Origin: Terriglobia bacterium | Lineage (GTDB): Bacteria; Acidobacteriota; Terriglobia; Acidiferrales; UBA7541 | DNA: 64,000 bases | Direction of reading: 5' to 3' | Assembly: GCA_963695545.1 (NCBI GenBank) | Contig: OY968796.1 | Location: 1,760,001 to 1,824,000, forward strand | Notes under the pieces: generated by a model | Seen by the model: only the letters and a program-made list of their open reading frames with translations | Database searches by the model: none | What the model was told of the DNA's origin: nothing | In this document: piece by piece, positions 1 through 64,000 of the stretch | How positions within the stretch are numbered: position 1 is the stretch's first letter | Layout: every line of letters starts with the position of its first letter | Made by a program: the position numbers and the translations under genes

Positions 1-609
1 CCGATCTTCTGGGAAAAAGTGGCCGAGCGCGAGTGGGCCGTCGAAGGCACGCCGGCCGATGCCATGGTGCTGGCGCTGCACAAGCTGCTGCCCGAGCGAC
101 CGGACCTGGTGATTTCCGGCGTGAATCGCGGCGGCAACATGGGCGAAAACATTTTTTATTCCGGCACGGTCGGCGCGGCGATGGAAGCTTCCATCAATCG
201 AATTCCTGCAATCGCTGTTTCGGTGGCGCATCGCGGCGATGGCTTTCGTTTTGAGGAAGCCGCGCGGTTCGCGCGCTCGCTTGCCGAGCTTGTGCTTCGC
301 GAAGGATTGCCCGACGACGTGCTGTTGAACGTGAATGTGCCGCTGGAATGGAATGGCAGCGTGCGTTTCACGCGCCAATCGCGCAAAGTCACGCGCAATG
401 TCTTGCAGGGTGGCGTCGATCCGCGCGGCCGGCATTATTTCTGGCTGAGCGAGCAGCTCTCTCCGGAAGGGATGGACCCGGCGAGCGATTACGCCGCGGT
501 TTATGACGGCGCGGTCTCGATCACGCCGCTGCAACTCGAACGCACGCACGTCACCTCGCTCAATCATCTTTCGCACTGGGCCAAAGTCCTCGAACGCACC
601 GCCCGCTAG
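1..609 (+). CDS. surE: 5'/3'-nucleotidase SurE (5'-truncated by the window edge)
   Basis: GTPAD, DLVISGVNRGGNMG, YSGTVGAAMEA, LNVNVP, DPRGR and SITPL motifs; frame is open from base 1. Confidence 0.95.
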   Translation, partial: PIFWEKVAEREWAVEGTPADAMVLALHKLLPERPDLVISGVNRGGNMGENIFYSGTVGAAMEASINRIPAIAVSVAHRGDGFRFEEAARFARSLAELVLREGLPDDVLLNVNVPLEWNGSVRFTRQSRKVTRNVLQGGVDPRGRHYFWLSEQLSPEGMDPASDYAAVYDGAVSITPLQLERTHVTSLNHLSHWAKVLERTAR

Positions 610-629
610 CGCGCCGCGCACTCCTCGCC

Positions 630-2723
630 ATGGACGCTCGCCTCGATTCGTCGAAACCCGCGGTGGATTTGGGCCGTGAAATCACCGGCGATCTCGCCGC
701 GGCCTGCGCGCGTGAGTGGCTGGTCACCAACGGCATCGGCGGTTACGCCGCGGGCACCGTTTCCGGCGTGTTGACGCGCCGCTATCACGGCCTGTTGGTC
801 GCCGCGCTCAAGCCGCCCGTCGGCCGAACGCTTCTTGTCGCAAAGATCGGCGAAGCCGCGCGCGTGGCAGGCCAGGATTTTCCGCTGTCCACGAATCGCT
901 GGCACGATGGCACCGTCGCCCCGCAGGGCTGGGCCGACATCGAAAGATTTCATCTCGATGGCACGATTCCGGTGTGGACGTTCGCGTTCGGCGACGGCAT
1001 TCGACTGGAAAAACGCATCTGGATGCGGCAAGGCGCAAACACCACCTGCGTGCTCTACAATCTGCGCGGCGCGAGCCAGGCGATCGAACTTACCCTCAAC
1101 GTGTTCGTGAATTATCGCGACCACCACGCGATCACTCACGCCGGCGATTGGCAAATGCGCGTCGAGCGGGTCGCGCGCGGATTGCGAGTCATTGCGTTCG
1201 ACGGAGCAACGCCGTTCTTTCTGCTGACCGACGCGCCCGCGCAGCCGGAGAACGATTGGTATTTCAATTTCGATCTCGCGCTTGAACGCGAGCGCGGCAT
1301 GGAAGATTCCGAGGATCACCTGCTGGCCGGATCGTTCCGCGCGACGGTTGAGCCTGGCGGCTCGCTCGCGTTCGTTGCATCCACCGATCCGGATGCGTCT
1401 CTCGATGCCGCGAGCGCTCTCGAAGAACAGCGCGCGCGCGAACGCTCGCTAATTTCTGCGTGGACCACGGCGCAGCGCGTGGCGGCCCAGACCGCCACGC
1501 GCGCTGCGGCGGTCGTGCGAACGTCCGCCGCAGAACGCGCGCACGCGGCGCGAGCGTCCGCGCCGGAGCCAACGCCGGCCTGGGTCCGGCAGTTCGTCCT
1601 CGCGGCGGACGCATTTCTTGTCGCGCGCCCATCGGCCGGCGAATCGGGTCCGTGCACGGCGATCGCGGGTTATCCGTGGTTTGCGGATTGGGGCCGCGAC
1701 ACCATGATCGCGCTTTCCGGCCTCGCTCTTACCACCGGCCGGCCGGAGATCGCCTGGGCCACATTGCGCGCGTACGCGCGTTACGTCGATGGCGGCATGT
1801 TGCCGAATACGTTTCCCGATGCCGGATCGCCGCCCGAATACAACACCGTGGATGCCGCGCTCTGGTATTTCGAGGCCGCGCGGCAAACCTTCGCCGCGAC
1901 GCACGACCTCGGCGCCTTGCGCCAACTGTTTCCGATCCTCGAAGAGATCGTGGCCGCGCACGTTCGCGGCACGCGCTTCGGAATTCGTATCGATCCCGCC
2001 GATGGCCTGCTGGCCGCGGGCGTGCCCGGCGTGCAACTCACTTGGATGGACGCGAAAATCGGCGATTGGGTGGTCACGCCGCGCATCGGCAAACCCATCG
2101 AAGTGAACGCGCTGTGGCTGAACGCGCTAATGACCTTGGCCGGATTCGCTCGCGCCTTGAAACGCGATCAAAAAACCTACGAGGCGCTCGCGCACAAGGC
2201 GCGCGCGGGATTTGCGCGCTTCTGGAATGCCGAGCGCGGATATTGTTTCGACGTGCTGGATGGTCCGGCGGGAAACGACGCAACGCTACGGCCGAATCAG
2301 GTTATCGCCGTATCGCTCCCGGTCTGCGCGCTTTCGCTCGCCAAACAGCGCGCCGTGGTGAACGTGTGCGAAAGCGAATTGCTGGCAGGTTTCGCGCTGC
2401 GCTCACTCGGTCCGTCCGAGCCGGGCTACCGCGGCCGCTACGTCGGTGCGCAGATCGAGCGCGACGCCGCCTATCACCAGGGCACGGCCTGGCCGTGGCT
2501 GCTTGGCCCGTTCGTGCTCGCGCATTTGCGGGTGCATCGTGATCCGGCCGCCGCGGCGACACTCCTCAATCCGATCGCGCGGCACATCAGCTCCTACGGC
2601 CTCGGCAGTGTGGCCGAAATCTGCGATGGCGACGCGCCATTTTCTCCACGCGGCTGTTTCGCGCAAGCCTGGAGCGTTGCCGAAATTCTGCGCGCGTGGT
2701 CCGCTGTGTCATTGGCGCGCTAA
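630..2723 (+). CDS. Amylo-alpha-1,6-glucosidase / glycogen debranching enzyme (GDE_N + GDE_C)
   Basis: EWLVTNGIGGYA, RRYHGLL, IAGYPWFADWGRDTMI, QLTWMDAK, TPRIGKPIEVNALW, AYHQGTAWPW, AQAWSVAE. Confidence 0.92.
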   Translation: MDARLDSSKPAVDLGREITGDLAAACAREWLVTNGIGGYAAGTVSGVLTRRYHGLLVAALKPPVGRTLLVAKIGEAARVAGQDFPLSTNRWHDGTVAPQGWADIERFHLDGTIPVWTFAFGDGIRLEKRIWMRQGANTTCVLYNLRGASQAIELTLNVFVNYRDHHAITHAGDWQMRVERVARGLRVIAFDGATPFFLLTDAPAQPENDWYFNFDLALERERGMEDSEDHLLAGSFRATVEPGGSLAFVASTDPDASLDAASALEEQRARERSLISAWTTAQRVAAQTATRAAAVVRTSAAERAHAARASAPEPTPAWVRQFVLAADAFLVARPSAGESGPCTAIAGYPWFADWGRDTMIALSGLALTTGRPEIAWATLRAYARYVDGGMLPNTFPDAGSPPEYNTVDAALWYFEAARQTFAATHDLGALRQLFPILEEIVAAHVRGTRFGIRIDPADGLLAAGVPGVQLTWMDAKIGDWVVTPRIGKPIEVNALWLNALMTLAGFARALKRDQKTYEALAHKARAGFARFWNAERGYCFDVLDGPAGNDATLRPNQVIAVSLPVCALSLAKQRAVVNVCESELLAGFALRSLGPSEPGYRGRYVGAQIERDAAYHQGTAWPWLLGPFVLAHLRVHRDPAAAATLLNPIARHISSYGLGSVAEICDGDAPFSPRGCFAQAWSVAEILRAWSAVSLAR

Positions 2724-3002
2724 GCGGGGATGCTCTGCAATGTTCTCGAGCCGAGATCGAAAACGATTTTCAATTCGCTCTCAACACATTGAGGGAGGCG
2801 TGGGGTGGAGGGGCCGTTCGCGCATCCTCGTACTTTTCGCGAACCGCCCCCTCGGGGGGAAGGGCGCATCTCGTAGCGGAGAACCGAATGCCCGGGTCCG
2901 TGAGCATTCATGTTCTGCCATGCATGGTACAAATTGCCCTCGAGGCGGCCAATCAGGTGAATGTTGTAATTCTCGCGGGAGCGTCGTTTACGAAAGTACG
3001 CG

Positions 3003-6000
3003 TTATTTCTCGGGAGATGTACGGCCTGCGTTCAGGCTGTCGAAATTCAGGATTGTGTTGAGCACCAGCGAATAGCTGCCCACAGTTTCGCCGCGATAAA
3101 TGGGATTTGTGGAAAACAGCACGATGTGGCCTTGCCCTTCTGGCACGTCGATCACGCTGGCATGTTCGGCGATTTCGTCGCCGTGATCGAGCAAGCCCGA
3201 GACGAGCAATTCGTCTTCATCGCCGTAGCGGAACACTACGCGCGGCCGCTCGGCGAGCGGGATCAGGTCAGGATTGTTGCGCGCGTCATCGGGCGTAACC
3301 GGCGGCGCTTCCCAGGGATTGAGCTTCGGCGCCGCCGTCGCCGCCGCGGATTGCCGGCCGGGATCGAAGTCGGAATCTCCGGAAGAAGCGCCGCCGCGGC
3401 CGGTGGCGCGCTCGCCAGCGGCAGATTCATCCGGCGCAGCGCCGCCCGCAAGATCGCTGATCGCGAAGATTGGGCCATTCGACGAATAAGCGGAAAGCGC
3501 GTCGTCGTATCCGTACGCGATCGGGCTCGCTTCATCTACCTTCAGCGTGCGCACCACGCTGCCTATCAAGCGCAACTTATCGGGCGGCGTCACGGAAACG
3601 CCGCGCGCAAGTCCGAGCGCGGTGGCGAAATTCGATGTGTCCTCCGCCGTCACCAGCACGCCGCCGCGCTCGACGAATTGCTCGAGGTGCGCGACGCCCG
3701 CCCAGCCCAGGCCGGGGCGCATGTCGTCGGTCGAATCCGGCACGCCGAGATTAGGCGTTTCGGGCGTCGCTTTCCACGGCAATGGATTGCCCCAGTCGCC
3801 GGGCATGCCGCGCACGATGGACATCGCGTCGCCACCCGTGTCGGCCGGGGGGAACAGGATCACGTCGTACTTCGCATTCAAATTATCGTCAGCGGCCGCG
3901 GTCTGCGTGCTGATGTAGTCGTACGGAATGCCCAGCGTGTCGAGCGCGAGCCGCCACCAGCCCTCGGTCATGGTGCGCTGCCAGGTATGCATCACGGCGA
4001 TGCGCGCCGCGCGCACCGGATGCGTCTTGACGTCGGGCGGCGTTAGTACGGCCGTGGCTTGAAGTCCAAGATCGGCGAGCGCGGCAGAAACGTCCTGCGC
4101 GGAAGCGCCGCCGCGAATGATGAACGAGCCGCGGTGGAACGTGCGCCCCGCAACATCGAAGGGTTCTTCGGCCGCGTCAATGGAAGCGTCGCGCAGACGG
4201 TAGCGCAGTGACGCGAGTGCCGGGTCCGCGTTGTCTTCGATCAGAAAGATTGTGCCCGCCCCGCTCGCGCCTGCGGGCGGGCGGATTTCGGTTGCGCGAT
4301 CCATCGGCGCGTCCAGAATTTTCGGATCGGCAACGCGCACGACCTCCACGTCGAACAGTTCGCCGAGCGTCCAGCCGGTGTCGTCCGAGGGATCGCGGCG
4401 CGGATCGGTCGGGCTCCAATATTGATAGTCGAGCAACGCATCGGCGACGCGCGAATAAGGCTGATCCATGCGCACGATGTAGCTGCCGGCGGGAAATTCG
4501 CGCGTGGCGGCGTCGGGCGCAGGTGTCGCGCTCGGCGCCGCGCCACTCGGCGAGCTCGCCGCGCCGCCAGACACGGCCGCGCCCGACGCCGCGGATTGCG
4601 CCGGCGCGGCGAGCGAGACGCTGAACGCTCCACGCGCGCGCGAAATTTCGCAGCCTTGCCGCATCAGAATCTGCAGCAGCCGCGCCTGGGAACCGGGCCG
4701 CGGGTCGTCGGCCGGAAAAACGTACGCGGCTGGCCCCTCGAGCGTGGGCTTTTCAACCGAGCGCTTCGATTTCAGGTAGTAGTTCTTCAAAAACAGCGCG
4801 CGATTTTCCTCAAAATAATGCAGTGTGGTCAGAAGCGCCGTCTCTTCGTAATTGTTGTTGTCGCGCTGCGACCACAGCGTTTTCGCGAGCGGCGGATCCT
4901 GGCGGTACCAGGTGCGATTGGTGTCCGCAGGTAAAAGCGTACGCTCGATCGTGTCCGCGCCATCGTTGCCGAATGTTTCATAGAGCCGGCTGATTCCGTT
5001 GTGCGTGGCCGCCAGAAACATCATGTACGCAGGCGACCAAGTGTCCAGGTCGCCGTGCGTGTAAACGCCGGGCATGCCGAACGCCGTCATGTCCGCCACA
5101 TTGCGCCAGCCGAGAAGTTCCCATTCGTTCGTCAAGATGGGATCCACCCACGCGTTGAACGGTCCGTCGCCTGCTGTGTCGTCGTAAAGATACGGATACG
5201 ACTCGTGCAGATCGTGCAGCACCTGCGCTTGCCAGCCGAGATACGTGGCCAGCACGTTCTGCGTCACCTTGAGCGTCAGCGTCATCCCGTCGCGATTGTT
5301 GTCATGTTCCACATACTTGCCCCAATAAATTGCCGGCGGCGAAAGTTGTCCCGGATGCGCCAGATGCCAGCGGTAAACATCCACCATGCGGTCGCGCCCA
5401 TCGACTTCCACCACCGGCGTGATCAGCGTGATCATGTGCTCGCGAATATCGCGGACGTAAGGGCTCTCGTCGACCGCCAGCCGATACCCCAATTCCATCA
5501 GCGCTGTCGGCGCGCCGGTCTCGCTCGAATGCAGTGAGCCGGTGATGTAGTAGACCGGCACGGATGCGCTCACCAGGCGATCCGCCGCGGCGTCGCCCAT
5601 CAACGTGACGTGCCCCGCAATCGTCACGCGCGGATCGCCGAGCTGCGCAAGGCGCGCGCGGTTTTCTTCGAGATGCGCCAGATTCTGTTCCGAGCTGATG
5701 GCCACCGCGATCATCTCGCGTCCTTCTTCACTGTGCCCAATTGAGACAACCTTCACGCGTGGGCTCGCCTTTTCGAGCATGCGCATATAGCGATTCACGT
5801 CCGCGCTGTATGGCAGGATTCCCGGAGCGCCGGCCACGTCTCCCAACACCGCCGCCGGCGTCGGCACGGTTGCGGACGCCGGCAAATAATCGACGAGCGG
5901 AGACGAGAAATACGGCTCTGTGGTGTAAGCGAGGATCTTCCGCGTATATTCCTGATCGATCGGCTGCGCAGGATCGCGCGCCGGGATCGAACTTTGTGCG

Positions 6001-6101
6001 GAAGTTGAACTCTGTACGAAAAGCGCAGGCGGTGCGATCGCGGCCAGCAGCACAACGAGCGCCAAGCGTCGCGCTTTCGGAGCGCCGCTCGTCGCGCTCA
6101 T
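3003..6101 (-). CDS. Secreted M14-family zinc carboxypeptidase-like protein
   Basis: Signal peptide; HSSE (HxxE), DG, DNNRD and DLHE zinc/substrate motifs; C-terminal glutamine-amidotransferase-like domain; Ala/Ser/Pro linker. Confidence 0.85.
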   Translation of the reverse strand: MSATSGAPKARRLALVVLLAAIAPPALFVQSSTSAQSSIPARDPAQPIDQEYTRKILAYTTEPYFSSPLVDYLPASATVPTPAAVLGDVAGAPGILPYSADVNRYMRMLEKASPRVKVVSIGHSEEGREMIAVAISSEQNLAHLEENRARLAQLGDPRVTIAGHVTLMGDAAADRLVSASVPVYYITGSLHSSETGAPTALMELGYRLAVDESPYVRDIREHMITLITPVVEVDGRDRMVDVYRWHLAHPGQLSPPAIYWGKYVEHDNNRDGMTLTLKVTQNVLATYLGWQAQVLHDLHESYPYLYDDTAGDGPFNAWVDPILTNEWELLGWRNVADMTAFGMPGVYTHGDLDTWSPAYMMFLAATHNGISRLYETFGNDGADTIERTLLPADTNRTWYRQDPPLAKTLWSQRDNNNYEETALLTTLHYFEENRALFLKNYYLKSKRSVEKPTLEGPAAYVFPADDPRPGSQARLLQILMRQGCEISRARGAFSVSLAAPAQSAASGAAVSGGAASSPSGAAPSATPAPDAATREFPAGSYIVRMDQPYSRVADALLDYQYWSPTDPRRDPSDDTGWTLGELFDVEVVRVADPKILDAPMDRATEIRPPAGASGAGTIFLIEDNADPALASLRYRLRDASIDAAEEPFDVAGRTFHRGSFIIRGGASAQDVSAALADLGLQATAVLTPPDVKTHPVRAARIAVMHTWQRTMTEGWWRLALDTLGIPYDYISTQTAAADDNLNAKYDVILFPPADTGGDAMSIVRGMPGDWGNPLPWKATPETPNLGVPDSTDDMRPGLGWAGVAHLEQFVERGGVLVTAEDTSNFATALGLARGVSVTPPDKLRLIGSVVRTLKVDEASPIAYGYDDALSAYSSNGPIFAISDLAGGAAPDESAAGERATGRGGASSGDSDFDPGRQSAAATAAPKLNPWEAPPVTPDDARNNPDLIPLAERPRVVFRYGDEDELLVSGLLDHGDEIAEHASVIDVPEGQGHIVLFSTNPIYRGETVGSYSLVLNTILNFDSLNAGRTSPEK

Positions 6102-6139
6102 GCTGTTTCCGAGCTGTTGACTTCAATCTCTAACATGGT

Positions 6140-6664
6140 TTACTTCGAGGTATCCGAATCCGCGCTCGCCAGCGCCGATTTCGCCGCATCCGGCAGCGCA
6201 TTCGCGTTCGCGACCACTTCGCTCACCTGCCACAGCTCGGTCTCCGACAAAATCCCCTTGAACGATGGCATCCCCGTGAGCCGAATCCCGTTATCCACCT
6301 TCCAGTAGATTTCGCCGATTGGGTCGCCGCCGTGTTCGCCATGCCCGCCGAAAAATTGCGGCGGCGGAGGGTACATCGCCGACGGCATCGCGCCCTTCGG
6401 CTTGCCCGGCAGCCCGTGGCAACCCGCGCAATCCATTCCGTAGAGATACGCTCCCGAGACGAGGTTGGCCTCGTTCACCACCAGGGGAGACTCAGCCTGC
6501 GGTTGCCTCGCAATGTGCGCGTCCACCGCGCGGTCGCAGATCGAGCGCTCAAACGGCAACGGCTTGTCCGCCACGGCCACCGGCGCGAAGCCGAAAACGA
6601 GGTACGAAATAATCGCGGCCCCCGTCAGAATCACGCCCACCAAGATTCCAATCAAGAATTTCAT
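6140..6664 (-). CDS. Membrane-anchored monoheme class I cytochrome c
   Basis: N-terminal hydrophobic helix, CAGCH heme motif, GIRLTGMPSF distal Met region; start moved to ATG 6664. Confidence 0.88.
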   Translation of the reverse strand: MKFLIGILVGVILTGAAIISYLVFGFAPVAVADKPLPFERSICDRAVDAHIARQPQAESPLVVNEANLVSGAYLYGMDCAGCHGLPGKPKGAMPSAMYPPPPQFFGGHGEHGGDPIGEIYWKVDNGIRLTGMPSFKGILSETELWQVSEVVANANALPDAAKSALASADSDTSK

Positions 6665-7118
6665 TCTCACCTCGCGCGCTATCCGCGGATCGTTCGCAGT
6701 GTACGGCAGAGCCGCGAGCCGCACAACAGCCCCCGCGCGCTCACGCGTCGCGCCTCCGCCCCATGCCCCAAATCGGGCAATGCCGCGGCTGCGCACCATC
6801 GCGCCCCAAGCCTGGCCGCCGCCGCGCCTCTCCCGGCCATTGCTTTTGCAGGACTTAACTGCGCTCCCGGCGTACTCACGCCCCGCCCCGGCACGGAAAC
6901 TCTTACGTCACCCACGCCTTCCCAAAAGGGCCTAGAGGTACTAAACTGTGCGACTCAGTAGGGGGCCCCGGGCACCTCCCGCCGACCGGCGGAGGGTGTG
7001 TTCATTGATCCTTTCCGGGCCTGTCGAGCATCTTAGTTTCTTTAGGGTTTGCTGTGGCTGTAGGGACCTCGGTTGCCATACCGAGTCCAAAACTAAGTAC
7101 AGTTGGAGCGCCAAGCGC

Positions 7119-8798
7119 ATGAGTGGTAAACCAATCGTACTGACTGCGTGCGATTCCGAATCCAACGAATATCTCCGAAGCACCTGGCGCCAAATGTTGC
7201 TGGCGACTTTGCCGGCGCGTTACGCGAAATATATCGGCACCAATTGGTCCGTAAAGAACGAAGTCGCGCCCGACGGCCGCGCTAAATACGTTCCGCACGG
7301 CCTGCGCGTCGTCGAATCGCTGCTGCTCAACGGCAACTTCACCGCCGACGATGTGGTCGTCTGCTACCCCGATCAGTTTGAGCAGTTCATCGGTGACGAT
7401 ACGCGCGTCGTCGGCGTGCACGCGCACAATCCGCTCGGCATCACCTTCGCCACCGACGTCTACGCCTATCTCTATGGCAGCACCATCGAGCCCATCAACG
7501 CCATGGAGTTCCGCCGCTTGATCGAGCATCCCGTGCTGCGCCGCCACAAGCCGCACCTAAAACTCATCGTCGGCGGCCCCGGCGCGTGGCAAATCGAAAA
7601 GAAAAATCTTCAGGACGCCTGGCAAGTCGATTGCCTCGTGCACGGCGAAGCCGAAGATCTGGTCGGCCCGCTGTTTGAATCCGCCTATCGCGGCGAGGAA
7701 ATTCCGCGCAGCCTCACCGGCAAAAGCCCGTCGCTCGATAAAATTCCGCGCATTCACCATCGCTCCACGTTCGGCGCCGTGGAAATCACGCGCGGCTGCG
7801 GACGCGGTTGCCAGTTCTGCAGCGTCGCGCTGCGCAAAGGCAAAAGCATTCCGCTCGCGCACATCCTGGACAACGTCCGCGTGCAAGTCGCCGAAGGCGC
7901 GGACACCATCCTGCTCACCACCGAGGATATTTTCCTCTACGAGCAGGGCCCGAAATTCAAAACCAACGTTCCCGCGCTCAAGCGCCTGCTCGATTCCGTC
8001 GCCGGCGTGCCCGGCGTGAAATACATCATGCTCACGCACGGCACTATCGCGCCCGCCGTCATCGAGCCTGAAGTGATCGCCGAACTTTCCGAAGTCGCCG
8101 TCGGCTACAGCGTGAATAAGCACGCCGATTCCACGCATCCGGATAAACGCTACGCCAATCTCTTCATCGGCCTTGAGACCGGCTCCACGCGCCTCTTCGA
8201 TCAGCACATGAAGGGCAAGGCCTATCCGTATCGCTCGCAGCAGTGGCCCGAAGTCGTGATGAAGGGCATGAACACGCTGAACAAGCACAATTGGTTCCCC
8301 TTCTGCACGTTCATTCTCGGCTTGCCCGGCGAGACGCGCCAGGACACGCGCGAATCGCTTGATCTGCTCTACGCGCTCAAAGGCTCAAAGTGGTGCGTGA
8401 TCCCCACGCTCTTCGTCCCGCTCGAGGAAACGCGCCTCGAGAAAAAAGCCGGCGCCAAGCTCGTCGAGCTCACCGACCTGCAGTGGGAATTTTTCTTCAC
8501 CTGCTGGCGCTACAATCTCGATTTCTATCATCGCGATCCGTCGCTGCGCTGGAAGTTCAGCCTCGGCATTCCGCTCTACTACTACATGCTCGGCCGCAAA
8601 CTTTTCGGCCGCGAAATGAAGTATCCGCTCTTGCGCCTGGGCCATTTCCCCGAATGGTTCCTGCGTCGCAAGCTCTATCTCGATTTCTCGAATGGCGACG
8701 AGGCCAAATATCACGTCCCCGAGCACGTCCCCGTGCCCGAGGATCGCATGCGCCCCGCCCTGCCTGACGTCGATGGCCACGGCCTGGTCGTTCTCTAG
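7119..8798 (+). CDS. B12-binding/radical SAM protein resembling the GDGT ring synthase (GrsA/B) family
   Basis: EITRGCGRGCQFC (CxxxCxxC), IVGGPGAWQ, GEAE, IGLETGS and FILGLPGET motifs; N-terminal DGR..P.GLR.VE and EPIN..FR segments recalled from the Grs family; GGAG RBS before ATG 7119. Confidence 0.85.
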   Translation: MSGKPIVLTACDSESNEYLRSTWRQMLLATLPARYAKYIGTNWSVKNEVAPDGRAKYVPHGLRVVESLLLNGNFTADDVVVCYPDQFEQFIGDDTRVVGVHAHNPLGITFATDVYAYLYGSTIEPINAMEFRRLIEHPVLRRHKPHLKLIVGGPGAWQIEKKNLQDAWQVDCLVHGEAEDLVGPLFESAYRGEEIPRSLTGKSPSLDKIPRIHHRSTFGAVEITRGCGRGCQFCSVALRKGKSIPLAHILDNVRVQVAEGADTILLTTEDIFLYEQGPKFKTNVPALKRLLDSVAGVPGVKYIMLTHGTIAPAVIEPEVIAELSEVAVGYSVNKHADSTHPDKRYANLFIGLETGSTRLFDQHMKGKAYPYRSQQWPEVVMKGMNTLNKHNWFPFCTFILGLPGETRQDTRESLDLLYALKGSKWCVIPTLFVPLEETRLEKKAGAKLVELTDLQWEFFFTCWRYNLDFYHRDPSLRWKFSLGIPLYYYMLGRKLFGREMKYPLLRLGHFPEWFLRRKLYLDFSNGDEAKYHVPEHVPVPEDRMRPALPDVDGHGLVVL

Positions 8799-8836
8799 GG
8801 ATTCGCGCCCGCATTTTTCCGTTGACGTTTGCAGTT

Positions 8837-8873
8837 GTAGGGACGGGGGTCGCCGCGGCGACCCTCCGCCCGC
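8837..8873 (+). repeat. GTAG-type REP-like palindrome
   Basis: gtag followed by an imperfect GC-rich hairpin containing gggtcgcc-gc-ggcgaccc. Confidence 0.55.
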
Positions 8874-9092
8874 CTTTTTTCCGCCCGCAAAAAATCCACA
8901 CTCCCCGGCAGATTTTTCCGTACCCGCCATCCCCTATATCGCCCCTATCTTCCTGTCCCATAGCTACTTAGCCCAATGGCGCTTTGGAACAACAAATGCC
9001 CCCTTACGTCCCGAAAGGCACAGCAATGGAATCCAATTAGTCGTAACAATGAACCACACAACTACGCGGCCGCTACGGCCCGGGAGGAAATT

Positions 9093-9392
9093 ATGAACAT
9101 CACCAAACTTTGCAGCCGAGTGATTCTCACGACTGCATTGGCCGGCGGTCTGGCATTAGCCGTAGGAGCGCCGATCAACGCGGAACCCGACTATAGCAAC
9201 GCCTGTCATCAGCGCCTCGAAAACGATCGCGCCCGCATCGACCACGAAGCCGCGCGCCACGGCGAACACAGTCCACAGGTTGCCCATGCCGTTGACCGCA
9301 TGGATCAGGATCGTCAATGGTGCCGCGACCATCACTCCGATTGGGATCACACCCGCTTTGACGTCGGCATCTATTTCCGTCCAGGCCACTAA
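9093..9392 (+). CDS. Small secreted His/Asp-rich hypothetical protein, paralog 1
   Basis: GGAGG RBS, ATG 9093, signal peptide ending INA; two Cys; aligns end to end with 9789-10082. Confidence 0.85.
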   Translation: MNITKLCSRVILTTALAGGLALAVGAPINAEPDYSNACHQRLENDRARIDHEAARHGEHSPQVAHAVDRMDQDRQWCRDHHSDWDHTRFDVGIYFRPGH

Positions 9393-9437
9393 TTGAATCC
9401 GCGGAGCACGGGCGCTGGTTTCAGCCCGTTGCGAGAA

Positions 9438-9476
9438 AGGAGGCTGGTCCTGTCGGATCAGCCTCCTCTGTTTTTT
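9438..9476 (+). terminator. Intrinsic terminator
   Basis: aggaggctg-gtcc-tgtc-ggat-cagcctcct stem followed by ctgtttttt. Confidence 0.75.
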
Positions 9477-9477
9477 C

Positions 9478-9650
9478 GTACCGCAGGCATCCTGCCTGCA
9501 TGCCTGTCGCATACGCCTTTCTGCGTCGCCTCGTTCCTTCACGCTGTCTTCCCGCCTGCCCGCCGCAGCCTTGGCGAAGGCGGGAACCCGGTCGCCCCGG
9601 GCGAACGACGGTGCCTGCCCGCCGTAGGAGGGAGTGATCTGCTTTCGCGG
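9478..9650. repeat. Cluster of REP-like palindromes
   Basis: gtaccgcaggcatcctgcctgc; cctgcccgccg occurs twice; ccgccgcagccttggcgaaggcgg hairpin. Confidence 0.55.
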
Positions 9651-9788
9651 TTCGCCGCAGTCCGCAAGGGAGGGTCTCCATTTCCGCATCGCGCTTCTCC
9701 GTAACTCTTCGCCTCGCGTCTGAATCAAATCAATCGTACGAAGCAGTCTTCCATTTTTGAGGCCGTTGTGCCCCAGGAGGATCTCACG

Positions 9789-10082
9789 ATGAAAAGCACC
9801 AAGCTTTTAAGCCGAATTCTCTTCACCACCGCGCTCGCCGGCGGATTGGCATTAGCTGTCGGAACTCCAATCAACGCGGAACCCGACTACAGTAACGCTT
9901 GTCATCAGCGTCTCCAGAACGACAAGGCCCGCATTGACCACGACGCCGCCCGCCACGGCAACGACAGTCCCCAGGTCCAGCACGACGTCGCCCGCATGGA
10001 CACCGACCGCCAATGGTGCCGCGATCACAAAGCCGATTGGGACCACAGCACCTTCGACATCGGCATCTACATACATAAATAG
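9789..10082 (+). CDS. Small secreted His/Asp-rich hypothetical protein, paralog 2
   Basis: AGGAGG RBS, ATG 9789; shares AEPDYSNACHQRL..D.ARIDH.AARHG..SPQV.H.V.RMD.DRQWCRDH..DWDH..FD.GIY with paralog 1. Confidence 0.85.
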   Translation: MKSTKLLSRILFTTALAGGLALAVGTPINAEPDYSNACHQRLQNDKARIDHDAARHGNDSPQVQHDVARMDTDRQWCRDHKADWDHSTFDIGIYIHK

Positions 10083-10131
10083 CCGCCGCAGCTACGCCCA
10101 GCGCAGTTCCGAGCACAGTCGAGGGGCCCAT

Positions 10132-10169
10132 AAGGAGGCTGATTCCCAAAAATCAGCCTCCTTCGCTTT
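10132..10169 (+). terminator. Terminator-like hairpin related to the 9438 hairpin
   Basis: Perfect 13-bp stem aaggaggctgatt/aatcagcctcctt. Confidence 0.7.
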
Positions 10170-10170
10170 G

Positions 10171-10360
10171 GTAGCACAGGCACTCCTGCCAGGGTGCCGC
10201 TCGCAGTAGCCTGTGTAACTTTCTGTGGGTGCCGCACCCTTTGTCTTTAAGGGTGCGGTTTTTGACTTTGCTTTTCCCGGACGCCCCCGCACTCGCTCCG
10301 AACGGGCGAACGTGGGCCGCTGATCTTTGCCTATGTAGTGCCAGCCGTTCAGGCTGGCAT
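10171..10360. repeat. Cluster of REP-like palindromes
   Basis: gtagcacaggcactcctgcc; ccgcaccctt..aagggtgcgg hairpin; gtagtgccagccgttcaggctggca (10335). Confidence 0.6.
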
Positions 10361-10377
10361 CTTGTTTTCAGCTTGGC

Positions 10378-10566
10378 TTATCTCGAATGCAAACGAATCA
10401 CCGAAGGCTTTTCCCCGCCATCGAAGTGGCAACTCACCGCGTCCCGCACCATCTTCCTCAATTCCTCAAGGCTCTCCGCCTGCGTGAAAATGGCACATCC
10501 CAGCGCGCGCGCCTCGTACCCGCCCTCCGGCGATTCCTCCACTGCGAAGATGATTTCTTTTTGCGT
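10378..10566 (-). pseudogene. Decayed HicB-like antitoxin gene
   Basis: Manual translation: TQKEIIFAVEESPEGGYEARALGCAIFTQAESLEELRKMVRDAVSCHFDGGEKPSVIRLHSR*. ACG stands where a start would be, with an in-frame TGA 4 codons upstream; no hicA partner is visible. Confidence 0.7.
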
Positions 10567-10768
10567 CGACCCGCATCAGCGTATCCGGGAACTCCCACGC
10601 CGGGACGTGCAACGGCCGGATTCCCATTTCGACGTTCCTCCGTGAAGTTCTCGACCCACTAAGTGGGCGCAGTTCCATCGGTCGCGTTTGGCCAGAGGAT
10701 TGCTAACGCAAGAGTTGATCAATCCGACTGTTTTGCGTTTAGAAGTATCGGAGTGATAAAGTCGCGGG

Positions 10769-11614
10769 GTGGCACGAAAACGCACTCAGCCCGCGTCCCA
10801 ACTGAGTCATGACGAAGAATACTTTGAGACATTGGCCGGAGCTCTCCGTGTATGCGCGAAATACAAACCGATGTTCGGCCAAGGAAGAGCCGGTGGCGGA
10901 ATGACGCTAGAGCAATTTCGTCAATTGTACGGGTCTGATCCGTTCTACAGCTGGATCGGCATGGATTCACCGATGATGTACGCCGCTCACAAGGCGGCGG
11001 GAGGTATGACCTCGATTTACAGGCAAGTCGGAATCGGAGCACAGTGGATTTTCAACAAGGTGTTGCAACACACGCTTGGACTGTCAGCAGAACAAGCAGC
11101 GTGGGTCTACGAAGTCCCAAAAACAGGCGTGGGAACCAGAAAGCTGTCACTTGACGGCAGGATTGAGGTCCGCGATATTGCGGACGTGAACGCAAAGCGA
11201 CGAGTCCAAAACTGGATCAACAGTGGACTGAAAAGGGTTCTCGTTGATCCAGCGGCCGCGAGCGCTCCCAAGATGGGCGCCGTGTTCGAAGTTCGTCAGG
11301 GATACAAGAGCAAGGACTCCAAACGTCAGAACGCCGACCTTGCCAACGCCGCCAGCGCCTACGTTGAAGGCTATATGCCGGTTGTCGTGTTACTCTCGAC
11401 CCAGATAGACGGGGACGTCGCAATGCGCTACACCGAGGCTCGTTGGCTGTTGTTGACGGGAACGAAAGCAGGAAGCACGGTCGAGAGCACATATGCCTTT
11501 TGCCGAGACGTTCTCGGCTACGATCTCGCGGCGTTCTTTGAGCGCAACTCCGCGCGCTTCAAAGGCGAGATTGAAAAGGTGCTGACAGCACTATTGAAAC
11601 CCGATGGCAAGTAG
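10769..11614 (+). CDS. Putative type II restriction endonuclease (PD-(D/E)xK-like)
   Basis: LDGR...FEVR acidic motif; overlaps the methyltransferase gene by 11 nt; visibly lower GC than the flanking genes. Confidence 0.7.
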   Translation: MARKRTQPASQLSHDEEYFETLAGALRVCAKYKPMFGQGRAGGGMTLEQFRQLYGSDPFYSWIGMDSPMMYAAHKAAGGMTSIYRQVGIGAQWIFNKVLQHTLGLSAEQAAWVYEVPKTGVGTRKLSLDGRIEVRDIADVNAKRRVQNWINSGLKRVLVDPAAASAPKMGAVFEVRQGYKSKDSKRQNADLANAASAYVEGYMPVVVLLSTQIDGDVAMRYTEARWLLLTGTKAGSTVESTYAFCRDVLGYDLAAFFERNSARFKGEIEKVLTALLKPDGK

Positions 11615-12854
11615 AGCCTCAACCGCAGTCCAACGTCTCGATCACCTCACTCACCGGGGCAACACGAAGTACACCCGATACGGATGGCTGCGACTGACGC
11701 CCGCGTTCTCTATACATCTAATCCTTGATCTCGTAAGGTCCCTGCCGACCGATGCTCGCGTCCTTGATCCGTTCTGCGGAACGGGCACAACCGCGCTTGT
11801 ATGCGCAGAGGAAGGCGTGGACTGTGACACGGCCGACATCAATCCGTTCTTGCTGTGGCTGGCCTCCGCAAAGACTGCCAACTACTCCAGACAGGAAATC
11901 GAGGCCGCCAAGAACGGCGCAGAACAGATCACGGTGGCGCTGCGAAACCGAAACGGGAAAACGGCCTCTTGGTACCCTCCACTGTTTAACATCGAAAAGT
12001 GGTGGGACGGCCCGATTCTGGAACGACTAGGCAAGATCAGGTCGATGATCGAAGATCAAGCAACGCAGCTAGGCCCGCAGGCCACGACACTGCTCAAAGT
12101 TTCCTTTTGCCGAGTGGTGATCGAGCTAGCGAATGTGAGTTTCGGGCATCAGTCGATGTCTTTTAAGAAGCCGCAAACCCAGATGGTGCTGCAAATTTTG
12201 ACCGACGCGACCGAAACAGTCGCGGATAAATGGCTCGAGACCACAAACAGCATACTTCAGGCCGCTCAGACACACATCCAGACCAAGCCGAACTGTTTGC
12301 CCTGTGACGCACGGAGCTTGACCGACACTTTTGCGCGAGCGAGCTTTGATTGTGTCATCACCTCACCGCCGTACCCAAACAGAATGAGCTATATACGCGA
12401 ACTTCGTCCCTATATGTACTGGCTCGGTTATCTGTACGATGCGCGCCAAGCCGGCGAACTCGACTGGAAAGCAATCGGAGGGACCTGGGGTTGCGCGACA
12501 AGCAACCTCAATGCGTGGCAAGCACCTGAATCAGGAATCCCGTTCTCAGAATTCGGGTCAATCCTGGCCCGAATTTCCAAGTCGAGCGGGCTGCTTTCCC
12601 GTTATGTCCACAAGTATTTCTGCGACATGGCGGTTCACGTTCGAGAATTGTTCGAGGTTGTGAAGCCCGGCGGAACTGTGCACTACATCGTGGGCAACTC
12701 GAAATTCTACGACGTCTTGTTGCCGGTGGAGCAGATATTCACATGCCTGTTCGAGCATGCCGGATTCGTGGATGCAAACTACACCGTTGTCCGAAAACGA
12801 ACGTCGAAGAAAGAATTGTTTGAATACGACGTCACCGCGACAAAACCGCTCTGA
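11604..12854 (+). CDS. Site-specific DNA amino-methyltransferase, probably N4-cytosine, alpha motif order
   Basis: Motif I VLDPFCGTGTT near the N-terminus; motif IV ITSPPY well downstream. Confidence 0.88.
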   Translation: MASRASTAVQRLDHLTHRGNTKYTRYGWLRLTPAFSIHLILDLVRSLPTDARVLDPFCGTGTTALVCAEEGVDCDTADINPFLLWLASAKTANYSRQEIEAAKNGAEQITVALRNRNGKTASWYPPLFNIEKWWDGPILERLGKIRSMIEDQATQLGPQATTLLKVSFCRVVIELANVSFGHQSMSFKKPQTQMVLQILTDATETVADKWLETTNSILQAAQTHIQTKPNCLPCDARSLTDTFARASFDCVITSPPYPNRMSYIRELRPYMYWLGYLYDARQAGELDWKAIGGTWGCATSNLNAWQAPESGIPFSEFGSILARISKSSGLLSRYVHKYFCDMAVHVRELFEVVKPGGTVHYIVGNSKFYDVLLPVEQIFTCLFEHAGFVDANYTVVRKRTSKKELFEYDVTATKPL

Positions 12855-12882
12855 CTGCGGGCGGGCCTTTTCCACCCCTCCT

Positions 12883-13181
12883 ATTCGAATAGCTCATTAA
12901 TTTACATTGACACACAAGTACAGTTCGTGCTAAGCTTCTGAATGTACGCCGAACACATCATCCGTTTTTTCGCCCCCAACCCTTCTAGAATCAATACTTC
13001 TGAAAAATCGCATTTTAAACCTTTTAGAATCACCAGTTCTGGCGCAAAGGACTTAAAGTCGTTCAGAATCAGCACTTCCAAAAAACACCCGGGGGGGAGG
13101 GGGGTACCCGCCCTCCATGTATCGGTTTTTTCGATCGTCGCCGCGGCGGTGGCTTTCGTAGCGGAGGCCTTCAGGCCTCCA
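12883..13181 (+). mobile_element. Dispersed promoter-bearing repeat element, copy A (putative non-autonomous element or ncRNA unit)
   Basis: TTGACA(12907)-N18-TAAGCT(12931), ATG 12942, three AGAATCA units at 39-bp period, aaaaacacccgggg, terminal 24-bp GTAG hairpin identical to 51191-51214. Confidence 0.55.
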
Positions 13182-13223
13182 TCCTCGTGGAGTATTATGG
13201 CGCCGGGTGAAACCACAACTCCA

Positions 13224-15065
13224 ATGACAAAACTTAGAATCGCGCTCCTACTCACGCTTCTCGCCGTCGCATCGACTGCTTGCGTTACCGCGCGCGCGCA
13301 AAGCACTACGGCGCCGGCCGCGACGGCCTCCGCGCCGCCGAACGTCACGCCCCCAACGCCGGTTCCGGGGCCGTATACGCTTGGTCCGGATTCGCAGCGC
13401 CAACCCAACGTGCCGCAGGGCGTGGTGACGAAATATACTTGGAGCACCAGCCAAATTTATCCCGGCACCACGCGCGACTACTGGATCTACGTTCCCGCGC
13501 AATACACAGCGACAAAGCCGGCTTGCCTGATGGTTTTTCAGGATGGCGGCGGAATGGTCGGCGAGACCGGCGGCTGGCGCGTGCCCATCGTTTTCGACAA
13601 TCTGATCGCCAAGGGCGATATGCCGGTGACCATCGGCGTGTTCATCAATCCCGGCGTGCTCACGGCGCTGTCGCCAGAAGTTCAGCAGAATCGTTTCAAT
13701 CGCAGTTACGAGTACGACGCGCTCGGCGACCGCTACGCACGTTTCCTGAGCGAGGAAATTCTGCCGGAACTCGCGAAGCTCTATAACATCTCGACGGATC
13801 CGAACGACCGCGCCATTGCCGGCTCAAGCTCCGGCGGAATCGCCGCGTTCAATGCCGCATGGAATCGACCCGATCAATTTCATCGCGTGATGAGCTTTAT
13901 CGGCAGCTTCACCAATCTGCGCGGCGGCGACGCGCTCGCCACGCTGATCCGCAAGACCGAGCCCAAGCCGCTGCGCGTTTTTCTGCAGGATGGCAGCGCT
14001 GACCAAAACATCTACGCCGGCAGTTGGTACCTCGGCAATCAGCAGATTTTCACCGCGCTGCAATACGCGGGTTATGAAAGCACGTTCGTCGTGGGCACGG
14101 GCGGCCATAGCGGCGCGCAAGGTGGCGCAATCCTGCCCGATGCGTTGCGCTGGTTGTGGAAGGATTATCCGAAGCCGATCGCCACTCCCGCGCCCGCCAT
14201 GGGCGCTGAGGCTCCTGCGGCTTTCATCGATCCCGCCAGTGGATGGCAACTCGTCGGCGATGGATACAAATTCACCGATGGCGCCGCGGTCGATAAGCTC
14301 GGCAACGTTTATTTCACGGATCGCCCCAACAATCATATTTACAAAATCGATCTCGACGGCAAAGTCAGCATGTGGCGCGAGGACGGCGAAGGCGCAACCG
14401 GCATGGTCTTCGGCCCCGATGGCCGCATGTATCTCTGCGAGCCGGCGCGCCATCGCATCGTCACCATCGCGCCCGATGGCACGGAAACCGTGCTCGCCGA
14501 AGAGATCGACGATCCGAACGATCTCGCCGTGCTCGCGAACAACACCGCCTATTTCACCGATTCCAATAAACACAACGTGTGGTTCATCGACGCCAAAGGA
14601 AACAAGCGCGTCGTCTACTCCGGCACGGACACCTCGGGAATCAATTTCCCGAATGGCGTGCGCACCTCGCCCGACGAGTCCCTGCTGATGGTTTCGGACA
14701 CGCGCAATAAATGGGTTTGGTCGTTCCAGATCGAGGCGGATGGCTCGCTCACGAATGCCGAACCGTTTTATCGCCTCGAAACGCCCGACGACGATTCGCA
14801 AAGCGATGGCGACGGCATGACCGTCGATACGCTGGGATTTCTCTACGTCACCACGAAGCTCGGCGTGCAGATTTGCGATCAGCCCGGCCGCGTCGAGTTG
14901 ATTCTGAACAAGCCGTCAGACGGCTGGCTTGCGAGTATCGCCTTCGGCGGCCCGGACATGCAGTGGCTCTACGTCACCAACAAGGACAAGGTTTATCGGC
15001 GGCACATGGTGCGCACCGGCATTCCGTCCTGGGCCGTGCTGAAGCCGCCGACGCCGCATTTGTGA
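13224..15065 (+). CDS. Secreted fusion: Fes-like alpha/beta esterase + SMP-30/gluconolactonase beta-propeller
   Basis: Signal peptide MTKLRIALLL; GSSSG nucleophile elbow; PND, FPNG and DGMTVD SMP-30 motifs; alternative start at 13197. Confidence 0.88.
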   Translation: MTKLRIALLLTLLAVASTACVTARAQSTTAPAATASAPPNVTPPTPVPGPYTLGPDSQRQPNVPQGVVTKYTWSTSQIYPGTTRDYWIYVPAQYTATKPACLMVFQDGGGMVGETGGWRVPIVFDNLIAKGDMPVTIGVFINPGVLTALSPEVQQNRFNRSYEYDALGDRYARFLSEEILPELAKLYNISTDPNDRAIAGSSSGGIAAFNAAWNRPDQFHRVMSFIGSFTNLRGGDALATLIRKTEPKPLRVFLQDGSADQNIYAGSWYLGNQQIFTALQYAGYESTFVVGTGGHSGAQGGAILPDALRWLWKDYPKPIATPAPAMGAEAPAAFIDPASGWQLVGDGYKFTDGAAVDKLGNVYFTDRPNNHIYKIDLDGKVSMWREDGEGATGMVFGPDGRMYLCEPARHRIVTIAPDGTETVLAEEIDDPNDLAVLANNTAYFTDSNKHNVWFIDAKGNKRVVYSGTDTSGINFPNGVRTSPDESLLMVSDTRNKWVWSFQIEADGSLTNAEPFYRLETPDDDSQSDGDGMTVDTLGFLYVTTKLGVQICDQPGRVELILNKPSDGWLASIAFGGPDMQWLYVTNKDKVYRRHMVRTGIPSWAVLKPPTPHL

Positions 15066-15077
15066 GTGCCAAAATTC

Positions 15078-16667
15078 TTAGGCTGCGGGTTTTGCGACGA
15101 TCGCCGGCGACTCAAGCGGCTCGCGTTTTCGCGCCGCGAGCCACGTCCACAGCGTGAGCCCGCTGCGCGCTTCGGCCCGCGCCGGAGCGATGATCGCCGT
15201 CGCGTAGCCCACGGCGAGCAGCACGACGTTGCCCACGACGCCGATCATGTATTCGTGCCACGTGAAGCGCGGCAGATGCAGTCGCGCCGCGACGCTCGCG
15301 CTCTCCGTCAGCGTCGCCCAGAGCGTGAAGACCAGGTTCGCGGCGATTCCGAGTTGTGCCGCGCGCGCCGTCGCTCTCGTGCTGAGGAACGCCAGCAGGA
15401 ACAGGCCCGCAAGCCCTCCTGCGACGACGGACATCACGCCGTAGTAGAGCGTGAGCGCCGTGCCGTGGCTGTGGATCAGCGTCCACGCCACCGCCAGCGC
15501 GGCGGCGCCCACGCCGAGCACCGCGACGCGCCCGACGCGCAGTTGGGCCGGGTCGCCGCTCGCCGGCCGCAGGAGGCGGTACCCGTCTTCGACGATGATC
15601 ATGGAAAGACAATTTAAATCCGACGCCAGCATGGCCATCGCCGCGCCGAACAGCGCCGCGAGAAAAAGTCCGGCAACGCCCGGAGGCAAATGCGTCGAGA
15701 AGAAGTACGGGAAAATCTGGTCGCCCTTCGTCACGTACGCGGGCAAGTGCTCGCCGGTGATCTGGAAGTACGACCACAGCAACGATCCGATCAGCATGAA
15801 CAGCGCCCACACTGGAATGCACAGCGCCGCGCCGAGCAGAATGCCGCGCAGCGCGGCGCGATCGGTCTTGGCGGAAAGATAGCGCTGCACCACCGATTGA
15901 TCGGCGGTGTATTTCTGGAGGTAGTACGACGTGCCGTAGAGCAGCAGCACCAGCATCGTCGGTGAGCGCAACGAGAGCGACGCGCTGCCAAGGCTTATCT
16001 TGTGCGCGTCCCACGCGACGCTGAGCGCGTGCGCTGGCCCGCCCGGCGGCAGAAAAAGTAGGTAGCCGACAGCAACCAGCCCGCCGCACGCCAGCAGAAT
16101 GGCTTGCAGCACGTCGGCCCAGATTACGGCTTCAAGCCCGCCGACCAAGGCGTACAACACGGCGACCACGCCGGCCAGCAGCAGAAGCGATTCGACGCGC
16201 CAACCCGTGATGCTGTTCACGGTGAGCGCGAGCAGATAAAAAACGAATCCCATCTTGGCGAGATGTCCGACGCCGAACATCAGCGCCGCGTAAACGCGCA
16301 CCGGTTTGCCGAAGCGGCTTCCGAAATACTCGAACGCGCTCATCCTCACCGCGTGGCGATAAAACGGCACGATCACAAATCCCGCGAGCAACGGGATAAG
16401 GAGAATCATCGCGCCCGGCATCATCAGCGACCAATCGCCTGCGAATGCCGATCCCGGATACGAGACGAACGTGAGGCTGGTGATAATCGTGGCGAGCAGC
16501 GAAATGCCCATCGCCCATCCGGGAATCGAGCGCCGCGCGACGAAGTAACTCTCCGTCGTGGTTTGCCGCCGCGAGAAGTACAGACCGAGCGCGAGCAACA
16601 CGACGAGGTACAAACCGATCACGGCGGGATTAATCCACGCCGCGCTGATCGACGCGGCGCTGCTCAT
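15078..16667 (-). CDS. Sodium:solute symporter (SSS family)
   Basis: YFVARRSIPGWAMGISLLAT, GGLEAVIWAD, DQSVVQRYL, many TM helices; ATGA overlap with the pdxA2 stop. Confidence 0.92.
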   Translation of the reverse strand: MSSAASISAAWINPAVIGLYLVVLLALGLYFSRRQTTTESYFVARRSIPGWAMGISLLATIITSLTFVSYPGSAFAGDWSLMMPGAMILLIPLLAGFVIVPFYRHAVRMSAFEYFGSRFGKPVRVYAALMFGVGHLAKMGFVFYLLALTVNSITGWRVESLLLLAGVVAVLYALVGGLEAVIWADVLQAILLACGGLVAVGYLLFLPPGGPAHALSVAWDAHKISLGSASLSLRSPTMLVLLLYGTSYYLQKYTADQSVVQRYLSAKTDRAALRGILLGAALCIPVWALFMLIGSLLWSYFQITGEHLPAYVTKGDQIFPYFFSTHLPPGVAGLFLAALFGAAMAMLASDLNCLSMIIVEDGYRLLRPASGDPAQLRVGRVAVLGVGAAALAVAWTLIHSHGTALTLYYGVMSVVAGGLAGLFLLAFLSTRATARAAQLGIAANLVFTLWATLTESASVAARLHLPRFTWHEYMIGVVGNVVLLAVGYATAIIAPARAEARSGLTLWTWLAARKREPLESPAIVAKPAA

Positions 16668-17770
16668 GTGATGGATGGCGTGGAACCGCTTGCGGATTGC
16701 GCCGAGCTGCTGGGAGATTGTGCCGATCCGCTGGGAGACTGTGGCGAGCCGCCGGGAGACGTCGGTGGCGTAATGGGAGATGGCGGCGGCGTGGCGCATC
16801 GCGTGCGCGCGCGGTTCTCCGCCATTTTCGCGGCCATGCGCATGGCGGCTTTCATGTTGCGCGCGTCGGCTTTGTTTTGTCCGGCGATGTCGAAGGCCGT
16901 GCCGTGATCGACGGAAGTTCGGATGATGGGGATGCCGACGGAAATATTCACGGTCTCTTCAAAATCGATCAGCTTCATCGGAATGTGTCCTTGATCGTGA
17001 TACATCGCGACGACCAGATCGTAGGCGCCGCGCGAAGCTTGCAGAAAAATCGTGTCGGGCGCGGCGGGACCGTCGCAGGGAATTCCAGACTCGCGCGCCT
17101 GGTGAATCGCGGGCGCAATGATTTGTTCATCTTCGGTGCCGAAAAGGCCGTGTTCGCCGGCGTGAGGATTAAGTCCGCACACAGCGATGCGGGGTTGCGC
17201 GAATCCGAGCAAACGCATGGCTTCGTGACCCGCTTTGATCGTGCGCACGATGCGCGGCGTATCCAGCTGAATGGCTTTGCGCAGCGGAACGTGCGTCGAG
17301 ACGTGCACGACGGCGAGACGCTGGTTGGCGAGAAGCATCCAGGACTCCGTGCAGCGGCACAGTTCGGCGATGTATTCGGTGTGCCCGGAAAATGATCGGC
17401 CGGAGAGTGTGACCGCTTCTTTGTTCAGCGGCGCAGTGACCATGGCATCCGCTTCTCCCGCGAGGCACATCTCGGTGGCCTTGCGCACATAGCGGACGGC
17501 CGCCGCGGCGCAGGCGGCGCTGAGGTGTCCGAAGCGCAGGCCCGATTTTTCGTGCAGCTCTTTGAGATCCAAGATGCGCGCGTGCAATTCTTGCGGTTTG
17601 ATTCCGCAGGTTTGACCGGTGCGATCAAGCACCCAGGCGTCGCCGACGACAATCCAGTTTGCGAGCGACGCGATTTCAGGATCGGCGAGCGCTTTGAGAG
17701 TGATTTCGGCGCCGACGCCGGCCGGATCGCCGATGGTGACAGCGATCGATTGTTTTTTCTCTTCCGTCAT
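16664..17770 (-). CDS. pdxA: PdxA-family dehydrogenase, likely PdxA2 (D-threonate/D-erythronate 4-phosphate dehydrogenase)
   Basis: TIGDPAGVG, TAPLNKE, GHTE, GLNPHAGE, MYHDQG, RTSVDHGTAFDIAG; adjacent DUF1537 kinase. Confidence 0.92.
   Translation of the reverse strand: MTEEKKQSIAVTIGDPAGVGAEITLKALADPEIASLANWIVVGDAWVLDRTGQTCGIKPQELHARILDLKELHEKSGLRFGHLSAACAAAAVRYVRKATEMCLAGEADAMVTAPLNKEAVTLSGRSFSGHTEYIAELCRCTESWMLLANQRLAVVHVSTHVPLRKAIQLDTPRIVRTIKAGHEAMRLLGFAQPRIAVCGLNPHAGEHGLFGTEDEQIIAPAIHQARESGIPCDGPAAPDTIFLQASRGAYDLVVAMYHDQGHIPMKLIDFEETVNISVGIPIIRTSVDHGTAFDIAGQNKADARNMKAAMRMAAKMAENRARTRCATPPPSPITPPTSPGGSPQSPSGSAQSPSSSAQSASGSTPSIT
16691..16795. repeat. Degenerate 21-bp tandem repeat in the pdxA2 3' end
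   Basis: gggaga recurs at 16712, 16733, 16754 and 16775. Confidence 0.8.
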
Positions 17771-17782
17771 GCTTCGCTCCCG

Positions 17783-19045
17783 CTACGCTGCGTCCGGCGC
17801 GATGGCACAGAGAATTTTCGCCGCATTCACCAGAGCCATTTCATCGCCGAAGCCGCCCGCTTTTGTGGCTACCGCCAATCGGTCGAGCAATCCGCCGCGA
17901 AGAATGCCGCGCGGAATGCCGGGCGACACTTCATCCTGAAGCTGGATCGCTGTGGCGCCGATCGCGTCGCACACAAGTTCGGCCGTGCTGCCACCGCTGA
18001 GGAAAGCCGCGGAGATTCCGCTGCGGTGCGCTTCGGCAATCAGCAGACGGATTCGCGCACGGTCGGCCGCCGACGCGTCGTAGAGCAGCAGCAACGCGTG
18101 GCGCATCTGCTGGATGATCTTCCTCACATCGCTGGGCGTAGCCGTCTTCGCATCGAGTGCGCTGGCCTGTCCGCTTTCTTCAAGGCGTTTCACTTGAAGC
18201 AGTGTGACGGGATGATCCGAGCCCACGCAAAAGAGGACGGGCGCTCGATGACCATCGGAGTTTCGCGCAGCGGGAGTTCCGATCTTTCCGGGACTCGTGA
18301 CGTGAGGCGAACCGCTGGAGTCGCGAGCAATGGCAAGAATTTGCGCCGCGTATTTCGCGAGACCGGCGGAGCCGACCCAAAGCGGCCGCGTCGGCAATTC
18401 ATGCAGGGCTTGCGCGATGCGCTCAAGATCCTGCTCGGTTTCGGAATCGCAAATAATGAATTCCGTGCCGGTCGCACGAAGCTGAAGTATGTCCTGTGCG
18501 ATTTTCCCTGGGCGTGCCGCGACGCCGGCAGAAAGCAGCGCGATTTTATCGAGACCTTGCTGCGAGAGCAGCTCGCGCACATCGATGGCTAAGGAGCCGG
18601 TGCAATCGCGAATGTGAAGCACGCCGCGAGCGACGCTGCGGCCTTGTGCAGGAAGTGCCGGCGCGAGCACGGCAAAGTCAAGGGCGGCGGCGCGCATCAT
18701 TGCTCGCGATTCGGAAACGATGTTGCCGCGCAGCGTGGAATCAATTTTCTTGAAGAGTATCGCGTTCGCTGCCGGCGCCATGGGCCGCGTGAGACGCTCG
18801 ACTTCTTCGGCAGCGGCTTCAGGCGATTGGTGGCGCGAGCGCGAGTTGGCGATGCGGATTTCGGCTTCGAGAGGCGGGTCGCTCGAGGCGAGTTCAACGA
18901 TGCTGTTGAGGCCGCGGAGCGCGAACTGCACGCCCGTGTCGCACGCGCCGGTGAGATCGTCGGCAATTACAACGGCGGCGGACGCTTGGCGCGCGGGAAG
19001 CGTTTCGAGTTCGTCGGTTGTTTTCATTTGGGGCGCGCGCATCAT
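17783..19045 (-). CDS. Four-carbon acid sugar kinase (DUF1537; DtnK/DenK family)
   Basis: IADDLTGACD, FKKIDSTLRGN, VGSAGLA, GGSTA, TKAGGFG; start could be 19027. Confidence 0.92.
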   Translation of the reverse strand: MMRAPQMKTTDELETLPARQASAAVVIADDLTGACDTGVQFALRGLNSIVELASSDPPLEAEIRIANSRSRHQSPEAAAEEVERLTRPMAPAANAILFKKIDSTLRGNIVSESRAMMRAAALDFAVLAPALPAQGRSVARGVLHIRDCTGSLAIDVRELLSQQGLDKIALLSAGVAARPGKIAQDILQLRATGTEFIICDSETEQDLERIAQALHELPTRPLWVGSAGLAKYAAQILAIARDSSGSPHVTSPGKIGTPAARNSDGHRAPVLFCVGSDHPVTLLQVKRLEESGQASALDAKTATPSDVRKIIQQMRHALLLLYDASAADRARIRLLIAEAHRSGISAAFLSGGSTAELVCDAIGATAIQLQDEVSPGIPRGILRGGLLDRLAVATKAGGFGDEMALVNAAKILCAIAPDAA

Positions 19046-19114
19046 CGAAATTCCCACGGCGTATCTTTTCCGACTGCGACGCCGAAACTCAAGACGCAAC
19101 CGGCGACGCGCTGG

Positions 19115-20887
19115 TCACGCGGACGGCAACAAACCAGTGACGCGACCGAGCTGCGTTGCGTGCGCGATCAGGTTGCCGTCGGCGAATACGGAAAGACCCT
19201 GGCCCTTGCCGAATTTCTTGCCGGTCTCGTCCCACACGATGGTCAGCAAACGGCCGTGATACGGAACGCGATCGAGACAAAACCAATCCCAAGTGTTTGC
19301 GGGCAAGAGCGGATGAACCTCCACCGTCGCATCCGCGCGTGGGCGCAATCCCACGAGATCAGTAATCACGAGATCGGCGTAGGCGGAATGATTGTAGTGG
19401 TCGCCGCGGCCGTAAAAAACGCCCTCTTTTATTTTGCGCTCACGAGCGAGCCAATTGCCGGTGAAGGGATCGAGATTTTCGTCAATCCAGGGAATCACGC
19501 GGCCGTCGTCAAGGCGCAAGCGATGGCTGCGCGTGTAGATCAGAAAGGTTCTGAAATAATCTTGCGGCGAAATCGCCGGATGGAGATTGCTAGCCGGTGC
19601 GGTGTTCAGGAAGTTGCCGAGCGCCTTTAGCGTGATGGTTGTCGAGAACGGCCAGCTCGGACCATTCCACTGGCAATCGTCGCCATCAAACGCGATACGA
19701 AATCCCGGATTGCGCTGCTCGGCAGTTGTCGGGCCGTACGGCGCAAAGAAGGCTTGCGCGTCCATCAATGATTTCCACGCGGCTTCGTATCCGAAGCCCG
19801 CGGGAGGGAGACCGAAGAGCCAGGGCGAGAAACCGATTTCTTCGCGGACGTTCGCGAGTTTTCCGGATTCGAGGAGCGCCTCGAAGAATCGGTCGCGAGA
19901 GCTCCACAGATGTTCGCACACGAGTTGGCGCAAGCGCACCGCCTTGGCTTCGTACTGGTGCGCAACGTCGGGCTTTTCGGCAAGCGAGGCGATCGCGGCG
20001 ATGGCTTTGGCATTGCCGAACATGTAGCTATTGATCGAAGGGCGCGCGTTGTGAATCTTGCGGCCGCCGCTGATGGATTCTTCCATTCCATCGGCGACAT
20101 CGAATTGCCAGAACAGACCGCTCGGAAGCAATCGCTCCTGTTCCCAAGTTTTGTAATCGAGAATTAGCGCGTCGAGTTGCGAAAGCAAGAAATTCCGGTC
20201 GCCATTCACAAGCCAGCGATCGTAGACGGCGGCAGAGGTCCAGCCGCTGAATTGATGCAGCTTTGGGTGGATTCCGCCATTCGGGCCGCCGCGCAGCCAG
20301 AAATTGATGTGCTGGTCGATGTACTGCGAATCGTGCAGCCAGCGTCCTTCCGCGACATGATGGCCGAAGGCGCAGCTCAGCGCGTTGTATTCACCGGCGT
20401 GCTTCACGGGTTTCAGAAACTCAGTGATGATGAAGCCGACGGGAGTTTTTTCGATATGTTTCCGGTAGGCCCACCAACGATAGTAATAAGTTTGCTCGAC
20501 ATCGCCGTCCGGACACGCGAAGAATGGAATATTGGATTGCATCCAGTCCCAGGCAGCCGCATCCGGGATATACGTGACGACATTTTCCGGCAACATGGCG
20601 TTGAAAAACTCGACGTAGTAACGGAAGTCCGCGGGATCGAGAACGTACTGGGATTGAGGTTCGGCGGTTTGGCCGGCGGAGATTTCGCGCGCACCGGAGG
20701 AATGATCGCTCGAAATTCCGGGCACGAACGCCGAATGTACGCCACTGAAATTTGAGGCGCTAGCGTTTCGCGCGCCGAGGATAGCGGTGGCGCCGGCCGC
20801 GCCCAGCCACGCCAACACGGCTCTGCGAGAAGGGGCTCGCGTGGTCAATTTGGTCGATTCGTCGCTAAGCGCGTGGTGCGAATTCAT
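19115..20887 (-). CDS. Tat-exported (alpha/alpha)6 glycoside hydrolase (MGH1-like; resembles GH63/GH121/GH142 types)
   Basis: SRRAVL twin-arginine signal; YYYRWW, HHVAEGRWL, DGMEESISG, RPSINSY, WNGPSWP, HYNHS. Confidence 0.8.
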   Translation of the reverse strand: MNSHHALSDESTKLTTRAPSRRAVLAWLGAAGATAILGARNASASNFSGVHSAFVPGISSDHSSGAREISAGQTAEPQSQYVLDPADFRYYVEFFNAMLPENVVTYIPDAAAWDWMQSNIPFFACPDGDVEQTYYYRWWAYRKHIEKTPVGFIITEFLKPVKHAGEYNALSCAFGHHVAEGRWLHDSQYIDQHINFWLRGGPNGGIHPKLHQFSGWTSAAVYDRWLVNGDRNFLLSQLDALILDYKTWEQERLLPSGLFWQFDVADGMEESISGGRKIHNARPSINSYMFGNAKAIAAIASLAEKPDVAHQYEAKAVRLRQLVCEHLWSSRDRFFEALLESGKLANVREEIGFSPWLFGLPPAGFGYEAAWKSLMDAQAFFAPYGPTTAEQRNPGFRIAFDGDDCQWNGPSWPFSTTITLKALGNFLNTAPASNLHPAISPQDYFRTFLIYTRSHRLRLDDGRVIPWIDENLDPFTGNWLARERKIKEGVFYGRGDHYNHSAYADLVITDLVGLRPRADATVEVHPLLPANTWDWFCLDRVPYHGRLLTIVWDETGKKFGKGQGLSVFADGNLIAHATQLGRVTGLLPSA

Positions 20888-21127
20888 GCTCGATTCCAAC
20901 AAGGTTCTATCACAATTTGAAAGGCCGACGCGACGGACTCGCGAGCGCAACTGCGAACGGCGATAATAAGGCGCAAAGCGGCCGCGTGACGATATAAAGA
21001 AACGCTGTCGACGAGCGAGAATCGAAAGCTCTAAACTTCTCTAAGTTACTGTGTAATAGGCTCTTGTGTCTGTGTGAGGCGTTTCCGCCCGCCTCGAGAT
21101 GCTTCGCCCGCCTATTTCGGCGGGTTC

Positions 21128-21159
21128 CCGTTTCATATTCGCGAATTCCGTTTCAGATT
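21128..21159. promoter_or_regulatory. Candidate IclR operator (direct repeat)
   Basis: ccgtttca(t/g)att repeated at 20-bp spacing in the divergent GH/IclR intergenic region. Confidence 0.4.
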
Positions 21160-21237
21160 TCCATTTTGCATTGATAGCGGTATACTCCCGTGGCTCCGAA
21201 GCTGCCCGCTACCGACTCCGAGGACGACGACTGACGC

Positions 21238-22083
21238 ATGGCTACCGCGACTCGCAGAAAACGACGCAGTCCACGAAACCAAGGGCCGGCCGCCGGTGAG
21301 AATAGAGAGGGGCGGCGTTATTTTTCGCGCGGCGTTGGCAGGGCGCTGGAGATCATTGAGCTGCTGACGCGCACGACCGGTCCGCTCGGCCTGAACGAAG
21401 TCGCCGCGCGAATCAACACCACCAAGAGCTCGGCGTTTCGCTTGCTGCGCACACTTGAAGCGCTGGACTACGTGACGCAAGCCGGCGACGGACAATACTT
21501 GATTCTGCCCGAGAACCGCGCCACGGTGCCGTCACGAATCGCGAATTCGCTGGTGCGCGTGGCGCGGGGCGCGATGAAGCGGCTGAACATGGAGTTTCAA
21601 GAGACGGTCAGTTTGGCGGTGTTGTTCACGAATCACATCGAAGTGGTGGAAGTCTTCGAGAGCCCGCAGCTGATCCGCATGGCCAACACGGTGGGGAAGA
21701 TCATTCCGCCGCATGCAAGTTCGATGGGTAAATCGATCACCGCGCTGCAGAACGACGAGATGCGCAACAAGCTCTTGCGGAGCTACGGATTTCCGCGGTT
21801 CACGCCCAACACGATTACCGACGAATTGGCCTTACGCGAAAATTTCGAGCAGATTCGCAGGCTGGGGCATGCGTTTGACGCGGAGGAAAGCACTCCCGAT
21901 GGATGTTGTTTTGGAGCGCCGCTGGTGATCGAGCCGCACGGGGCCATCGCGGCGATCAGTCTTTCGATGCCAAAGTCTCGAGTGCCGCAGGGCGCGGGCG
22001 CGGAAAAAATGGTGCAAGCGCTGCTGGAAGCGTCAAGCCAGATTGCGCACGATTTGGATCAGGCGATGCGACCGCGCCGTTAG
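21238..22083 (+). CDS. IclR-family transcriptional regulator
   Basis: RALEIIE...KSSAFRLLRTL wHTH; HASSMGK; GHAFDAEE; AAISLS. Confidence 0.95.
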   Translation: MATATRRKRRSPRNQGPAAGENREGRRYFSRGVGRALEIIELLTRTTGPLGLNEVAARINTTKSSAFRLLRTLEALDYVTQAGDGQYLILPENRATVPSRIANSLVRVARGAMKRLNMEFQETVSLAVLFTNHIEVVEVFESPQLIRMANTVGKIIPPHASSMGKSITALQNDEMRNKLLRSYGFPRFTPNTITDELALRENFEQIRRLGHAFDAEESTPDGCCFGAPLVIEPHGAIAAISLSMPKSRVPQGAGAEKMVQALLEASSQIAHDLDQAMRPRR

Positions 22084-22187
22084 ACGACGGGCCGCGAATC
22101 GATCGGCAGTGACAACGGTGCGGGCCCTCTTCCAACCGCCAGTGATTGCCAAAGGCATCACGGACACGCAATGGGACGCGGCTAAAA

Positions 22188-23159
22188 ATGGAAAAGCGAT
22201 CATTGCCGCACACGGATTTGAGCGTTTCGCGCGTGGCGCTGGGCACGATGACGTTTGGCGCGCAAACCAACGAGAGCGCGGCGCGGAGCATGGTGGACGC
22301 GTGCCTGGATTTTGGCGTGAATTTTTTCGACACGGCGAACGTTTACAATCACGGGGCATCGGAAACAATTCTGGGGAACGCGCTGCGGGGGCGCCGAGAG
22401 CAAGCGGTGATCGCGACGAAAGTGCGCGGCAAGATGGGCGAAGCGGCCGACGAGAGCGGATTGTCGCGCGCCGCCATTCGCAAGGCGATCGAAGCGAGCT
22501 TGGAGCGGCTCGCGACCAACTACGTGGACATTTATTATCTCCACCAACCGGATTACGGCGTTTCGATCGAAGAGACGATCGCGGCGATGGACGAGATCGT
22601 CCGCGAAGGCAAAGTGCGCTACGTGGGCGTGTCGAATTACGCGGCGTGGCAAGTCGCCGAGATTCACTGCATTTGCAAAGATCACGGTTTTTCCGCTCCG
22701 CACATTTCCCAGCCGCTCTACAACCTGCTCGCGCGGGGAATCGAAGAGGAATTTTTGCCATTTTGCAAAAGTTTCGAGGTGGGCGTGATTCCATACAATC
22801 CGCTGGCGGGCGGCCTCTTGACCGGAAAGCAGCGCACCGCGGCGGGGCCGATGGCCGGCACGCGATTCGATAAGAATCAGATGTATTTGGATCGCTACTG
22901 GCACGCGGATTTCTTCGCGGCAGTGGCGGAGCTGGAAACAGTGGCGAGGGAAGCGGGCATCACGCTCGTAGAGCTGGCGCTTCGCTGGCTGCTGGCTCAA
23001 CCGCAGGTGGATTCGATTCTGCTCGGCGCTTCGCGCGTGGAACAGCTAGAGCAGAACCTTGCCGCATCGGCGGGGCCGGCGCTTGAGCCGGCGACGCTGC
23101 AGAAGTGCGACGCGGTGTGGAAGCGGCTGCGGGGCCTCACTCCGAAATACAATCGCTGA
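22188..23159 (+). CDS. Aldo/keto reductase
   Basis: LGTMTFG, FDTANVY, IATK, DIYYLHQPD, GVSNY, YNPLAGGLLTGK. Confidence 0.95.
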   Translation: MEKRSLPHTDLSVSRVALGTMTFGAQTNESAARSMVDACLDFGVNFFDTANVYNHGASETILGNALRGRREQAVIATKVRGKMGEAADESGLSRAAIRKAIEASLERLATNYVDIYYLHQPDYGVSIEETIAAMDEIVREGKVRYVGVSNYAAWQVAEIHCICKDHGFSAPHISQPLYNLLARGIEEEFLPFCKSFEVGVIPYNPLAGGLLTGKQRTAAGPMAGTRFDKNQMYLDRYWHADFFAAVAELETVAREAGITLVELALRWLLAQPQVDSILLGASRVEQLEQNLAASAGPALEPATLQKCDAVWKRLRGLTPKYNR

Positions 23160-23196
23160 TTCGATCCGGCAGGGATTACTTCAAAAAAAACTGCGG

Positions 23197-23242
23197 AAAA
23201 GAAAACTGGGGTGCCCCTCCGCGTTCGGAGGAGCACCCCAGT
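23197..23242 (-). terminator. Intrinsic terminator between the convergent AKR and TBDR genes
   Basis: actggggtgc..ctccg/cggag..gcaccccagt stem with a T-tract on the minus strand. Confidence 0.75.
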
Positions 23243-23267
23243 GGTTGGTTGTCTAGTTACGTCAAAA

Positions 23268-26200
23268 TTAGAACGAGAACCTCGCAGTAGCAAACACCGC
23301 GCGAGCGCCCGAGCTTATGGACGACGTATTGCTTCCGCTCGAGGCCAACGTGCCCGTGATCTGCCCGAAACTGCCGGGGTTGCCCACCGTGAGAGCGGTG
23401 GTAGATGACGGGTTGGCGAAGTGTGGCGTATTGGTGAGGCTGACGGCCTGTATTTCAATAAACAGTTTTATTTGCTCATGAATCGGGAACTCACGGCCGA
23501 GGCTCATATCCAGGTTGAAGAGGCCCGGTCCGCGGAATTCGTCACGGCCCGTATCGCCGAACACTGCGCCGCAGTTTCCAGCGACCGCGCCCGCCGCATT
23601 GCATGCGACCACAGAGTAGAAGTCGGCCGGGTTAAAGTACGTGCAAGCCGGGTTCGAGTTGGTGCAGGTCACGCCAGGCGGCGGACCGGGATTGTTGTAG
23701 AACTGGATGTTCGAGAGCATGTTGGCGGTTTGCGAGTTACCCGTAGAGTTCAAGGAGTTTGCGTTCCCGGACACGGTGAAGGGGAAGCCGCTGGCCTTGG
23801 TGAGAACCTCGCTTAACAGCCAGCCGCCCAAGATCTTGCCGCCGAAGCCGTGCTGCATCCATTCGCCGTCTTTGCCGAATGGGCTTGGCTCGGCGCCGTA
23901 GATTTCGAGGTTGTTGGTTTGATCGTATCCCGAGGTCGCCCGGTTGCGGTAAAAGTAGGCCGGTGCGGTGAAGAAGAACCCGGAATCGGCGTAGTTGGTG
24001 TTGGCGTTGTTTACCTCGTCGATGGTATGCGACCAGGTGTAGTTGACGCCGATAAATCCGCCGTGTCCGAGCTTGCGGGTCAACTCCGTCTGCATAGCGT
24101 TATAGTTGCTGCTTCCGCAGCCGCATTGTGAATTGATGGTGAGTCCAGCGGACGTCAATTGGGTTGGGAATGCCAGGTTCATCTGGCCATCTTGGCCCGC
24201 GCCTGGATTGGACCAATTTAGGTTGTAATAGGCCTGCTCGCGAATCCCGAGAGTACGTACATAGGCGATTTGAAAATTGAAGCCGGCTCCCAGATCGCGT
24301 TGCACGGTCAAGTTGTAGGACTCAATGTAACCACGGCGGTAGTCCAGCGGAACGGTCGTGGTGTTCGCGTTGGGAAGTGGAATCGAGCCCGAAGTGATGT
24401 TGAAAGTCGGCAGCGACGGTACGCCGAGCGGCAGGGCGAGCGTTCCGTTATACGGTCCATAGCTGCACGTGCTGGTATTCGTCACGCCGGTGCAGGTGAT
24501 GCCCGACCCTGATGCGGGAATCCCCATAAGTCCGGCGGGATTATACGTTGTAGGCGCGTTGCCTTGTACAAGAGCGTCGGATGGATAGGCGTCGCGCAGG
24601 TTCCGGAAGTTCGAGGGGTCAACGCTGATGCCGAAGCCCGCCCGGACCACCGTCTTTGGAGTCAAGCGATAGGCAAGACCGATGCGAGGAACGATCTGCG
24701 CGGGCGTCTTCACGCCGTCGCGGAGCGGAACGCTGCCGTTGCCGCCGATGATGACCTGGCCGGTTGCGGGGTTGAAGACGGGAATGCCTTCCTGATGGCC
24801 CTCATACGGGGCCTCCGTCATGAAGGGGTACCACTCCACGCGCGCACCGTAACTGACGGTCAGTTTCTGGGTCGCTTGCCAAGTATCCTGACCGTACCAG
24901 GAATACGTGGATTCGCGCTCGGTGTTGGGGATCAGCGTGTCGCTCGCTTTGCCGGTCTGGTCCGGCAAGCCGAGGAGGAAATCCGCAAAGGAGTTGTAGT
25001 CAGTGATGCCCGCGGACGTCCCATTAGAGGTCATGTTTCCATTGAAACCGAAGCCGCCGCGCCCTGTTTGGATGTTGCCGCCCTCGGGCTGGAAGTGATT
25101 GAGGCCCCAGTGGATCTGTTCGTAACCGAAGCGAATCGCGTGGGTGCTCTTCTGCCAACTGAAGTTGACGTCGCCGGTGTATTCATTGTCGCGGAAGAGA
25201 AACGGGTTGGCAGTGTTCGGGTCGCCCATGTTGGCAAAACCCGAAAGGGTGAAGGCCGGATATCCGGCTTGAAGCAACGTGCCGCCGTTTGCGCCGGGAA
25301 TGCCTTCCGCAATGCCGAAGTTATCGCCCGCGACGTTGTCGAGGTTCAACGCGCCGAGTTTTTGCCGCGTATATCCGAAGTTCCCGTCCATGATGAAGGA
25401 CGGGGTGAAGGCGTAGGTGCCGCCGAGACCGAGAACCTGAATCCTGGACAGCGAATTTCCCTGCTGGCCGCCATTGGTGGCGTTTCCGCCAGCCACGCCG
25501 AGAGCGGGCGGGTCAAGGATGTCGGCGAGAGAAATGCTATAGCGGCCGAAGATCGTGGATTTGCTGGTTGGGAGGTAGGTGAACTTGGAATCTATGTCGT
25601 CGACAGTGTAGTCGCCGTCGGCGTTGTTGACGTAATTGTAGGACAAGGCTGGATTAAACAGCGCAAACGGAGTCGCCGCCCCTTTGAGGACATTGAGGTA
25701 GCTGAGCGCTGCGGGACTGATTTGCGTGAGCGGAATGAAATTGTTGGCGAACTGGGTGCGGCCCGTTCCGTTGGCGGCTCCGGTCATGGGGTTATAGATC
25801 GCCACGGGAACGGTGGTGGACCCGCTGAGATAACTGGTTGGCAATTGGATGCCCTGAACGCCGCCGACGGTCGAGAGGGCGTACATGCTGGAGTCCGGAA
25901 TGAGCTGGTTCACGAACGCGTTTTGGCGCTGGGTGTTGCGTTCGTAATCGCCGAAGAAGAACAACTTGTTCTTGATGATCGGGCCGCCGACGTTTCCGGA
26001 GTACTGGTTGTTGATGGTCTTGCGGAGGGGGCCGCACTTATTGATCGAAACCGACACTACGCAGTTGGAGCCGTATTCATTAGGCTGGGTGAAGTAGTTC
26101 AGAGCCGTCATGTGCTGATCGTTGTGGCTGAAGAAGCCGCCACCGTGGAACTGGTTGGTGCCGGACTTGATGGTGACGTTAATGGCCGCGCCACCCGCCA

Positions 26201-26969
26201 TGCCCTGCTCGGCGTCAAAGGAATTGGTGACGATGTTTACGGTCTCGATCGAATCGGGAGGCGGAACGTACGCCAAGTTCGCCGGGAGCCATTCGTACAC
26301 GTCAGCCTGACCGTCGACCCTGGTCGTATTGGTCTGGGCGCTGACGCCGTTGACGAATGCAGTCATGGAGCGCTGCGGATTGCCCGCGGCCGAATTCGGT
26401 TCCTGCGGCGTTTCGAAACCGGGGACAATCTTGTACAGGCTTTGGAAATTGCGTCCCTCTGAGGAGGGTAACGGTAGGGTGCCAATTTCGGCTGAATTCA
26501 AGTCCGTGTGAATGTCGGCGCGATCGGTCTGTAACACGGGAGCTGTGGCGGCGACAGTGACGGTCTCGATCTTGCCGGCTACGGCGAGCACGGTGTCCGC
26601 GCGGAGCGTGTTGTTGGTCCTGACGACGAGGCCATCCTGAACCGAAGTGCCCAATCCTGTGGCCGTGACCGTGAGCTTGTAGGTGCCCGGCACAAGGTCG
26701 GTGAACTCAAAAACGCCGTGGTCGTCGGTCTTTTTGGTGCTGACGTCGCCGGTGCCGTCGTTCAACGCCTCGACTGTGGCATTGGGCACCACCGCGCCGG
26801 TTTGGTCGGTTACGTTACCGGTGAGGTCGCCATAGAGAACTTGCGCGCGTGCGGCGCTGGGAATCATACAGATGCACGCAAGCAGCAAAACTAATGCGTA
26901 GCCAATGGCCCGTCGTTCCTTTACGTTCTGGATTGCAGTCGCCCTACACGACAGAGTGTACTTCGACAT
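23268..26969 (-). CDS. TonB-dependent receptor (Oar-like, N-terminal carboxypeptidase-regulatory-like domain)
   Basis: Signal peptide; GNVTDQTGAVVPNATV; KSGTNQFHG; GGPIIKNKLFFF; PRIGLAY; C-terminal RFSF beta-signal. Confidence 0.93.
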   Translation of the reverse strand: MSKYTLSCRATAIQNVKERRAIGYALVLLLACICMIPSAARAQVLYGDLTGNVTDQTGAVVPNATVEALNDGTGDVSTKKTDDHGVFEFTDLVPGTYKLTVTATGLGTSVQDGLVVRTNNTLRADTVLAVAGKIETVTVAATAPVLQTDRADIHTDLNSAEIGTLPLPSSEGRNFQSLYKIVPGFETPQEPNSAAGNPQRSMTAFVNGVSAQTNTTRVDGQADVYEWLPANLAYVPPPDSIETVNIVTNSFDAEQGMAGGAAINVTIKSGTNQFHGGGFFSHNDQHMTALNYFTQPNEYGSNCVVSVSINKCGPLRKTINNQYSGNVGGPIIKNKLFFFGDYERNTQRQNAFVNQLIPDSSMYALSTVGGVQGIQLPTSYLSGSTTVPVAIYNPMTGAANGTGRTQFANNFIPLTQISPAALSYLNVLKGAATPFALFNPALSYNYVNNADGDYTVDDIDSKFTYLPTSKSTIFGRYSISLADILDPPALGVAGGNATNGGQQGNSLSRIQVLGLGGTYAFTPSFIMDGNFGYTRQKLGALNLDNVAGDNFGIAEGIPGANGGTLLQAGYPAFTLSGFANMGDPNTANPFLFRDNEYTGDVNFSWQKSTHAIRFGYEQIHWGLNHFQPEGGNIQTGRGGFGFNGNMTSNGTSAGITDYNSFADFLLGLPDQTGKASDTLIPNTERESTYSWYGQDTWQATQKLTVSYGARVEWYPFMTEAPYEGHQEGIPVFNPATGQVIIGGNGSVPLRDGVKTPAQIVPRIGLAYRLTPKTVVRAGFGISVDPSNFRNLRDAYPSDALVQGNAPTTYNPAGLMGIPASGSGITCTGVTNTSTCSYGPYNGTLALPLGVPSLPTFNITSGSIPLPNANTTTVPLDYRRGYIESYNLTVQRDLGAGFNFQIAYVRTLGIREQAYYNLNWSNPGAGQDGQMNLAFPTQLTSAGLTINSQCGCGSSNYNAMQTELTRKLGHGGFIGVNYTWSHTIDEVNNANTNYADSGFFFTAPAYFYRNRATSGYDQTNNLEIYGAEPSPFGKDGEWMQHGFGGKILGGWLLSEVLTKASGFPFTVSGNANSLNSTGNSQTANMLSNIQFYNNPGPPPGVTCTNSNPACTYFNPADFYSVVACNAAGAVAGNCGAVFGDTGRDEFRGPGLFNLDMSLGREFPIHEQIKLFIEIQAVSLTNTPHFANPSSTTALTVGNPGSFGQITGTLASSGSNTSSISSGARAVFATARFSF

Positions 26970-26996
26970 TTGCCGCCCCCTTTTATTTTTACCGAA

Positions 26997-28331
26997 TCAT
27001 CTGACTAAACTCGCCTGCCTAACCCCGTGGTCCCCGGAATTCCGTTGCCGCCCCGATGCGCGGGAGCGCGCGCGCGCGTTCTTGGTCCGGCTGAAGCCGC
27101 TGCCTTGCGCGTTCGGGGCGCCTTCTCGCTGCTGTGCTTCCTGCTCCGATTCGCCGCGCGCCGCTGAGCCAAAATTCTTCTTGAGGACCAAGGCGACGGT
27201 GCCGCGCAGACGGGCCATACTGGGATCGGAAGCGGGTCTGACGCGCGGCGGCTTTCCAACCAGAACGGCCGCAGCGACTTCCTTTTCGATCACCGGGCCG
27301 AGGCGCCTCCACAGGCGCGTGAATTCGCCGACGACCACAATCTCTTCCGGCGCCAATCCCGCAACGATCATGCGCATGCCGCGACCGATCGCGCGCGCCA
27401 TGGTATCGAGGGCCTTGAGCGCGAAGGCATCGCCGCCTTCCGCCAGCGCAAGCAAATCCTGAAAGCTGAAGTCCGCGGACGCGGATGCCGTGCTCGATTC
27501 GTGGTAATAGCGTACGGCGGCGCGCTGAGATGCGTAGACTTCCCAGCAGCCTCGGCCGCCGCAGGTGCAAAGCGGACCATTGGGATCAAGCGGCACGTGG
27601 CCGAATTCGCCCGACATCCCATTTAGGCCGCGCGCCAACTGTCCGTTCGTAAAGACGCCTGTGCCGACGCCTTCAGAGATCGTGACCACCACGAGGTCGC
27701 GGACGCTTTCGGCCTGGCCAAACCAGGCCTCCGCAAGAACGCACGCATTGGCGGCGTTTTCGAGTTCGACGCTCATTCCGGTGGCGCTTTCGATCGCGCC
27801 CTTGAAATCGAAAGCTCGCCACTTCAAGTTCGGAGCAAAAACGACGCGTTGCGTGGCTTCGTCGAATCGGCCTGGCAAGCTGATCCCGATGCCCTCGAAG
27901 ACCACACCGGGGTGCGCCTTCGCCAAACGAACAATCCTGCTCGAGAGATTTGCGGCCATAGCGCGCGGATCGGGCGCGGTCGGCAGCGTCTCGCGCGACA
28001 GAAAACGGCCATTGACGTCGGCCAAGGCCAGGGTGGTGGTGGCCGGGCGAAGGTCCACGATGACGATTGCCCGCTGATCATTCAATCGCAGGAACGTGGG
28101 CCGCCTTCCGCGCGGCAGACGTCCAGTGGGGCCGTAAACGACCCAACGTTCCTGGATGAGCTGCTCGGTGATCAGTGACACAGTGCTGCGCTGCAATCCG
28201 GTGATGCGCGCGATCTCGGCGCGGGAAATCGGCTGGCGCCGGCGAACCAAATTGAGCACGACGCCGCGATTGATATCGCGAGCGGTTTCGCTCGATGCCA
28301 CTTGCGTGTTGGTGAAATCAAGTCGCCGCAT
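26997..28331 (-). CDS. ROK-family transcriptional regulator (XylR/NagC-like)
   Basis: ISRAEIARITGLQRSTVS HTH; ENAANAC; GEFGH; CTCGGRGCWE. Confidence 0.95.
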   Translation of the reverse strand: MRRLDFTNTQVASSETARDINRGVVLNLVRRRQPISRAEIARITGLQRSTVSLITEQLIQERWVVYGPTGRLPRGRRPTFLRLNDQRAIVIVDLRPATTTLALADVNGRFLSRETLPTAPDPRAMAANLSSRIVRLAKAHPGVVFEGIGISLPGRFDEATQRVVFAPNLKWRAFDFKGAIESATGMSVELENAANACVLAEAWFGQAESVRDLVVVTISEGVGTGVFTNGQLARGLNGMSGEFGHVPLDPNGPLCTCGGRGCWEVYASQRAAVRYYHESSTASASADFSFQDLLALAEGGDAFALKALDTMARAIGRGMRMIVAGLAPEEIVVVGEFTRLWRRLGPVIEKEVAAAVLVGKPPRVRPASDPSMARLRGTVALVLKKNFGSAARGESEQEAQQREGAPNAQGSGFSRTKNARARSRASGRQRNSGDHGVRQASLVR

Positions 28332-28462
28332 TTAATTCGCCACGAGAACTAAATCCTGGGGCCCGTTCGGGCGCCGTAAATCGCGTTCAAAAAAATTCAC
28401 CGCAGGGCCGAAAAACTTTGTTGCATCGCCGTCAAAACTTTTTCTGCGCACAACAATAAAAA

Positions 28463-28483
28463 CCCTTTACGTGTACGTGCACG
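28463..28483. promoter_or_regulatory. Putative LacI-type operator, copy 1
   Basis: ccctttacgtgtacgtgcacg, identical to 31928-31948; quasi-palindrome cgtgtac|gtgcacg. Confidence 0.7.
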
Positions 28484-28529
28484 AGCGCGAGTTTGGAGCT
28501 GACGGCACACCCTTAAATTCGTGTTGCGA

Positions 28530-28557
28530 ACTATATTCGCATTTCAGCGGTTGTCAA
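28530..28557 (-). promoter_or_regulatory. Sigma70 promoter for the ROK-TBDR operon
   Basis: TTGACA-N16-TATAGT on the minus strand; palindrome tgcgaa-ctata-ttcgca overlaps the -10 box. Confidence 0.65.
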
Positions 28558-29328
28558 GCATATATTTCCCGGAACGGGCCTCAGAAGGTTACCCGCTGCC
28601 TATCCCGGCATTCCGTAATCATCTGGTGCGAAAAACCGGTGGAGCGCACCCGATGGAGCAAATTTCCAGTCACGGACCGGATACTCTTCAATCGAACGCC
28701 GCGGGCTGGGTTCATGCCCGGAGCAAGGTGCGCGTAGAGGAGCCAATCAGCATTGGCTTAACACCCCTCCCATTTTCCATATTGGCTGGCGTGTCGCGCA
28801 CGCATCAGGGCTTGGTGCTCGTCGGGGCCGCCGGGATCCCCTCTGACCCTATCGGCGGCGCAGATCGCGCCGTTGGCTCCAGCGGGCTGCCCCAAAGCCG
28901 CCTGACCAATATGCAGACGGACGCCCAACCGGGCGATGATCTTGGATTGGCGCGATTGCTTCCCACGTCCGATGATGGAAGGACGCACTGCGCCTGACGG
29001 GAGCGGGCGCGTTCTTAAAACGCGCAACGGCGAAGTGGCAGATATGTTGAACAAACGAAGCCAGTTCGGCCAAGTTGTGGAACTTATGAATTTGAGTCCT
29101 GCCACACTTCGAATTATTGTGCTCTATTGACGCTAAGGAACACGCTCGAGCCATGGTCGGAACGCGGGGCGTCGCTCGAGACCGCGCCTTCCGGTTTTCC
29201 ATAGCTCGCAGAGGCTTCGAAATACGCGTTGTGGTATTTCACGCGAGTTCCGTATTGGGACAAGTTGTCGGGGGGTACCACGCGGAATTCTGAGGTACGC
29301 CTCAGCAAGTACTCGATCGCGCGAGTGG

Positions 29329-31857
29329 CTATGGCTCTCGAGGAAAAATCTCGACGTAATCCAGCGGCGCGAGTTCCTGGCCGTCGGGAGTGCCTTCGAT
29401 CCGAATTTCGTCGCCGGGACGAAGCGCGAGGCCGGGAATGCGGCGCCGCGTGGAAGAATCCGCGTTGGGCTTGAGCGCGGGCAGATGCTCGTCCGCGAGC
29501 CATGTGTCCACGGTCTGATGGTTCACTGAGACGCGGAATTTAGATGCGCCGTTGGCTTGATCGAAATATTCAACGTCCAATTCGTACCAGCCGGGAGTGC
29601 CACTGAAGCGAAATTCCGCGACGCACGTCTTGGCTGGCGCGGCGCACTCCACCGCTCTTCCTCCGGAAGCCGCTTCGGGCGGCGTGACGTCGAATGGGAC
29701 GTAGCCATCGAGCTGCATCGATTCCGCTTCGATCCGATTGGGATAATGGCCGACGCGTCCGCGCGCGTCGGGTATTCCCGACTTCGCGAGGAACCAATTG
29801 CTAATCGCATCGCGCCAAACAATGGCGTGGCCGGCCTGGTATTCGAGGCGGGCGAGCACGGCCGCGTAGCGATCGTCGTCGACGCGGCCAGTGAGCGTCT
29901 TCCATTGCGAGACGAACGCCGCGGCGGCTGAGGCGCCGTCGTAATGCGAATCGTAAACGTGCTGGATCACCGTTTTCCCCGAGTGCAACACGTACGTGTA
30001 CGGCACGTGGTGAAAAAACAGGAGCAGGTTATCCGGGCAATCGGCGAGGGGTTCATACTTTTTTTGGACCGCGAGCGAATATTGGCCGATGAAGCCCGTG
30101 CCGGTAGCCATGGTGCGATCCATACCGATGCCTTGGTGATCCGCGCGAAGCCACTGGCCCCAGCCGTTGTTCTCCGCGGATTCGGGCGCGGGCCCATAAT
30201 GGGCGCCGAGAATGTTCGTGAGCGTACCGAGGCCGAGCGGTCCGGTATAGCCTTCGTAGACGCGCCAGGAACCGAGTTGCATTGCGGCGATCGTGCGCAC
30301 AACGAGCGGATCGTTGCCGAATGTGAGACGCGTCCATTCGTCGGCGATTGCGTTCGCGCTGAGATTCGGGTTCCAGGCCAGGCGGCCAAATCCGTATAAA
30401 TTCGCCATCGCAAGAACATAACCATCCCACGTTGGATCGAGACCGACATTCGAGACGCCGACGAATCCGCCCGTAGGTTGGCCAAATACTTTTCCAGACA
30501 CCAAAGCTTTGACCAGCGTGGCTTCCGCTCCGTCGGCACGCAGATCGAAATCCAGCACTTCCTTCCACATCGGAACCAGAAAACACAGGTGGCGTTCTTG
30601 GCCGGTATATTCCTGAACGATTTGGAGCTCGATCGCTTCGTTCGTCGTCTTCAATCCGCCGAACAGCGGGGAAACTGGCTCGCGCACCTGGAAATCGATG
30701 GGGCCGTTCTTGATTTGGACGATCACGTTGTCGTCGAACTGGCCGTCGAGCGGATGGAAAATATCGTAAGCGGCGCGGGCGCGATCGTTTTTCAGGTTGG
30801 TCCAATCGAGGTGATGATCGTAAACGAACGCGCGATAGAACAGGACGCCGCCGTGCGGTTTGAGCGCGCGGGCGATCACGTTGGCGGCGTCCGCGGGAGT
30901 GCGCCCGTATGCGGAGGGGCCGGGGCGGCCCTCGGAATCCGCTTTTACGACGAAGCCGCCGAAGTCGGGAATGAGTTTGTAGATCTGATCGGTTTTTGCG
31001 CGCCAAAATTCGGCGACCTTCGGATCGAGCGGGTCGAAGGTATCCAGACCGCCGACAACTTTGGGGCTGCTCACGTCGACGGAGATCGCAAGCTGCACAC
31101 CCCAGCGGCGGAATACGTCCGCGATGCGCGCGAGTTGCGGAAGGAAATCGTCGTGCAAGACGAGCGGGTTTGCGTTGACGTTGTTGACGGCGCAGCCGTT
31201 GATGCCGACCGAAGCGAGCAGGCGCGCGTATTCGTCAACGCGCGTGAGATCGGTTTGGACTGCGCCATTGTCGAAAAAAATCGAGCGGCCGCCGAAACCG
31301 TGCTCGATCGTGCCATTGAGATTGTCCCATTCGTTGACCCAACGCAGGGGGACGGCGGGCTGCTGAAGATCGTTGAGCGCCGAAACATTTTCGTTCTGCG
31401 CGATTTTGCTGAGGAAAGCGAACACGCCGTAGAGGACGCCGCGCTCGTCCGCGCCGGCGATGATCGTGCAGGCAAATCCGTGGACGCGGCCGATGGTGAG
31501 CAGGAAGCCGTCGCCGGTGAGTTTGGCGTTGAGCGCGAGCACGGGAGCGGCGGCGCGAATATCGGCGATCGTTCCGAGAACGAAAGCGTTTTCGGTGGGC
31601 CCGCCATTTTCGGCGCGGAGAGTTCTTCCGAGCATTCCCTTTACTCCTCGAATCAATTCGGTTTGCGCCGTGGCGAGCAGTGGGGAATCGCCGAGCACGG
31701 TCACTGTGGCGGGTAGCGAGTCGTATTTCGCGGCGTCGGTTGGGGCGAGCGGGGCGTAGCGGAGCCAGGCGTCTTCGCCTGTCTCGGCGTGCAGGCGCTG
31801 AACTACGCAGGCGAGAAGCAGGACTCCCAGAAATGTTATCTGGAGAAGGCGTTTCAA
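29329..31857 (-). CDS. aguA: Alpha-glucuronidase GH67 with an extra C-terminal CBM-like domain
   Basis: WLRY, WDNL, NNVNA, VKADSEG, QIKNGPIDFQVREP, ELQIVQEYTGQ, LLLFFHHVPY; signal peptide; TTG start; C-terminal IEAES domain. Confidence 0.93.
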   Translation of the reverse strand: MKRLLQITFLGVLLLACVVQRLHAETGEDAWLRYAPLAPTDAAKYDSLPATVTVLGDSPLLATAQTELIRGVKGMLGRTLRAENGGPTENAFVLGTIADIRAAAPVLALNAKLTGDGFLLTIGRVHGFACTIIAGADERGVLYGVFAFLSKIAQNENVSALNDLQQPAVPLRWVNEWDNLNGTIEHGFGGRSIFFDNGAVQTDLTRVDEYARLLASVGINGCAVNNVNANPLVLHDDFLPQLARIADVFRRWGVQLAISVDVSSPKVVGGLDTFDPLDPKVAEFWRAKTDQIYKLIPDFGGFVVKADSEGRPGPSAYGRTPADAANVIARALKPHGGVLFYRAFVYDHHLDWTNLKNDRARAAYDIFHPLDGQFDDNVIVQIKNGPIDFQVREPVSPLFGGLKTTNEAIELQIVQEYTGQERHLCFLVPMWKEVLDFDLRADGAEATLVKALVSGKVFGQPTGGFVGVSNVGLDPTWDGYVLAMANLYGFGRLAWNPNLSANAIADEWTRLTFGNDPLVVRTIAAMQLGSWRVYEGYTGPLGLGTLTNILGAHYGPAPESAENNGWGQWLRADHQGIGMDRTMATGTGFIGQYSLAVQKKYEPLADCPDNLLLFFHHVPYTYVLHSGKTVIQHVYDSHYDGASAAAAFVSQWKTLTGRVDDDRYAAVLARLEYQAGHAIVWRDAISNWFLAKSGIPDARGRVGHYPNRIEAESMQLDGYVPFDVTPPEAASGGRAVECAAPAKTCVAEFRFSGTPGWYELDVEYFDQANGASKFRVSVNHQTVDTWLADEHLPALKPNADSSTRRRIPGLALRPGDEIRIEGTPDGQELAPLDYVEIFPREP

Positions 31858-31927
31858 GAATTCACTCCGAGCCTGAGAAGAGGTGTTGCGGCGCTTCTCA
31901 TACCACCCTCGCGCTCAATAATCAAAC

Positions 31928-31959
31928 CCCTTTACGTGTACGTGCACGGAGCCTATAGT
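31928..31959 (+). promoter_or_regulatory. GH3 promoter with overlapping LacI-type operator, copy 2
   Basis: TTTACG(31931)-N17-TATAGT(31954); the operator overlaps the -35 box and spacer. Confidence 0.7.
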
Positions 31960-32006
31960 ACGGCGGGTTCGCTCGCCAGCGGAGCGTTTGATTCGTAGGA
32001 GGATGT

Positions 32007-34427
32007 ATGCGGCGCCGGTTTGGAATATTTGTTCTCGTCTCGACGAACTTCCTTTTAATGTTCCTGGCCTGGTCGCTTGTGTTGTGTCCAAGCGCATCGG
32101 CGCAGAGTGCTGCGGCGGCAGCCAGTGCGCCTCTTCCGAGTGCGACGTCGCAGGGCGCGCCAGCCTATCTTGACCGCACGTCGCCGGTGGAGCAGCGCGT
32201 GGCCGATCTGCTTTCGCGCATGACTCTCGAGGAAAAAGTGGCGCAACTCGAAGGCATTTGGCAAAACCAGTCGTTTATGAAGGACCAAAGCGTACTTTTC
32301 GTGGACGCCAAAGGAAACTTTCTTCCCGAGCGCGCTGCGGTGCTGCTGAAAAACGGACTCGGCGAGATGACGCGTCCGAGCGAAGGCCGCGGTCCGCGCG
32401 AGACGGCCGAATTTACAAACACCATGCAGAAGTGGATCAAAGACAACACACGGCTGGGAATCCCCGTCATCTTTCATGAAGAATGTTTGCACGGCTACGT
32501 GGCACCGGGAAGCACGGAATATCCGCAGGCGATCGCTCTGGCTTCTACGTGGGACACGCAACTTGTCGGGAGCATCTTTTCGGCGACGGCGGCGGAGGTG
32601 CGCGCGCGCGGCGCGACGCAGTGCCTGACGCCGGTGCTCGATCTTGCGCGCGATCCGCGCTGGGGCCGCACGGAAGAGACCTATGGCGAGGATCCTTATC
32701 TGGTCACGCGCATCGGAGTCGCCGCGATCGAAGGATTCCAGGGCCCGGGACCGGCGCTCGATGCGTCGCACGTGTTTGCGACAGCCAAACACTTCGCGGT
32801 GCATGGGCAGCCGGAGGGAGGCACGAACGTCGCGCCAGGAAATTATTCCGAGCGCGTGATTCGAGAATATTTCCTGAAGCCGTTCCAAGCCGCGGTTGAA
32901 GAGGCGCATGTAGGCGCGATCATGGCTTCGTACAACGAGATCGATGGAATTCCCTCGCACAGCAACACGGAATTGCTCACCGGCATTCTGCGAGACGAAT
33001 GGGGATTTCAGGGAGTTGTGGTCTCCGATTATTTCGGGATTACGGATCTGAAGAATTTGCACCACGTTGTTTCCACGAATGCCGAGGCGGCGAAAATGGC
33101 GCTCGAAGCCGGCGTGGATATCGAGTTGCCGTCCGGGGACGCGTACAACACTTTGGTCGATCAGGTTCATCAGGGGCTGGTTTCAGAAGCGATGGTGGAT
33201 CGGGCGGTGGCGCGGGTTTTGCGCATGAAGTTTCTCACTGGGCTATTCGACAATCCCTATGTAGATCCCGCGTACGCGGAAAAGATTACGAATGATCCGG
33301 AGCATCAGGCGCTTGCGCTGCGCGCGGCGCACGAAGCCATCATTCTGCTGAAGAACGAAAATAATTTGTTGCCGCTCGATGTGACGAAGTACAAGCGGAT
33401 CGCGGTGATTGGTCCCAATGCCGCCGATGTGCATTTGGGCGGCTATAGCGACACGACGGGGCCGGGCGTCAGCGTTTTGCAAGGAATCAAGAACAAGGTT
33501 GGATCGAACGCGGAGGTGGTGTACTCGGAGGGCGTGAAAATTACGGAGACGCCGCCGGATTGGAATGCGGACAGAGTGGTGCTGGGCGACCCGGTGCTGA
33601 ATGCGCAGCGCATCCAAGCGGCCGTGAAAGTCGCGCAGAAGGCGGATATTGTAATACTCGCGCTTGGAGGCAACGAACAGACTTCGCGCGAGGCTTGGGC
33701 TCCGGACCATCCAGGCGATCGCGATAATCTCGATTTGCTCGGCAATCAGGATGATTTGGTGAAAGCCATGCTGGCGCTGGGAAAGCCGGTGGTCGTGGTG
33801 TTGCAACACGGGCGGCCGAATTCGATCAACTACATTGCCGAGAATGTTCCCGCGATTCTGGACGGCTGGTATTTGGGTCAGGCGGGCGGCACGGCCGTTG
33901 CGGACGTGCTGTTCGGAGATTACAACCCCGGCGGAAAATTGCCGATCACCGTTCCGCGCAACGTGGGGCAACTGCCGGACTACTACTACCAAAAGCCGTC
34001 CGCCAAGCGCGAATATCTCGGATCGACTGTGCTGCCGCTCTATCCGTTTGGCTTTGGGCTGAGCTACACGACATTTGCGTATGCGAATGTGCGGCTCGCT
34101 CCGGATACGATTGGGCCTGAGGGCGAGACGATGGTGTCCGTGGACGTGACCAACACCGGAAAAGTTCGTGGGGACGAAATCGTGCAGCTTTATATCCGCG
34201 ATGAGGTGAGCTCGGTCACGCGGCCCGTGAAGGAATTGCGCGGGTTCCGCAGGATCACGCTCGATCCGGGCCAAACGCAGACGGTGACTTTTAAACTCGG
34301 ATTTGACGAGCTGTCGTTTTTGAACCGCGACATGCATCGGGTGGTCGAGCCGGGAACGTTCAAGATCATGGTCGGCGGAAATTCCGTGGATTTAACGGAT
34401 GCGACGCTGACCGTGGCAACGCGATAG
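32007..34427 (+). CDS. GH3 beta-glucosidase/beta-xylosidase
   Basis: AGGAGG RBS; RDPRWGRTEETYGED, KHF, VVSDY nucleophile; C-terminal Fn3-like domain. Confidence 0.95.
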   Translation: MRRRFGIFVLVSTNFLLMFLAWSLVLCPSASAQSAAAAASAPLPSATSQGAPAYLDRTSPVEQRVADLLSRMTLEEKVAQLEGIWQNQSFMKDQSVLFVDAKGNFLPERAAVLLKNGLGEMTRPSEGRGPRETAEFTNTMQKWIKDNTRLGIPVIFHEECLHGYVAPGSTEYPQAIALASTWDTQLVGSIFSATAAEVRARGATQCLTPVLDLARDPRWGRTEETYGEDPYLVTRIGVAAIEGFQGPGPALDASHVFATAKHFAVHGQPEGGTNVAPGNYSERVIREYFLKPFQAAVEEAHVGAIMASYNEIDGIPSHSNTELLTGILRDEWGFQGVVVSDYFGITDLKNLHHVVSTNAEAAKMALEAGVDIELPSGDAYNTLVDQVHQGLVSEAMVDRAVARVLRMKFLTGLFDNPYVDPAYAEKITNDPEHQALALRAAHEAIILLKNENNLLPLDVTKYKRIAVIGPNAADVHLGGYSDTTGPGVSVLQGIKNKVGSNAEVVYSEGVKITETPPDWNADRVVLGDPVLNAQRIQAAVKVAQKADIVILALGGNEQTSREAWAPDHPGDRDNLDLLGNQDDLVKAMLALGKPVVVVLQHGRPNSINYIAENVPAILDGWYLGQAGGTAVADVLFGDYNPGGKLPITVPRNVGQLPDYYYQKPSAKREYLGSTVLPLYPFGFGLSYTTFAYANVRLAPDTIGPEGETMVSVDVTNTGKVRGDEIVQLYIRDEVSSVTRPVKELRGFRRITLDPGQTQTVTFKLGFDELSFLNRDMHRVVEPGTFKIMVGGNSVDLTDATLTVATR

Positions 34428-34458
34428 CACACTGGGCCGCGATGCGGCCGGTACGCGA

Positions 34459-35550
34459 ATGAAACGCACGGGCGTTCACAAGATCGCGGAACTCGCCAAG
34501 GTGTCCACGGGCACCGTGGATCGCGCCTTGCATGGGCGCGCCGGCATCAGCGAAGGCACGCGGAAGAAAATTCTGCGCATCGCCAAGCAGATCGCTTACA
34601 CGCCGCACCCCGCGGCGCGCGTGCTTTCGATCGGGCGCGCCAGCCTGCGCATCGGGATCTGCATCCCTGAAGAAATTCATTTTTTCTACGATCAGATGCG
34701 CGCGGGAATTTTCGAGGAGGCGCGGCGATTGCGCGGCCTCGGAGTCGAGATCATCTATATGCCGGTGCCGAGCTTGGGTGCTGGGGAGAAGGAGCGGGTG
34801 ATTGAGCTACTTGACCGCGGCGTGAATGCTTTGGTTGTGACGCCGGGGAATCCGAAGTCGATTAGGGCCTCGATCGACCGCGCGGAGAAGAAAAATGTGC
34901 GCGTGGTTTGCATTGTGACCGACGCGCCGGAGAGCCGGCGTTCGGGCGTGGTATGCGTCGATCCGCAGCTCAGCGGGCGCCTGGCCGCGGAGCTCATGGC
35001 CAAGTTCGCGGGGCCTGACTCAGAGGTCGCGCTGATCACCGGCATGCTCACCGCCGAGGAGCACAGGCTTAAGACCGAAGCGTTTTGCGCCGATTTTCGC
35101 AAGGAATGCCCGGGCGGAAAAATCGCCGCGGTTTTGGAGGCGCATGAATCCGCGGACGAGAGCTATCGCAAAACCTGCAAATTGCTCAACGATCACCCGG
35201 AATTGAGCGGCATCTACGTCAGCACGGTGAACTGCTTGCCGGTGTGCCGCGCGTTGAGCGCGTACAAGCGCGCGGGCCAAGTGCAACTGATCACAACCGA
35301 TCTCTTTCCCGAGATGGTTCCGTACTTCCGGCGCAAGGCGATCCAGGCTTCGATTTATCAGGATCCTTATTTGCAGGGGCAGACCGCCGTGCGGTTGCTC
35401 GCCGATTTTCTTTTGAACGGAATCGCCATTCCAAATACGAATTATTTGAATCCGGGCGTCGCGCTGCGGTCGAACCTGTTTCTTTTTCGCGAAGTTCGGC
35501 GGAAAAGCGGCACGGGGCGAGTTGCAGAACGCCCGGCGCGAACCGCGTAG
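34459..35550 (+). CDS. LacI-family transcriptional regulator
   Basis: IAELAKVSTGTVDRALHGR HTH followed by a periplasmic-binding-protein-like domain. Confidence 0.93.
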   Translation: MKRTGVHKIAELAKVSTGTVDRALHGRAGISEGTRKKILRIAKQIAYTPHPAARVLSIGRASLRIGICIPEEIHFFYDQMRAGIFEEARRLRGLGVEIIYMPVPSLGAGEKERVIELLDRGVNALVVTPGNPKSIRASIDRAEKKNVRVVCIVTDAPESRRSGVVCVDPQLSGRLAAELMAKFAGPDSEVALITGMLTAEEHRLKTEAFCADFRKECPGGKIAAVLEAHESADESYRKTCKLLNDHPELSGIYVSTVNCLPVCRALSAYKRAGQVQLITTDLFPEMVPYFRRKAIQASIYQDPYLQGQTAVRLLADFLLNGIAIPNTNYLNPGVALRSNLFLFREVRRKSGTGRVAERPARTA

Positions 35551-35737
35551 GTTCTCCTGCCAACGCCCTTCAGTTTGTAACCTCGCCACACTGCCTTCTC
35601 CCGATGGAGTTCTCCGGTTGCGTGCTCGCGCTCGGCTCGACATTCGCCGTGTGGCTCGGTAGGATTTGGAGCGCGGAAAGAACGGAAACTGAGAGGATAG
35701 CAGCGCTGCGCTCGGAAGTGACGAGCCGAAAGGTGAT

Positions 35738-36943
35738 ATGCCGCACTCCCTGTTGCCGCAAGGCGCCCCTGGTTCCCGTCCGAGATGCTTTTCTAACGTG
35801 TTCGCGACGATTCCGCTGGGTCTCGCGCTTGCGTGTATATTTTCCGTGAACGCGCGATCGCAGCAGGCGAGGACGGCGGAGGATCGTGCGAGCGACGCCG
35901 GCGACTCGCTGGCCGAAACCACGCCGATTGCCACCGAACTTTCTGCGCGGCTCGATCGCGACGACGTGCTGAAGGCCATGCGGAAAGTGGCCGATTGGCA
36001 ACTGGATCGCGCGCAACCTCACTTCAATCAGGATTGGACCTATGCCGCGCTCTACGCCGGATTCATGGCGGTGCCGCCGGAGGTGGAAGGCGACAAATAT
36101 CGGAAGGCCATGCAGTCCATGGCGGAGAAATTCGATTGGCAACTTGGCCCGCGCCTAACAAACGCAGACGATGAAGCGATTGGGCAGACGTACCTGGAGT
36201 TGTATCGGAAGCTTCGCGATCCGAAGATGATCGCGCCGACCCAGCAGCGAATGGACGATCTCATGAAGACGCCCGATCCAACCGATAAGGCGCTGTGGTG
36301 GTGGTGCGACGCGCTTTTCATGGCGCCGCCGGTGCTGGCGCGGCTTTATGGGGCGACCGGCGACGTTCACTATCTCGATTTTATGGATCACGAGTGGTGG
36401 ATAACATCCCATGAACTCTACGATCCGCAGCAGCACCTTTTCTCTCGCGATGCCAGCTACCTCGATAAGCGCGAAGCCAATGGGAACAAGTTGTTCTGGG
36501 CTCGGGGGAATGGTTGGGTGATGGGCGGGCTGGTGCGCGTGCTCCAATTCATGCCGGAAAATTATCCGACGCGCGCGAAGTATGTGCAGCAATTTAGGGA
36601 TATGGCCGCGGCCGTGGCGCCGCTGCAGGGCAACGATGGTTTGTGGCGGACGGGATTGCTCGATGAGGAAGCTTATTCGTTGCCGGAGAATTCGGCATCG
36701 GCGTTTTTCGCATACGCCTTCGCGTGGGGCGTGAATCAGGGAATTCTTGACCGCAGAGTGTACGAACCGGTGGTCGAAAAGGCCTGGGCAGGACTGCTCG
36801 CGCACGTCTATGAAGATGGACGCCTGGGATCGATTCAGCCGGTTGGCGGTGCGCCGGGTCCGTTCACGGAAACTTCGAGCTACGTTTACGGCGTGGGAGC
36901 GTTCCTGCTCGCCGGCTCCGAGATTTATCGCCTCGCGCACTGA
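35738..36943 (+). CDS. GH105 (YteR-like) unsaturated uronyl hydrolase
   Basis: ADD, WWWCDALFMAPP, FWARGNGW, LQGNDGLW, YGVGAFLLAG; signal-peptide-like N-terminus. Confidence 0.9.
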   Translation: MPHSLLPQGAPGSRPRCFSNVFATIPLGLALACIFSVNARSQQARTAEDRASDAGDSLAETTPIATELSARLDRDDVLKAMRKVADWQLDRAQPHFNQDWTYAALYAGFMAVPPEVEGDKYRKAMQSMAEKFDWQLGPRLTNADDEAIGQTYLELYRKLRDPKMIAPTQQRMDDLMKTPDPTDKALWWWCDALFMAPPVLARLYGATGDVHYLDFMDHEWWITSHELYDPQQHLFSRDASYLDKREANGNKLFWARGNGWVMGGLVRVLQFMPENYPTRAKYVQQFRDMAAAVAPLQGNDGLWRTGLLDEEAYSLPENSASAFFAYAFAWGVNQGILDRRVYEPVVEKAWAGLLAHVYEDGRLGSIQPVGGAPGPFTETSSYVYGVGAFLLAGSEIYRLAH

Positions 36944-37009
36944 GTGGCGCCTGCGCGCGGCGGACAGCACGAGCGAGACCAAGATTAAATTGGGGGCAAT
37001 CGGGAATTT

Positions 37010-37840
37010 ATGAAAATCCTTCAGCTTGCAGATAAGCAACGCTATCCGCGGATGACCACGAGCGAATTGCGCGAGACTTTCCTGATCGACGAACTATTTC
37101 ATCCGGGGCGCATCGACGCGGTTTACGTCGATCTCGATCGCACCGTCATTGGATCCGCCGTGCCGCTTGCGGATCCGTTGAAGCTGGGTGCTGACCCCGA
37201 ACTCCGCGCGTCGTATTTCACGGAGCGGCGCGAGCTTGGCGTGTTGAATATCGGCGGCGATGGCGCGGTCGTCGTCAACGATCGCGAATTTCCGTTGGGC
37301 AATCTCGATTGTCTTTATGTCGGCCGCGGAAATGAGAAGGTCTTGTTCACGAGCAAATCCGCGAGCAAGCCGGCGGAATTCTATTTGTTGAGTTATCCCG
37401 CGCACGCGGTGTTTCCGACTGCTTCCATCGAATCATCGAAGGTGGCGCCGGTGCTGCTCGGCGCTCCGGAAACCTGCAACCAAAGAGGGATCACGAAGTT
37501 GATTCATTTGGAGGGAATCAAAAGTTGTCAGTTGGTGATGGGCTTCACGCAACTCGCCTCCGGCAGCGATTGGAACACCATGCCGCCTCACACGCACATG
37601 CGGCGCTCGGAAGTCTATCTTTATTTCAATCTTCAGCCGGAGGATCGGGTGCTGCATCTGATGGGCCCGTCCGACGAAATCAGAGTGATCGTTGTGGCCA
37701 ACAAGCAGGCGGTTATTTCGCCGGGGTGGTCGGTGCACGCGGGCGTGGGAACCAGAAACTACACTTTCTGCTGGGGAATGGGCGGAGAGAATCAGGTTTA
37801 CACGGATATGGATGCGCTGAAGATTTCGGATTTGATCTGA
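37010..37840 (+). CDS. kduI: 5-dehydro-4-deoxy-D-glucuronate isomerase
   Basis: ERRELGVLNIGG, SCQLVMG, WNTMPPHTHMRRSEVYLYF, WGMGGENQ. Confidence 0.97.
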   Translation: MKILQLADKQRYPRMTTSELRETFLIDELFHPGRIDAVYVDLDRTVIGSAVPLADPLKLGADPELRASYFTERRELGVLNIGGDGAVVVNDREFPLGNLDCLYVGRGNEKVLFTSKSASKPAEFYLLSYPAHAVFPTASIESSKVAPVLLGAPETCNQRGITKLIHLEGIKSCQLVMGFTQLASGSDWNTMPPHTHMRRSEVYLYFNLQPEDRVLHLMGPSDEIRVIVVANKQAVISPGWSVHAGVGTRNYTFCWGMGGENQVYTDMDALKISDLI

Positions 37841-37895
37841 TCTGATCCGATCGCGGCGCGGTGCCGCGGATCGCGACACGCGGAAAGAAGGGCAC

Positions 37896-38660
37896 GTGGC
37901 GATTCTCGAAGCATTTAATCTGCGAGGCAAAAATGCGCTGGTGACCGGATCGTCGCGCGGATTGGGCGCGGGCATGGCGATCGCGCTGGCGGAAGCGGGT
38001 GCGAATGTCGCCGTGCATGGCTCGGCCGAAAAGCCGTCGGCAACATTGGAAGCCATCCGCAAGACCGGCGTGAAACAGGCTGCGCTGGTCGGCGACGTGC
38101 GCTCGATCGATGTGTGCCACAAATTGATCGAAGAAACCGTCGCAGCCTTCGGGTCGATCGACATTCTCGTGAACAACGCCGGCACAATCCGGCGCGCGCC
38201 GGCCGCGGATTTCTCCGATTCGGATTGGGGCGATGTTCTGGCGGCAAATTTGAGCGCTGTTTTCCGGCTGAGCCAAAACGCCGGGCGCCACATGCTGCGG
38301 CAAGGCTCGGGCAAAATCATCAACATCGCTTCACTGTTGTCGTTCCAGGGCGGACTCTACGTCCCGGCATACGCCGCGGCAAAGGGCGGCGTGGCGCAGT
38401 TAACCAAAGCGCTCGCGAATGAATGGGCCGCGAAGGGCATCAACGTGAATGCCATCGCGCCGGGCTACATGCAGACGGACAACACGGCGGCGTTGCGAAG
38501 CGATCCAGTGCGCTCGGTTCAGATTCTGCAAAGAATACCGGCCGGCCGCTGGGGCAAACCCGAAGACCTGGCGGGAGCTGTGGTTTTTCTCGCGTCGGCG
38601 GCGAGCAACTACGTGGATGGGCACGTTCTGGTGGTGGACGGAGGATGGCTCGGGCGGTGA
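37896..38660 (+). CDS. kduD: 2-dehydro-3-deoxy-D-gluconate 5-dehydrogenase (SDR)
   Basis: TGSSRGLG, NNAGTIRR, SLLSFQGG, YAAAK, RIPAGRWG; directly follows kduI. Confidence 0.93.
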   Translation: MAILEAFNLRGKNALVTGSSRGLGAGMAIALAEAGANVAVHGSAEKPSATLEAIRKTGVKQAALVGDVRSIDVCHKLIEETVAAFGSIDILVNNAGTIRRAPAADFSDSDWGDVLAANLSAVFRLSQNAGRHMLRQGSGKIINIASLLSFQGGLYVPAYAAAKGGVAQLTKALANEWAAKGINVNAIAPGYMQTDNTAALRSDPVRSVQILQRIPAGRWGKPEDLAGAVVFLASAASNYVDGHVLVVDGGWLGR

Positions 38661-38685
38661 GTGCTTTCGGCCGGAGCGCGATTTC

Positions 38686-38707
38686 ACAACATTTCTACAA
38701 CATTTCT
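38686..38707. repeat. 11-bp direct repeat upstream of the MoxR operon
   Basis: acaacatttct occurs twice in tandem. Confidence 0.7.
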
Positions 38708-38790
38708 AAACGTGGCTTGGATTCTTCGTCTGAGCTTTGATAAAGTGCCGCACCAGTTACCTACGGCGTTCCCTTTGATCGGAGGCCCGG

Positions 38791-39666
38791 ATGACCACGC
38801 TCGACCTGCGACCTCTCTCTCTTGGGGAACTCCTGGACCGCACGTTCACACTTTACCGCGGGCATTTCCTTTTGTTCGTCGGCATCTCGGCCATTCCTCG
38901 CGTGTTCGTCTTGCTGATTCAGTTGGCCCAGATTGTGTTCGCGCCGGCGAGAGGAGTCTTCACCCCTCCCGACCCCAACGTACCCGGCCAGATGCCCTCA
39001 TTTTCCGCGACGGGCATCGCTTACGCGGTCGTGTTTTTCTTCGCCGTGCTGATCGCCAGCGTTCTCGCCAGCATGTGGTCGCAGGGCGCGACGGTAATCG
39101 CAGTTTCCGATTTGTACCTTGGCCGCACGACCACGCTTGGCGAAGCTTTTCGCCGCGTGTGGGGTGAACTGGGCACCATATTCGGTGTGGCCGTGCTGAG
39201 CGGTCTTGCTGTATTCGGCGGCTGCATCCTGCTGATTATTCCGGGAATTTACATCGCGCTGCGCCTTGCCGTCGGCGTGCAGGCAGCCGTGCTGGAAAAT
39301 ATCGGGCCGGGCGACGCGCTCAGCCGGAGTTTCGCGCTGACGAAAGAGAATGCGGGCCGTGTATTTTTGATTTTTCTTCTTTATGGTTTCTTGTTGTACG
39401 GAGCGATTGCCTTGCTGGGAGCGCCTTTCCTGATCGGAACAGTATTGACGAAGAGCAATCCTGATTTAGTGCGCATGTTCACGATGTTCACGCAAGTGGG
39501 AAGCTTTATCGCCGAGTCCCTGGCCATCCCTTTCGTGACCATTGCCATGTCGCTTTTCTATTACGACATGCGCGTGCGGAAAGAAGGGTTCGATCTTCAA
39601 ATGATGATGAACCCTGTCGCCGGCGTGGTGCCGCAGGCGAGTGTGGTGCCGCGGATGCTTTCGTAG
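38791..39666 (+). CDS. Integral membrane protein (first gene of the MoxR-associated cluster)
   Basis: LRPLSLGELLDRTF N-terminus, multiple TM helices, YYDMRVRKEGFDL C-terminus; GGAGG RBS. Confidence 0.85.
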   Translation: MTTLDLRPLSLGELLDRTFTLYRGHFLLFVGISAIPRVFVLLIQLAQIVFAPARGVFTPPDPNVPGQMPSFSATGIAYAVVFFFAVLIASVLASMWSQGATVIAVSDLYLGRTTTLGEAFRRVWGELGTIFGVAVLSGLAVFGGCILLIIPGIYIALRLAVGVQAAVLENIGPGDALSRSFALTKENAGRVFLIFLLYGFLLYGAIALLGAPFLIGTVLTKSNPDLVRMFTMFTQVGSFIAESLAIPFVTIAMSLFYYDMRVRKEGFDLQMMMNPVAGVVPQASVVPRMLS

Positions 39667-39674
39667 ATATTGTC

Positions 39675-40739
39675 TTGAAGCAGAGCCTCGAGGAGTTTCG
39701 GTTGCCGACGAAATCGACGATCTGCCGGCGGACCGCGTGTCTGATCCTTCTTCTTGTGTTTTTTGCGCCGGCGATCGGCGCGCGCACGCAAGTTTCCTCT
39801 TCTGCTGCCTCCAGCGCGGCCGCCAGCCCGCTTGACGCTACTTCATTCGCCGCGGAACTTCGCCGCCTCCAAAGCGCGAGCGCGCAAAACTCGTCGACCC
39901 CGGGCGAGATCACTCGTTTGCGCACAAGTCTGCCCGATGAGTGGAATGTGAAGACAACCGACGGCAATTATGAAATTTCAACCGCGCCGCTCGCTGCATT
40001 GCTCAAAAAGGCCGAGCAGGATCCTGCGCACAGCGCAGCGCACCTCCAAGACGCCAGCGAGTGGCTCGACGCAGAAGCGCGGCAGGTTGAAAGCTACACC
40101 GCGGCAAATTCCAACAGCGGTGCGAATGCGGGCGCCGCGTTGAGCGAGATTTTGGCGCGGCGTGAATTCAGGGGGGTGGGCACGGCGAGCGCGCGGGAAA
40201 TGTTTCAACAGCGGCTTCAGGAGTGGCTGGAGCGCATTGTGGAATGGTTTATCGGCCACATCGGGCGCCACGCGACAAGCGCGAAAATATTTTTCGAGCT
40301 GCTGCTTGTCGTTGTCGTCGTGTGGCTTGGCGCGGCGCTTGTTCGCTTTTGGATGCGCCGCGCGCGATACGACGAATTGGATGCGCCGCAGTCGGTGGCG
40401 ATCGCGCGATCTTGGCAAGAGTGGATTCGCGCCGCGCGCGAGGCATCCGAACGCGGCGATTTTCGCGAAGCGGTTCATTCCGCATACTGGGCGGGAATTT
40501 CGTATCTCGAGGCGGTCGAGCTGATCGAGCCGGACCGCGCACGAACGCCGCGTGAATATGTGCGCTTGCTTTCGCAGCCGCAACCCGAAACCGCTGCGTC
40601 ACTCGAAAAGCCGCGTGCCGCGCTTGCGGCGCTCACCGCGCGCCTCGAGCAGGTTTGGTACGGACGCCGGCCGGCGAGCCGCGAAGATTTCCTGGACTCC
40701 ATGCGGCAAATCGAGGGGCTCGGATGCCAGCTGCCTTAG
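39675..40739 (+). CDS. DUF4129-domain membrane protein
   Basis: ILARREF, TM helix, A..GDFREAV, RTPREY, E.VWYG; start uncertain. Confidence 0.8.
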   Translation: MKQSLEEFRLPTKSTICRRTACLILLLVFFAPAIGARTQVSSSAASSAAASPLDATSFAAELRRLQSASAQNSSTPGEITRLRTSLPDEWNVKTTDGNYEISTAPLAALLKKAEQDPAHSAAHLQDASEWLDAEARQVESYTAANSNSGANAGAALSEILARREFRGVGTASAREMFQQRLQEWLERIVEWFIGHIGRHATSAKIFFELLLVVVVVWLGAALVRFWMRRARYDELDAPQSVAIARSWQEWIRAAREASERGDFREAVHSAYWAGISYLEAVELIEPDRARTPREYVRLLSQPQPETAASLEKPRAALAALTARLEQVWYGRRPASREDFLDSMRQIEGLGCQLP

Positions 40740-41926
40740 ATTCCGCCGATCGCAAGATGCTCCTCGCCGCCGGCGCGGCTCTTTTGCTGCTGATGGCTGC
40801 GATTGCGTTTGAATCGCCGACGGGCGAAAGCCAAGGCGAGGCGATTCCTTCCACCTATTATTCTTCGCCCGGCGGCGCGCTCGCGGCCTACTTGCTGCTT
40901 CAACAGCTTCATTACAGCGTGGAGCGATGGGAACGCTCGCCTCTCGAGCTGCCGCAGGATTCCACGGGATCGATACTGATTCTCGCCGATCCAAGCGACT
41001 CGCCGAGCGCGGCCGAGAAGCGCGCGCTGCTGGGTTTCGTTGAGGCCGGCGGCCAGGTGCTCTTCACCGGCCGGCAAGTTGAAGAATTTTTTGACGACGC
41101 GCATATCGCCGATTATGGAGGAGGGATGGGGTCCGAGACTTACGCCGCCGATCTTCCGAGCGCGCTCACTCGCGGCGCGCCGAACGTCACGCTCAGGCCG
41201 GAGGCCGTGTGGGGCGAAGCCCGGCCCACCGAGACGCCTCTTTACAGCGACGACGATGCCGACGTAATCGTGTGCTGGCGCGTGGGCGCGGGCCGAATTC
41301 TGTGGTGGGCGGGACCCACGCCACTGACGAATGCCGGAATTACCGAAGCGGGGAATATGAATCTGTTTCTCGACGCCATGAACGTCTCCGGCGCCGATTC
41401 TTCAAGCGCAGCGCCGGCGCAAATTTATTGGGACGAATATTTTCATGGCGAGCGCAGTTCGCTGTGGAGCTACATGCAGGGTACGCCGGTGGCCTGGGGA
41501 GTTTTGCAACTCGGCTTGCTTGGCGTGGGAGTGCTGTTTACGTTCAGCCGGCGCAGCGGCCCGACGGCGATTCCCGCAAGTGTCTCGCGCCTTTCTCCGC
41601 TCGAATTCGTGGACACGCTTGGCGGACTCTACGAGCGCGCGAAAGCAGAACCCGCGGTGGTGGGCATCGTGTATCAGCGATTTCGCACGTTGCTCACGCG
41701 GCAGTTGCGATTGCCGCTGACAACCGATGACGCCACGCTCGAAAACGCGATCCGCACTCGTCTCGGGAAGCAGTTGGCGGGCCTGCCCGAGGCGCTGCAC
41801 CGTGTCGCGGCCGCGACCCGCGCGGAGAAGGTTTCTCCCGCAGAGGCGCTCGCGTTGATCAAGGAGTTGGAGCACTATGAGCAGCAGTTGGGCTTGAAAA
41901 AGCCCGGACCACAGGAGAAATCCTAA
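40724..41926 (+). CDS. DUF4350-domain membrane protein
   Basis: STY..PGG..A, FVEAGG, LTN, WDEYFHG, TM helix, EFVDTLG.LY; operon context. Confidence 0.8.
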   Translation: MPAALDSADRKMLLAAGAALLLLMAAIAFESPTGESQGEAIPSTYYSSPGGALAAYLLLQQLHYSVERWERSPLELPQDSTGSILILADPSDSPSAAEKRALLGFVEAGGQVLFTGRQVEEFFDDAHIADYGGGMGSETYAADLPSALTRGAPNVTLRPEAVWGEARPTETPLYSDDDADVIVCWRVGAGRILWWAGPTPLTNAGITEAGNMNLFLDAMNVSGADSSSAAPAQIYWDEYFHGERSSLWSYMQGTPVAWGVLQLGLLGVGVLFTFSRRSGPTAIPASVSRLSPLEFVDTLGGLYERAKAEPAVVGIVYQRFRTLLTRQLRLPLTTDDATLENAIRTRLGKQLAGLPEALHRVAAATRAEKVSPAEALALIKELEHYEQQLGLKKPGPQEKS

Positions 41927-41928
41927 TC

Positions 41929-42876
41929 GTGGAACACGTCTCACGCTTGTCGACGCACGTGCGCACGGAAATTTCGAAAGTGATCATCGGGCAGCAGGCT
42001 GTGGTGGACCAGCTTTTGCTGGTGGTCCTCTGCGGCGGGCACGCGCTTCTGGAAGGTGTGCCGGGACTCGCGAAAACGCTCGCCGTGAAAACGCTCGCGA
42101 GAATTTGCGGCCTCGGTTTTCAGCGCGTTCAATGCACAGCCGATCTGATGCCCGCCGACGTGATGGGCACGAACATCTTTCACGCCGCCACCGGTGCCTT
42201 CACTCTGCATCGCGGACCGATCTTCACCGATTTGCTGCTCGTCGACGAAATCAATCGCACGCCTCCACGCACGCAAGCGGCGCTGCTGGAAGCCATGGAA
42301 GAGCGCCAGGTGACCATCGACGGAACCCGCCATCCGCTAACGGACAATTTTGCCGTTTTCGCCACGCAGAATCCGGTGGAATTTGAGGGCACCTATCCGC
42401 TGCCCGAAGCGCAGCTCGATCGCTTTCTTCTGAAAATTCGCATCGACTATCCGTCCGCGCCGGAAGAAGCGGAGATTCTCGTGCGTTTCGAGCAGGGATT
42501 CGATCCGGCGCATTTGGATCGCATTCCGCTTGTGCCTCTCGAGGCAGGGTTGCTTTCCGCCGCGCGCAAGGAGCTCGAAAACATTCGCGTCGAACCGACT
42601 CTGCATTCTTACATTGTGACTTTGGTCCGAAGGACACGTGATTGGCCAGCGCTTTCGCTCGGCGCAAGTCCTCGCGCGGCAATCGGGCTTCTCTTCGTGG
42701 CGCGCGCACTGGCCGGCGCGGAGGGCCGAGATTTTCTGATCCCCGACGATATCAAGGCCGCGGCCCTGCCGGTCTTGCGCCACCGTGTTTTGTTGAAGCC
42801 GGAAGCGGAGCTTGAAGGGCTCACGTCCGATCAGGTGGTCGCTGAAATCCTCGCGACGATCGAGGTTCCGAAGTGA
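41929..42876 (+). CDS. MoxR-family AAA+ ATPase
   Basis: GHALLEGVPGLAKT, DLMPAD, DEINR, ATQNPVEFEGTYPLPEAQLDRF, GASPR. Confidence 0.97.
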   Translation: MEHVSRLSTHVRTEISKVIIGQQAVVDQLLLVVLCGGHALLEGVPGLAKTLAVKTLARICGLGFQRVQCTADLMPADVMGTNIFHAATGAFTLHRGPIFTDLLLVDEINRTPPRTQAALLEAMEERQVTIDGTRHPLTDNFAVFATQNPVEFEGTYPLPEAQLDRFLLKIRIDYPSAPEEAEILVRFEQGFDPAHLDRIPLVPLEAGLLSAARKELENIRVEPTLHSYIVTLVRRTRDWPALSLGASPRAAIGLLFVARALAGAEGRDFLIPDDIKAAALPVLRHRVLLKPEAELEGLTSDQVVAEILATIEVPK

Positions 42877-44270
42877 CCGAAGCGCTGCCGCTGACGCCGC
42901 CCCCAGCAGTTGCGCGCGCCGGCCCCGTCGGACGCTTCTCGTTCGGATTTGCACCGCGCTTCTTTGTCATGCTTCTGCTCGGATTGGTTTGGCTCGGTCC
43001 GGCGTGGTGGTTTCACCAGTGCATCGAGGCAATGCTTCTGTGGGATGCATTGGCCCTCGCGGTGTGGATTTGGGACTTAGGGCGACTGCCGCGCCCCGAT
43101 CAGGTCGAAGTTCGCCGCATTTGGCGCACGCGGCCCGCTCTCGGAGTTCCGGCCGAGGTGAGCATCGAACTTCAAAATGCAGGGAAGCGCGGATTTCGCG
43201 CGCGCGTTGTCGACGAAACGCCTCTAGCACTGCGTCTCGACCCGCCGTCGATCGAACTCAAGATCCGAGCACACGCCTCCGCGAGCGCGGCCTATCCGAT
43301 TCTTCCGGCCGAGCGCGGCGATGCGCGATTGGGCCGCACCTTTGTCCGCTACCAGAGCGGACTGCGCTTCGCCGAGCGCTGGGCCGTGGCCGCAACGGCG
43401 CAAACGGTTTGCGTTCTCCCGAATCTCGAACAGGCCAAGCGCCATACGCTGCTTCTGATTCGCAGCCGCCAGGTGGAACTCGAAAAGCGGCGGCGCCGCC
43501 AGCGTGGCACCGGTCGCGAGTTCGACGGCCTGCGCGAATATCGCGAAGGCGACGAGCTGCGCGATATTTCCTGGACCGCGACGGCGCGGCGAAATCATCT
43601 GATCACCCGCGTTTTTCAGATCGAGCGAAGCCAGGCCATTTGGCTGGTGCTCGACGCTGGACGATTGCTTCGCGCGCAGGTCGAGGAGCCGGTTCACGGA
43701 CAGCGCTTTTCAAAACTCGATTACTCCGTGAATGCCGCGCTCTCGCTCGCGCAGGTCGCGCTATACCGCGGAGATCGCGTCGGATTGGTGGCCTACGGCC
43801 GCCGCGTGCAGCAGCAGCTGAATGCCGGGCGCGGTCAACACCAACTGCGCGCCATCGTCGAATCTCTGGCGCGCGTTCACGCCGAGCCGAGCGAAGCCGA
43901 CCACGGCCGAGCGGTGCGCGCGCTGCTTCAGGCGCAAAAGCGCCGCGGCCTGATTGTCTGGATCACGGATTTCGCGGAAACGCCGACGATTCCCGAAGTG
44001 ATCGAATTCGCCATGCAAATGGCGCCGCGGCACTTGGTGGTGTTCGCGGCAATGGGCCAGCCGGATTTGGCGAAAGTCGCGCTCACCACGCCGGATTCAA
44101 AAGAGCAGATGTATCGCCACGTGGCGGCTCTCGAGATTTCCGAGCGGCGCGATTTGCTGCTGCGCGGTTTGCGGGAACGCGGCGTGCTGGCGCGCGAATT
44201 GATGCCGGGAATGCTGGCGAGTGCGCTCGTGAATCAATATCTCGAAATCAAAGAGCGCAGCATGCTGTGA
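42873..44270 (+). CDS. DUF58 / vWA-like protein
   Basis: GREFDGLREYREGDELRDISWTATAR, LDAGR, GDRVGL, ITD; GTGA overlap with the MoxR gene. Confidence 0.92.
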   Translation: MTEALPLTPPPAVARAGPVGRFSFGFAPRFFVMLLLGLVWLGPAWWFHQCIEAMLLWDALALAVWIWDLGRLPRPDQVEVRRIWRTRPALGVPAEVSIELQNAGKRGFRARVVDETPLALRLDPPSIELKIRAHASASAAYPILPAERGDARLGRTFVRYQSGLRFAERWAVAATAQTVCVLPNLEQAKRHTLLLIRSRQVELEKRRRRQRGTGREFDGLREYREGDELRDISWTATARRNHLITRVFQIERSQAIWLVLDAGRLLRAQVEEPVHGQRFSKLDYSVNAALSLAQVALYRGDRVGLVAYGRRVQQQLNAGRGQHQLRAIVESLARVHAEPSEADHGRAVRALLQAQKRRGLIVWITDFAETPTIPEVIEFAMQMAPRHLVVFAAMGQPDLAKVALTTPDSKEQMYRHVAALEISERRDLLLRGLRERGVLARELMPGMLASALVNQYLEIKERSML

Positions 44271-44278
44271 CGCCGCGC

Positions 44279-45256
44279 TCAGCGCGGCGCGAGCTGCTCT
44301 TGCGGTTCCGGCGATCGGCGCGCGCGGCTCAAGTAGGTGACCAGCGCGGTGAACAACACCGCCGCGAGTAGAAATTTCAGGCGCGCGGGAATCGCCGACG
44401 GCGAAATGAATCCCTCGATGGCGCCCGCCACCAGAAGCATCGGCACCGTGCCGAGCAGTAGCTGGGCCGCGCGACCGCCCGCGCGCGCCAGCGATTCGCG
44501 CCGCGGCAGCAATCCCGGAAACAACATTCCGCGCGCAATTTCAAAACCCGATCCGCCGGCAATGAAAATAGCCGGCAGCTCCAGCACTCCGTGCGGCGCG
44601 ACGAACGTCCATAGTTGCAGCGCCATTCCCGCTTGCCAGGTGGCCGCGCCGACCACGCCGAGCAGCAGCCCGTTCACCGTCAGCAGCCAAATCGTCCAGA
44701 TGCCGGCCGTGATGCCCGACGCAAACATGCTGAACGCCACGATGATGTTATTGGTGAGAATCGCCGAGGCCGCAACCGGCTTGACCGTAACGATCGATTC
44801 GGTCCACATCTTGCGCTGCGCGATCGTATCCATCATTTCCGGACCGAGCACGCGATGCGCGAAGGCCGGATCGTGCAGCGTGATGGCGCACCCGGCGATC
44901 GCCGTGAATGCGGTGATGGCAAACGCGAGCAGCGTAAGCGGAAATGTTTCGCGAAATATACGTGGGTACGTCTGCGTGTAGAAACGCACCAGGCCGCTCA
45001 TTCCGGGCCGCCGTCCCATGTAAATCAGATTGTGCGCGCGGCCCAAAAGCTGATTCAGATAAGTGGCCAGCGGCCGGCTGGTTACATCTTCGCGCGCCGT
45101 CGCCAGATCGGACGCCGCCTGACGATATAATAGTCCCAGCTCCTGCAGCTCGCGATGCTCGAACGCTCGGACGCCGCGTCCTTTGGAGCGATTGACCAGT
45201 TCTTCCAGACGCGACCAATATGGCTTTCGTTTCTCGATCCAGCGCGTAGAGATCAT
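44279..45256 (-). CDS. Stage II sporulation protein M (SpoIIM/DUF95)-family membrane protein
   Basis: LYRQAASDLA, YLNQL, NN, NG, PHGVLELPAI, AGAIEGFISP. Confidence 0.9.
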   Translation of the reverse strand: MISTRWIEKRKPYWSRLEELVNRSKGRGVRAFEHRELQELGLLYRQAASDLATAREDVTSRPLATYLNQLLGRAHNLIYMGRRPGMSGLVRFYTQTYPRIFRETFPLTLLAFAITAFTAIAGCAITLHDPAFAHRVLGPEMMDTIAQRKMWTESIVTVKPVAASAILTNNIIVAFSMFASGITAGIWTIWLLTVNGLLLGVVGAATWQAGMALQLWTFVAPHGVLELPAIFIAGGSGFEIARGMLFPGLLPRRESLARAGGRAAQLLLGTVPMLLVAGAIEGFISPSAIPARLKFLLAAVLFTALVTYLSRARRSPEPQEQLAPR

Positions 45257-46052
45257 GTCGCAGCCACCAATCGCTCCCGCCCCGACGCCCGGCGATTTCG
45301 CCGAAAAGCTTACCATTGAAACGCCGGAGCAAACGCCGCTGGAATTCGAGATTGCCGGAATCGGCAGCCGGTTTCTGGCGATTGCCATCGACACGCTGAT
45401 TCAAACCGCGGCGGCGGTGATCGTCGGCCTCGCCGGCGCATTGATCTTCATCAGCCTTTTGCGCACGCGCGAACCATCCACGATTTGGCTCGCCGCCATC
45501 CTCATTGTGTTCGCATTTGTGCTTTTTTACGGATACTTCGCAATCTTTGAGGCCATCTGGAACGGTCAGACGCCGGGCAAACGCAGCGTGGGGATTCGCG
45601 TCATCAAGGATTCTGGTCGCCCCATCACGCCGGCGGAGTCGGTTGCGCGCAATTTGCTCCGAATCGTCGATCAGCTTCCGACCCTATACGCGACGGGCGT
45701 CGTGAGCATGCTTCTGAGCAAACAGAACAAGCGCCTGGGCGATTTCGTCGCCGGCACGATCGTCGTGCGCGAAAATTCCCTGGAGAAGGCGCGCCCCGTC
45801 TGGCAGGCGGCGCCGGTAGTGGCGAATATTACGTATGGATCCGAGCGCCTCGGCGCGGAAGAATTCGCGCTCATCGAGGCGTTCTTAAATCGGCGCAATC
45901 AGCTCGAGCCCTACGTGCGCTACCAAATGGCCGCGCAAATCGCCGCGAAAATACAGCCGAAATTGACGATCCCGCAGAGCGAATTGCCGTCGCCCGAAAA
46001 ACTCCTCGAAGCCATCGCCTACGAGCGCCGCGCCACCGGCAGATATTTTTGA
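45255..46052 (+). CDS. RDD-family membrane protein
   Basis: ETPEQ, AGIGSRFLAIAID, GQTPGKR, RNLLRIVD, RLGDFVAGTIVV. Confidence 0.92.
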   Translation: MSQPPIAPAPTPGDFAEKLTIETPEQTPLEFEIAGIGSRFLAIAIDTLIQTAAAVIVGLAGALIFISLLRTREPSTIWLAAILIVFAFVLFYGYFAIFEAIWNGQTPGKRSVGIRVIKDSGRPITPAESVARNLLRIVDQLPTLYATGVVSMLLSKQNKRLGDFVAGTIVVRENSLEKARPVWQAAPVVANITYGSERLGAEEFALIEAFLNRRNQLEPYVRYQMAAQIAAKIQPKLTIPQSELPSPEKLLEAIAYERRATGRYF

Positions 46053-46106
46053 CGCGAGATTTTCAGGATTGGCCGCGCCGGCGCTGACGCTCGGCGACTC
46101 GGCCGC

Positions 46107-46439
46107 TCATTCGTGAACGTATCGCACAACCTCAACGTCGGAGATCGCGACCAATCCTTCGCCGACCATCGCATCGAGCAGCGGAATCAGCTTCTGGATT
46201 TTCTCGTCCGTATCGATCACGCTCACCATGATCGGCAAATCCGACGAAAACGAAAATAGGTGCGGCCGCCGTATCAGCGTGCTTGCGCCATATCCTTCGA
46301 CGCCGCGCAACACCGTCGCGCCCGCAAGGTCCAGCTCGCGGCATTTCTCCACGATCGCCGTATACAGCGGTTTGCCCTCCCACTTGTCGTTCTCGCCGAA
46401 ATGGATCCGCAGCATCTTGGCCTTGCCTTCGAGCTTCAC
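46107..46439 (-). CDS. DUF190 (PII-like) protein
   Basis: LRIHFGENDKWEGKPLY, GATVLRGVEGYG, DLPI. Confidence 0.9.
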   Translation of the reverse strand: MKLEGKAKMLRIHFGENDKWEGKPLYTAIVEKCRELDLAGATVLRGVEGYGASTLIRRPHLFSFSSDLPIMVSVIDTDEKIQKLIPLLDAMVGEGLVAISDVEVVRYVHE

Positions 46440-47170
46440 GATCGTCCCTCCGCGCGCCGTTCGTCCGAAAAATAATCGTGCGTGTACTTCACGATCTCCA
46501 CGTCCGACAGCACCACGAGCCCCTGCTGAAACATTTCGTCGAGCAGCGGCAGAAACGCGCGCAGCTTTTCTTCCGTTTCCACCACTGAGAGCATAATCGG
46601 CCGATCGTGCGACAAATTCAGTGTCTTGCGCTCGTGCAGTCTGCGGTTCGCGCCGTAGCCCATAATCCCCTCGTACACGGTGACTCCTGCGATGTTATTC
46701 GCGCGCATGCATTCCACCAGCGCTTTGTAAAGCGGCTTATCGTGCCAGCGATCGCTCTCGCCTAGATAAATTCGCATCAATTTGGCGCGGCCCTGGCTTT
46801 TCAAAGATTGATGCGCCACGCCGGCCGCGGCCCCCGCGGAAACTTGCGCGGGCTTTACCACTATGGTGTCTTCGACCTCGATCAGCCCCGTGCCGGCCAT
46901 TTCGGAAAGTTTCGGCAGAAGCTCTTCGACCTTTTCCGGCGTCTCTGTGAACTCAAGCTTGACGGGAAGATTTTCGGTCAGCCGCAGAATGCGCGTCGTG
47001 TGCAAATGATGATCGGCGCCGAAACCCGCGAAGCCTCGCGTGACCGTAGCTCCGGCCACGCCGCGATAAAAAAGAAAATCGAGCACCGCCGAGTATGTCG
47101 GCTGTCCGTGATACTGATGATCTTCTCCCACGTAGATGCTGACTTTCTTTGCGCGTCCTGAATTCAACAT
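46436..47170 (-). CDS. Tandem double-DUF190 protein
   Basis: Two successive IY.GE...G.TV..G..G.G units. Confidence 0.9.
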   Translation of the reverse strand: MLNSGRAKKVSIYVGEDHQYHGQPTYSAVLDFLFYRGVAGATVTRGFAGFGADHHLHTTRILRLTENLPVKLEFTETPEKVEELLPKLSEMAGTGLIEVEDTIVVKPAQVSAGAAAGVAHQSLKSQGRAKLMRIYLGESDRWHDKPLYKALVECMRANNIAGVTVYEGIMGYGANRRLHERKTLNLSHDRPIMLSVVETEEKLRAFLPLLDEMFQQGLVVLSDVEIVKYTHDYFSDERRAEGRS

Positions 47171-47270
47171 GCTCGCTCCTGCTCCGCGCTTCCGCCGGCC
47201 AGGCGATGTCCCCGGCGGGTTCGCGTTGCGCGGTCCTTATATACACGCTTGCAATAGGATTCCACAGTTC

Positions 47271-47648
47271 TCATGCCAGCGCCCTCCCGGCCACCACTCC
47301 CAGCCACACCGCGGCGAATCCCAGCGTGACGCTCAAAATCACATTCAAAAACGCCACGACGAATTGCCCTTCCTGCATGCTTCGCAGCGTTTCATATTCA
47401 AACGTGGAAAATGTCGTGTACGCGCCGATGAACCCGATCGGAATCAGATACCGCCAATTCGCGCTCCAATGCGCGTTCTCCGCCAGCACCGTGACGATGA
47501 ATCCAATCGCGAACGACCCGCTCACATTGATCACAAACGTTCCGTACGGAAAAAAAGCGCCCAGCTTGTTTCCCACGTATCCACCCAGCCAAAAGCGCGC
47601 GATCGCGCCCAGAAATCCGCCCAGTCCGACCATCAGATATTTCGTCAT
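47271..47648 (-). CDS. crcB: Fluoride efflux channel Fluc
   Basis: GGFLGAIAR, FPYGTFVINVSGSF, GFIGAYTTFSTF. Confidence 0.97.
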   Translation of the reverse strand: MTKYLMVGLGGFLGAIARFWLGGYVGNKLGAFFPYGTFVINVSGSFAIGFIVTVLAENAHWSANWRYLIPIGFIGAYTTFSTFEYETLRSMQEGQFVVAFLNVILSVTLGFAAVWLGVVAGRALA

Positions 47649-47819
47649 CGCCCGATGCTGCCCTTGTCCTTTCGCAGCGCGAAATAAATGTGCGTTCTCG
47701 CCGGCGAGCGCGCGCTCCGCGCTCGCGGCGAGTCGGCCTCCCCCAAATTTAATCTGTGGATTCTCCTGCTGAGGAGAGTTGCGAGCCTACGCAGAGAAAT
47801 CCTCCAAAAGAGAACCCGC

Positions 47820-47868
47820 GTAGGAGTCATCTGCCCTTTCGGGCGATTTAGGGTGAACCCCAACACCC
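47820..47868 (-). ncRNA. Fluoride riboswitch (crcB motif)
   Basis: Minus strand reads GGGUG-U-UGGGGU-U-CACCC-UAAAUC-GCCC-GAAA-GGGC-A-GAUG-ACUCC-UAC; P1, P2 and the pseudoknot all pair; lies upstream of crcB. Confidence 0.93.
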
Positions 47869-47890
47869 AAAAATTTTTTGCAACATGAAC

Positions 47891-47896
47891 ATTATA
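47891..47896 (-). promoter_or_regulatory. -10 box for the riboswitch-crcB transcript
   Basis: Perfect TATAAT on the minus strand about 22 nt upstream of the aptamer. Confidence 0.55.
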
Positions 47897-47989
47897 TCTT
47901 GTTCGCGGCCGCACAGTCGCCAGCGTTTTCGGATAATTTCCGTATCCGGCAACGTCGGCCGCGATTTCCGCGATTGCGAAACGGCTTGA

Positions 47990-49504
47990 TCAATCGCTCG
48001 GCGCCGCAGCCGTCGCCGGCGCGGCGGGCGGCGCCGTGAAGTAGCGGCTCGCGAACGTTATAAATGTCGGCCAGTTCGGCGCCGGCGTGTGTCCGCCAGT
48101 GTGCTGGCGAAAGCCAATGTCGCCCACGATCAGCGCGGTTTCCACCGGCGGAAACACGGTGGTTCCCAAATCTTTCTTGCCGAGCAAATCGTACACGGGT
48201 CCCGCGCCCACGGCGGCCAGAAACGTGCCTTCAGCGTCGGCCCATCCATCTCCTGCGCCCGCGGATCCGCCGCCGATGAAAACTGGACGCGGCGCGCACA
48301 ACGCGATCAGCTCGTGCGCGTCCACCGGCAAATCGTTTGCGGTCAAGGGACCGGCATATTTCAGAAAGTTGCCGGCCATCCAGTGAAATTCGCCCGTGCC
48401 GGCCACATTCTCGAGCAGCTCTCCAAAATTTCGCCTGAAAATCTTGGCGCCACCTGTGCCGGAGGAACTGATGTAAGCGATCGCCAGGCGCGGCTCGTAA
48501 GCCATCGCCACCAGCGCGGCCTTGCCATAGCGCGAATGGCCCGCGATGCCCACCTGCTTCGCGTTCACGGATTTATCGGTCTCGAAATAATCGAGAGCGC
48601 GGCTCGCTCCCCACGCCCACGCGCGCAGCGCGCCCCAATCGTCCAGCTTGCGCGGCTGACCTTTGTTGCAAAGCCCAATAATTCCCTCCGTCAACCCCGC
48701 GCCGTTGTCCGCCTGCACGCTCGTCGGAATCAGGCTGGCATAGCCCCATCCTTTGGCCAGCACCTGTTGCTGCCATGTGGGACCCGTGGGAGCCGGCGGC
48801 GGAGTCCCACCGGCAGCCTGCATACGCTTCGCCATCGCCGCCAGGAATTCCGGGCTCCAGCTCAACTCCATCATCACCGGCACCGGTCCCGTCGCATTGG
48901 CCGGAGTCGATAACTCGAGTTCAATATCCACGCTGATCAGCGGGTACGAAGAATTGTCCACGTGCCCCACAAGTTTCTTGGTGATCACCGGCACGTCGCC
49001 GTTCATCTCTTTCGTCGCGCTGATCACTTCCCAATTTACGCTCGGCGTGTTCGCCGGCACGCGCCCATAAATTTCCCGATCGAAATATTCCACGATTTCC
49101 GGGCGCCGCTTCGTCCACCACACCTTCGCGGTCTTCACTCTCTTTCCGTCATTTAATACCAGCGGATCCGGCAGGCTCGTGTACGGAGTGGCCTTCGATT
49201 CATCCATGTTCGCCGGATGCGCCCCGGTCGGGCTGCCGTCCGCGCCGCGCCGCAGCGCGGTGATGTGCAGCAAATCCATCTCTCGCTGATGCTCCTGCTC
49301 CGCCGTCATTTGCACCGGCGGTGGCAGCGTGCTCGCCGCCTGCGGTTGGTTGGAACCGGATTGTTGTGCGCCGGCCTGCGGCTGCGTATTGGTCTGCGCG
49401 CCGATGGCCACGGCGACGCACACGAGCGCCACAAGCATCGAACCAACCAGTAATTGAACGGATCGCGGTGTGTGAGCCTTACCGCGCGAAGAGCGCTTCC
49501 TCAT
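47990..49504 (-). CDS. Secreted CE15 glucuronoyl-esterase-like protein
   Basis: WGALRAWAWGASRALDY, GHSRYGK, SG.GG, E, HELIAL.APRP; signal peptide; GGAGG RBS. Confidence 0.85.
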   Translation of the reverse strand: MRKRSSRGKAHTPRSVQLLVGSMLVALVCVAVAIGAQTNTQPQAGAQQSGSNQPQAASTLPPPVQMTAEQEHQREMDLLHITALRRGADGSPTGAHPANMDESKATPYTSLPDPLVLNDGKRVKTAKVWWTKRRPEIVEYFDREIYGRVPANTPSVNWEVISATKEMNGDVPVITKKLVGHVDNSSYPLISVDIELELSTPANATGPVPVMMELSWSPEFLAAMAKRMQAAGGTPPPAPTGPTWQQQVLAKGWGYASLIPTSVQADNGAGLTEGIIGLCNKGQPRKLDDWGALRAWAWGASRALDYFETDKSVNAKQVGIAGHSRYGKAALVAMAYEPRLAIAYISSSGTGGAKIFRRNFGELLENVAGTGEFHWMAGNFLKYAGPLTANDLPVDAHELIALCAPRPVFIGGGSAGAGDGWADAEGTFLAAVGAGPVYDLLGKKDLGTTVFPPVETALIVGDIGFRQHTGGHTPAPNWPTFITFASRYFTAPPAAPATAAAPSD

Positions 49505-49653
49505 GGTTTCCTCCCGGAACTTCATCTGCCAATGCAGACCGGAGCGCAGCCTACTCCAATGTTTCTTCGCGATTCAAGCTCATTCAGGATATGGGAAAAA
49601 CAAAATGCGCTCGCCAACCCGTGGCATTCTCCCACGATCGTCCCCGCTCGCCA

Positions 49654-50697
49654 TTATTTCGCCGCTGCACCCGGCACCGGCAACGGAATTCGCTCCATGA
49701 ACTGCCGCTGGTGCCAATACGGATACGCCGCCGCGGTTTCGCTCGCGGCGTCGAGCGTCGCGATCTGCTCTGCCGTCAAATTCCACCCGGCGCTCGCCAG
49801 ATTTTGCCGCAGTTGCTCTTCGTTGCGCGCGCCCAGAATCACGCTCGATACCGTCGGCCGCTGCAGCAACCAATTCACCGAGATTTGCGGCACGCTTTTC
49901 CCCGTTTCTTTCGCGACCGTATCGATCGCATCCACCACCTTGTGCAAATAATCCTCCGGCACCTGCGGACCCATATCGGCCGTCTTATGCAGCCGGCTCT
50001 GCGCAGGCAGAGGTTGTCCTCTCCGAATTTTCCCGGTCAAGCGGCCCCACCCCAGTGGACTCCAAACCAGCGCGCCAACTTTTTGATCGATCCCCAGCGG
50101 CATCAACTCCCACTCATACTCCCGCCCGATCAGCGAGTAATAAACTTGATGCGCCACGTACCTGGCCCACCCATATCTCTGCGAGATCCCAAGCGACTTC
50201 ATCAAATGCCAGCCGGAAAAATTCGAGCACGCGATGTAGCGCACCTTCCCCGAACGCACCAGCGTGTCGAGCGTCTCGATTGTCTCGTCGACCGGCGTCA
50301 GCTCATCGAATCCGTGCATGTGATAGATGTCAATGTAGTCCGTGCCCAGCCGCCGCAGGCTGGCCTCGCATGCTTTCAAAATGTGATAACGCGAAGAACC
50401 CGCGTCGTTCGGCCCCTTCCCGAAGCGAAAAGTCGTTTTCGTCGAGATCAGCAGCTCGTGCCGTTTTCCCTGCACGGCTTTGCCCAGAATCTCTTCCGAC
50501 AGGCCGTAAGAGTAGATATCGGCCGTGTCGAACAGATTGACGCCGGCTTCCACGCAGATATCGATCAACCGCTTGGCTTCCTCCACGTCCGTTTGGCCCC
50601 ACGCGCGGAAAAATTCGCTTCCGCCGCCGAACGTGCCCGTGCCCAAACTGAGCGCCGATACTTTCAGTCCCGAATGCCCAAGCAGTCTGTATTCCAT
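49654..50697 (-). CDS. Aldo/keto reductase
   Basis: MEYRLLGHSGLKVS, FDTADIYS, ISTK, DIYHMH, CSNF, WSPLGWGRL. Confidence 0.95.
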   Translation of the reverse strand: MEYRLLGHSGLKVSALSLGTGTFGGGSEFFRAWGQTDVEEAKRLIDICVEAGVNLFDTADIYSYGLSEEILGKAVQGKRHELLISTKTTFRFGKGPNDAGSSRYHILKACEASLRRLGTDYIDIYHMHGFDELTPVDETIETLDTLVRSGKVRYIACSNFSGWHLMKSLGISQRYGWARYVAHQVYYSLIGREYEWELMPLGIDQKVGALVWSPLGWGRLTGKIRRGQPLPAQSRLHKTADMGPQVPEDYLHKVVDAIDTVAKETGKSVPQISVNWLLQRPTVSSVILGARNEEQLRQNLASAGWNLTAEQIATLDAASETAAAYPYWHQRQFMERIPLPVPGAAAK

Positions 50698-50835
50698 GGC
50701 CGTTTGCCGCTCCTTTTCCACACGAATTCCAGCAATTATGGAGCGCCGGCCGTTTTCCGTCGACCCTTAAGATGCGCCGCGACCAGGACTTATTTTTCGA
50801 CACCGGCGAGTCCGGGCAGTGCCCTGTGGAAATTA

Positions 50836-51214
50836 ATTCGAATACTAATATACTAATTGACATATGCGTTCACAAATGCTATGCTTCTTCATGTTCGCCG
50901 GCATCCAATTCGAATTGCCCACCACCCCCGCTTTCCCCCGCCGGATCCCTGCGTCCACTCCCCCCGCTTTTGTCGGCCCGACGTGCAATCTGTGCATCCA
51001 TTTCGCCCCAGCAACTCCTTTACTTTCAGCCTCATACGCACTCCTCCAAAAGAGTGCGCATCTCATTGAAAACAATCATCATCAAGTCCCTTTGCGCTCA
51101 CACTCATCCGCACTCTTTCGCTGTACGTCCTTTAGTTTGAGCACTTTGACAAAAACATACCGGGGTGTATATAGGGCCCTTCGCTCTTTTGTAGCGGAGG
51201 CCTTCAGGCCTCCA
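50836..51214 (+). mobile_element. Dispersed promoter-bearing repeat element, copy B
   Basis: TTGACA(50857)-N17-TATGCT(50880), ATG 50891, degenerate tcc(c)ttt..cact units, aaaaacataccgggg, terminal 24-bp hairpin identical to 13158-13181. Confidence 0.55.
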
Positions 51215-51337
51215 GCCTTTTCTTGCGGCGTCCGCCAAAGCCCCAGCTACGTCGCCCTCAGGCCGGAAGTCGGAGTCTCCTTCGGAATGCCGGAGGCTTT
51301 CCAAGTTTTCCGGCGGCGCACGTGCAACCCGTCGTCT

Positions 51338-51685
51338 TTATTCTTCCGCGGGAGGACGATAGAAGAACAACGCCAGCAGACACCCGCCCGCCACCGCCAT
51401 CAACAAGAAAAACACGGTCGCCAGCACGACGCCCACGATCGTGCCGGAAATCCCGCGCGCGCCCGACAAGTGGCCCAGCAAAAGACCGCACCCGAAACCA
51501 AGTATGGCGATCCCGCCGAAGCCTGGAAGGTGGAATTTCCCGCGAGACGCCGCCCAGGGGATATACGCCAGGAGAAACACGCACACCACGGCCAGCGGCA
51601 GCACTACAGGCATCCTCACTCGACGGATCACCAGAGCAGCCAACGCGGGCAGTTGCCGGAGCGCGATCTCGGCGTCAAAGGGCAT
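51338..51685 (-). CDS. Small hypothetical membrane protein (about 3 TM helices)
   Basis: Three hydrophobic segments; start uncertain. Confidence 0.55.
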   Translation of the reverse strand: MPFDAEIALRQLPALAALVIRRVRMPVVLPLAVVCVFLLAYIPWAASRGKFHLPGFGGIAILGFGCGLLLGHLSGARGISGTIVGVVLATVFFLLMAVAGGCLLALFFYRPPAEE

Positions 51686-51979
51686 GCCGATTGCACTCAC
51701 GCATGTTGGGTTCCCAAGCGCGTCATGAATCCGCCGCGCTCTACTTGCTCCCGTCCCGCGCGGCGGCACCTGCAACTGGCCATAAGTTGCTCTTGTGCAC
51801 TCACTTGGAGACGCATGGGGATTCTTTCGCGTAAGCGAATGTGGACACGGCGTAGTGGTGCGCGCACAAGAGTGCACTCAAACCAGGCGCTGGTGTCACC
51901 GATTGAGAACACTGGTGATGAATTCGCCTCGGACGCGAATCGGGCCGTCGCGATGAGTCGAGCGCAAGAGGAAATGGCG

Positions 51980-52438
51980 ATGAAACGCAAAAAAGAAGCC
52001 GGCCAAGCTCTCGTGCTCGTGGCGATTGCGCTGCTCCTCGTTCTCCTTCCGATCATGGGCCTCGGGATCGACTTCGGATATTTCCGATACCAGGAAGTGC
52101 AGTTGCAAACTGCCGCCGACGCCGCGGCCATCGCGGCGGCTGGCGAGCTCTCCTATTCGATTTCGTGCTCCTGCAACGCTTTGCAAACCGCGGGTCAGAA
52201 CGCCGCCGCGGCCAACGGCTTCACCAACACTGCGAACGGCGCGACGGTCGCGGTGAACAATCCGCCGCAATCTCCGCAGGATCCCAACAGCGGCAACGCA
52301 AATTACGTCGAGGTGGTCGTCACGCAGGATGAGCCCACATTTTTTGGAAAGGTACTTGGGATCAACTCCGTAACGCAGTCGGCGCGCGCCGTAGCGATTC
52401 AATCGAGCCAGACCGGCGCCGGCGTACTCGTGGAATGA
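51980..52438 (+). CDS. TadG-like pilus assembly protein (Tad domain)
   Basis: GQALVLV prepilin-like N-terminus; IDFG, LQTAADAAAIAAA, V.VNNPP, PTFF; GAGGA RBS. Confidence 0.85.
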   Translation: MKRKKEAGQALVLVAIALLLVLLPIMGLGIDFGYFRYQEVQLQTAADAAAIAAAGELSYSISCSCNALQTAGQNAAAANGFTNTANGATVAVNNPPQSPQDPNSGNANYVEVVVTQDEPTFFGKVLGINSVTQSARAVAIQSSQTGAGVLVE

Positions 52439-52440
52439 TT

Positions 52441-52995
52441 ATGAAAACAGATTCGCAGATTTGCGAAGCGCGCCGCCGCGAGACGCGGTCGGCGCGCGCG
52501 TCCAGGTTCGCCCGCCGGAATCCCGTGCGCGGAGTCAGCACGCTCGAAGTGACGCTGATGCTGCCCTTCTTGCTTCTGCTTCTGATCGGCGTCGTGGATT
52601 TCGGCCAGCTTTTTCATCTCGCCATCGAAGTTTCAAATGCCGCGCGCGCCGGCGCGCAATACGGCTATCAAAATTCCGCCACCCAGGCGGACACCGCCGG
52701 AATGGTCGCCGCGGCACAGGACGATGCTTCCGACGTCACCACCTGGGGCACAAATGTCGCCACCTACGGATGCATGTGCTCGGATGGAACCTCCCAAAGC
52801 CAGATCGGCTCCTCGAGCTCCAGTTCGACGACGCTTTGCGCCACTCCGCCTTCTTCGTGTACATCGAAGGGAACGCAGCTGATCAACTACGTTCAGGTAC
52901 AGACGCAAGCCACTTACACGCCATTTTTTCCGTGGCCCGGCGCCCCTTCTTCCATCACGCTGAATGGGCAGGCCATGTATTGGGCGGCGCAGTAG
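52441..52995 (+). CDS. TadE-family pseudopilin
   Basis: RG|VSTLEVTLMLP..DFG..NAARAGA. Confidence 0.88.
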   Translation: MKTDSQICEARRRETRSARASRFARRNPVRGVSTLEVTLMLPFLLLLLIGVVDFGQLFHLAIEVSNAARAGAQYGYQNSATQADTAGMVAAAQDDASDVTTWGTNVATYGCMCSDGTSQSQIGSSSSSSTTLCATPPSSCTSKGTQLINYVQVQTQATYTPFFPWPGAPSSITLNGQAMYWAAQ

Positions 52996-53020
52996 ACTTC
53001 AAGAAAGGGCGGAGACTAAA

Positions 53021-53575
53021 TTGCAGGCTGCGGGTCAAGCGCCGATCCAATCGACGCGCCGAAATCACGAGCGAACCCTGCGCGAACACGGCAGCGCGCT
53101 TGTGGAATTCGCGCTGGTCACCGTGTTCGTTCTTTTTCCCTTGATTTTCGGCATCTTCGATTTCGCGCGGGCGGCGTACGCCTATCACTTCGTTTCCTTC
53201 GCCGCGCGCGAAGCCACGCGTTGGTCCAGCGTGCGCGGCGCGCAGTGCGCGAATTCTTTGCCCGCGCCGTGCCAGGCCACATCCGGCGCGGGCGGCAGCG
53301 TTGATACCTACGTGCGGAGCGTTCTGACCACTGGCCTCAATGTAGACACGAACTCGTGCTCAGCCACGCCCGGCTGTCTCGTCGTTACCACGAGCTGGCC
53401 TGGCGCGCCCGCGGGGATTAGTGCTCCATCTTCCTGCAGCGGCGGCGCTGGATCGAATTCTCCGGGATGTGCCGTGAGTGTCGAAATTCAATACACGTTT
53501 GGATTTGATCTTCCGTTTCTTCCGCAGGCCGTCATAAATATGTCCAGCACGTCTGAGACGGTGATATCCCAATAA
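53021..53575 (+). CDS. TadE-family pseudopilin
   Basis: HG|SALVEFAL..DF..AAREATR; start uncertain (TTG after GGAG). Confidence 0.85.
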   Translation: MQAAGQAPIQSTRRNHERTLREHGSALVEFALVTVFVLFPLIFGIFDFARAAYAYHFVSFAAREATRWSSVRGAQCANSLPAPCQATSGAGGSVDTYVRSVLTTGLNVDTNSCSATPGCLVVTTSWPGAPAGISAPSSCSGGAGSNSPGCAVSVEIQYTFGFDLPFLPQAVINMSSTSETVISQ

Positions 53576-53586
53576 TGCGCTCGCTT

Positions 53587-53982
53587 CTAGCGATTCAGCG
53601 TGGCGATTTCGAGGCGGTCTCCAACCTGCGTCCTCGAGCGATACAGAGTGTGCGGCGGGAGCTCAAGCACGCTCGACGCCTTGAAGGAAACTTTGGAAAT
53701 CCGGAACGGGCGCAGGTATTCCTCCACGCCCACCACCTCATTGTTTTTTCCAAGAAAGATCAGATCGATCGGGAACAGCATTCCGATGGTGTGCACGCCT
53801 CGGGACGGCTTGATCCACAGGCCGGCCCCGAGGCGCGCCCAGCTGCGTGTTTTTCCAAGCAAACCGATAAGCCGGCGGAGATAACTGTCCGCGAGTGTCG
53901 CTTCGGTGGCGACGAACGTCTCTCGCGTGTTGTTGTACACGTAGAGGGCGTTCCGTCGACGAGTTTTGTTTGGGCCGGTCAC
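53587..53982 (-). CDS. DUF192-domain protein
   Basis: ADSYLRRLIGLLG, GLWIKP..GVHTIGMLFPIDLIFL, SVLELP. Confidence 0.9.
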   Translation of the reverse strand: MTGPNKTRRRNALYVYNNTRETFVATEATLADSYLRRLIGLLGKTRSWARLGAGLWIKPSRGVHTIGMLFPIDLIFLGKNNEVVGVEEYLRPFRISKVSFKASSVLELPPHTLYRSRTQVGDRLEIATLNR

Positions 53983-54019
53983 GTGACTGCCGAGCGCAAA
54001 GTTCGCTCGACTCCACTTG

Positions 54020-54118
54020 TTAGTCCGTAGTCTTTTTGCTGCGGCGGTAGATGATGATTCCCAGCACGACCAATGCCCCCGCAGCGGCCGCGATCCGAAT
54101 CAAAGTTACGGTATCCAT
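54020..54118 (-). CDS. 32-aa single-pass membrane peptide in the Tad operon
   Basis: Manual translation MDTVTLIRIAAAAGALVVLGIIIYRRSKKTTD*; AAGGAG RBS; co-oriented between tadC and the DUF192 gene. Confidence 0.65.
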   Translation of the reverse strand: MDTVTLIRIAAAAGALVVLGIIIYRRSKKTTD

Positions 54119-54190
54119 TTTTCTTGCTCCTTTGCGTTTTGATTTTGGCCCTCTCGCGCGAATCGCTCGCGCGAGAAACTTCTTCTTGCT

Positions 54191-55114
54191 TCACCTCAAA
54201 GCCGGAAGCAGCTGCCGCACCAAACCGATGATTGCCGGACCCAGCACGACGACCATCAGCGCTGGGAAAATGAACAGAACCAGCGGCGCGACCATTTTCA
54301 CGCTGGTCTTCGCGCTTCGCTCTTCCGCGCGCTGCCGCCTTTTTGTGCGCAGTTCGTCGGAATGCACGCGCAACGATTGCGCGATGCTGGTTCCGAAACG
54401 CTCCGTCTGGATCAGCATGGCGACCAGCGTACGAATGTCGTCGAGGTTTGTGCGGCGCGCGAGTTCGCGCAGCGCGTCGATGCGCGTTTTTCCCACACGC
54501 ATTTCGAGGTTCACGATCTGCAATTCTTCGCTCAATTCCGGATGCACCACGCGCAATTCCTGCGCCACTCGCAAGAGCGCCTGGTCGAGGCCCAGTCCGA
54601 CCTCCACGCAAATCACCAGCAAATCCAAGCCGTCCGGCAACGCCAGCCGAAGGCGCTTTCGACGCACCTTTCCGCGCCACTGCACCCACGTTTCCGGAAG
54701 CGCGATGCCCGCGCCCGCGGCGAGCAACAGAATCAAAACGGGCGCGTACCGATACACTCCGGTGAGCAACACGATCGCGAGGAACAAAATTGGGAGCGCA
54801 ACTTTGACGCCCCGAACTACCGACCGAGCGTCCGCGTTGCGATATCCAGCGCGAATCATGGTGAGCTGCGCGCGCAACGCTTTTCGCTCGCCCGCGGCGG
54901 GCAGAAGATGGCCGAGTGAAACCAGGGCGCCGCGCGCGCGTTGTTTCTGTTTTTCCGCGAAGCGTACGCGCTCGACGAGAATGGGCGTGTCGCGCAAGCG
55001 AGAAAGGCGCCGCGCGATACCCGATTCCTCCGCGCCCAGCGCGTATATCACGGCCGCCACCGCCGTGAGGGTGATGACGAACGTCGCGACGCTTAGGACC
55101 CAAGCCATGTTCAT
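54191..55114 (-). CDS. tadC: Tad inner-membrane protein TadC (T2SS F domain)
   Basis: LPDGLDLLVICVEVGLGLDQAL, LIQTERFGTSIAQSLR, AEERSAKTSVKM. Confidence 0.92.
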   Translation of the reverse strand: MNMAWVLSVATFVITLTAVAAVIYALGAEESGIARRLSRLRDTPILVERVRFAEKQKQRARGALVSLGHLLPAAGERKALRAQLTMIRAGYRNADARSVVRGVKVALPILFLAIVLLTGVYRYAPVLILLLAAGAGIALPETWVQWRGKVRRKRLRLALPDGLDLLVICVEVGLGLDQALLRVAQELRVVHPELSEELQIVNLEMRVGKTRIDALRELARRTNLDDIRTLVAMLIQTERFGTSIAQSLRVHSDELRTKRRQRAEERSAKTSVKMVAPLVLFIFPALMVVVLGPAIIGLVRQLLPALR

Positions 55115-55124
55115 CGCTCCAACT

Positions 55125-56093
55125 TCAAACTTCGATATGCACAATCTTCCAAAGAAGAAGCGAGCCCAGAAACTGAAGCGTCGCGGCCGCGCCCAGCGCG
55201 AGCTTCCCCCACGGATCGGTGAAGAGCACGTTCACGTATACCGGGTTGACGATTTCCAATCCGACGAGCATCGCGAGCGGCATGGCGATCAGAATCATCG
55301 CCGTCAAGCGCCCCTGGGCGGATTTCACCTGCACCTCGCGATGAATGCGGAAGCGATCGCGGATCAAGCGCGCGAGATCATCGAGAATTTCCGCCAGATT
55401 TCCGCCGGTCTCTTTTTGTACCAGCAGGGCCGTTACGAAAAAACGCACGTCGACCAGCGGAACGCGGTCGGTCATATTGATCAGAGCGTCGCGCATCGGA
55501 AGTCCGAAATTGCGCTCCTCGAATGTTTTGCGGAACTCGCCGGCGAGCAACTCTGGCGATTCCTTCGCGATCATTTCAAGGCCCGTGGTGAACGCGTGAC
55601 CTGCGCGCACCGCGCGGCTCAGCAGGTCCAGCGCTTCGGGGAACATTTCCTCGAATTGCCGCAGCCGCTTGCGGCGCTTGAGCGCGACGATACCGATCGG
55701 AATCGCGGCAGCGAAGAAGCCGACGACGACACCAAAAAAATTCATGTGGAAAAACAGAGAGGCGATGACGTACGCGCCCAGGCCGAGCACGCCGCTCCAG
55801 AGGAGAATTTTCGCGGGCTTGGTTGACATCCCGGCTTGCGCGATGAAATCGCGGAGCCGGCTGCTCCAGGAGACGCGCATCAATACGCGATGCAACAGGG
55901 GAACACTGCTGTACATTTCGTCGCGAACCAGCGCCAAATCCTCGTTGATCGGGCCGCGCTCTTCGGCCTTGCGGACTGCCTCCATCCGCTGGCGAATCAC
56001 TTCGTGCCGCGAGTTTCTTCCGACCGAGATCCAGACGGCGAGAAAAACTGCGGTGGCGATCAAGAATGTAATGATGGCGACGAGAAGCGCCAT
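55125..56093 (-). CDS. tadB: Tad inner-membrane protein TadB
   Basis: FPEALDLLSRAVRAGH, ETGGNLAEILD, SAQGRLTA. Confidence 0.92.
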   Translation of the reverse strand: MALLVAIITFLIATAVFLAVWISVGRNSRHEVIRQRMEAVRKAEERGPINEDLALVRDEMYSSVPLLHRVLMRVSWSSRLRDFIAQAGMSTKPAKILLWSGVLGLGAYVIASLFFHMNFFGVVVGFFAAAIPIGIVALKRRKRLRQFEEMFPEALDLLSRAVRAGHAFTTGLEMIAKESPELLAGEFRKTFEERNFGLPMRDALINMTDRVPLVDVRFFVTALLVQKETGGNLAEILDDLARLIRDRFRIHREVQVKSAQGRLTAMILIAMPLAMLVGLEIVNPVYVNVLFTDPWGKLALGAAATLQFLGSLLLWKIVHIEV

Positions 56094-56181
56094 GACGCAC
56101 TCCTTTCGGACGATGCGGCGAGCGGCCGTTGAAGCGCCAACTTCGACACGACCGCGAACGCTGTGAGTGCACTGATCACAA

Positions 56182-57486
56182 TCACTCCGCGCCCGGCGGC
56201 GCAAACGTGAACATGGACACGGGTAGATGAATGCCGGCCACCGCCAAGCGCTCCGCAAAACGAGGGCGAACACCCGAAGGCATGAATTCGCCGATCACAT
56301 CTCCGTTGTCGCGAATGCCGCGCTTGCGGAAGACGAAAATGTCCTGCATGGTGACCACGTCGCCTTCGATGCCGGTGACTTCCGAAATATTGATGACCTT
56401 GCGCGTGCCATCGCTCAGCCGGCTGACCTGAATCACGACGTCGAGTGCGGACGCGATCTGTCTGCGTATCGCGATGTCCGGAATATTGAAGCTGGCCATG
56501 GCGATCATGGTTTCAAGGCGCGCCAGCGCGTCGCGTGGAGAATTGGCGTGAATGGTGGTGAGCGAGCCGTCGTGTCCCGTATTCATAGCCTGCAACATGT
56601 CGAGCGCTTCTTCGCCGCGCACTTCGCCGACGATGATGCGATCGGGGCGCATGCGCAGAGAATTGATCACCAGTTCGCGCTGCAGCACGGCGCCCTTGCC
56701 TTCGATATTCGGCGAACGCGTTTCCAAGCGCACCACGTGCTCTTGATGAAGCTGGAGCTCCGCGGCGTCTTCGATGGTCACGATGCGCTCGCGGCCGGAG
56801 ATGTAGGACGACAACACGTTGAGAAATGTGGTTTTCCCGGCGCCGGTGCCGCCGGAAATCAGAACATTGAGGCGCGCGGTGACACAGCCCGACAACATCT
56901 CGAGCATCGGCGCCGTCAGTGAGTTGTTGAGGACAAGATCTTCGGCCATGAGGCGATCGCGACCGAATCGCCGGATCGAAAGGCACGGTCCATCGACGGC
57001 CAGCGGCGGAATGATGGCGTTGACGCGCGAGCCATCTGCGAGCCGCGCATCCACCATCGGCGAAGATTCGTCCACGCGCCGGCCGATCGCAGAAACGATG
57101 CGGTCGATGATGGTCATCAGATGGGCGTCGTCGCGAAACTGCACGGGCGTTTCCTCGAGAATTCCGCGCCGCTCGACGTAAACGCGCTTGTAGGTGTTCA
57201 CTAGAATGTCGGAGACCGTGGGATCGTTCAGAAGCGGCTCAAGTGGGCCGAGACCGAACACTTCGTCGAGAACTTCCGAAGACAGGCGCTCGCGCTCTTC
57301 AAACGTCATGGGCATCGATTCGCCCACCACGAGATTTTCGAGGATCTGAGTCATTTCGCGCCGCACATCATCGCGCCTGATTTCGCTGAGACGATCCAAA
57401 TTCAATTTCTGGATCAGCTTGCGGTGAATCGCGGTTTTCACCGCGTTGAAGTCGATGCGTGGCGTAGAAAGTGGAGATGTGGACAT
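56182..57486 (-). CDS. cpaF: Tad secretion ATPase CpaF/TadA
   Basis: [50 protein letters not shown]. Confidence 0.97.
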
Positions 57487-57492
57487 CGTGGA

Positions 57493-58674
57493 TTACCTCT
57501 TGGCTCCGAACGCGAAAATGCCGCCCAGAGTGTTTCGCTTGGGGGCCGCGGCCGATTCAAGACCGACCAGACGCGACGCCAGCTCGCGGTAACGCGCGCC
57601 CAATACGCTGCTATGGCTTCCGTTGAGCGGCGTTCCATGATTGGTGGCCGTGCTGGCTCCGTCGAAATCGTTGGGCAAACACGCAAAGACCGGCAACTTG
57701 ATCTCGTTCTCGACGGACTTCAGAGTTTCTTCGTCACCCTTGTGCCAGCGGTTCAGGATGATGCGGATTCTCTCGGGCTCAATTCCGGAAGCCGCGAGGG
57801 CCTGGATGCGGCGCTCGAGGTTCCACAGCGATGGGACGTTGGCCTCCACTACGATCAGGATTGTTCGTGCGGACTGCAACACGACGTTCCATGCCGGCGA
57901 GAATTGCGGCCCCATATCCAAGACGGCGAGGTCAAAGCCCGCTTGCGCGACGTTGACCACGCGAAGGACGGACGCGACGGGAATGCTGTGCCAGTCTTCC
58001 GGGTGCAGCACCCCGGCCAAAAGCTCGAGCTTGGATTGGTGATGGGTTAGCAGACCGCCGAGGAGGTGCGTGTCGAGGCGATCGAGATTCTCGAAGGCGT
58101 CGCGTATGCCGAAGCGCGGCTTTAGATCGAGAAGCAGGTGAGCGTTGCCGAGCGGGCGCGCGAGATCGAGAAGCACGGTGTGTTTTTGCGCCACGGCGCA
58201 GAGATCGACGCCGAGATTGACGGCGACGGTGGTCGCGCCCACGCCGCCTTTCGAGCCCATCACCACGATCAGCTTTTCGCCGCCGCGCCGATCGAGCGGT
58301 TGTCCATCCAATTGAAGGCGAATCAAGATTTCGCGCAACGCTTCGGCGGACACGGGCTTGGATACAAAGTCCTGCACGCCGCTGCGCATGGCTTCGAGCA
58401 GAAGTTGTTGATTCGGCGCGGGCCCAGCTGAGCAGGCGACCAGGCGCGTGGTGGGCTGAATCCGCCGAAGATGTGCGCCGAATGCAAAATAAGGCTCCGG
58501 CTCGCGGCCGAGATCGAGAAGGACAATGTCGGGGACGGCTTCGCCGGCGTCGGGAAGCTGTTCGGCGGGGATGGCCCACTCCTTCACTGAACTCACCATG
58601 CCGGTCTGTTGCAAGCCGGCGAGGAGTTGTGCCGAACCGGATTTATCGCCGCTGGCAATTCCCGCCGTCAACAT
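57493..58674 (-). CDS. cpaE: CpaE/TadZ: atypical receiver domain + MinD-like ATPase
   Basis: Receiver-like N-terminus (AMRSGVQDFV); deviant Walker A GSKGGVGATT. Confidence 0.88.
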   Translation of the reverse strand: MLTAGIASGDKSGSAQLLAGLQQTGMVSSVKEWAIPAEQLPDAGEAVPDIVLLDLGREPEPYFAFGAHLRRIQPTTRLVACSAGPAPNQQLLLEAMRSGVQDFVSKPVSAEALREILIRLQLDGQPLDRRGGEKLIVVMGSKGGVGATTVAVNLGVDLCAVAQKHTVLLDLARPLGNAHLLLDLKPRFGIRDAFENLDRLDTHLLGGLLTHHQSKLELLAGVLHPEDWHSIPVASVLRVVNVAQAGFDLAVLDMGPQFSPAWNVVLQSARTILIVVEANVPSLWNLERRIQALAASGIEPERIRIILNRWHKGDEETLKSVENEIKLPVFACLPNDFDGASTATNHGTPLNGSHSSVLGARYRELASRLVGLESAAAPKRNTLGGIFAFGAKR

Positions 58675-58740
58675 GGGTCCACCATCCTTGTCGATTTAGC
58701 CGGCGGCCGCATATTCAAGAACGAGAGCAAGTTCATCCTC

Positions 58741-60309
58741 CTAGTGCGGAGCGGGAGCATCAGAGTGCGGTACAGGCGCATCAGGCAACGCCGCGTTACT
58801 CGGCTTCGCAGGCGGAAGGAACGGTTCCGGGAACACGGGGCCCGGCGGCGGATTTCCACCCGCCAGGGGGTGCACGATTCTCGGCGTCACCACGATCAGC
58901 AATTCGTCGTCCGACTTCTGCACGGATTTGCTCTTGAAGAGATCGCCGAGGATCGGAACATCGCCGATGCCCGGAATCTTCGAGAACTCCTGCGTGACGC
59001 GGTTATCCATCAAGCCGGCGATAGCGAAACTTTGACCGTCGCGCAATTCCATTTCCGATTCCACGCGCCGCGTGGAAAGCGCCGGGATATTGAAACCGTC
59101 GATGGTCAGGGCATTCGAGAAGTCCAAAGCACTCACTTCGGGCGTGACTTTCAGGTGAATCAATCCATCGGGTGTGATCGTCGGAGTGAAATTCAGGCGC
59201 ATGCCGAATTCCTTGAATTGAATGGTGATTGTGGGGAAAGAGCTGCCGCCCGCGTTTTGCACCACGGGGAATGGAAATTCTCCGCCGGCCAGGAAGCTCG
59301 CGTCCTTGCCGGACTCGGTCAACAAATTCGGTTCTGCCAGAATCTGGAGGACATTGTTCGCTTGTAGAGCTTGAATCGTGGCGGCCAGATTGATGTCCTG
59401 GCGATAGATGAAGAGATTGAGAAGATCGCTCAGTCCGAATGAGCCGGCGCTGCCGGTCGTGGTGGTCGTGTTTCCGGTTGTGGATGTGGTCGTGGTGGAC
59501 GTGCCGTTGCCCAGCGTTCCCACCTGACCTTGAATCATCGCCGGTGAAAATTGCTGGGTGGAGATAGTGCCGACGTTCTTCGCGCCCGGCAGGCTGAGAA
59601 TATTGATTCCGAGCTGCTTGAGCGCGGTGCGATCGACTTCCGCGAACTTCACTTGGAGCAGAATTTCGCCAGTTTCGGGCGTGGGAACCTGCATCAAGCT
59701 TATGACTTTGTCTACGCTGGCCTTCACGACTTCCAGAATTTGTTCTTCGACCGCTTCGCTGGAAATTTTTCCCGAGACGATCACGGCGTCTTTCGCGGCT
59801 TCGATCTCGATGGACTCGCCGGGGAAAGCGTCGCGAAGTTCCTGGCGCAGGCTTGCGATGTCGATGTCCACGGACACGTCGAACTGGCGGCTGCGATCGA
59901 ATTCGTCCCACATCACAAGCGAGACGCTGCCGGGCGCCTTACCGTCGAGCATGACTTCGTACGGGCTGATGACTTCCGCTTCGGCGAGAGACGGATCGGC
60001 GAGGGAGACGCGCTTGATCCGCGCGGGCGAGGTGATAATCAGCGATTGGCCCACGAGCAGGTGCAAGGGCGAACCAACTGCGGTTGCGGTCTCGATGGCT
60101 CCACTCGGCGCAGGCGGAGGCGCCCCGGAGGCGGGCGCCAGACTCGACTGCGCTGTACCGGGAACCGACGCGGCCTGGGCGCGCGGCGCGCGCGGGCGAG
60201 CGGCTGCTCCTGCGCAGATGAGGATGAGGAATGCGACGGCGCAGGCGTGGACGACGAGCGCGAATTTGCGCGGCACCGAAATGTCGTCCTGGCGCTGTGT
60301 GCTACTCAT
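58741..60309 (-). CDS. cpaC: Tad secretin CpaC/RcpA
   Basis: ILLQVKFAEVDR, LAEPNL, SFLAGGEFP, KEFG, IPGIGDVPILGDLF, VTPRIV. Confidence 0.93.
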   Translation of the reverse strand: MSSTQRQDDISVPRKFALVVHACAVAFLILICAGAAARPRAPRAQAASVPGTAQSSLAPASGAPPPAPSGAIETATAVGSPLHLLVGQSLIITSPARIKRVSLADPSLAEAEVISPYEVMLDGKAPGSVSLVMWDEFDRSRQFDVSVDIDIASLRQELRDAFPGESIEIEAAKDAVIVSGKISSEAVEEQILEVVKASVDKVISLMQVPTPETGEILLQVKFAEVDRTALKQLGINILSLPGAKNVGTISTQQFSPAMIQGQVGTLGNGTSTTTTSTTGNTTTTTGSAGSFGLSDLLNLFIYRQDINLAATIQALQANNVLQILAEPNLLTESGKDASFLAGGEFPFPVVQNAGGSSFPTITIQFKEFGMRLNFTPTITPDGLIHLKVTPEVSALDFSNALTIDGFNIPALSTRRVESEMELRDGQSFAIAGLMDNRVTQEFSKIPGIGDVPILGDLFKSKSVQKSDDELLIVVTPRIVHPLAGGNPPPGPVFPEPFLPPAKPSNAALPDAPVPHSDAPAPH

Positions 60310-61147
60310 TTGGGAAGCTCTTGATTTCGTGTTTCGAGCCGTTGATTACTTCGACGGTGTAGGGCGCGGCCGGAGGCGGATCGACTCGCCGCGTTTTGCG
60401 CGAATGTCTGGTGGGAGCGGGAGGATCGGCGTCCGCAAAAAGGGAAACTTGAGAAACAGGCGCGGGATTCACGACCTTGGTGTCGACGGTGTTGCGAAGC
60501 GTGAGCTGAATTTTTCCCTGCGAGCTGGCCATCGCGAGAATCGCGGCGTGTTCCGGAGACACCAGAAGAGTGATCACCGGAACGGTTTCAGGTTTCCCGT
60601 CGCTATCCTGCTGAATTTTCTGGCCGGCGGCCAAAACTCTTACGTTTTCGAGAATGGTTCGCGTAATCGTGGGACCTGTAGCGCCGTTTGCGCCGATCAT
60701 CGTGCCGGTGACCAGGACGTCGACTTTAGTTCCAGGCGTGACGAAACCCGCGACGCCAATCACGTTGTTCACGGCCACTGACAGGCCGCGCATTCCCGGC
60801 GGGATGGTGGCCGGCAAACCCGCGCCGGATTCGGTGGAAGCAAGTTTGCGCGCCAGGATCGGTTCGTTTTCCGCGACGGGAGTGATCAGCGCGCGGTCCA
60901 CGCAATCCTGGATTTTCGTGAACATGCCGGCGACGGGCGCGTCCTCGGGCCATGGAATCGTGCGCAGCATCGAGGCATCGAGACGCGTACCGAGATCAAG
61001 CGGTTCGGCGGCCACGACGATTGTGCGCATCGGACCGGACGCGGAAACGGACGAGATGCGCTTAAATTCGCGATACACGAATGTGCTCAGCAGCAGCGCG
61101 AGCACGACGGCCGCGACGAGACCGACGAGCAAGCGATTGCGATTCAT
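60302..61147 (-). CDS. cpaB: Flp pilus assembly protein CpaB/RcpC
   Basis: SAF domain; IPPGMRG, GVAGFVTPG..VDVL, ILENVRVLA, L.LRN. Confidence 0.92.
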   Translation of the reverse strand: MNRNRLLVGLVAAVVLALLLSTFVYREFKRISSVSASGPMRTIVVAAEPLDLGTRLDASMLRTIPWPEDAPVAGMFTKIQDCVDRALITPVAENEPILARKLASTESGAGLPATIPPGMRGLSVAVNNVIGVAGFVTPGTKVDVLVTGTMIGANGATGPTITRTILENVRVLAAGQKIQQDSDGKPETVPVITLLVSPEHAAILAMASSQGKIQLTLRNTVDTKVVNPAPVSQVSLFADADPPAPTRHSRKTRRVDPPPAAPYTVEVINGSKHEIKSFPNE

Positions 61148-61172
61148 GATCGTGGCCTCTCGCGCAATGGAT

Positions 61173-61706
61173 TCATCGGCCCCACCTCGCGATCAGGAAA
61201 CAAATCAGCGTTCCGGCCGCGGCGGCAACTCCGAAAGGCAGCTTCATGAGCTGCGGATTATCGAGCGAGATCTCGGGATTCGGATGAAGGCCGAGCAAAG
61301 CGAAGCCGCGGATCAATGCGACAATGTTGCGAATGGTGTCTCGAATTCGCCCTGCGGTGACCATGCGGGCGGCGGCCATCATGCCCGAGACGAAAATACT
61401 GGCGAGCAGAACGAAAATCAGCATGCCGGGTCCGAGGAGGGCTCCCGCGGCGCCCATGAGTTTCCAATCGCCCGCGCCGAGCGCGCGCATCACGACGAGC
61501 GGAAGCAATAAGCCGAGGGCGAGCAGCATTCCTTCGACGGACGACGCCACTCCGCGCCAACCACCCGTGCCGAAATGTAGTGCGATTCCGAGAATGATTC
61601 CGGAAATCGTCAGCCAATTCGGAATCAGTCGCGTGCGCCAATCCGTCCAGGCGGCAAGAAATGTGAGCGCGAGTGCGGACACCCAAACTGTTTGCTGCGC
61701 GTTCAT
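61173..61706 (-). CDS. A24 prepilin peptidase CpaA/TadV
   Basis: D..TR.IPNW, LGAGDWKLM, LPFGVA. Confidence 0.92.
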   Translation of the reverse strand: MNAQQTVWVSALALTFLAAWTDWRTRLIPNWLTISGIILGIALHFGTGGWRGVASSVEGMLLALGLLLPLVVMRALGAGDWKLMGAAGALLGPGMLIFVLLASIFVSGMMAAARMVTAGRIRDTIRNIVALIRGFALLGLHPNPEISLDNPQLMKLPFGVAAAAGTLICFLIARWGR

Positions 61707-61894
61707 CGGAATCCTTCGCGTTCTGGGACATTTCGCGCTTAGAAGCCGTGCGATTGCGAAGCTACGGTGCTAACGTCTTTTGCGGAGCCTGTAGGTGAGG
61801 ACAGCGGGTCACTGGCCGCTAGAAAGTTTGGCGCCCTCCGAGGCGGCCAGCAACCTCTGTCTTCATCACGTCTGGATGAACCGGTCCGGTGGTC

Positions 61895-62068
61895 TCAGGA
61901 ACCCAAGGTCATATCGGTGACCGCTTTCGAAAACGCGTCGTTGATGCCGTTCGCGAGAGCGGTCAACGAGGCTGTGGCGGCTAGAGAGACCAAAGGCACA
62001 ACCAGAGCGTATTCGGTGAGGTCCTGACCTTCTGTTTCAAACCACAGACGTTTCAAAAGATTCTTCAT
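61895..62068 (-). CDS. flp: Flp/Fap type IVb pilin
   Basis: Manual translation MKNLLKRLWFETEG|QDLTEYALVVPLVSLAATASLTALANGINDAFSKAVTDMTLGS*; G|xxxxEY Flp motif; GAGGGA RBS. Confidence 0.93.
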   Translation of the reverse strand: MKNLLKRLWFETEGQDLTEYALVVPLVSLAATASLTALANGINDAFSKAVTDMTLGS

Positions 62069-62147
62069 GGTTCCCTCTTTTTTTACTTAGTCGTCGAGTG
62101 CGGCGGCGCGGAGATGGATGCCACCTTGTATCCCCGCGAAGTACAAG

Positions 62148-62162
62148 GCATGTGGGGCACCA
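62148..62162 (-). promoter_or_regulatory. Candidate sigma54 promoter for flp
   Basis: TGGTGC-CCCAC-ATGC gives GG-N10-GC spacing about 80 nt upstream of flp; imperfect consensus. Confidence 0.35.
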
Positions 62163-62379
62163 ATGTCGGAACCGATTCGGGAATGGGCCGAGAGCATTGA
62201 AGACACGCAAGTTGCGCGTTAATCGGCGCGGGACACATGGTCACAGGCAGGAATCCGGACCTCGGAAGTGTCACGTCCTGAGCGCGCTCAACAGCAGTCG
62301 GCGCGCGAATTGGTGACACATTCCGCGTGGCTTGTATGACTATCAGATACTTAATCGCCCCTCAACTGGCGGAGAATTG

Positions 62380-63987
62380 TTATTTAAGAGGAGAATTCGC
62401 TGCGATCGATCGCGAGGGAATGGTCACCGATGACCTGACGAAAAGCACGCTTTGTTCGTCGGAATAGACGCGCTGCCAATCTGGGGATGCGGAGAGAAGA
62501 GTTTCGAGGGCGCGGTCGGGCTCGACGAGACAGGATTGAATTTGGTAGTTGCGCAGGAGGGTCAATGCCCCGGGTTCAGCGTTCGCGATGTGAAGATAAT
62601 CCGCAAACACGCCGCCGCGCTCGTAGACGTCGGCGCGGCCGTCGATGAACACTTTGTGCTGCGGCGCGCGCGTCCAGACGAGGTAACCGCCGAAGCCGTA
62701 GCTATTGAACATCGGTTCGGGAACGGAGTGATGCTCGAGATACTGAACGGCGGCCACGGGAAACTGCTCGGCGACTTTGGCCTGGAGCTGTGCGGTCGAC
62801 GGGAAATAGCCAATCACGATGGCGGCGACGATGGCCATGAGTACGGCGTTCAGAGCGAATTTATCCTTGCGGCGCACGTAGGCGGGCGCCCAGCGCGAGA
62901 GAATCACGGCGAATATGGGCGCCGAAAACGGCACGAAGAGCAGAAGGAATCGCATGTGAAGACAAGCCATAGCCATGCCGCCAAGAAATAGAACGAATTC
63001 CTCAAGGCGCCACGCGAATTGCATCGTGACTTGTAACAGGATGAACCCGACGAGAAGGGCAAGAAACCATTTTCCTCCCGACAGATCGAAGGCCATCGGC
63101 CGCCACTCCTGGATTTGCGAAACGTTGAGCGGAAGCGAGAACGCGAATTCGACAGGCGAGGCGGCCAAGCGCACGCCGTAGGGCGTAAAGGGAAGCGCTA
63201 GGAGGCAACCGAGAAACACGAGGGAGATGCTGCGCCGCTGGGCGGGCGTCCAGGAGTGCGCTTCGAGATCGCCAACTCGAAACGGCGCGATGCCGGATAT
63301 CCAGTAGACGAGGATCGTGCCGAGACCGATGATCCACGATCCGTGCGCGTTGACCCAGATCAGCATGAGGATTGGCAGAAACCACATGGCGCGCGGTTTG
63401 CCCTGGCGGAAACGCTCGAGTGCGATCAGCGTGAGAATCAGGAAAAGATAGCCGAGCATCTGAGGACGCAGCGAGAACGAAGCTGCCGCGAGCATGAAGA
63501 CGGCGGCTGAGGCCACGAAGCCCGCTTTGGAATTTCCGGAGCGGAGCGTGGCGAACGCATACAGCGCGAGAACGATGGCCGTGCCCAGAACGATCAAGAG
63601 CGCGTCCAGTCCGCGATAGCCGGCGTGACGCCACGCCCACGCCAGCACAACTTCGCCCAACCATTCGTAGGCGAGCCACGGTTGACCGGAGACCGTAAAT
63701 GAAAACGGGTCCGCCACCGGCCAGCGATGAGTGGTTAGGATGGCGTCGCCGACTTTGATGTGCCACCACAGGTCGGGATCGACAACGAAGCGCCGCTCGA
63801 CGATGAATGTTCCGCCGACCAGCAAACTTGCCAGCATGGCGGGAAAGGAGAAGATCTTGCGCAGAATTTCCCCGGCCGCCGACGGAGCGGAAGCGGCAGT
63901 TCGCGGGTCGGACACGGCTGGGCCCGGGGAGAGAGGGAACGCTTCGGATTCTGCGCGCGCGTGACTCGAGAGATTCGATTCGCTCAT
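62380..63987 (-). CDS. Multi-pass membrane protein, putative GT-C-superfamily glycosyltransferase
   Basis: First TM followed by DPDLWWH loop; EWL, RPQ, WVNAHG, EW.P, N.Y..GGYL, FIDGRADVY; many TM helices and a soluble C-terminal domain. Confidence 0.7.
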   Translation of the reverse strand: MSESNLSSHARAESEAFPLSPGPAVSDPRTAASAPSAAGEILRKIFSFPAMLASLLVGGTFIVERRFVVDPDLWWHIKVGDAILTTHRWPVADPFSFTVSGQPWLAYEWLGEVVLAWAWRHAGYRGLDALLIVLGTAIVLALYAFATLRSGNSKAGFVASAAVFMLAAASFSLRPQMLGYLFLILTLIALERFRQGKPRAMWFLPILMLIWVNAHGSWIIGLGTILVYWISGIAPFRVGDLEAHSWTPAQRRSISLVFLGCLLALPFTPYGVRLAASPVEFAFSLPLNVSQIQEWRPMAFDLSGGKWFLALLVGFILLQVTMQFAWRLEEFVLFLGGMAMACLHMRFLLLFVPFSAPIFAVILSRWAPAYVRRKDKFALNAVLMAIVAAIVIGYFPSTAQLQAKVAEQFPVAAVQYLEHHSVPEPMFNSYGFGGYLVWTRAPQHKVFIDGRADVYERGGVFADYLHIANAEPGALTLLRNYQIQSCLVEPDRALETLLSASPDWQRVYSDEQSVLFVRSSVTIPSRSIAANSPLK

Positions 63988-64000
63988 GATTTCGATTTTA

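Follow-up and report, generated by a model that had tools for sequence, protein, structure and literature searches.

The closest described relatives of the protein analyzed here are two GDGT ring synthases from archaea, GrsA (Saci_1585, Q4J8I0; P0423 in our set) and GrsB (Saci_0240, Q4JC22; P0432) of Sulfolobus acidocaldarius, which served as reference sequences under accessions that agree with those in PMC13023045 and PMC10087280. Other enzymes that tailor tetraether lipids, namely Gmm, Cgm, Pgm, Ted, and Gms, are also radical SAM proteins, like the one described below; the first four share its B12 architecture, while Gms, unlike it, is of the SPASM/Twitch type. Cyclization of branched GDGTs (brGDGTs) underlies the CBT soil-pH proxy, and culture work suggests that shifts in the community may be behind this signal (PMC10087280). 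The idea that acidobacterial Grs homologs are ring synthases is already in print, where it is called unverified (PMC10087280; 10.1101/2022.08.15.504015; PMC13023045). Solibacter usitatus makes cyclized brGDGTs and has a Grs homolog, and its Acid_5783 (Q01UE0) is a published candidate brGDGT ring synthase (PMC10087280, Fig. S13); four hot-spring Acidobacteriae MAGs carry Grs homologs nested among archaeal sequences (Blum et al., 10.1101/2022.08.15.504015). Our literature search, outside which most subscription geochemistry journals lay, found neither a functional test of a bacterial Grs nor an identified brGDGT-cyclizing enzyme. The literature covered also included PMC11868695, 10.1101/2022.04.07.487437, 10.1101/2023.10.20.563219, PMC11214058, and PMC12107092.

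The window, that is, the whole stretch of 64,000 nucleotides that was analyzed, comes from a Terriglobia bacterium whose genome (G000, the host genome below) is a single contig (C1) of 4.16 Mb, 93.8% complete. On its forward strand at 7119..8798 lies a Grs-family radical SAM gene, one open frame from ATG 7119 to TAG 8798 encoding 559 amino acids (P0001). A longer start, GTG 6948, is available in the same frame; ATG 7119 is preferred because homologs begin at this ATG and because GGAG, judged from sequence a possible ribosome-binding site, is found at 7105..7108 (+), 10 nt 5′ of it. A GC-rich inverted repeat (I6) followed by a T run at 8840..8871 (+) is a possible terminator; it is absent from the list of the terminator scan, and no promoter or terminator hit in the window exceeds those of shuffled sequence. 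The gene is single copy in the host genome and stands alone, with a cytochrome c gene on one side and two small genes lacking annotation on the other, and no link to lipids was found for its immediate neighbors (the cytochrome c, the two small proteins, and a methyltransferase). Among 8000 scored sequences, 2421 are close homologs at E 1e-20, those with a name being from Acidobacteriota; the host shares its class with a family of which one protein bears the name Bryobacteraceae. Related sequences appear in peat RNA contigs, two runs spanning 29/30 and 26/30 bins, mostly at 85-99% identity, and a third 5/30; these sequences belong to relatives and need not mean that the gene itself is transcribed. 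Four strong DNA matches all come from one soil study, which may be its source.

We also noticed several features further along the window. A small gene is duplicated in tandem at 9093-9392 and 9789-10082 (77% identical DNA across 281 nt, at a spacing of 696); its product of 97-99 aa is probably secreted and has no Pfam match, and a similar hairpin lies 3′ of each copy. At 10769-12854, a 281-aa gene with no Pfam match overlaps a DNA methyltransferase gene, and the two resemble a type II restriction-modification pair. A near-identical stretch at 12942-13055 and at C1 near 2099850 is common to the translations of two ORF extensions and is probably a dispersed non-coding repeat.

Compared with the references, P0001 shares 28% identity with GrsA (466 columns) and 31% with GrsB (445 columns), with E values of 1e-52 and 3e-67 that are far beyond chance. 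The best matches are reciprocal, since among the ORFs of the host genome GrsA (E 1.6e-48) and GrsB (5e-63) find only P0001 strongly. With 215 and 174 bits on the two references, as against 203 bits and 31% identity between GrsA and GrsB, P0001 is as near to either of them as these two are to each other. The other 16 of the 18 radical SAM proteins of the Sulfolobus genome give at most 35 bits with P0001, among them the methylase-type B12 enzyme (L184; 31 bits, E 0.11), which its genome and gene order lead us to take for Cgm. All 35 Sulfolobaceae genomes have a match. A published Grs screen (10.1101/2022.08.15.504015) asks, for GrsA as well as for GrsB, at least 70% coverage, at least 20% identity, and an E value no worse than 1e-40, together with a length of at least 400 aa; P0001, at 559 aa, passes with 90%, 27.7%, and 1.6e-48 with GrsA and 80%, 30.8%, and 5e-63 with GrsB, the E values being for one proteome.

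The architecture is also that of Grs as given in PMC13459092, with a CxxxCxxC barrel, an N-terminal Rossmann-like domain, and C-terminal helices. The partial radical SAM barrel (roughly residues 217-435; 7767..8423, +) is defined by Pfam, the structural model, and conservation, and the Pfam Radical_SAM match (residues 221-417, E 1e-13) encloses the CxxxCxxC motif for the [4Fe-4S]-SAM cluster (C227/C231/C234; 7797..7820, +), invariant in 129 aligned rows; the barrel also contains GLETGS (351-356) and GLPGE (401-405). Upstream of it, about residues 1-205 (7119..7733, +) form a Rossmann-like domain that is predicted from the model, fold match, and conservation to bind cobalamin and that contains GGPGAWQ (152-158) and DCLVHGEAE (171-179). 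Residues conserved in at least 95% of 133 family rows are L8, P59, R63, E66, G152, G153, W157, Q158, D171, G176, G219, E222, C227, C231, and C234. The initial annotation had pointed to a CxxxCxxC motif preceded by a B12-binding-like domain and to a series of motifs like those of Grs proteins; the CxxxCxxC motif is there, behind a predicted cobalamin-binding domain, and the whole series is present in order, two of its members being one or two residues off in their spacing. No Pfam B12-binding match is found in P0001, and likewise none in GrsA or GrsB; the three agree in full-length homology, motifs, and Pfam profile.

The AlphaFold model, built with 129 aligned rows, has a pLDDT of 93.7, and its best fold match is MgmA, a radical SAM enzyme of the cobalamin type (Z 22.8, rmsd 3.8, 359 aligned, residues 5-505), followed by MiaB/RimO (about 18), AprD4, CysS, TsrM, OxsB, and TokK. 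P0001 is predicted to bind cobalamin; its modeled fold fits cobalamin enzymes but also MiaB/RimO. The aromatic-rich C-terminal helices of the model (residues 453-507; 8475..8639, +), the region that varies most between subfamilies, contain no transmembrane segment (maximum hydropathy 1.2); they are likely to contact lipid or membrane by analogy to the Grs C-terminal helix described in the review PMC13459092. P0001 is set apart from GrsA and GrsB by its separate clade, by a barrel insert of about 10 residues, and by the greater length of its C-terminus; it also has H-N-P at a site that reads x-D-P in most archaeal rows. A fatty-acid-derived rather than an isoprenoid substrate would be expected for it, because its host is a bacterium.

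Phylogenetic trees of 94, 133, and 44 rows were built with fragments shorter than about 430-440 aa left out of all of them; the 44-row tree was computed under LG+G4 with no mixture model. P0001 falls inside the Grs family, in a 42-row clade supported at 100/100 with 2 outgroup rows and in an 86-row clade supported at 98 with 8 outgroup rows, which bears out the likeness to GrsA and GrsB proposed at the outset. L184, the one methylase-type sequence compared, falls in the outgroup. The acidobacterial sequences form one clade (100) in all three trees, within a third Grs group, "third clade" being meant relative to the GrsA and GrsB clades in trees whose rows do not include Cmaq_1853 and TK0167, the names attached to the GrsB′ (Caldivirga/Vulcanisaeta) and GrsA′ clades in 10.1101/2025.10.20.683597. 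AU tests reject a union of P0001 with GrsA (p 6.2e-9) and with GrsB (p 1.8e-5), even though GrsB is its better BLAST match. P0001 is therefore orthologous to neither GrsA nor GrsB; it belongs to an acidobacterial branch of a third Grs clade, of which no characterized member was found in the literature. The archaeal members of this clade are 35-41% identical to P0001 and carry the names Bathyarchaeota, Desulfurococcaceae, Korarchaeota, Thermoprotei, and Lokiarchaeota. In the best trees, archaeal rows surround the acidobacterial clade (94/100 and 93/88); a placement of this clade as sister to the whole rest of the Grs family is not rejected by the AU test (p 0.23), and we therefore claim no donor and no transfer from archaea to bacteria.

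The host genome was examined for genes of the lipids on which such an enzyme could act. It has a Tes homolog some 125 kb away from the P0001 gene, at C1:1893062-1895275, which matches the solved Tes structure 7TOL at E 2e-59 and is the best match of archaeal Tes; it lies below the NCBIfam NF045702 cut-off (318 of 450 bits). A conserved cluster at C1:1584911-1596824 (L116) holds a HAD and fatty-acyl reductase gene, a second reductase, a pyruvyl-transferase-like gene, two acyl-CoA ligases, an enoyl-CoA hydratase, a lipid kinase, and an acyltransferase; homocitrate-synthase- and isocitrate-dehydrogenase-like genes precede it. Together with a ligase-carrier-acyltransferase gene at C1:1340393-1343023, the cluster resembles the ElbD domains (PMC10087280); by itself it looks like a split elb ether-lipid route. 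The PlsA/Ger domain DUF2229 was not found in the 93.8% complete genome. A membrane-spanning lipid pathway had been named as something to look for, and the Tes homolog and elb-like genes are what the genome offers; the host presumably makes such lipids.

Across a sample of 301 genomes of the phylum (one being G023, on which nothing else here depends), a grs-like gene occurs in 38 (12 type 1 and 28 type 2 as defined below, two having both) and a Tes-like gene in 182. Tes is present in 38/38 grs-like-positive genomes (35 at E 1e-190 or better), and grs-like genes are found in 0/119 Tes-negative ones. This overlap is necessary rather than strong evidence, because related genomes are not independent and an unrelated, non-Grs B12 radical SAM family shows a like pattern, with 54/54 carriers Tes-positive. 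The grs-like gene is patchy, occurring in 17/151 genomes of the order, 12/141 of the host's family, and 65/201 of family f4; family f3 has Tes in 24/24 and a grs-like gene in 0/24. Among 53 chosen gene-positive genomes, 12 have DUF2229 and 29 reductase/ElbD-like genes, 38 have either and 15 neither; in some of them, therefore, the enzyme's substrate may carry ester links. Koribacter, which has Tes only, makes tetraesters (PMC13023045, PMC13274423).

Gene neighborhoods in relatives also support the cyclization idea. Most grs-like genes stand alone, a panel gene lying within 1.5 kb of 6/37 type-1 genes and at 2/39 type-2 loci. In one genome (G273) the order is an elbD-like gene (ligase-carrier-acyltransferase), a radical SAM gene, tes, the grs-like gene, a crystallin-domain gene, and two fatty-acyl-reductase genes. 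In two genomes of one genus (G625 and G524), tes, a SPASM radical SAM gene, the grs-like gene, and a radical SAM gene are contiguous on one strand, and in two members of the host's family (G345 and G335) the grs-like gene sits inside a reductase/acyl-CoA-ligase elb-like cluster, whose counterpart in the host, L116, does not contain it; these four loci were widened because their flanks already had matches. The recurring neighbors of acidobacterial-clade genes are fatty-acyl and tes genes.

Other observations were made in the same loci. The SPASM radical SAM gene between tes and the grs-like gene (L275:7380-8639, 420 aa) has no close homolog in the host genome, and its homolog also flanks a grs-like gene in G143; it may be Gms, a bacterial GMGT synthase, and Gms clusters with tes in Acidobacteria. 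Archaeal sister genes adjoin methylase-type B12 enzymes in three loci; in L282:7635-13923 and L283:5402-9925 the sister Grs-like gene is followed by the methylase-type B12 radical SAM gene and a conserved 369-aa gene with no Pfam match, and in L282 a geranylgeranyl-reductase-like gene comes next. One bacterial genome (G048), which also has a type-2 grs-like gene, carries a distant Grs-like gene (29%) that lies directly upstream of a polyprenyl synthase fused to DUF116 (L086:5482-8882).

On this evidence we consider it reasonably probable that P0001 is a cobalamin-dependent radical SAM ring synthase for the branched membrane-spanning lipids of its host. What was observed is family membership, the fold, intact motifs, the Tes and elb-like genes, and the gene-cluster links in relatives; cobalamin binding, the substrate, the ring chemistry, and the presence of such lipids in the host are predictions. 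In the proposed reaction, the substrate would be the lipids formed after Tes joins two iso-branched chains tail to tail. The ring of brGDGTs arises from mid-chain methyls of the iso-diabolic chain, and the 13,16-dimethyl chain of iso-diabolic lipids would supply such methyls here. Two SAM cleavages at the C227/C231/C234 cluster would remove one hydrogen from a mid-chain methyl and another from the methylene four carbons away, with the first radical possibly held or oxidized by cobalamin; the product would be a cyclopentane ring, as in brGDGT Ib/Ic-type lipids or ester or mixed analogues. The two-route radical chemistry is taken from proposals made for GrsA and GrsB in PMC13459092.

Of the three activities initially suggested, to cyclize, cross-link, or methylate membrane-spanning lipids, cyclization is thus the best supported, cross-linking, the work of the SPASM-type Gms, finds no support, and methylation stays as a rival. 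A different reaction on the same lipids, C5/C6 methylation or desaturation, is in our view rather unlikely. The Tes overlap and the synteny would suit any lipid-tailoring step, the top fold match MgmA is itself a methylase, methylation or desaturation of GDGTs is known from homologous B12 enzymes (10.1101/2025.10.20.683597), and no identified brGDGT methylase was found in the literature. An identity of 28-31% leaves function unfixed in this superfamily, which counts against the ring-synthase reading; the desaturase Ted was found among methylase homologs. Against the rival, the characterized Grs members found in the literature (GrsA, GrsB, and TK0167) are ring synthases, the methylase-type enzyme compared is remote from P0001, and the host could methylate with other B12 radical SAM candidates of its genome, including a family that likewise tracks Tes.

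These other candidates deserve a short description. Two paralogous non-Grs B12-binding radical SAM genes at C1:281581-283236 (L001) and C1:3905615-3907261 (L007) belong to the family found in 54/301 phylum genomes, all Tes-positive, and a member lies directly upstream of the type-2 grs-like gene in G360; judged by sequence, they are candidates for the C5/C6 methylase of branched tetraethers. A 734-aa B12-type radical SAM protein (C1:3515059-3517263, L003) matches no family above cut-off, and a gene 50% identical to it adjoins the type-2a grs-like gene in G675, which makes it a second methylase candidate. Two unassigned radical SAM genes at C1:446547-447617 (L008) and C1:802157-803431 (L004) have homologs in the tes clusters of G273 (62%) and G625/G524 (51%) and are possible further lipid-tailoring enzymes.

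That P0001 instead tailors an isoprenoid, either a polyprenoid or a hopanoid, appears improbable. Archaeal Grs substrates are isoprenoid chains, the host has the hopanoid genes HpnH and HpnJ over cut-off, and within the phylum, in G048, a bacterial Grs-like gene does adjoin a polyprenyl synthase. However, that terpene-linked type is a separate branch only 29% identical to P0001, with P0236 and P0263, GC-rich rows similar to it, also falling apart from P0001, and no squalene-hopene-cyclase or polyprenyl-synthase homolog was found near acidobacterial-clade genes (0/78 narrow and 0/40 wide loci). A non-lipid function (tRNA or protein modification) or a dispensable relic, as might be read from the automatic names (YgiQ-like or MiaB family, with the ESM Atlas clusters all MiaB-named), the weak matches to MiaB/RimO models and folds, and the patchy occurrence in the host's family, is similarly improbable, given that NCBIfam scores stay far from the cut-offs (79 of 251 bits at best), that the host has its own MiaB/RimO/MtaB-type genes, that the frame is intact with a mean identity of 64% across type 1, and that the gene lies in lipid clusters of several lineages.

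Within the ring-synthase reading, the division of the acidobacterial clade has to be considered. It splits into type 1 (36 rows, including P0001), type 2a (9 rows), and type 2b (31 rows), the latter two being 42% and 37% identical to type 1. Both types occur together in six genomes (G291, G210, G360, G423, G505, and G526), which suggests two jobs and would also suit a methylase or desaturase as one of them. By the published figures for Acid_5783 (coverage of 75% for GrsA and 84% for GrsB, with E values near 1e-37 and 1e-39; PMC10087280), this protein is probably of type 2b, hence a paralog about 37% identical to P0001; the assignment is indirect and comes from the coverage figures, which are matched exactly by 16/30 type-2b rows and by 0/36 type-1 and 0/9 type-2a rows. 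Acid_5783 was not among the best 120 of 3196 matches of a type-2b query, and a literature search on its locus tag returned 0 papers. S. usitatus is like the present host in having an acidobacterial Grs homolog in a Tes-bearing genome, and differs in having PlsA; as Acid_5783 fits the other type, the lipids of Solibacter may not speak for P0001. The hot-spring MAG homologs, with at least 87% cover and 27% identity to GrsA and at least 78% and 30% to GrsB (10.1101/2022.08.15.504015), compare with 90%/28% and 80%/31% for P0001 and are probably of the type 1 subfamily. The available text of that account covers neither synteny, Tes overlap, nor a paralog split, and P0001 comes from soil-type samples. 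No account of two acidobacterial Grs paralog types was found in the literature, where bioRxiv supplements may hold Grs trees that show both types or join the third clade to GrsB′.

A tentative extension, which we regard as somewhat doubtful, is that the two Grs paralogs of Acidobacteria diverged long ago and serve different functions, as GrsA and GrsB do in archaea. Type 1, the one that occurs next to tes and within ether-lipid clusters, would close a ring elsewhere, act on a different class of lipids (tetraesters or ethers of the elb route), or make the second ring, and the Solibacter type would do the rest. If so, since either type is present in only about a fifth of Tes-bearing genomes, the environmental cyclization index would follow the distribution of the two types over lineages, and the pH proxy would be a community signal readable from metagenomes. 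The candidate family itself was known; what is added here is its genomic support from tes and elb-like clusters, its placement in a third clade, and the two paralog types, both of which need tests. If confirmed, a bacterial ring synthase would provide a gene marker for producers of cyclized brGDGTs and would mean that Grs chemistry acts on fatty-acid-derived chains.

What the first reader, a model, noticed from the sequence alone, without database searches (positions are those of the whole stretch)
12883..13181. Dispersed promoter + leaderless ATG + periodic repeats + GTAG-REP element, present twice
Seen in sequence: 12883-13181 and 50836-51214 share the same ordered parts. Both begin with attcgaata, an AT-rich stretch and TTGACA, then 17-18 nt later a 24-mer matching at 20/24 (tgctaagcttctgaatgtacgccg vs tgctatgcttcttcatgttcgccg). 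That 24-mer holds an extended -10 box and an ATG exactly 5 nt downstream, which is leaderless geometry. Next come atcc..tttcgcccc..aac.cctt, internal repeats, aaaaaca..ccgggg and an identical 24-bp hairpin gtagcggaggccttcaggcctcca. The flanking genes are unrelated. Established: GTAG-capped palindromes are the REP class processed by RAYT/TnpA-REP HUH nucleases. Inference: a non-autonomous mobile unit carrying its own promoter, or a multicopy sRNA/peptide locus. I do not recognise it as a described family.
Basis: partly seen in the sequence, partly recalled or inferred. Interest (0 to 1): 0.85.

Follow-up and report, generated by a model that had tools for sequence, protein, structure and literature searches.

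The report
Evenly spaced packaging-site-like mobile elements
This soil bacterium's chromosome carries about 100 evenly spaced copies of a small promoter-plus-repeat element that differs in position between related species, and a few copies add a zinc-finger gene that likely lets the element steer a phage-derived DNA-packaging machine to itself.

Summary
Unit: TTCGAA site(s), sigma70 promoter, ATG/GTG exactly 5 nt after the -10 box (95 of 99), C-rich linker, 3-5 ~22-bp boxes, G-run. The reading frame stays stop-free through the element (87 of 92; 18 of 18 in a sister species) with no sign of peptide selection. The GTAG hairpin is a separate RAYT-REP family beside only 3 elements, a chance level. 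Copies are old (63-86% identical), come and go at orthologous sites, are strongly over-dispersed (CV 0.57 vs 0.95, median 35 kb), and have foreign DNA upstream. All 4 copies of an unnamed CCCH-zinc-finger gene (X) sit directly behind an element. Three X proteins share a C-terminal motif with just one other ORF, a 92-aa gene in a family-conserved GTA-like terminase/portal/capsid cluster. Best reading (0.38): one-gene packaging parasites, X being a likely TerS-like adaptor and the boxes pac-like sites. Against it: X and this terL do not co-occur beyond chance, and the predicted tail-TerL complex is only weak. No description found in 7 literature searches.

The parts
12883..12891 (+). Copy A: ATTCGAATA palindromic site upstream of -35 (likely protein-binding)
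   Evidence: TTCGAA peaks at -55 to -65 in 84 of 92 elements
12907..12936 (+). Copy A: sigma70-type promoter, TTGACA, 18-nt spacer, extended -10 TGCTAAGCT
12942..13109 (+). Copy A: leaderless ATG and stop-free leader frame through the boxes; here it runs on in frame into the downstream SGL/esterase gene (ORF 12942-15065)
12978..13077 (+). Copy A: three ~22-bp boxes at a 39-bp period (A-type core), the last preceded by an inverted half-box
13091..13109 (+). Copy A: terminal G-run with GGGTACCC palindrome, the conserved 3' end
13158..13181 (+). GTAG REP, separate RAYT-associated family, adjacent by chance
50790..50798 (+). Left copy of a 9-bp near-direct repeat (1 mismatch) at the edge of the segment missing in G003; possible target duplication, single case
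50836..50914 (+). Copy B: TTCGAA site, TTGACA, 17-nt spacer, extended -10, ATG at 50891, second TTCGAA at 50909
50891..51174 (+). Copy B: stop-free leader frame over C-rich linker and B-type core
50999..51174 (+). Copy B: B-type core, boxes in direct and head-to-head orientation (CGCACTC/GAGTGCG 51037-51058), terminal G-run 51162-51174
51191..51214 (+). GTAG REP, separate family
51338..51346 (+). Right copy of the 9-bp near-direct repeat

Best explanation
The two loci are gene-less members of a ~100-copy mobile element family whose complete form carries one small zinc-finger gene (X), and X likely acts as a small-terminase-like adaptor that binds the 22-bp boxes and would recruit a phage-type large terminase, so that packaging of host DNA would start at the element. 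SHOWN: copy number, anatomy, open leader frame without peptide constraint, gain/loss at orthologous sites, even spacing, foreign DNA upstream, X behind the boxes, tail motif shared with a gene of the GTA-like cluster. INFERRED: (i) the promoter is active and the leader is translated, which would shield the C-rich, rut-like linker from Rho and hand ribosomes to X; (ii) X binds the boxes; (iii) the X tail docks on TerL; (iv) element plus flanking DNA travel in GTA or phage capsids and recombine into recipients, so passengers accumulate on one side and a second element within one headful gains little, giving the ~35-kb spacing.
For: X linkage: 4 of 4 X genes in the genome follow an element on the same strand. 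The leader stop lies at -13, -2, +4 and -122 nt from the X start. Of 35 X loci examined (34 from other genomes), 15 have box plus G-run upstream and 6 have boxes just downstream by a strict regex (sequences in 67, 75). Packaging link: the genome holds a terL/portal-like/major-head/endolysin cluster with host-like codon scores and REPs in its spacers; this terL is in 19 of 36 family genomes and the cluster is syntenic where fetched. A tail HMM from X hits, among 47,100 six-frame ORFs, only the 3 X proteins and the cluster's 92-aa gene (E 8.9e-6; next 0.55). The motif is in 93 of 120 homologs of that X subfamily and in the G003 copy of the 92-aa gene. The 92-aa protein's Atlas neighbours include tailed-phage clusters at 0.95, nearest named family DUF5681 at 0.92 (that DUF5681 proteins resemble TerS is recalled, not shown). 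Predicted X-tail/TerL complex: score 0.51, best of 3 controls 0.00, weak support: the mark was reached by 116 of 157 solved and 2 of 215 mismatched pairs, but at 0.60 or under by only 18 solved and both mismatches; run agreement at least 48%, partner pLDDT at least 47. Spacing CV 0.57 against a null mean of 0.95 (lowest of 5000 permutations 0.68), median 35 kb; three REP/TIR control families give 0.92-1.0. Host-like coding fraction 0.31 upstream vs 0.74 downstream in the first 500-nt bins.
Against: X and this terL do not co-occur beyond chance in the family: both 7, X only 12, terL only 12, neither 5 of 36 (tallied; about 10 expected for both); G018 (100% complete, 11 X matches) has no hit to this terL. 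The 92-aa gene was found in only 2 of 61 genomes, and its identity as TerS is not shown. One of 4 own X and the subfamily lack the tail motif (0 of 145 stored proteins). The X model (pLDDT 80.8) has no Foldseek match at E<=0.001 in BFVD or PDB. No X or box match was found in viral, phage or plasmid collections. Spacing does not obviously depend on neighbour orientation, whereas directional packaging predicts that it should. G001 has 8 promoter matches and no X hit (83% complete).
Confidence: 0.38

Rival explanations
1. Non-autonomous transposon-like element: the box array is an end bound by X or by an unidentified transposase/recombinase, and even spacing reflects target immunity as in Mu or Tn7 (recalled).
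For: Arrays of ~22-bp boxes in direct and inverted orientation. Orientation-independent over-dispersion. Sharp 3' end 10-20 nt after the G-run in most pairs. Empty sites, one with a 9-bp near-direct repeat. Insertions that include 1.3-2 kb of extra DNA.
Against: No terminal inverted repeats seen. No general duplication signal (shared k-mer 6.6 vs 6.5 control, though the windows may miss true ends). No conserved enzyme beside the element in 97 loci or after X. X shows no catalytic family. Copies 63-86% identical keep intact promoters, unlike decaying MITEs.
Confidence: 0.25
2. Host-domesticated sites: portable, X-regulated promoter-leader modules, or chromosome-organising or R-loop priming sites, kept at regular intervals by host selection.
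For: Near-invariant -35/-10/RTG in diverged copies. Downstream gene co-oriented in 70 of 92, and 38:10 in tandem gaps. Linker 40% C. Replication skew is weak and patchy. Some sites are shared across species.
Against: 22 of 92 point into a convergent gene. Downstream genes are unrelated. Copy number varies from 0 to 58 pattern matches within the family. 3 of 5 shared sites hold different core types. Does not explain the tail shared with the cluster gene.
Confidence: 0.2
3. Multicopy small RNA (protein sponge) or leaderless peptide family.
For: Strong promoter consensus and start codon; A core in one frame in 16 of 16; 14 of 70 possible synonymous vs 32 of 240 non-synonymous variants seen, a slight bias.
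Against: B core read in two frames (36 and 26 of 63), avoiding only the stop-containing one, with switches inside the core. No conserved stop. Variation by codon position 49/65/67. Weak, strand-symmetric folding. Boxes occur in both orientations.
Confidence: 0.1
4. RAYT/REP-driven unit: HUH transposases move the element through the GTAG hairpin.
For: All 6 Y1-transposase matches (4 loci) lie 0.35-4.6 kb upstream of an element; RAYT-like DNA is upstream of 3 of 19 elements in relatives.
Against: REP next to only 3 of 92 elements, chance level. The RAYT genes have their own flanking REPs or TIRs. Upstream tracts collect other repeats and foreign genes as well.
Confidence: 0.07

Closest known systems
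Phage satellites (PICI/SaPI TerS, Rpp) and lateral transduction
   Same: A small element-encoded protein would redirect a helper's terminase to the element's own site and move adjacent host DNA (recalled; PMC8575950 and PMC12829572 seen as search listings only).
   Different: No integrase, primase or att site in the unit; one gene or none; about 100 copies per chromosome; the likely helper is a resident GTA-like cluster; binding not shown.
Gene transfer agents (RcGTA, CcGTA)
   Same: Conserved, host-like structural cluster in the genome.
   Different: GTAs are described as lacking preference for their own genes (start of the abstract of PMC11841831); here dedicated start sites are proposed. 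Particle production untested.
P22 pseudo-pac sites
   Same: Dispersed chromosomal packaging starts (start of the abstract of PMC11226127).
   Different: Those resemble a phage pac site; these are 250-700 bp elements with their own promoter and partner gene.
GTAG REPs, REPtrons, TIRtrons (Di Nocera 2013, PMC3733652; passages read)
   Same: The 24-bp hairpin is a GTAG REP with a flanked RAYT in this genome.
   Different: The promoter/box element is neither a REP nor a TIR repeat; the passages read mention only TIR families of Koribacter.
MITEs and Tn7/Mu-type ends
   Same: Non-coding multicopy intergenic element; arrays of ~22-bp sites; mutual spacing (recalled).
   Different: No TIRs, no general target duplication, open-frame constraint, no cognate transposase found.

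Membership tests
GTAG REP/REPtron (hairpin only) | GTAG-tagged palindrome, multicopy, RAYT gene flanked by it | tested here: met
   54 copies; RAYT at G000:1387423-1387929 has the full REP on one side and the palindrome body on the other
GTAG REP/REPIN (whole element) | REP is an integral part of the unit | tested here: not met
   3 of 92 elements, about 4 expected by chance
MITE | terminal inverted repeats | tested here: not met
   none seen in the flanks
MITE | target-site duplication | tested here: inconclusive
   no bulk signal; one 9-bp near-repeat at copy B; none evident at the other printed empty sites
PICI/phage satellite | integrase, replication module, att sites | tested here: not met
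   no conserved neighbour gene other than X
PICI/phage satellite | own TerS/Rpp-like protein that engages helper TerL | tested here: inconclusive
   shared tail, weak complex score, no fold or family match
PICI/phage satellite | preferential packaging from the element's site | not testable with these tools
   needs particle DNA sequencing
Gene transfer agent (helper cluster) | conserved structural cluster without its own replication or integration genes | tested here: met
   none of the genome's 5 tyrosine-recombinase hits lies within 50 kb
Gene transfer agent (helper cluster) | particles that carry and transfer host DNA | not testable with these tools
   uncultured organism
Rfam ncRNA | match at gathering score | tested here: not met
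   (only a fluoride riboswitch elsewhere in the window)
Protein-coding small-ORF family | one conserved frame, stop and codon-type variation | tested here: not met
Retroelement | reverse transcriptase available; promoter inside the transcript | tested here: not met
   no RVT_1 match in a 93.8% complete genome; promoter lies upstream of the predicted start

The most novel reading that the evidence does not exclude
Acidoferrales chromosomes are tiled, about one per capsid-load, with selfish pac-like elements; a one-gene version supplies a zinc-finger TerS mimic that hijacks the host's domesticated gene transfer agent, making it a site-directed gene-drive and hitch-hiking system: the smallest packaging parasite, and a parasite of a GTA rather than of a phage.
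Probability: 0.3. Interest if true: 0.95.

Novelty: categorically new. Interest (0 to 1): 0.83.

Why it matters
Even without the mechanism, this is a ~100-copy element in an abundant soil lineage that combines properties not expected together: an open frame with no peptide constraint, intact promoters in old copies, regular ~35-kb spacing, one-sided build-up of foreign DNA, and a dedicated unnamed protein family. Its leader frames also account for a class of spurious 'hypothetical proteins'. If the packaging reading holds, it bears on the open question of how GTAs are kept and whether selfish DNA can bias them, and it predicts a directly measurable pattern: coverage steps at about 100 mapped sites in particle DNA.

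Tried and rejected
Expression: no RNA holder listed, which is no evidence either way. Contigs laid on window 8000-20000 showed no joint skipping the element; they break at the repeat. Phylum-wide box pattern: 0 of 300 other genomes, but it finds only 2 copies in the own genome, so it is uninformative about range. Viral, phage and plasmid searches were blank. Pfam and PHROG gave X only sub-threshold zinc-finger hits (zf-primase, best E 1.6e-4); the Atlas DUF5763 hit at 0.82 is a lead only. A second model of X was of low confidence (pLDDT 67) and was not searched. No profile search of the 1.84-billion protein library and no VIA wide fold search was obtained, so distant relatives of X remain open. 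Replication-origin idea: the third-position skew is weak and patchy, with no test tied to the elements; dnaA and an RNase H are present. Likeness of parts to CIRCE, dif, oriIS, DnaA boxes and integrase arm sites was considered from memory and not tested. Gene context rests on my own dicodon gene finder, which under-calls atypical genes; 'non-native' means scoring below 25 there. The DUF5681 paper (PMC8954984, 2 passages) only lists such a protein in a phage particle proteome and does not call it TerS. Literature: 7 searches listed no description of this element; only listings were seen except for the passages named; no supplements were read, and the supplementary repeat tables of PMC3733652 and of the MITE survey PMC11602168 could list it.

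Full report
OBSERVATION. BLAST of the two copies against the whole 4.16-Mb genome gave 104 clusters. Profile searches gave 99 promoter modules, 95 of them with a core within 1.5 kb, and 106 loci after merging halves split by insertions. The seed promoter regex had 66 hits against 0 in the reversed genome.

ANATOMY. 5' to 3': one or more TTCGAA sites (a peak at -55 to -65 in 84 of 92 elements; a second site upstream, or at about +15 in 32); TTGACA, 17-18 nt, TGnTAnnnT; ATG (62) or GTG (33) exactly 5 nt later in 95 of 99 (the regex did not ask for this codon, but the profile window covered it); a variable linker with 40% C; a core of ~22-bp boxes, A-type (18 of 92, 39-bp period) or B-type (74 of 92, one box inverted); and a G-run often followed by a short palindrome. 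Relatives show the same plan with 2-5 boxes. Best full-length pair identities are 62.6-86.3% for the 56 of 92 copies with such a partner, yet the -35, -10 and TG positions are 86-100% conserved while spacer positions are not.

THE FRAME IS OPEN BUT THE PEPTIDE IS FREE. From +6 to the element end the start-codon frame has no stop in 87 of 92 copies (6 stops in all), against 13 and 7 copies (162 and 252 stops) in the other frames; past the end the effect largely fades (51, 36, 41 of 92 open over 150 nt). This replicates in G003 (18 of 21 with RTG; 18, 0, 0 open) and in the named collection (34 of 97 loci matched the promoter regex, 23 with RTG, 22 open). Some G001 copies stop early. The A anchor is in one frame in 16 of 16; the B anchor is in two frames (36, 26) and once in the third, which carries a stop. 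Variation by codon position in the A core is 49/65/67. Inference: ribosome passage, not a product, is selected.

THE HAIRPIN IS A BYSTANDER. 54 copies, 3 beside an element, about 4 expected. Its RAYT gene is at G000:1387423-1387929, a REPtron in the sense of PMC3733652 (passages read).

MOBILITY AND PLACEMENT. None of 92 overlaps a predicted gene; the downstream gene is co-oriented in 70. Host-like genes lie a median 157 nt downstream but 677 nt upstream, and the upstream tracts hold REPs, TIRtrons and atypical genes; all 6 Y1-transposase matches lie upstream of an element. In 739 kb of G003 (about a fifth of it, contigs chosen because they held hits), 13 anchored intervals contain an element: 5 in both genomes (3 with different core types), 4 only in G000, 4 only in G003, one of which has a weak-core G000 copy and is really shared. 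At copy B, G003 has 31 nt where G000 has 575, edged by a 9-bp near-direct repeat. Spacing is regular: CV 0.57, median 35 kb, 6 gaps under 10 kb against 21.6 expected; none of 5000 permutations over 638 intergenic gaps came as low; control repeats give CV 0.92-1.0.

RANGE. The exact promoter pattern occurs in 9 of 36 other genomes of the family and 0 of 24 outside it. An A-type end pattern gave 97 stretches in the species collection; 77 of the 80 titles listed are Acidobacteriota, mostly Ca. Acidiferrum/Acidoferrales/gp2. The host is therefore inferred to be an Acidoferrales member. Nothing was found in viral, phage or plasmid sets.

PARTNER GENE X. Clustering ORFs around the 97 loci gave one recurrent unnamed family, in 6 loci. 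All 4 copies in G000 follow an element, each behind a ribosome-binding-like GGAG, with the leader stop at -13, -2, +4 and -122 nt from the X start. X has C-x8-9-C-x9-11-C-x2-H followed by a helical region, at least 500 homologs, all unnamed or hypothetical among those listed, and matches in 19 of 36 family and 9 of 15 sister-family genomes, up to 11 per genome, 0 of 8 outside the order. Of 35 X loci, 15 have box plus G-run upstream and 6 have boxes downstream by a strict regex; host genes follow directly. The family thus reads as promoter-leader-boxes-G-run-X or promoter-X-boxes-G-run, with about 100 X-less derivatives here.

LINK TO PACKAGING. G000:3384434-3413276 is a cluster with terL (PHROG E 4.6e-41), a 698-aa portal-position protein (no PHROG hit), major head protein (E 1e-6) and endolysin; terL is found in 19 of 36 family genomes and the cluster is syntenic in the 10 fetched. 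A 92-aa gene in it ends in the motif carried by 3 of 4 X proteins; it is the only non-X hit of a tail HMM under E 0.5 among 47,100 ORFs, and it resembles tailed-phage proteins in the Atlas. The X tail against TerL scored 0.51 with best control 0.00, a weak pass (116 of 157 solved and 2 of 215 mismatched pairs pass; at 0.60 or under, 18 solved and both mismatches; agreement at least 48%, partner pLDDT at least 47). Against: X and this terL co-occur in only 7 of 36; the 92-aa gene is in 2 of 61 genomes; many X lack the tail; no fold match; spacing looks independent of orientation. Other phages could serve as helpers, but none was found.

VERDICT. A real, apparently undescribed family of translated-leader, box-array elements with a one-gene partner. 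Packaging parasite 0.38; transposon-like end with immunity 0.25; host-domesticated site 0.20; RNA or peptide 0.10; RAYT unit 0.07.

Noticed in passing
L001:1629-2672, L002:448-1431, L003:2045-3007 (G000 247 kb, 344 kb, 3688 kb): 3 of the genome's 5 IS1595 transposons, each with passenger genes (proteasome-fold, DUF3800), are inserted inside A-type cores with 7-8 bp duplications; G008 (L023) has a similar IS end at the same core position.
   Followed up: partly
L159, L160 (G000:3384434-3413276): Family-conserved GTA-like structural cluster studded with GTAG REPs, with an IS inserted between the portal-position and capsid genes; no description found.
   Followed up: partly
window 47814-47876 (-): Fluoride riboswitch RF01734, 39.7 bits.
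   Followed up: no
window 10769-12854 (+): Atypical two-gene block directly upstream of copy A: 281-aa ORF without Pfam hit and an N6/N4 DNA methylase, likely a restriction-modification pair.
   Followed up: no
window 8976-9392 and 9768-10082 (+): Tandem near-duplicate small secreted-looking genes, each followed by a similar terminator (sequence).
   Followed up: no
L004, L005 (G000:1475749-1476279, 1478773-1479300, 1198899-1199456): Three similar RAYT-like genes (83-94% identical); the two inspected have long terminal inverted repeats (TIRtron type), and about 40 TIR copies are scattered in the genome.
   Followed up: partly
L007 (G000:1424680-1425370): A second REPtron flanked by a different GTAG REP, 12 copies in the genome.
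   Followed up: no
L160:636-1430: A GTAG REP lies inside the coding frame of a conserved 264-aa zinc-ribbon gene of the cluster.
   Followed up: no
G000 whole genome: GC skew is very weak and does not line up with dnaA at 1.364 Mb.
   Followed up: partly
L147, L150-L153, L157: In the sister family, X is preceded by a different repeat (AAAAACCGCA-type) plus a G-run, suggesting that boxes and X diverge together.
   Followed up: no
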